A stretch of 63,749 nucleotides of DNA, the filler included, from Collodictyon triciliatum (Eukaryota), in assembly GCA_043381765.1 (NCBI GenBank). It is 5 parts of 5 records of this genome, joined end to end, with 100 filler letters (N's around TTAATTAATTAA, not from the genome) between each part and the next. Parts side by side here need not be neighbours in the genome. Positions count along the whole stretch, not along the records: positions 1 to 26,096 come from JBHJMP010000337.1; 4 more parts are not named here. One strand, written 5' to 3'. Both the position numbers and the translations under genes were made by a program. Positions 1 through 63,749 of this stretch are shown in pieces (within the stretch, counting starts at the first letter, position 1; every line of letters begins with the position of its first letter). The notes beneath the pieces were generated by a model. The model was not told where the DNA came from and ran no database searches. It was given only the letters and a program-made list of their open reading frames with translations.

Positions 1-884
1 TTTTTGTTTTTGTTTTTGTTTTTGTTTTTGTTTTTGTTTTTGTTTTTNNNNNNNNNNNNNNNNNNNNNNNNNNNNNNNNNNNNNNNNNNNNNNNNNNNNN
101 NNNGAGTTGTTTTCTACTTTTCTCTGCAATGTGTCTTACTCTTTTGGCTTTAGCGCCGCCAGATTACCAATGCCTTTTATTCAATGAAAAAGCAAACGTG
201 AATCTCTCAGTTGCCTCCGCAGAGAATTTTTCGGCGATCATCAAACCAGACCTCTTGTGCTTTGGAACATTAAATGAAAACGCCACGCGACGGGATTTGA
301 ATTCCACGATTATTGCTTTGCACAAAATTATTCGTTCCTTGAAAATTTTTCATCATATTTACATATATAGTATATTGACATTTTATCTTCCAGCTTAGCC
401 TAATTCTCCGCAAGTGGCAAAATAAGGCTTATCGGACGCAGGAAAGCATACCTTACTAGGCTATGCAGTTTGCACCGTAAGCAGGCACCATCTTTGCTAC
501 TAAGCGCCACATGCCTGTCCTTGCATCCTTCTCTGACTCACATCCCTTTATTTACCGGCCAAGAGGCATTAGACTCTGTCGCCCATGTCAGTCTGCCACT
601 TCTGTGGCTTTTATCAGTGTTCTTTCACTTTGCGTGTGAGGTTATTCTGCTGTGTCTGTGCATGCAGTGCCAGAGTTACTCTTGCGCTTCTCTATACTGG
701 TGACTGCTTGAGGCTGTGAGGTTGATTTTTATTCATAGCCCATAGGCATCTGTTCAACATTCTAGCCAGCAAAATGGTCTGGTTGTTATCCACGGCCAGT
801 ATGCTGAAACCTGTGTAGGGTGCAGTCAAAGCACAGAAATACCTGGACGCTTAAAATATTGGCTGGCTGCGGTGTTCCTGCTGG

Positions 885-2495
885 CTATTTGGCCCAAAAG
901 TTTGGGTTTTGTGGGTAGGGATGATAGGAAGCTGGCGGCGCTCCGTAAACTGGTGGATAATTCGGATACTGGTTTGAAGGGTTGTAGTAATTGCTATTTG
1001 ACGGCGGCACTTGAGAGGAATTTCCTATGGTGAGTAGATGAGCCAAAGTTGTGAGCGAAGCCATGAGTTTTTATGCACCTGATTTTTATGAAGTTTGTGT
1101 TCTGGAAAAAAACTGCATTTATGTGGGAGAGGAATCCTCTAATAGTTTGAATATTGTAAAGGTTATATTATCTGGTGAAATCGCTTCGATGTATCACCTG
1201 GTTGAATTATCATCTCAAGACTCTTCACACCATTATCGAGCCTAGAAATGGTCCCAGAGAGCTCGCTTACAATGGCATTCAGTCTCGACTTTGTTTATTT
1301 TATTATTTTTTTGACGTTACGTGGTTATTTATTTCATCGGCCATAATAAAATAATATCTTGAGGTGAAGTTACAAACAATGTCTTGGATAAATATTCGTT
1401 ACCAAGGTACGGTGTGACATTTGATCGAAAATCTCCGATATGAAAGCTGCAAATAGTTGAGTGGTGTTATGATTAATTTGTGGCACATAAATAAGTAAAA
1501 AAGTTTTTTTTTGCCCCATAACTTCACATGTTATGTACATGGGAGGATTCAGTCCAGGTGAAACAAATAAGGGAGTTGGGGAATGCGCAAGTCACATATA
1601 AGGTTGGAACCTTGTGGGATATTCGGGGCCGTAAGGGGTGCATGTCGCGGCATGGAAGGGGCACTTGGGTACACAGGGGCTATAAAAGAAGAGTAAGATA
1701 GATGAACCAAAAATATATCAGCACCATTTCAATAGACGTATTAAGTATACATATAGATATAATAGTGGAGCAAAACTTAAGCATTTATATGTGAGTGATA
1801 TCACGCCAGGGTGACATTTCAAATAAAAGGATACCATCAAACTTTTCGAATCCATGTCCAGACAATTTTTTATGCGGTGGATGTCCAGATATTTGGTGTT
1901 GATTTAGCGGCTGGATTAGTAAATGCTCATTCGGAGATGCACCAAACGAGGATGGTTGACCCTGTGTAGATTGGCTCGGTGGACGAGTTGAATTTGAGGG
2001 TCCCAAAGGGCCTGGTTGTGCACTGTTCCATGTTTGAGCACCCCAAGGATTTGATTGGTTTGGTGCGATTTGTCCTGGTTGAGGGTTAAAAAGATTTGTT
2101 TGGCTTGGTGCGGTTTGTTCTGGTTGAGAGCCAAAAGGATTTGATTGGCTTGGTGCAGTTTGTCCTGGTTGAGAGCCAAATGGATTTGATTGGCTTGGTG
2201 CGGTTTGTCCTGGTTGAGGGTTAAAATGATTTGATTGGCTTGGTGCGGTTTGTCCTGGTTGAGGGCCAAATGGATTTGATTGGCTTGGTGCAGTTTGTCC
2301 TGGTTGAGAGCCAAATGGATTTGATTGGCTTGGTGCAGTTTGCCCTGGTTGAGGGCCAAATGGATTTGATTGGCTTGGTGTAGTTTGTCCTGGTTGAGAG
2401 CCAAATGGATTTGATTGGCTTGGTGCAGTTTGTCCTGGTTGAGGGCCAAATGGAGAAGACTGTCCAGGCTGAGGTTGAGGCGGTGTATTGGACAT
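885..2495 (-). CDS. Hypothetical Q/P/S-rich protein with about 9 tandem 15-aa NPF/FG repeats, a short helical middle region and a Y/P-rich tail (5 exons)
   Basis: ATG at 2495 (MSNTPPQPQP). GT-AG splicing joins ...FEKFD|APVYPS...NIPQ|AFISEIFDQMSHRTL|SRLNAIVSELSGTISRLDNGVKSLEMIIQP|GNSSQVPP...NPNFWAK* in consistent phases; TAG at 885-887. Confidence 0.65.
2050..2455 (-). repeat. Coding 45-bp tandem repeat (GPQPGQTAPSQSNPF, about 9 copies)
   Basis: The unit ccaaatggatttgattggcttggtgcagtttgtcctggttgagag/gg is repeated with few substitutions. Confidence 0.95.
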
Positions 2496-5088
2496 TATCA
2501 CTCTCTGAGGAACCCTGCATTGATACAACCAAAATCATGTAAAAGTTAACGTCAACAAATAGTCCTGGTATGGAGCTCCATAACTCCAACTGCACGCTGC
2601 GCACTATGTACTTCTTCGTTCCTGTTGGCGAGTGAATAGGACAGAAGAAAAGGGAAAACGGAAAACGGAAAAAAAAAAGGAAAAGGACATAGAGAGATAT
2701 TCATGTCGATCACAGAGGACTGGTGTAAAGCAGGATTGTTTTGTAGATCAGCATTCGGAGGGGCGCCTGGTCGCTTTGAGCTTTTGCGGCCTGCTTTGAT
2801 TGGTTGAGAAGCGCTCAGCTCGATCGATCCTGCTGCACGAGAAATCCAGATTGAAAAATCAAAATTGGAAACTGATTGGCATCGCAAAATCGAGGTAGTA
2901 TAAATCTGGATATTATATTAATTATGCCATACGAGAGGTTAAATGCCATATCGAAACAAATAAATAATAGTTAATTGACATGATATACTTGAAACATACT
3001 ATAGCTTTGCAGGACTTGCTTGTTTGTTTGAATAGAAATTCCCAGAGATCGATCTATTCTGTACCTCGCAATGCGAATAAATGAGGTGATCACATACAGA
3101 GAAAGGGAGGCGGACTAGAGAGGAACAGTAAGATTAAACATAATAAATAAGAAAAAGTCTCTTTTGCTGAGAAATAATAAACACTGAGAGAAAAAGGACA
3201 CATTCTCCAGAAAATAATATAATTACACTAGCGTTCTTTCCTTCTCCTCCCAACCTGCCACATTCTAAAGCCGAAAAAAAACACGCAAGCGATTTGAAAG
3301 AACGATCCCGAGAAGGACGAGACCGCCTACCAGGAGACCAACGCCACAGCCCTGCCCCGATGAATACCCACTGACCGAACGCAAATGGGGAAGGCTGACG
3401 CAGCCAACCCAGAGAGCGAAAAGGGCACTTTACCACATCCCTTGCAACACAGGTTATGCACGAGTCACACTGACGATCAGGACGCCAGCTGCCACCGACC
3501 CGTGAGTACAACAACCTACTAATAAGACGGAGCGAGCTTTTTGAAACGAATAATAAAGGGGGAAAAAAAAAAGACGGATCGAGTACCTATGATTGAACGA
3601 GGTAGAGACGAAGTAATAGTCTTTTGCTCATGGAGCGTGAGCACAACTCCGTGGCATGGACGACTCCAACGCTCCTGGCCTGCTATCACATTGAGATCTC
3701 AAAACATATAATATTGCAACCCATAGAACAATACACCATTTATCATTTATCTTTGATATAAAGATTATCTGTAAAATGAAGAATTAAGTAAAGTCAAACA
3801 TTCCTCTCATGAAGTGGGTTAAAACAATTACGTAAAAAACAGTGAATTAGGTTTATATCATTTGAAAAATGGAGATATTTTATTGACAGCTTTTATGATA
3901 ATAAATGATGTTTTAAGAAGTTTGAATATCGAATGCCATATCAATACAAATATAAACTACTTAGTTCAATTCGACGGAACAAGAATATAAGCAAAAGCGT
4001 CATTTTATCGCGTCCAGTCAGGATGGGCGACGATCAAGTTTCCAAACATTTGGGAAAAAAATAAGATAACAAAAACAGCTGCAAAATAAGGAGCAAAATG
4101 AAGCAAAAAAAAAAAAATAGTGAGGGAGAGAAAAAAGGTCTAGCAAAAGTCAAGAGGCAAAATGAGACGCCTAAAGAAAGAGAAGGGTTCAGGCTCTAAC
4201 CATCAACCCACGGGTAGGAGATAAGTATGAATATAGGCTTAGAATTAGTTGCTCTGATTCATTCATCCGTTTCTTTTTTCTTTTTTTCTCTTTTCTTTCC
4301 TTATTTCTTTTCATCTCCTGTTCTTTCATTTCCTTTTCTTTCTTTTTTCCCTTTATCTTCGGTCTCTTTCAGCCTGTAGATGGATTGCCTTCATTACAAA
4401 GGTTGTGATTGGCTTGGTTTTATCCCTTTCAAGGCACACCATAGTTTTTGTACAACGAAAGTGAGCTCATATACACCAGTTTATTGCGCAGACAACCATA
4501 GGATTAAACCTGGATGAACGAAAGTAGGAGGTTTGACGAATCCAAGATAGAACCTAAATAATATAATGGTATGATTAGTATGTAATAATATTGAAAATAC
4601 TTGATAATATCATTCTATTCATGTAATCAATCTATATTTTATTTTCCATTTATGTAATAATATCATTAAAATTCCATGGTTACAAACAAGCCGTTGCCTT
4701 GGCCCAGACAGAACCCACCCTATAAACCTGCCACCAAACATGCATTTCAAAAAAGCATACTATCCACACTTGCGGTAATTATCTTGTTTGGAGCCGACAT
4801 GTTGACTTTCAGTCGCAATGGCTATACGGCCGCCCTTTCGAACTTGCCTAATTGGCTCTCAGCGTCTTGTCTCAACTCATTTGTATATAAAAAAAAACAT
4901 TGGAGTGTTTGTTTGCTACAATGCGCACATTTTGAAAGTCTCAATAGATGCTTATTTTTACATAAATTGATTTTACACATATGTTTTTTTTATTTTTATT
5001 ATTATTAAATCGACTGATTGACTAAAGTTTTATTAAAATTGAAAACTCGGTAGTTTTCTAAAGGATAAAGTAAAACACAGACTTTCAG

Positions 5089-7030
5089 ATGAAGAATAGA
5101 AAATGTCTTGAGTTTGAGAATCTAAAGTCTGTAAAACCAGACTACCGAAATGTGAAAACATCTCTGAAGTCGATGTAAAGAATCCGGATGGCTATGACAA
5201 AATCAAGATACGGTTTTATTGTGTCATGATTTGGTTACCAACACTTATCTGTTTGCCAGTTGTTACATACTGAAATTACAACAGCTCCCGACAATCGATG
5301 AAATGTTTTTTCTTTCTTTTGTACGCTTCAAAGACATTCGGAATAGTTTCACAAGATAGACCCGCATTTTTTTTCTTAAAAAAAAATACCAGGTATGAAA
5401 GATGACATGACTTTATATCTCAATGATTTTCGGTTTCTTTTTGCCCCAAGAAGAACGCTTTCCGTTGGTTGGACTGTCTCATGTATTACCGTACTTGGCG
5501 AAGCAAATGTTAACAGCTTATCATAACAGCATTAAGGAACATCTTGTAAAGAGGCTACTGCGCTTTATAAATCAAACAGTTCTTAAAGATGAGAATATGA
5601 AGAATGCTATTAAAAAGACAGAGCTACGAAAGTTAAAGAAGCCATCTTCAAGAAACTCGAAATACTGAAAAATATACAAAGTATGGGCTAAGATACATTT
5701 GCATCATATCATTCCCAGCGACAGTGTAAATGGTATCGAATATGATGTCTGAGTCCATCCAAATAAGTACATTCCATGTCTGATTTACATGAATCGCATT
5801 TTTGAGGACATTGGAGCCAAACTGCTTCAACCAACTCCATAAGAACTACTACTATACCATGTCACATTACTCTAGACACTGCATGTTTGGTAGATATATT
5901 AGTATCATCTGGAAAATATCATTACTGAAGAGTATATCAGGATGCAAAGAAACACTATGGGATGAGCTCTTTGAAATAAAGAAGAGGGTCTTTCATCAAA
6001 GAGACTAGAATTTTATATACATGATACAAACAGAGGGCTTGGTGGTGTCATTATTGTTTGAAAAGGAAAGGTATTTCAAATTCAAAATCCAAAAATAATC
6101 AAAACACAAGAATGGCGGTTTCCTCGGCTTTGTTTTCTCTCAATAAACTGTTGAAAAGAAACCAAAAAAAAATAATCAAAACACAAGAATGTTTACATAG
6201 ATGAACTCTCCGAAGAGCAGCTATCTTTATTAGCGACAAAAAGAATAGTTTGGGTGGACGCTGGCAAGTTTAAAATGGTTTACATGGTGGATGAAGCAGG
6301 TAAGAAATTACATTACACGGCACACCAAACAAGGCATGATAGCACATCTCTTTAAAATCACAAAATACTCTTGCGCGAGAAAGAAAGAAAAGTACAATGC
6401 TTGAGGGATATACATGACAACAGGTTTACAAAGTGCTGTTTCTTTTGGTCACAGGACTTTTGAAGAGAATACGCAGTTTGAAACATCAAGAGTATCTTTA
6501 ATCGATTTAGAGACAGAACTGAGTAAACATAAATCATGCACGGTCGATTATGAATAGTTCCGAAAATATGTATCTATGAAATCAAGATACCAGATACAAT
6601 TATCCAGATTTTATGAACAAGTAACTTTTCGAAAGATGATATGGATACAGTATGTTAATACAAAAAGTAGTGAACAATTGTTTATGGACCGAATCGAAAA
6701 GACATTTTGGCAAGGATGTTGTATTGGCATATGTATGCTGGAGCAGAAAACCTCTGATGAAACTTTTTATGCCAACAATCGGAAGAGGATTACGAAAAAT
6801 ACTATCCAAACGTTTTGAAGCGGTTAGTGTAAATGAATTTAGAACCTCCAAGATGTGCTGCAACAGCGAAAAAGAACTGGAATATATGACACTGAAAGGA
6901 AATACAAAATATATATATATATATATATATAGATGTCACATATGTAAAGAATGCAATCACTCAGAAACCAAACAAAGTGCATTCTTGACAATGGACTTTA
7001 ACTGCGCTAATAATATACTCAACAAAGTTC
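5089..7030 (+). pseudogene. Degenerate Fanzor (eukaryotic TnpB-family RNA-guided nuclease), resembling Fanzor1/giant-virus-type proteins
   Basis: Fragments across frames: YRNVKTSLKS; LPYLAKQMLTAYHNSIKEHLVKRLLRFIN; IPCHITLDTAC; YIDELSEEQL..RIVWVDAGK (RuvC-I); ETELSKHKSCTVDY; FRKMIWIQYVNTKSSEQLFMDRIEKTF; MPTIGRGLRKILSKRFEAVSVNEFRTSKMCC (RuvC-II); CKEC (Zn finger); TMDFNCANNI (RuvC-III). Broken by stops, frameshifts and two insertions. Confidence 0.9.
6091..6191 (+). mobile_element. 53-bp poly(A)-tailed retro-insertion with a 24-bp target-site duplication inside the Fanzor
   Basis: AAAAATAATCAAAACACAAGAATG occurs at 6091-6114 and 6168-6191, flanking GCGGTTTCCTCGGCTTTGTTTTCTCTCAATAAACTGTTGAAAAGAAACCAAAA. 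Confidence 0.75.
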
Positions 7031-7082
7031 TTCTAATCTCCAAAAAATGCATATATCTTCCTCTAAAAAAATCAGGCTGTTG

Positions 7083-7215
7083 GGTCTTTCCTGGCAGCCT
7101 TCACCACTACACAATCTTCGTGAAAAAAGTGGTTTGACCTTGGGTACTAGCGCACCAGGTTTACGAACCGAAATATTAGTACCCCTTCTAGTAAATCCAA
7201 ACAAATGAAGAGTAA
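7083..7215 (+). ncRNA. Putative Fanzor omega-RNA scaffold / element right end
   Basis: Lies directly 3' of RuvC-III. Stems ACCACT(7103-7108)/AGTGGT(7128-7133) and GGGTACTA(7142-7149)/TAGTACCC(7177-7184), the latter enclosing the hairpin GGTT-TACG-AACC. Boundaries are approximate. Confidence 0.55.
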
Positions 7216-7512
7216 ATCCAGTGGAACGAACGGACATAGGATATGACTCTTCCATCATCTTCATTGTCATTATTAATTTTCATTTTCATTTTCATTTTCA
7301 TTTTCATTTTCATTTTCATTTTCATTTNNNNNNNNNNNNNNNNNNNNNNNNNNNNNNNNNNNNNNNNNNNNNTTCTTTATTCTTTATTCTTTATTCTTTA
7401 TTCTTTATTCTTTATTCTTTATTCTTTATTCTTTATTCTTTATTCTTTATTCTTTATTCTTTATTCTTTGTTTCTCATCACTTTAGTTCTCATCGAGTTG
7501 TCGCTGGTAAGG

Positions 7513-10500
7513 ATGGGGCGGCCTCCTGCTCTTTGCTTCGATCTTTTCCTGCTGTGCCTTGTTTCTGCATCATCTCTTCAGCGCGTCAATGCGACGTGTT
7601 CAAATCCTTCTCCAAAGAACACCCCCCTCAGTGCCGATCTGCAGTTAGTTGGCTCTCATTGCCGGCTCATGAATGTGCTAATTTTTTTTTATTTGTTTCA
7701 TTCTATCGCATTTTTATTGCATTCTTATTGCATTCTTATTGCATTCTTATTGCATTCTTATTGCATTTTTATTGCATTTTTATTGCATTCTTATTGCATT
7801 TAATAACATGTAATCCTCTGAGAATACTTCAAATGTCATGACAGGTCACATCGCTTGACTTTGATGCGCACAATACACTCACGTTTGAGTTTTCGACACC
7901 CCGCATGGTCGATCCCAACGGTACTCATAGGCTCATGCACAGAATGAAACTGCATTTATGTATGATGTCGAGAATCTTTCCTTAATTTCCTATTTCCTGT
8001 CTGTTATGAATTAGGTGCTGTTCTTTGCTCGCTGCATCCTGACATTTCGTTCTCTGCGGAATCTTTTGAATTCAGGTGTGCCATTGAAGAAAGACACTGA
8101 ACTCAAGCAAATATTGTTTGGACCCTTGCATTATAACTATACAATAAAAGAAAAGGTTGCTTCTCTGTTTGAAAGCAGACCTCCAGGCGTTGCATTTCTC
8201 TATATGAATTAACTTGGGTGCTGAATAAAATATCAAGGGGTCTTTTTTCATCAAACGACCAGTTTTCAATGCATCAGGCGACACCTTTGAATAATGCCAA
8301 TTGGCCTCTAAATCCAATCGAGTATGCTCTGTTGAGAGATATTCTTAGGTAATAATTCAGTGTTATTTCACTATCGTCCGTATTTGCATGTTTCAGGATG
8401 ATTTAACAGATTATTTTCGAGGTTGAAAATATAATTCATAACAACCCCTTTTATGTGCATTTATTAGCAATGACGAGTATTACGCATCGTCTTTTATATA
8501 CTCTCGGTAAGTTATTCTGAAAACACGCTGTTCTCGATTAAAGTTGAGAATATAATGGATTGTTTGATTTTTCAATGTTTTTCTTAAAAAAAAAAAATTA
8601 AAAAAATTCTAGATACGACGATTTCGATTATGACTCTAGCTTTCTTCCACTTGATGGACTTTTCCGAAACATCAGTGCAATGCCAAACTGTGTGCTATTA
8701 TCAGGTTCCTGTCATCAACGCACCCACGAACTTCAAATGATTTACATGGCATTAAATTGATGTAAATTGTTGGATGTCTGAATGCTTTCATCCATCCAAT
8801 ATCAGCCTTTTACAGAAAAAAGTTTTCTTAAATATGCTTCTTTTGCTTTCACTCTTTTTATTTTTTATTTTTTTTTACATGTACTAGCTATCTATTCTCG
8901 TTCTGCTCGGTACGAGCTGCAAGTTAGAATCAAGAACCCTTCCCAAAATACTCTGTAAAAATCTTGAAATGAACGTGGATGATACATTACCCCCCCCCCA
9001 CGTTTTTTTTTTTTTATTCAAAAAGACTCGTCATCTAATATATTATATACAGATAATTGGTATGCTTTTATTTTATCTAAGTTTTTCTCTGTTGATTGTA
9101 GTAAAAACAAGACTCTTCAATTTTGGTACGCACCACTCTCATATTCGCTGGAAAATGATTATCTGATTATGTACGTACGAGGAGGAAAATACGGAAGCCT
9201 TTGCCAGCCAAGGGAAGGGTATGTTTTTCTGCCTCCGCGTCCTATTTTTCTCCTTTTTTTTTCACTTTTTTTTCACTTTTTTTTCACTTTTTTTTCACTT
9301 TTTTTTTTTTTTTTGTGAATGAACAGCCCTAGGTCGGAAGAAGTTACTACAATTAACTGTGCATCTATTATCATCAAAAAGGCTAATCCTGTATACTTTA
9401 GCATAAACTTACAGTTGGGTACTAAAGTATGCTATCCCGTTCAAGAGAGTTCGTGTGGTCCTGGTAAAAGTCTTTCCAGGTAGGCGATTACTTGGACATT
9501 ATCAATTACTAAAGAAAACAAAAGCTTCATAGAGTGCTCTAATTCAGGACAAATTTTCCCCCTTTTATTAGATAAGCTCCTTACATTTTTCTCTCTTTTC
9601 TTCTTCTATTGTTATTCATTCATTAGATCAGGAGAGTGTGTTTTATGCTCGTCTGATAACGGTGATTGTTGTCCAAAAGAACGGTATCTTTCCAATCCAA
9701 TCGGTTTGATCGGCTGTATCGAATCGAAGGCATCAGACTATCATTCTTACTTGTGCGACATGGTTTGGAAATATCTTTAGGACGTCAATGTTTATCGTCG
9801 TAAAAATGAACCTCACAATATGTATATTTATTTAAATTATTTTCATTCTTTGAGTCTCACTCAAATCATCGTTGGTGACCTACTCTCTAGCCTCTCTTTC
9901 CGTAATTATAAAAATAAAAATCAGTAATATCAAATATTATGTTAGTACACAGAGAAATTGAGAAACTATACAAGCGGTTACACAGGCCAGGCAGAAACCT
10001 ACTACTCCACCCTGTCAATATTCCAACAAGACGCACTCACGTTGGTGGACAATTATATATTTACAAAGGGTAAATATGCAATTTTTGAAAGGGGAAAGGA
10101 CTCTTGTAAAATTCGATGGAAATAAAAATCGCTTTACCATATTGAAATCAGACAGAAAATAAACACAACTTGGTAGGTTTGTATGACTTCGTTACAAATG
10201 CCGACTTCCATATGGACGGAAGACGCCCCTACAGCCCAACCCGGATGCGTGGGGTAACTCGGCTTTTATTTCTTTTCTGTGTATTGTGTAAAACAAAAAA
10301 ACAATATGTGGGCAAACCACATCTTAAATAAGCATAGGGCTGTTTGAGTCGAACCGAATCCATCTCCGCAGTACTCACTCCCGCTGGAATTTGTCCGACT
10401 TCAACGCCTTCTGTTATTCACATGTTTTTCTTGAAAATAATATCATTCCTAGGTTTTGCCGAACTGCAACGAAAAAAGTTGCAAAGATGGTTTCTTTGTG

Positions 10501-10985
10501 AATGCGCGAGACCATACCAGAGTGAGATTGAGAGACACACACTTTAGTATCCAAGTGAATTTTCGACTGGTTGGGCAGCTTCTTTACTTGAGTACTGGAA
10601 AGGTTGTTTCTTTTTCCCTTTTTCTCTCTTTCTCTTTCAACTATACATTCCCACGGATGCTGGCTTCTGCAACGACAATGCAAGTTATATGAATTATGCT
10701 TAACGTATGTTCGCCACTTCACTAGCAATGCAAGTCCCTTTTCGACCCAAACAAATCAGAAGAGCCGATCGGCTCTGAAATCCCAAGGCAGTCATGGCCG
10801 TGAGGAGCAAGAAATGAATATGAGGCAATTAGATATGTATGTAAATAAAGTTAACATGTTCATCAGTTGCGACGATTCTTTTCTTTCTCTCTTCGCAGAC
10901 AGGGGAGATCAATATTGGCAGGTTCTATCTTGAAAAAAAGTGGACCGAAATATCGCATATATGGCCCCTTAATATAAATATTTGA
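7513..10985 (+). CDS. Hypothetical secreted Cys-containing protein, about 15 exons
   Basis: Signal-peptide-like start MGRPPALCFDLFLLCLVSASS. Phase-consistent GT-AG exons include VTSLDFDAHNTLTFEFSTP, YDDFDYDSSFLPLDGLFRNIS, KVCYPVQESSCGPG, GECVLCSSDNGDCCPK and VLPNCNEKSCKDGFFVN. No family recognised; the 3' exons are less certain. Confidence 0.6.
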
Positions 10986-11264
10986 TTTATTAATGAAAAT
11001 TCTATCAAAACGTCATAACAACACTGTTCTTCTGAATTTCGATAAGGCTATGATAGGTGATGGAATGTGACTTCAGGCGTATTGGAAAATTGAACGGGAG
11101 TGTTTTGAAAGCGATTAGAAGAGTCTTCATATACATCGCATGAAAGCAACAAAAAGAAAAAAATACCAACTCGCAACTAATTTATGCCACGCATAATTTG
11201 GATGGGTAGCACAGGAACAAAAAGAAATTAAAAAAGAAAACCTCATAAGAGACGGAATGAATGA

Positions 11265-41864: not shown

Positions 41865-42287
41865 NNNNNNNNNNNNNNNNNNNNNNNNNNNNNNNNNNNN
41901 NNNNNNNNTTAATTAATTAANNNNNNNNNNNNNNNNNNNNNNNNNNNNNNNNNNNNNNNNNNNNTAAAAACCATAAAAACCATAAAAACCATAAAAACCA
42001 TAAAAACCATAAAAACCATAAAAACCATAAAAACCATAAAAACCATAAAAACCATAAAAACCAACAATCCAACAATCCAACAATCCAACAATCCAACAAT
42101 CCAACAATCCAACAACTAAGCAAAATATCAAACAAACAAACACAAAGCCAACATCTTCACCATCCTGCACAAAATTGAAAGGAAGAATAAAAAAAAAATC
42201 AAACAAACAAACAAACAAACAAACTTATTAACAAATATTTGAATGTAACAACGTAGATAATGTCCACTTAAATAACACACTATCCAG

Positions 42288-43672
42288 TTTTGATAGGTTC
42301 ACGTACGAAGGATATACTTTCGCTCTTCCGGCTTCCACCAAAGCAACAGGAACATATTTTTACAATGAAGGTGCTCATTTATTTCATTCAAATCAAAATG
42401 TACACGACAAGGAGTGCAATCAGTCACACATACATAAAAAAAAATTGTACAAATACTGGTAACAGCTATAAAAACCTCATACTTCTGTACAATAGAGAAA
42501 GGACTCTCCCTAAAAATTCACAAGATCAACTATAAAAGTCTGCCAATTAATAAATATGAAGATGATATCATCAGGGCATACGCAGAGGACCTTTTTTTGC
42601 AGGCAAGAATGTCATTTCCTCTTAAATTTGCATTTCGATTTGAGTAGCAATAATTTCATCACAGTTTTTTTTTTTCATACTTTGATTGTTAAGCAATTCT
42701 TTTGAAATCAATAATAGTTTGATCAAAAGCTGAAGATCTATGCCAATACTCCATTCCAAAAGAAGAGAAGAATTGAGGGAGATGTCAGTGAATGGAAATG
42801 TTGGAAGGTTCAACCATGTCATACACATATTATAATCTGACTCATTCAGTATTTACCTCATTCACAAATTCAACATATATATACTACCTAAAAAAATTAT
42901 TATTTTTAGATAGACGCTATAGTTGATGAAGAAGTGATATCGTGTGCTGCCATGTTGAGAAAATGTATTATGATTATTATTACAGTTTGCTTTTAATAAA
43001 AATATACAAAAAATGCAAGGTATTACCCTTTACTTTTCATTTTTATAATGGCACGCATATACTAAATATTATCATTTGTCTTAGTTTTGCCGCCCTCAGG
43101 AGAGTCATCGGAATTAATCATGGTATACTTCAGAATTCAGAAATCCAGAGAAGGTTAGTACTTGAAATATATTATGCATTACAACTATAATTAGCTTAGA
43201 CGTGTCATTATCATTTTTTTTCAAATATAAAATCTTTTAATCATTCCTAATCATAAATTAACATTTTCATATTTTGTCCAATGTAGATTCATTTTCATAT
43301 TTCGATGCTATTCTTGACATGTTTAATCCTCTGAAGTCTACATATGATGTTTCTGCCATCGAGGCGAAAGTGAAGTCATTAAGGTTTATGATATTTCAAA
43401 TTATACTCTGCTACTTTCAATTCAAGTTCAGGTTTACGAGATGTTTCCATTTTCTTTCTCTTTACTATTTCTTATCTGTGAGCTATTCGTTTTTTGTCTT
43501 GAAATGTAGCGCCACTGAGGACTACTATCGTTGGGCAAATACTTACTTCCGCATTCGTCCTTTTGAGAGACACATCCTAGAGGTAAATCATTTGATAAAT
43601 ATTGTATTCTATTTTCAATTATACATATACTTTCTTGCTGTTCTTAAATTCCATTAATGATGATAATCATAA

Positions 43673-43762
<90 letters not shown>

Positions 43763-46552
43763 TATTATTATTATTATTATTATGAAGATATTCCTGCACT
43801 CTACAGAGTCTTGCTTTGAGATTCCAAATCCAGATGCAGGTGACTTTTTTTTTTGTATATTATTCATCACTTCAAATACCGATTCCATGTGAAAGATATA
43901 TACCAGTTTTGGGTCATATATTAATACGGAAACTATCAGATTTGAAGTGGTTAATTTTTACATAAAAATCATTCGTACCAGATAACTCCATGAAATTGAC
44001 ATGGAAAGTCTTTGTTTCAATGACCAAGCTGCAAAATCCCGATTGTATGATGACACATATGACATACTAAATGAATTGATATAAGATTCAACAATTATTT
44101 CACTTTAAATCAAATAAAGGACTTTTTTTTATTGTCATTCGTTCATAAATCAATACCGTATTATTTGAAGATCCTGCGCAAAATTGAAATAAAGAAAAAT
44201 GGTTGTATCATTTAAGAATGTCTATTTTTTTTTTACCACATATACAACTATATAAGCTTTTATAATTAAAATTTAAAACTCCTTAATGATAGACCAGAAC
44301 ATGGCAGATTTCGAAACCCGTCTCATGACTTACCTTTCTGTTTTTATTGATTCTGGATTTCGCAACGAAAAATGCATGGAATGGTAAATCGATCACGATG
44401 AAAAAATTATTACAAGAATTTAGGACTCTAATTAGCCGGCTTTTAATTGCTATTGCTATTGCTATTACTATTTCTGTATTGATAATGATTATAATTATAA
44501 TATGATGAAAAGGTGGCAAAATTATGTGCTCATTGCAACATTGCAACCAAGACAGGTATTTTTTTTTTGTTGATGAAAGCAGGAATATAATTATGAGTTT
44601 TGTACCGATCTTAACACATCAGATTATTAATAATAATATCATTTTGATATTTTTAATCACAGAAATTTGATGAAATTATTTCAAGCCTTTTAAACTTTCG
44701 ACAAGGAAAGCGATTAGTGTCAATAATGACCGTATGAGCCCCTCTTCAAATTTTTATTCTCTTTCTAAATGTTAACGAACGAGAAAAGATAGCCGAATAT
44801 TTTTTTTCCCGAAAATTTGATGGAAAAATTATTTAAACAGAAGTTTTAAATTGAAATTAAAATCCGTAGACATTGCATTTATCTAGCACACATCATAGAT
44901 TAGCAAACAGGAAATCGACAAAATCAATCAACCTTTGGCGTTGAATATTCCATTTCTCAGTCGTTTGATCCAATCCGAATACTTGAAAATTACAATGAAG
45001 TATTGTAAAAATTACGAAACATTAAGCAATTTGTGTACAATTATAAAAAAAATAATATGAAATACGAGAGAAATTAGCGTCCTCTTCTAAAAATCAATCA
45101 GGCATCAATACATACTCAACCATAACAAAATATATTAGGCCTGAAGTGTACTTTTCGTTCATCATACTGCTTACCAAACAAAACTCGACTTTTTTGAGGC
45201 TTTGTGCCGCAGAAGCCGTATCACTTTTGATTGGAGATGAAAAAATGAGCAAAATTTTTCTTGAAACTCCTTACATATCCACTCTGACACAAAAATTAGT
45301 AGAGGTTAATTTCCATTTTCAAAAAATAGTTATCTTGTAAATTAAGAATTTTGATGTAAAGTTATCAAAGTTTTTTTTTTGTTTTATCGATTTTGTTCTA
45401 AAGGCTAAGTCGTTTTTTCTCTTCCGCATTTATGGGTATCAACATGCAATTCGTGTAGTCCTCCCCTATAACTTCGTGCACTAGCACCAGAAAGCCCCTG
45501 AATATTGTAGACGGAGACGAGGAATTTGTTGTTGTAAGAGAACATTCCCGTAATGATGAATCGAGGTCCATAATCAGTTCATCCATCGTCCCAACCCAGA
45601 AGAATTCTATCAACTACGACCGAGAGAAAAATACGTTATCCGGGGTAGTCAAGGTAAAATATTCTCTTTTATTCCACGATGTCCTGGTACAAAATTTTAT
45701 GTGGAACACTAGTTTCATTGGTCATATACACAAAATACTTTTATTTTTTTTATTAATATGAGACCAACTTCTTACAGGTCAAAGAAACTATTCCAACACG
45801 CAGATTTATTCGTCTCGTAGGAAACATGTTGTATATCCACGAGAATCAGCAGGAAGTATGCAGTTGGTTGATTATTATAAAATATGAGAAACCAGAAATT
45901 TAGTATCAAGTTCAATAACTCTGAAAATAGTTGTTTTTATTGGTTTCTTCAATCAATGTGATGGTCTCTTATCATTTATACTAAAATGACTAGACTGACA
46001 CTTTCATGGATTCTTTCGATTTCTTTCATTGTACTAGTATAGAGGTGTGTTTCTATAACATTTCAATTTTATTGGTCACTTCGTTTCAAGAACATCGAAA
46101 TTTTCAATTATTAGACTTCCCTTGGAATGCAAAGAAGTTGGGTAATGGATTCCAACTTTAATCGTTTTTCCCTTCTTTTCGATAATCATGTAGCATGATG
46201 AAAAGAAAAACCAGATCTTGCTTCGGTTCTTATACGGAGAAAAAGAAATATTCACCTTGGACAAACACGCCTTCTACAACTGGATGCATTTTTTCTCATG
46301 TTCAGAATATTATTCAGTAAGCCTTTTTATGCTTCCTAATTTCAATTTTTTTTCAAACCATCTGATTGTTGTGAAACTACAAATTTAGAAAAAAAAATAC
46401 AAGAAAAAAAAGCACAAATATAAGACGCATTAATCACTCATGAACACTTTTGTGTATTTTGTTATACAGGGACCTGAAATAGCTGGATATGAGACACCTT
46501 TTGGATTTGATATGTTGAGATATTCCTTTAATATCGTATCATCTTCATCTCG

Positions 46553-46598
<46 letters not shown>

Positions 46599-46602
46599 TA
46601 TT

Positions 46603-46677
<75 letters not shown>

Positions 46678-48328
46678 GTCTTATGAGTGGAAATGACGGT
46701 ATATTATTGTTCGTCGTTTTTAATTTTAGTTAACTTTTTGTCATGAAAAATTAATATCTGAAATACTTTAATATCCGAACCTATAGTTCACCACCAGAGA
46801 CAGTCGTTGTCAAAGTATTCATTCTTCCCTTAGAATCTCTTCATTAACACCTCGCGATATCTCCATGAAACACATTTCTATACCAGCACATTCCCTGACA
46901 GTCTTAAATTAGGGAAAGCCTATCGATGATGAAGCCTTATTTTTGCAAAATATCCTATCCCTGGCCGAGTTTTGCGATGAAGGTGGAAATATGATGCTGA
47001 CGGAGGATTGGGTGGTGCCCAGAATTACTATGAATCTGAGCGAGGACGTTTATGTGTACCGAAGAGAAGGAATACAGAAACAGGTATGTGCCATATCTGA
47101 TTTTTTTTTCTTGCAGAAACTAAAAAANNNNNNNNNNNNNNNNNNNNNNNNAACAAAAAAAAACAAAAAAAAAAAAAAAAAAAACAAAAAACAAAAAACA
47201 AAAAACAAAAACTAACGAGTAACCCTCCCAATCTATAGAATACTCTGTACAAAATACTGCATCAAGTGGTCTTTTATGCGTCAGTCAAAAACCTTGTAGT
47301 ACTTTGTCCAGATTTAAATAGTAGAAAAGGTTTTTGGGAGGTGGTTATAATATGAACTTCAAACTAAAAAAAAAAAGAAGAAATAATTACAAAGTATATA
47401 AACCATTTTCGCATTTAATCATAAAAAGAAAAAAAAAGAATATTCGCTAATATCTTTTATTCTTTGGCAGAGCGATAATTTTGTCAAGTACTTTCTTTTA
47501 CACTTGTTCAGCCTAGACACAAAGGTCGTAGCCTTATGTCTCTGTCTTTTGAGGCTCCCAACCCATAGGTTTTATGCCGAGGACACAAAATGCATACACA
47601 TATACATCGAAATATTTCCTTTTCAACACCAAATCTTCAAAATATCCATTCAAATATCCACACATACACTCACTAACCGGCTCTTTTTTCTTTCTCTTTT
47701 CTTGCATACGATTCGAAGCGAGGCACCGATTCAAGACCTCAGAAATGAATACCGAAGAAAGTTTGCAGAAAACGAGGTGATTCGAAATCTATCCAGTCTG
47801 CTGTGTAACTTGACCTTTGGGACAGACCAAGATGCTCTTCTCGTCGAGACTGTGGACTGCCTTTCGTAAGTATTTTATTGTGCCTGGGGACACGACACTG
47901 TGATGGAGACGAAGTTCTTTTTCTTTCAAAAATGTACAATAAAATACGGGCCAAGATAAGATGAAGAGCTTTCACAAAGATGTAATGATGACCAAATACG
48001 TATAAATAGGATGTTTGTAGATCAGTCCATGGAATTCTACCTCAGTCAGGCAAAGACAAAAGACATACTAATCGAAATCCGAGATGCAGGCTTCCGTGAC
48101 CCGCTAAAATCAAAGGCAACTGATTGATAACCATTATCTCATATACGTCAAAATTAGACGAACAAAAAAAAATAATTGGAAAATTGGAAAAAAGTAAAAA
48201 AGAGAAAGAAAAGTCGACTTTAGTTGGATGTGACGTTTCGAAGAGCTTCACTGACGTTTTTATATGACATCATCGTTCAGACAAAAATGTTAGTCGAGCA
48301 AATAGAAAGGATAGAAAATGTCAATTAA
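42288..48328 (+). CDS. Large multi-exon protein with helical (ARM/HEAT-like) regions and a PH-like domain; 5' end missing, 3' end uncertain (48127 or 48328)
   Basis: More than 20 phase-consistent exons. PH-like segment LSGVVKVKETIPTRRFIRLVGNMLYIHENQQETDTFMDSFDFFHCTSIEHDEKKNQILLRFLYGEKEIFTLDKHAFYNWMHFF; helical segments such as LRLCAAEAVSLLI and VIRNLSSLLCNL. Confidence 0.7.
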
Positions 48329-48825
48329 ACTGCCTATGAAGTGAGACTCGCTACCGCCTCGTGGTCATTAATCAAGAAAAAGCGCAGCTACTTTATTGCG
48401 AAGGGACAGTTACCAAAATAAAACAAACCATATTTCTTCCAAGAAAAAGAAAAAGAAAAAGAAAAGAAAAAGAAAAGAAAAAAAGAAAAAAAGAAAAGAA
48501 AAGAGGATGTTGAATGTAATGCACCAGTAGCCTGACACACTCGATAACACGTCCAAGGAAAAAAGGGAGACATGAAATTATACAGCGTCGCCTTTGCTGG
48601 TTTCTTTTTAAAACTCATTTTTCTCTACTCCATTTTTGTACATCGCAATTAATCATTTCTTTCGATTCTATGAAGACCAGTAGTGGCCTGCAAGGAAATT
48701 TGCATCGAATGTATTGTTGAGAATCAATTTAGAGAAGATGGTAGAATGTTTTGGGGGGACATTCTCTGGCAGGTATGAGAAATATGATGCGCGCTTACGG
48801 AATGCGAGCTGGCTGAACGATACCA

Positions 48826-49941
48826 TTATAGATCTGTATCATGTCGACCATTCTGCGTGATATTCACGGAGATTCACCGATATATAAGTGGAATAGTTTG
48901 TTGATGGACAATGATTGACACCGCAAAAATCACCAGAGGCAATGACATTTAAAAATAACAACGACAACAACGACAACAACAACAACGACAACAACGACAA
49001 TAATAATAATAATAATGATACTCGGAAATCAAAAACTAATTAGTTATGCTAATTTTAGAATTTTCATGAAAATACCTGGGCTGATGTTCGGCGAATCTTA
49101 GAGTTCTTTTGTTTTCTCTCTCTATTCGATGGTATTAAATACCAGGCAAATCCTCGAGTGAGTTGCACAATATATTTTTGAAGCGCGTTTTGGTCATATT
49201 CAGTAAAATCCTTGGAAATAATTGCTGAAAAATCAGGATGTTGTCTAAAATATGCCCGCTAATTTTTTTGGTGAAAATGATTAAAGACAAAGAAAAGGCA
49301 AATTGAAAGAAAATAGAGAGAGAGAATGAGAGAGAAAAAAAAGGAGGCACATTTAAAAAATTAAGGACCAGTTAGGAAGCACACAATTGAAAGTTTCTAT
49401 TAAAATGAATGACCATTTTCGTCAGTAATTTGGAATGATGTTAAACTTACAGCATCATCTTTAATCTTGACATGGACTTTGGGGTCCGAAGATTCATCGC
49501 ATATATTTGCCATCTGATTAATATAATCTGACCAACATAATTTTCCTATGGCACGAATTTTCGCCTTGGCAGTGTCATCGAGCTGCTTCTTAACGATTTG
49601 TCTGGGCTCAAGTTTGCTTGCTGCTAAAATGTTTCGAACTGATTCCATCAAATTTATATTATATTATAGTCTAATATATTTTAGATGAAAATGAAATAAA
49701 TGAAAGATGTTCTCAGCTTATTATGATTCAAGAAAATTTATTTATTTTAACCTTCAAATGTAAATTCCTGATATGATGGCGCAGTCATTGAATCGTGGGG
49801 TGGATCTTTTAATGTATTAGTGATCAAACATTAGCAATAACAAACAAAAAAGAAACAAAAAAAGAAACAAAAAAAGAAACAAAAAAAGAAACAAAAAAAG
49901 AAACAAAAAAAGAAACAAAAAAAAGAAACAAAAAAAAGAAA

Positions 49942-49978
<37 letters not shown>

Positions 49979-51635
49979 AAAAAAAGAAACAAAAAAAGAA
50001 ACAAAAAAAAGAAACAAAAAAAAGAAACAAAAAAGAAACAAAAAAGAAACAAAAAAGAAACAAAAAAAGAAACAAAAAAAAGAAACAAAAAAAAGAAACA
50101 AAAAAAAGAAACAAAAAAAGAAACAAACAACAAATATTTACATGCTTATCGAAAATCCCAAAATATGCAATTTTTTTTTTATAAATTATGCCTTATAATA
50201 GGTAATATATTGCTATTATGTGCATTTGTTTTTTAAAAAAAGAAAAGGAACAAAAAAAAATCAAAAGGAAGAAAAAAAGAAAAGAAAGAAGGAAAGGAAC
50301 AGGCCGAATAGTTAATCGAATAAAAAAAATGTATTGAATATTACGGGTAAATGGGACAGCTCCGCAGTATGGATGATGCACATCCGTTTGTTCGTGGATA
50401 TGGCCGAGCGAGACAACCTCTTGACACGTATTTGGGAATAGTTCTCTTTCGTATGCATCATCATGAATCAGAGATATTTGAGCCTCTCGAGATTGATGTA
50501 AATCTCTAGTATTAGCCCTGCTTATAATATCTGTGGCCTGAGATTCAATCACAGGAAAGAGAAATGATTTCTTTGCCTTTGTTCGGAAAACAGGTGTTTG
50601 TCCGTTGAACTGCCGCTCGTGACTGGCAGTGTTTTGGGCAGAGTCCTCGTGGTGCTGTCTGAAATGGCAGTTTCTCGGTACAACCTCGTGTATGTAATTC
50701 TTATCATGCGGAGGAATCTCTGGTAGAGGCGAAGACCTAATTAAATCTTCGTTGCCGATGCTATGATGAATTCTCTTGTGGGGGTTGCATGCATTCTCAT
50801 GGCTCGCAGGTGATGTAGCAGAATTCTCATGAATCTGATCTAGAAGCGTCTCCGGTGCATTGTGAACAGATGCCACAGGCAAAGTACTTGAAGATGGCCC
50901 GAGACATCGCGGCTGGGAAGAGACTGTGCGGACCGGGATAGGAAGGATTAGATGCGAGTGAGGCTGTGTGCGCTGAAGTGGTGAAAATCGGACGGTGGAG
51001 CAGTCGGGAATTGGAGCATCGGAGGTCAGATGCACCCACAGCCTCACATCCTCATCAAGCAGCTGGTAGCACCCGAGAGGCGGAGATGTATCGTCGGAAA
51101 ACAGGCTCTGTGTTGGTGAGACGAGTTAGTCCATAGGTATATTCTGTATTATTGGTTGCAGTGATTTTTCCTACTGAATTTTACTTCTATCGACAAGCCA
51201 TTTTTTTATTTTACTTGTTTAATTGATATGACCATGGCAAAATTACTGGGCTACTTTAATATATGTTTATTCTAGAGTATTTGATTTTAAAACTATTATT
51301 ATCATTAAAAGATTAATTATCTTCATCAATTATTGATATTTCTAAAATATAAATATCAGTGGTATATTTTTCTCATCAGAACTATGTGATGACAGAATCT
51401 TGCTTTCCTTTTTAAATTGTCGGTTTTTTGGTTAAGCGCAGTTGACATAACACACACATATATATATTCCATCATATCCAACATTTTTTTTATCTGTTTA
51501 AATTGATTTAGAGACCGGGGTGAGTTCTGCAAGGCGCATTCGCGTCCATGGAAATTGGGAGAAGACGCACACAACATCGTTGAAGTCGAGAGAAAGCCTC
51601 ACATAGACAGTGAAGCCCGTGCCAGCCTTTTCCAT
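48826..51635 (-). CDS. Hypothetical protein (6 exons) with a small beta-rich N-terminal domain, a disordered middle and a helical C-terminus
   Basis: MEKAGTGFTVYVRL...ELTP|SLFSDD...YQLLDEDVRLWVHL...IPDCSTVRF; later exons VRNILAASKLEP..., RAYFRQHPDF... and NGRHDTDL* join in phase via GT-AG. Confidence 0.6.
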
Positions 51636-51735
51636 GACCAGGTTCTCTGAAGCTTTCGTGTTCCTTTCTTTTCCCTACGACTATCGTGAATTTTTTCTTT
51701 TTCTAGAAACAAAAAGTCAGAACTTTAGTGTAGAC

Positions 51736-51826
<91 letters not shown>

Positions 51827-51926
51827 NNNNNNNNNNNNNNNNNNNNNNNNNNNNNNNNNNNNNNNNNNNNTTAATTAATTAANNNNNNNNNNNNNNNNNN
51901 NNNNNNNNNNNNNNNNNNNNNNNNNN

Positions 51927-52010
<84 letters not shown>

Positions 52011-52123
52011 CTCTCTCTTTTCTCTTTTTCTCATTTTCCACTTACATGACTCTGGAACAATTCGTGGTGAACCACAACCATTTATTTGTCTATTTGTCTA
52101 TTTTCTTTTTCAAAAAAATGTAG

Positions 52124-53483
52124 GCCATCAAAGAGCGCGGAGATGCTGCACTGAAGGACTTTACAAAGAGATTCGACAAGGTTTGTTATCCAAAACCAAG
52201 ACATTTAGCCCCTGACGTTGAAATATTCTTCACTTCTACCGTGCCACTCTACGGGCAAACTTTTATGCATTTTTACATACACACCACCGAAAATAGCAAA
52301 GTCCTTATAGGAAACCCCACAAAAAGAGAAGACACAAAAGAACATAAACCTACGCCAGAAGCCCAAATAATAATAATGATTTATACTTATGTAAAGAGTT
52401 AGTATGATGAGTGCTGTGTCATAACAAATAGGTCTCGCTGGATGAGGTGGTCATGAAGCTTCCTCTACCTGAAGATGTAAGTTCTGGTAAATTCCTAAAG
52501 CCATATGCAAAGCGACAACTTATCAGGATGATAGCCTCCTATGTCATGCTTCATAAATTACTTCAAGAGCTTCACAACTTCACTACATGAATAGCTTCCG
52601 TCTTAATATCTTGTTCAGATTTGATGTGCATATTAAACATGTATATCATATACTTTGAGAACTACGGCTCTTTGCTAAGACTTACCATTTTCCAAATACC
52701 TCAAGCAACAACCAGTCTTGACAGAGGCAGTAAAGAATGCCATCGACGGAGCATTCCAGAATATTCTTACGTTCCACAAGGCCCAGTTCCCCTCTGATTT
52801 GCATGTAGAAACAATGCCTGGAATCACATGCAGCAGAATTTGCAAACCCATTGACAGCGTTGGGTAAAACAATTTTACACATAATCCTGACACCTATTCC
52901 GTTAACCACAAAGCAGCTTTATGCCCACCACATCGTCATACAAAACATCTCATGCAAACCTATCATAATGGCGTGCGTTCCGTCTGGATTCTGTCCGCTG
53001 TTGGTTAATGAAGTGAATTACTGTTAATTTTTTGAATTTATGAAATTTCATTATAAATCCAGATTGTATGTGCCTGGTGGCTCTGCAGTTCTCCCCTCAA
53101 CAGCTTTGATGCTCGGTGTGCCTGCGATGGTGGCTGGATGCAAAAACATCGTAATTGCCACACCTCCTCGACAAGGCAAATATTGTTTTGGATAGACATA
53201 TACTGATACAAAAATACGCAGAGCTGGTTGTAAATGTAGAGAAGCCTTCTACTTGGGCGTAATTGGAACTAAAATTTTATAATGGCACATGTGATTTTGA
53301 TAGATGGAAGCATCTGCCCCGAAGTCCTCTATGTTGCCCACAAAGTCGGTGCATCATGTGTTGTTAAGGCTGGCGGCGCTCAAGCGATCGCCGCAATGGC
53401 CTTTGGGACAGAAACTGTGCCAAAAGTCAATAAGGTTCAGAGATTGTTGATTGACGTTCGTATATGTCCCCTCCCCCTCCACC

Positions 53484-53517
<34 letters not shown>

Positions 53518-54980
53518 TCGATTCAAAGCGTCACTCACAAAAGTTGAGATATAAATAAGTTCATAATTACATAAAATTTTTTTTGGCATACTTATTACTA
53601 TGATATCATTACCTCTGATTCTTTTCCTCGTTTATTCACTAATTAAAGTTTACTGTTTCATGTACTCAATTATACGTCTATGAACTATTACACATACCTA
53701 ACTGCACCTAGCATCTTTATCTGCATATCGCTTTAACATAAGCGCGATGGCTTGCATATAACGTTCCTCTAATTACTCCTTCCCTTCATCAATGACCTAT
53801 CCATAACGTATTCATTTAAGATGAATATTTAGATTTGCGGACCAGGAAACCAATACGTCACTGCTGCTAAAATGATTCTACAAAATAGCGACAAGGTTTT
53901 CCTTCTTTTTTTTCTTCTCCTTTTTGAGTGTCCCAGCGACCAATTGTACGTCAAACCACCCTGACTGCCTCCATTTTTCGTTCTCTCATCATCTGGTTGG
54001 CAACTATGGCAAGAAACTGACGCATTCTGTTTTCACTCAAGGCGATGATTAGCATCGATATGCCTGCTGGGCCATCAGAAGTTCTTGTCGTAGCCGACGC
54101 AACGTCAAACCCTGCATACGTAGCTGCCGATCTCCTGTCCCAGGTGCGTCCATCAAGACACCCACTCTACCCCTATGTTTCGCTCCATCCACCGAAACTA
54201 CTGGGGTCATGTACATATCCATCGATCAATTTTCCCTCCACTATGCACAAAATCTATTGTGGTATTGGTCAAGCTCTACTTAACCGGCCGATCATTCATA
54301 AATCATGAACAGGCTGAGCACGGCCCAGATAGTCAGGTTGTCCTGGTCCTCGTAGGGAATGGTCCGCTGAGTGAAATCCTCCGTGAAATAGAATCTCAGG
54401 TCTCCGTCTTACCGCGAGGTGACATCGCAAGAAAGGCGCTCGAAAAAAGCTATGTTATCAGCGTAAGTTCACCATATCTTTGATAACTTTTGTTGCATCT
54501 ATCAATTGAAGCAATTTAAATACAGTCTTCAACCTCCCACCCATTATTTTACTGAGAGAGCGAAGGGATCATAGTAATTATAAAATTAGAATAAAAATAT
54601 TCACACACACATCCACACAGGTACCCGATTACAAGGAAGGCCTCCGCTTCTCCAATTTATACGCCCCTGAGCACCTCATCCTCAACTTCGAAAGCGCGGA
54701 CGAGTACGTAGACCTTGTGACAAGCGCAGGCTCAGTCTTTGTGGGGCCGTATTCCTCTGAAAGCTGCGGCGACTACGCGTCCGGAACAAACCATACCCTT
54801 CCAACCTATGGCTACGCCAGAATCTACAGCGGCGTCTCCACAGACACGTTCCTCAAGCGTATCACTGTTCAGAAACTCACAAAGGCCGGGCTGGAAAACA
54901 TTGCGCCGCTCGTTGTCCCGCTTGCCGAGGTTGAAGGCCTGGACGCCCACAAACGCGCAGTGACAATCCGCCTTTCATAA
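52124..54980 (+). CDS. hisD: Histidinol dehydrogenase (HisD domain); N-terminus missing upstream of the scaffold join
   Basis: [114 protein letters not shown]. Confidence 0.97.
53176..53303 (+). other. GC-AG intron in hisD
   Basis: CCT CGA CAA G|GCAAAT...TGATAG|AT GGA AGC restores [15 protein letters not shown]. Confidence 0.85.
53487..53530 (-). mobile_element. Copy of the ultra-short retro-insertion with a long poly(A) tail; TSD not evident
   Basis: A run of about 29 T is followed by ATTCGATTCAAAGCG, matching the 28.6-kb copy. Confidence 0.65.
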
Positions 54981-55305
54981 ACACACCAGTGCCGACTCAT
55001 CACGATGCCTTCCTGTCACGCGTGATGGCGCCTTGTGTGGTTGCGGAGTCGAGAAGACGTGATGGCTGTCTACGCCCCTTGCGCGGAATCTCCTGGAACG
55101 AAATTGGAGCAGCCACTCGCGTCCTTGGCTGTGCCTCAGAAGAAAGCAGGAACCAGTGCCGGTATTTGGCCGATCGTGTGTGGTTTAGGGGGGTGGAAGG
55201 AGGCGCATTGAACTGCTCTCTGTCTCTGAACCTATGTGGCTCTGGCGCCTGCCTTGTAGTAACCCTAGGGGCTTGTTTTTTTATTTTTTTTAATATTAAT
55301 ATTAA

Positions 55306-55357
<52 letters not shown>

Positions 55358-55646
55358 GTTATTATTGTTATTATTGTTATTATTGTTATTATTGTTATTA
55401 TTGTTATTGTTATGCTTATTTTTAGGTTACTTCAAGCTTCGCTAATACCTCGAAAAAGAAAAAAAAGAAGTGAAACGTGTAAAGAGTCAAGAGAGTCTAC
55501 TACCTCTGAAAAAAATTAGAGAAAACGAAGACGGATATCGGCCTTCTAAGCTCATAAAAAAATAAATTAAATTATTTCATTATAGCCCTATAACACCCGG
55601 TAAATAAATATACTTCATAGAGCGACAGGCAAGCAGAGGCCAACAA

Positions 55647-59276
<3,630 letters not shown>

Positions 59277-60418
59277 AGAGTTGCCGCCTCCCATGCACCG
59301 CAGTTTGGCAGGGATAGTTCACCAAATCATTAAACTCCCCGAAAAAAACAAACTAAAAAAACCATTGCAAGCTGATGCAAAAATTTGGCCATATATATTT
59401 TTACATTAAAAAAAAAGGAAGAATAATTACGTTTTCTGAAACTCCTTTGTTTGATGTGGCTCGACGAACTCAACCTTGGGTATTCATCGATGACGCTGTT
59501 GCGTTTTGGATCAGCCCTTCACCCCGATCGCCACGAGTCGCTTTCTCCCAAACCTCGAAGTTCTTCACACCACTGAAGGGTCTCGTTCCTTCGAAGTTTT
59601 GATCTTTAGGGGGGAGCGTAGTGTGTGGCGTGGGGTTTTCTGAGATTATTCCTCTCTCTTTTTATCCTTTCTTTACAAGTCCTACCTCTTTCGAGTTTAA
59701 TATTTATATATGAAAAAAGAGAGGGAGGGAGAAGAGAAGAGAAGAGAAGACAGAGAGAGCAAGTTAGTTTCGGCACAGAGTTGAACAAACCTCGTGTTTT
59801 TGCTCTCCCTCATGAACACTTACCGTGCCAGGCTTGTTTTCGTGTGGGATTTGGATGAGTTGCTTTTCTGAATGGCTGAAAGGGGAGTTTGCCTCTGCGC
59901 AGTTGGATGAGGAGGTGTGTTTTCTCTTTTCTCTATTCTCTTTTTCTTTTTTTTTCTCTCTCTCTTTTTCTCTCTCTTTTTCTCTCTCTTTTTCTCTCTC
60001 TTCTTTTTCTTTCTTCTTTTTCTTTCTTTTTCTTTCTTCTTTTTCTTTCTTCTTTTTCTTTCTTCTTTTTCTTTCTTCTTTTGTCTTTCTTCTTTTGTCT
60101 TGTTTCTTTTTCTTTCTTCTTTTTNNNNNNNNNNNNNNNNNNNNNNNNNNNNNNNNNNNNNNNNNNNNTTAATTAATTAANNNNNNNNNNNNNNNNNNNN
60201 NNNNNNNNNNNNNNNNNNNNNNNNAAAAGAAGAAAAAAAGAAAAGAAGAAAAAAAGAAAAGAAGAAAAAAAGAAAAGAAGAAAAAAAGAAAAGAAGAAAA
60301 AAAGAAAAGAAGAAAAAAAGAAAAGAAGAAAAAAAGAAAAGAAGAAAAAAAGAAAAAAGAAGAAACAAAAGTATGTATCATTTTAACAAAGAATTTCACG
60401 TATGGGCACGCTTAATAC

Positions 60419-62981
60419 CAAAGAGTGTCTTTGCGACCCGGTCAGTGGATTGATTCCAGACCGATATTGTGTTGTTATATGAGCCTGTTATCACTGTGTT
60501 TGATGAAAATTGTGCTGATGATATTCTACGATATGTTGCATGTAGTAAGAAAAATATCGATTCATCAATGTATAATAATTGCACACTGAGAAGGAGCATT
60601 TATAAATTACCTTTTTGAGGGACAACAAGAGTGTATATTTAGATTCTATCTTTCTTCCATCAGTAAAGAAAAAAAAAAGCAAATGTTACTTGCCGTTCGA
60701 AGACTCTGCAAAAACATTAGCCGATATTCTCTTATCATTGTGTTGCTCCTCGCCCAATGGTACTCGATTCTCGGCCGCTCGTAAGAGTGACCTTGAAGGA
60801 TATGGATTCCTCTCTTCTGATAAAGGAGGGACAACTTGATTATAAAATCACAAAGTATCCAAAATGTGGTGAGAAATGAAGGGAATATCATATCTTGGTT
60901 GAGCTTAGTATCAGACATCCGATTTTCACCTAGTTGTTCACAATCAACCTTAACACCGTCCAAGGATATTGAATTCAAAATCAGCGAAGACGTTGTGAAT
61001 GGACTGATTATGTGCTGAGCAAAGTGTATGATGATTGAATCTAAATAATTTTTTGGATTAAAAAAGAGGTAAGTATAAAAGTCATAGGTAAAATTCAAGA
61101 AAAAGTTTATCACACTCGTAAACGTAAATACAATTGCACATATGGAGATATTACAGTCATTATCTTTGTGTGTGTCTTTAGGTAAAAAAAGAAAGAAAAA
61201 CTCACTGTGATCCACAATTGCGGGGATGAAATAGAGGATAGGGTCATCTGACCCATTTATTGCGCGGATGCAAGTGCCATCTTTCAAGTTCCACAACATG
61301 ATTAAACCGCTTTGACAAGTAATCAGTGTTTTCGAATCTACACATGAAAGAGAAGAGTCACATTTCAAGATTAACCTCATCTCAATATTTTTGAATGAGA
61401 AATCTTAAAGAAAAAAAGCTTTAAATGAAAATTTAAATATTAAAAAAAAAAAAAAGACGGACCAGAGAAAAGCACATCCATGCAGCTTATTTCGGGACCA
61501 GAATGCCTCAACTGATGCTGTAGTTTACTTTCATGCATATTCCATGATACAAGTCTCCCATCCGAGCAGGTTGTGACCAATGAGAACTTTGAGACATGAA
61601 TGCTAAATTCAGAATAGTTGTTTTTTTTTTTAAAAAAAAAACTCTACATATAATTAATTAAAACGCCCAGTATTAGCGGCATCTTTGGTTTCAAAAGTTG
61701 TTGATGCAAACCATCTTATCTGGCTAGTATGTAAGGATAACCGAACTGCAGAGTATGTATGTGAGTTTCTTGTCAGTAATTCCACCACTCCGTCGCTCAA
61801 ACCACTATCAGATTAGACGATTACTTTCAGCTTTTTCATTCATGTCTGCATTCAAGAGTTATGGAAAAGAAATTCGGCGGTGAATAAAAGCAGGGATTGA
61901 AACATTATCAATTTTGGAGGTCGATGGGAAATCATCCGGGCATGTTATATTCAAGATATTCCTCGCGATTCAACATACCATGCCACATATTCTCCACACG
62001 AGTGCAACGCTGTTACTTGACAATCATTCTTGATGACGCATCTCGCCTGTAATCGAAATAATAATTAACTCATATATTACCGATATAATAGATACCTCTA
62101 TTCTTTACTTTTATCATCCAGTTGGCTACTGCAAATATTACGAAGAGGTTATACTTACGTAATAGTTTCCTTTCTTCCAGTTGTACTTTGATTTATACAA
62201 TAATTTCCATACATGATCTGCTGAGCTTTTTCCAGACCACTCGTGAAAGTGCTGCGAATAAAGATTCATCCAAAGCTGATTCTTTTCAGCAAGTTCGCGC
62301 AGCCGGTGGGAAACCTTCAATGATTTACAATGATTAAATCTTGAGTAAAAAAGAGAATAAAAAAAGAGAATAAAAAAAAGAGAATAAAAAAAAGAGAATA
62401 AAAAAAAGAGAATAAAAANNNNNNNNNNNNNNNNNNNNNNNNNNNNNNNNNNNNNNNNNNNNNNNNNNNNNNNNNNNNNNNNNNNNNNNNNNNNNNNNNN
62501 NNNNNNNNNNNNNNNNNNAGATAAAAAAAAGAGATAAAAAAAGAGAGATAAAAAAAGAGATAAAAAAAGAGATAAAAAAAGAGATAAAAAAAGAGAGATA
62601 AAAAAGAGAGATAAAAAAGAGAGATAAAAAAAGAGAGTAATAAAAGGAAAAGAAAAAAACAAAACAAGGAAAGAAGAACGTGAAGCTGTTTACACTGAGG
62701 TCGAAGAGAAACGTGCAAAAAACTCCAACGAACGACAAAGGACCCAAACAAAGCAAAACCTGCGCCACACGACACAGCGTCTTGCAGTCCAGAAAAGAGA
62801 GCACAAGCAGCAGAATCTCCGACGGCAACTGATGCAAACGCGCCTCACTCGACCGAAACCGCTTCCGCGCAACTTCTCTCACTACTCTCTCTATTCTTTC
62901 TTCTTCTCCTTCTTCTTCTTCCTCCTCGCGGGCCTTCTGCTTGCGCCTCTGCGCTGTTTGGCGCAGCCGAGCGCGATTCAT
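60419..62981 (-). CDS. F-box/WD40-repeat protein (3' end interrupted by the scaffold join; may continue to ~59520)
   Basis: F-box LHQLPSEILLLVLSFLDCKTLCRVAQ|VSHRLRELAEKNQLW; WKLLYK..NWKKG; WD-like repeats ending LVSWN, IMLWNLKDGTCI and TGSYNNTISVWN. Confidence 0.9.
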
Positions 62982-63287
62982 CTTCCAGTACCGGAATATG
63001 GGCGCACCAGTGAAAAAAAAATAGAAGCTTTCTGGCGCAAAGATATGATCTCGAACTGGCTACTGAACCATCTTGCGAGCCTGTCTGTTCCCTTGGCATG
63101 GACATTTCTGGAACGCATCCAGACTCTGCGTTCGTGTATTCGGCCGCCTGAATGTTGCATTTTTTCTGAACTCTCTTTATCTTTCCCTTCTTTTTTTCCC
63201 TTTATTTTATTAAAGACATGCTGTGGTTGCGCGAGGGTGAGTCTGGTATATGCTGTCCGATTGCGGAGGATTTCCCAGTCTCTTTCA

Positions 63288-63641
63288 TCAGGATTCGGTG
63301 GGCAAGTCTACGACGTCATCGTCGAAGGGGTAATCAAACGCTGCGGTGCGGAGAAACTCAATGGCGTTTGTGCGTGCGAGTTCTTTGGAGACGCGGACAA
63401 TGCTGTCAAAATCGCGCTGGGCAAAGGACCCGGAGAAAAGGCGCATGGACGCCATCGTCAAAGGGGTGTGCGGATGCTCGGCTTCGCGCGTGCGTGGCTG
63501 CAGACTTGCTTGAATCCAGCGGTGGAAGGCAATGAGAGGGCGCAGATTCTCCGGGATGATGCGCAGCTCCAGGCCTTCGTTGTCCGGGTCGTCCAGAGGG
63601 ACGCCTGGGCCGAGGATTCGGATGCTTTCGCCGGCCTCGTC
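63288..63641 (-). CDS. Terminal exon (118 codons) of an unidentified gene extending beyond the window
   Basis: After a pyrimidine tract and AAG acceptor, a GC-rich stop-free frame reads DEAGESIRILGPG...ENLRPLIAFHRWIQ...DLPTES*. Confidence 0.6.
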   Translation of the reverse strand, partial: DEAGESIRILGPGVPLDDPDNEGLELRIIPENLRPLIAFHRWIQASLQPRTREAEHPHTPLTMASMRLFSGSFAQRDFDSIVRVSKELARTNAIEFLRTAAFDYPFDDDVVDLPTES

Positions 63642-63749
63642 CTTCGGAGGAAAGAAAAGAGAGAAAAGAGAGAAAAGAGAGAAAAGAGAGAAAAGAGAGA
63701 AAAGAGAGAAAAGAGAGAAAAGAGAGAAAAGAGAGAAAAGAGAGAAAAG

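Follow-up and report, generated by a model that had tools for sequence, protein, structure and literature searches.

Introduction

Fanzor1 proteins form the branch of TnpB-like, RNA-guided RuvC DNA endonucleases that is found in eukaryotes and viruses. According to the available parts of the respective papers, Tc/mariner elements carrying them are present in both giant viruses and protists (Bao and Jurka 2013, PMC3627910), and a giant endogenous virus of Chlamydomonas harbours Fanzor1 together with IS630-Tc1-mariner families, with a fragment in host chromosome 17 (10.1101/2024.09.03.611062). An alternative RuvC-II glutamate is described as typical of Fanzors (PMC10530073, accessible text). The papers that propose a contribution of TnpB and Fanzor to the maintenance or spread of transposons still call their exact role there unknown, at least in their accessible sections.

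Here, we analysed a locus in the window, i.e. the whole 63,749-nucleotide stretch of Collodictyon triciliatum DNA under study, for which the original prediction had proposed a decayed Fanzor locus at 5089-7215 with an omega-RNA-like structured 3' end. Region 5089-7017 is very probably a dead, frame-broken Fanzor1 copy from a lineage that has intact members on mariner-type elements in giant viruses. Elements of this type have been described before, and the locus is an ordinary further case; new in this analysis are the mariner-type kin in giant viruses, the sister placement and the multi-copy family with private lesions.

Results

On the plus strand between 5074 and 7137, stop-to-stop ORF pieces rebuild a protein of the TnpB/Fanzor type. 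In a frameshift-aware alignment, window positions 5089-7017 (+) are colinear with residues 1-588 of P0004, a relative of 634 amino acids, with 247 of 577 aligned residues identical and the ATG at 5089 corresponding to Met1. A profile of 20 full-length relatives gave nine colinear plus-strand matches at 5198-7134, spanning profile positions 35-585 (E 1.1e-34 to 0.015), while the best piece elsewhere in the whole window reached E 0.12. P0004 itself matches the solved Fanzor1 proteins SpuFz1 (E 9.2e-37, residues 14-607), PpFz1 (7.2e-34) and GtFz1 (7e-16), and the family profile A1 retrieved the solved Fanzor1 chains with E 1.9e-84, 3.7e-80 and 3.5e-71, the next match being at 0.009. The solved proteins strongly matched by P0004 and the profile are exclusively Fanzor1, and the similarity to known Fanzor1 proteins is full-length. 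No solved chain named TnpB or Fanzor2 was found with profile A1 at E <= 1, the other matches being LaTranC (0.009) and a 'Transposase' chain (0.14), and neither closeness to TnpB nor a neighbouring serine recombinase, as expected of Fanzor2/IS607, was seen (recombinase domain in 0 of 118 window ORFs, Pfam). The predicted decayed Fanzor locus is hence borne out, with Fanzor1 as its class; a lack of similarity to Fanzor or TnpB would have spoken against it, and the Fanzor1 matches obtained via P0004 and the 20-sequence profile range from E 1e-37 to 2e-84. Its start and the gene itself stand, while the proposed end does not, as recognisable protein similarity stops at 7017. A third-frame segment at 7014-7208 was considered as a C-terminal tail and dropped (BLASTP against P0004 E 2.4, at an unrelated place). 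The features of the locus are listed in Table 1.

Table 1. Features of the Fanzor1 locus and the surrounding repeat unit, in window coordinates.
Feature	Position	Strand	Remarks
Upstream part of repeat unit	4600..5088	+	covered by other copies; left end lies beyond
Fanzor1 pseudogene, remnant of whole coding region	5089..7017	+	P0004 alignment, nine profile matches
Tandem duplication	6091..6191	+	77-nt spacing, 24-nt exact cores 6091-6114 and 6168-6191; inside pseudogene
RuvC-I Asp codon GAC	6257..6259	+	aligns with invariant D372
Alternative ('rearranged') RuvC-II Glu codon GAA	6835..6837	+	in NEFRTSK motif; aligns with invariant E530
Zinc-ribbon (TNB) region	6856..6954	+	first Cys pair damaged (Ser codon 6865), second kept (6934, 6943, 6952)
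(TA)n microsatellite inside zinc ribbon	6910..6931	+	read YIYIYIY; replaces ~4 codons
RuvC-III Asp codon GAC	6994..6996	+	aligns with invariant D581
3' tail of repeat unit	7018..7181	+	no significant protein similarity; most structure-prone segment of unit

In the alignment to P0004 and its relatives, all three catalytic codons are kept, at exactly the positions predicted (6257, 6835 and 6994). The glutamate of the 'NEFRTS' motif is the alternative RuvC-II glutamate of Fanzors (PMC10530073, accessible text), and the canonical position is occupied by an invariant glycine in the relatives and by valine in the window copy. This gives the D / relocated E / D arrangement of Fanzor1, in which the canonical Glu is changed to Gly or Pro. 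Three residues invariant in the relatives, P373, G496 and R580, are lost in the window copy: the proline adjoining the RuvC-I aspartate is replaced by alanine, a change common to the other copies too (6262 T>A is silent), and the arginine preceding the RuvC-III aspartate is replaced by methionine.

The predicted zinc-finger region is present in damaged form, with three of four cysteines kept and the (TA)n insert inside it. Every other copy aligned over position 6865 carries T instead of A, which restores the cysteine. Where the microsatellite lies, ordinary residues are found in P0001, the closest fragment. The TNB domain (PF07282) score of the window piece, 15.4 bits, lies under the Pfam cut-off of 26.3, which was passed by one of 15 relatives scanned. 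A C4 zinc ribbon is therefore a property of the family, not of the window copy.

The broken frame noted originally was confirmed, with nine frameshifts plus 11 stops along the reading path, among which TAG occurs three, TGA five and TAA three times, and no ORF able to yield the protein is left. Because of these frameshifts and stops, the microsatellite, the lost zinc ligand and the three lost invariant residues, the window copy cannot make a Fanzor protein; the locus has no function and is no source of a usable nuclease. Compared with viral proteins it has an insert at ~6392-6497, also found in fragment P0011; treated as an intron, no version of this insert kept the frame.

In two public sequencing runs, 389 (X6) and 372 (X7) contigs, which belong to coded organisms and whose depth is not convertible to copy number, align on 4600-7175 and are 80-99% alike. 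With hundreds of such contigs in both runs, the locus is one member of a diverged multi-copy repeat family in this eukaryote or close kin. Several lesions are private to the window copy. At 5750 it has TGA, where the other copies have AAA, encoding Lys as in P0004, and one-base deletions near 5434 and 6705 in other copies abolish two of the frameshifts. The out-of-frame reading upstream of ~6709, by contrast with these private lesions, is common to the window copy and the fragments P0001 and P0008, so either the copies multiplied after inactivation or the same locus is seen in related assemblies. Some of the other copies skip 84-109 nt at the tandem duplication, and 4863-5052 is missing from some (joints 4862>5053 and 4753>5053). 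Cover of the 3' tail by other copies ends at ~7176-7181. No full-length protein of the host family was present among 150 listed of 247 library matches, a metagenome scan with family alignment A5 gave 216 pattern matches and no relative, an exact 20-mer scan for further copies gave no match, and neither did tblastn against the phage collection. Freshwater and lake metagenomes contributed small shares (0.05-0.13), from which no habitat is deduced; two of these metagenomes, X1 and X2, yielded short contigs (12 and 20), most of them less than 90% alike. No RNA run is among the listed carriers of the sequence.

An alignment-based scan of viral sequences confirmed 359 of 384 pattern matches as relatives; an earlier viral scan with a single 165-aa piece had given 14 pattern matches and no relative. 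The loci used further were the best 80 of the 359 by likeness to P0004, a biased sample, of which 78 were kept. Both viral records examined encode NCLDV capsid proteins. Judged by sequence, the nearest intact relatives of the window copy among those searched are Fanzor1 genes in giant-virus contigs of IMG/VR, with the library proteins possibly concealing eukaryotic relatives, and the expected resemblance to giant-virus-type proteins was right in substance. The virus-enriched group in the literature is Fanzor2, whereas the relatives found here are Fanzor1. The sister of the window copy is the viral clade of L001, L002 and P0004 (SH-like 98 with 116 rows, SH-aLRT 95 with 44 rows; quick tree methods only), the window row being a long branch of 1.1-1.3 changes per column whose exact placement is unsure. 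The viral elements measure 3.3 kb, are TA-flanked with terminal inverted repeats, and some carry a DDE_3 (Tc1/mariner-type) transposase, which lies at most 3 kb away in 15 of the 78 loci; many are Fanzor-only forms sharing these ends. L001 has 32-nt perfect inverted repeats, its transposase combines DDE_3 with HTH (E 1.3e-13), and its Fanzor gene ends 15 nt short of the right repeat.

At the window copy neither hallmark of a Tc1/mariner (IS630) element, a DDE_3 transposase or terminal inverted repeats with a TA duplication, was found. The transposase profile reached at best E 0.66 against the six-frame translation of the window, and tblastn of all viral-locus ORFs against the window revealed no transposase. 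A comparison of 7100-7260 with 3000-5100 for inverted repeats scored 18 (shuffle mean 20.5), a TIR profile found only a match of E 9.6 at 3732-3749 of the window, and a profile built on viral 3' ends (60 distinct ones) had no match in the window at E <= 10. Profile, tblastn and repeat searches thereby agree with the early observation that no transposase or terminal inverted repeats are visible nearby. The right flank contains an N gap (7330-7372) and microsatellites. The putative mariner link of the window copy is drawn from its relatives only. By eye, a candidate right end at ~7164-7181 resembles the viral repeat.

A live, intron-bearing gene whose breaks are introns or assembly errors is close to refuted. 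Eukaryotic Fanzor genes often have introns (PMC10530073, accessible text), the draft assembly contains N gaps, and the insert shared with P0011 would suit such a gene. However, six stops fall on aligned residues, including the conserved Lys (5750), all three stop codons occur, the nine frame changes lie inside conserved blocks and not at GT..AG-bounded gaps, invariant residues are replaced, and host exons of the same window are open, e.g. histidinol dehydrogenase (E 7e-46). Slightly less improbable, though still very unlikely, is that the gene is a relic of a larger integrated giant-virus genome, with the rest of the insertion around the locus. The nearest intact relatives do lie in giant-virus contigs, and integrated giant viruses with such elements have been described (10.1101/2024.09.03.611062, available text). 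Yet when 945 ORFs of the 78 viral loci were compared with the window, only Fanzor ORFs matched; two matches outside 5000-7300 were marginal (E 0.002 and 0.006) and far off. The neighbouring viral genes expected of an integrated giant virus are absent from the window, where Pfam on 118 ORFs recognised only ordinary, intron-split genes of host type and nothing in 1-16 kb, and the diverged copies, which number in the hundreds in two runs, suit a dispersed repeat better than one insert.

The locus could also have lost its protein and been kept as a guide-RNA 'ghost', with its 3' end supplying omega-RNA in trans to intact members, a reading we regard as improbable. The 3' end is the part of the unit with the strongest fold signal. 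Against shuffles, 7000-7254 gave z -2.2, and 7001-7160 reached -2.97, the lowest value when 61 windows were slid across the unit; predicted stems lie at 7070-7135. Omega-RNA loci without a protein are reported for another Fanzor1 (PMC10432273, accessible text). X6 and X7 contigs also have an adapter-like loose end. Such ends are presumably of the type typical of cDNA libraries. Against this, the value of -2.97 loses significance once corrected for being the lowest among 61 windows. The right-end RNA scaffold of the viral relatives is backed by compensatory changes, and its covariance model recovers eight of eight viral loci not used in training, but has no match in the window at E <= 10 (0.44 with filters off); the viral 3'-end sequence profile gave no match either. 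The host family, moreover, showed no defined right end or guide and no intact partner. The omega-RNA-like 3' end proposed originally is not established by this, the fold signal being modest.

Discussion

The evidence favours a decayed Fanzor1 copy, with the following probable history. The copy belongs to a lineage with intact members on TA-flanked elements bounded by inverted repeats in giant-virus genomes, some of them with a DDE_3 transposase. By analogy with characterised Fanzors, the intact ancestral protein may have bound an omega-RNA from the right end of its element and cut matching DNA, with D of RuvC-I, the relocated E of RuvC-II and D of RuvC-III presumably as its active site. Judging by proposals in the papers on TnpB and Fanzor, it may have helped to maintain or spread the transposon. 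The window copy would then have decayed until neither transposase nor recognisable ends remained. A bolder version is doubtful, in which a mariner-type Fanzor1 family that is still active has travelled between giant viruses and the present freshwater eukaryote, and in which other copies in the genome remain intact and transcribed, with a guide RNA of their own at the right end. If this were true, the host family would have a 3' scaffold unlike that of the viruses and provide a new omega-RNA/TAM pair.

The locus adds one more eukaryote to the Fanzor1 hosts. It is also another example in which the closest intact kin of a Fanzor family in a host genome are transposons of giant viruses. This fits the printed idea, as far as the available text of both sources goes, that giant viruses carry such elements between genomes (PMC3627910; 10.1101/2024.09.03.611062). 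Any practical value is to be sought in the relatives, as 359 viral loci have intact genes which, together with a right-end scaffold, are candidates for compact editors.

Bacterial TnpB (IS200/IS605) and Fanzor2 (IS607-type) share the RuvC fold, the zinc ribbon and a right-end guide RNA with the present group (PMC10432273, PMC10530073, accessible text). In contrast to them, the relatives described here, of ~620-650 aa, have an N-terminal half that is long, and no serine or HUH recombinase lies near the locus. Closer are the solved Fanzor1 nucleases of Spizellomyces punctatus (8gkh), Parasitella parasitica (9cf0) and Guillardia theta (9cer), to which the family profile aligns over nearly the full length and whose D / relocated E / D active site and zinc ribbon are common to the family of the relatives, whereas the window copy is a pseudogene and distant kin. 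The viral relatives found here share the layout of the PGv-1 (Phaeocystis giant virus) and PUl elements, as given in the accessible part of their description, namely a mariner-type transposase and Fanzor1 between inverted repeats and TA flanks, a likeness drawn by layout and not by sequence; in the window copy, by contrast, a transposase and recognisable ends are missing, either by loss or from the outset. The endogenous virus of Chlamydomonas, as far as its available text goes, differs in degree, with 80% nucleotide identity there against ~42% protein identity of the window copy to the nearest viral element, and in setting, since the window copy belongs to a multi-copy host family and no integrated virus is seen in the window. 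It resembles the present case in its virus-borne mariner-Fanzor1 elements with Fanzor-only and degraded variants, and in a decayed fragment in a host chromosome, which was read as sharing between virus and host.

The broken Fanzor1 gene and its active site

The locus holds a dead copy of Fanzor1; its host family is multi-copy and related to the mariner-type elements of giant viruses. Plus-strand open reading frame (ORF) pieces from 5074 to 7137 rebuild a TnpB/Fanzor-type protein. A search of 1.84 billion library proteins with the longest of them (6640-7137, 165 aa) returned 247 relatives at E <= 0.001, of which 52 reached E <= 1e-10; the full-length ones, ca. 590-700 aa long, were matched at their C-terminal ends. 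In a frameshift-aware alignment the copy corresponds to residues 1-588 of P0004, the best full-length relative (634 aa), with 247 of 577 aligned residues identical. Nine frameshifts and 11 stops (TAG three, TGA five, TAA three times) interrupt the frame, six of the stops at aligned residues and five within inserts; the Fanzor ORF fragments in broken frame of the original prediction are real. A profile from 20 full-length relatives (A1) detected nine colinear pieces (E 1.1e-34 to 0.015) and elsewhere in the window nothing better than E 0.12. Neither tblastn with four relatives nor self-blastn of the locus revealed a second copy in the window.

Among solved proteins, P0004 matched three Fanzor1 proteins and no others at E <= 1. 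A1 matched the same three at 1.9e-84, 3.7e-80, and 3.5e-71, the next match being at 0.009, and the main interpretation as a decayed Fanzor locus proved right. Pfam support was weak: a window piece reached 15.4 bits against a cut-off of 26.3, and PF07282 was matched by 12 of 15 relatives at E <= 0.01, in one above the cut-off. D372, E530, and D581 are invariant in A1, with Gly at the position of the canonical TnpB RuvC-II glutamate. Excerpts of PMC10530073 describe a 'rearranged' Fanzor site, with Pro or Gly in place of the canonical Glu and an alternative Glu ~45 residues further on; judged by sequence, the Gly and alternative Glu of the A1 family are this site. The window copy retains the catalytic triad, its RuvC-I D, RuvC-II E, and RuvC-III D codons lying exactly where they had been predicted, and has lost P373, G496, and R580. 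One zinc-ribbon ligand is gone (Ser codon at 6865), and a (TA)n run lies inside the ribbon.

The surroundings are those of a draft eukaryotic assembly, with N gaps, many microsatellites, and 29-46% G+C. Pfam identified intron-split host genes, namely a choline-transporter-like gene, RRP7, Hid1/dymeclin, a WD40 gene, histidinol dehydrogenase, and RtcB. The scan covered 118 of 167 complexity-filtered ORFs of at least 75 aa (250 ORFs in all); 49 were excluded by hand, being Fanzor pieces, ORFs overlapping another ORF on either strand, or ORFs within repeats. The low-complexity ORF on the minus strand was scanned and matched no Pfam family.

Features in and around the locus, and in one viral locus
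Position	Strand	Feature	Reading
1785-2534	-	Long low-complexity ORF; 45-nt tandem repeat, 9 copies (2047-2454), Pro/Gln/Ser-rich unit	
3732-3749	+	Reads TACACC...; 16 of 18 positions as in the viral inverted repeat tip; strand right for a left end; 1340 nt upstream of the ATG, the spacing of viral locus L001	Possible left end, a lead only
4692-4783		Summed contig depth of sequencing runs X6 and X7 3-5 times that of the Fanzor body (~600 vs 100-250)	May belong to a commoner short derivative or a different repeat
4966-4978	+	Matches ATTGATTTTACAY exactly over 13 nt; 111 nt before the ATG	Chance, or possibly what is left of a second element end
5079-5142		9-bp perfect inverted repeat around the Fanzor start codon; viral covariance model, minus strand, E 0.49	Probably chance
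5089-7017	+	Fanzor1 copy, from its ATG	Dead copy
7330-7372		N gap, with two microsatellites, immediately right of the locus	
21297-22949	+	Long low-complexity ORF, 550 aa, Ser-Gln repeat	
L038:4755-4897		Four-helix scaffold with compensatory changes, gene 3' end plus right inverted repeat; also in 21 other viral loci (alignment A3)	Candidate omega-RNA

Viral relatives and the missing element ends

In IMG/VR, A1 picked out 384 pattern matches; 359 proved to be relatives, and 78 loci were retained. Many are from giant-virus bins as large as 267 kb, and in both records examined (L002 and L004) NCLDV capsid proteins score over the curated cut-off. L001, 88% identical to P0004, belongs to a 3.3-kb element with 32-nt perfect inverted repeats at its ends, each adjoined by TA. 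It carries a Fanzor gene, with the stop codon 15 nt short of the right inverted repeat, and on the other strand a 346-aa transposase (DDE_3 plus HTH, E 1.3e-13). Such a transposase occurs in 15 of the 78 viral loci within the 3 kb fetched; in other loci the left repeat is only ~460 nt upstream of the Fanzor gene, leaving no space for one. In L047, L065, and L069 a G+C-rich palindromic insert, which looks like a small nested element, breaks the right-end scaffold ~70 nt past the stop and just before the repeat.

By summed tblastn score the window copy is nearest to P0004, the library protein P0151, and L001-L004 (41-43% identity). Entered as a read-through with X at each of 20 breaks, it was sister to {P0154, L002, L001, P0004} in a 116-row FastTree (SH-like 98) and again in a quick IQ-TREE of 44 rows (SH-aLRT 95), which bears out the suggested likeness to giant-virus-type proteins. 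We draw no direction of transfer from these trees, because the window branch is long (1.1-1.3), viral sampling favours P0004-like sequences, the library proteins carry no organism names, and the trees contain no named Fanzor reference.

Nothing of the viral transposase was recovered at the locus. Among 945 ORFs of at least 80 aa from the 78 viral loci, none but the Fanzor ORFs matched the window, apart from two marginal off-locus hits (E 0.002 and 0.006). A profile of 11 transposases reached only E 0.66, and no inverted repeat pairs the right flank (7100-7260) with 3000-5100, where the score of 18 lies below that of shuffles (20.5 +/- 2.4); the earlier remark that no transposase or terminal inverted repeats are nearby thus holds. 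The viral-repeat profile gave one match in the window (3732-3749, E 9.6), with no transposase remnant between it and the Fanzor gene. The ATTGATTTTACAY motif occurs once each in 50 of the 78 viral loci, always directly after the Fanzor stop; chance alone would give 0.62 matches per window at up to one mismatch. Its exact match in the window falls within a 190-nt segment (4863-5052) missing from some other copies, in which 4862 is joined straight to 5053.

A multi-copy host family

Ten public sequencing runs contain a small share of the words sampled from the stretch, and four were compared over 4600-7330 at a likeness of at least 80%. Two of one study, X6 and X7 (coded organisms A and B), contained 389 and 372 matching contigs; those of X6 comprise 53 at 99% or more, 78 at 95-99%, 135 at 90-95%, and 123 under 90%. 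The contigs cover all bins from 4600 to 7175 and practically none of 7176-7267, so the repeat unit starts no less than 490 nt before the ATG and has its right limit at ~7176-7181.

Several of the lesions belong to the window copy alone. At 5750-5751 nearly all depth reads AA instead of TG, turning TGA into AAA (Lys, as in P0004), and at 6865 all depth reads T instead of A, turning Ser into Cys. In many contigs one base is missing at 5434 and one at 6705 or 6708, which would do away with two frameshifts. The protein fragments P0001 (62% identical) and P0008 (79%) start in out-of-frame reading upstream of ~6709, and hence share a frameshift near 6709 with the window copy; they reflect either the continued multiplication of broken copies or the same locus in related assemblies. 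Among the 150 listed of the 247 library matches, no protein longer than 300 aa has more than 50% identity to the query, so an intact gene of the host family is not among them; a eukaryotic gene in split form might go undetected in such a search. One loose end in X6 resembles a template-switch adapter. The libraries may therefore be cDNA, a hint, not a result, of transcription of the host family.

Possible RNA structure at the 3' end

A conserved scaffold (22 sequences, 29 pairs) is formed in the viral relatives by the gene's final 60 nt together with the right end, with 98% of cells paired versus 46-62% in slid controls; nine pairs have changes on both sides, and none of 500 shuffles attained the observed values. 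On this covariation, the scaffold is a putative omega-RNA of the viral Fanzor1 lineage. In one helix an internal copy of the repeat tip pairs with the right repeat itself; part of the signal may therefore come from co-evolving repeats and not from RNA structure. Built from the scaffold, a covariance model recovered all eight viral loci outside its training set (E 1.2e-15 to 0.042). The same model found no match in the window at E <= 10, and with filters off over 3000-9000 its best hit (E 0.44) was on the wrong strand and away from the 3' end.

The fold of 7000-7254 has a z of -2.2, with 5 of 200 shuffles equally good. That of 7001-7160 (z -2.97) is the lowest among 61 windows of 160 nt (mean -0.22) and, as the minimum of 61 tests, suggestive, not significant. 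The proposed omega-RNA-like 3' end folds better than shuffles; as an omega-RNA it is unproven, and for the window copy the evidence leans against one.

Comparison with published systems

Our full-text literature search found nothing on this particular Fanzor1 lineage, though it may have been reported earlier. In the excerpts of PMC3627910, Fanzor1 is described in Tc/mariner elements, one of them in a Phaeocystis giant virus; some forms carry Fanzor alone, between mariner ends and with TA duplications, and spread of Fanzors by viruses is proposed. Those of PMC10530073 link Fanzor1c to Mariner/Tc1, and those of PMC10432273 report giant viruses with Fanzor1 and 'ghost' loci, i.e. omega-RNA without protein. 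A Chlamydomonas endogenous giant virus, as excerpted from 10.1101/2024.09.03.611062, has three Fanzor1 plus IS630-Tc1-mariner families, in which some forms are Fanzor-only or degraded, as well as a fragment in a host chromosome. The kind of element is thus already known, and the window locus adds a further member.
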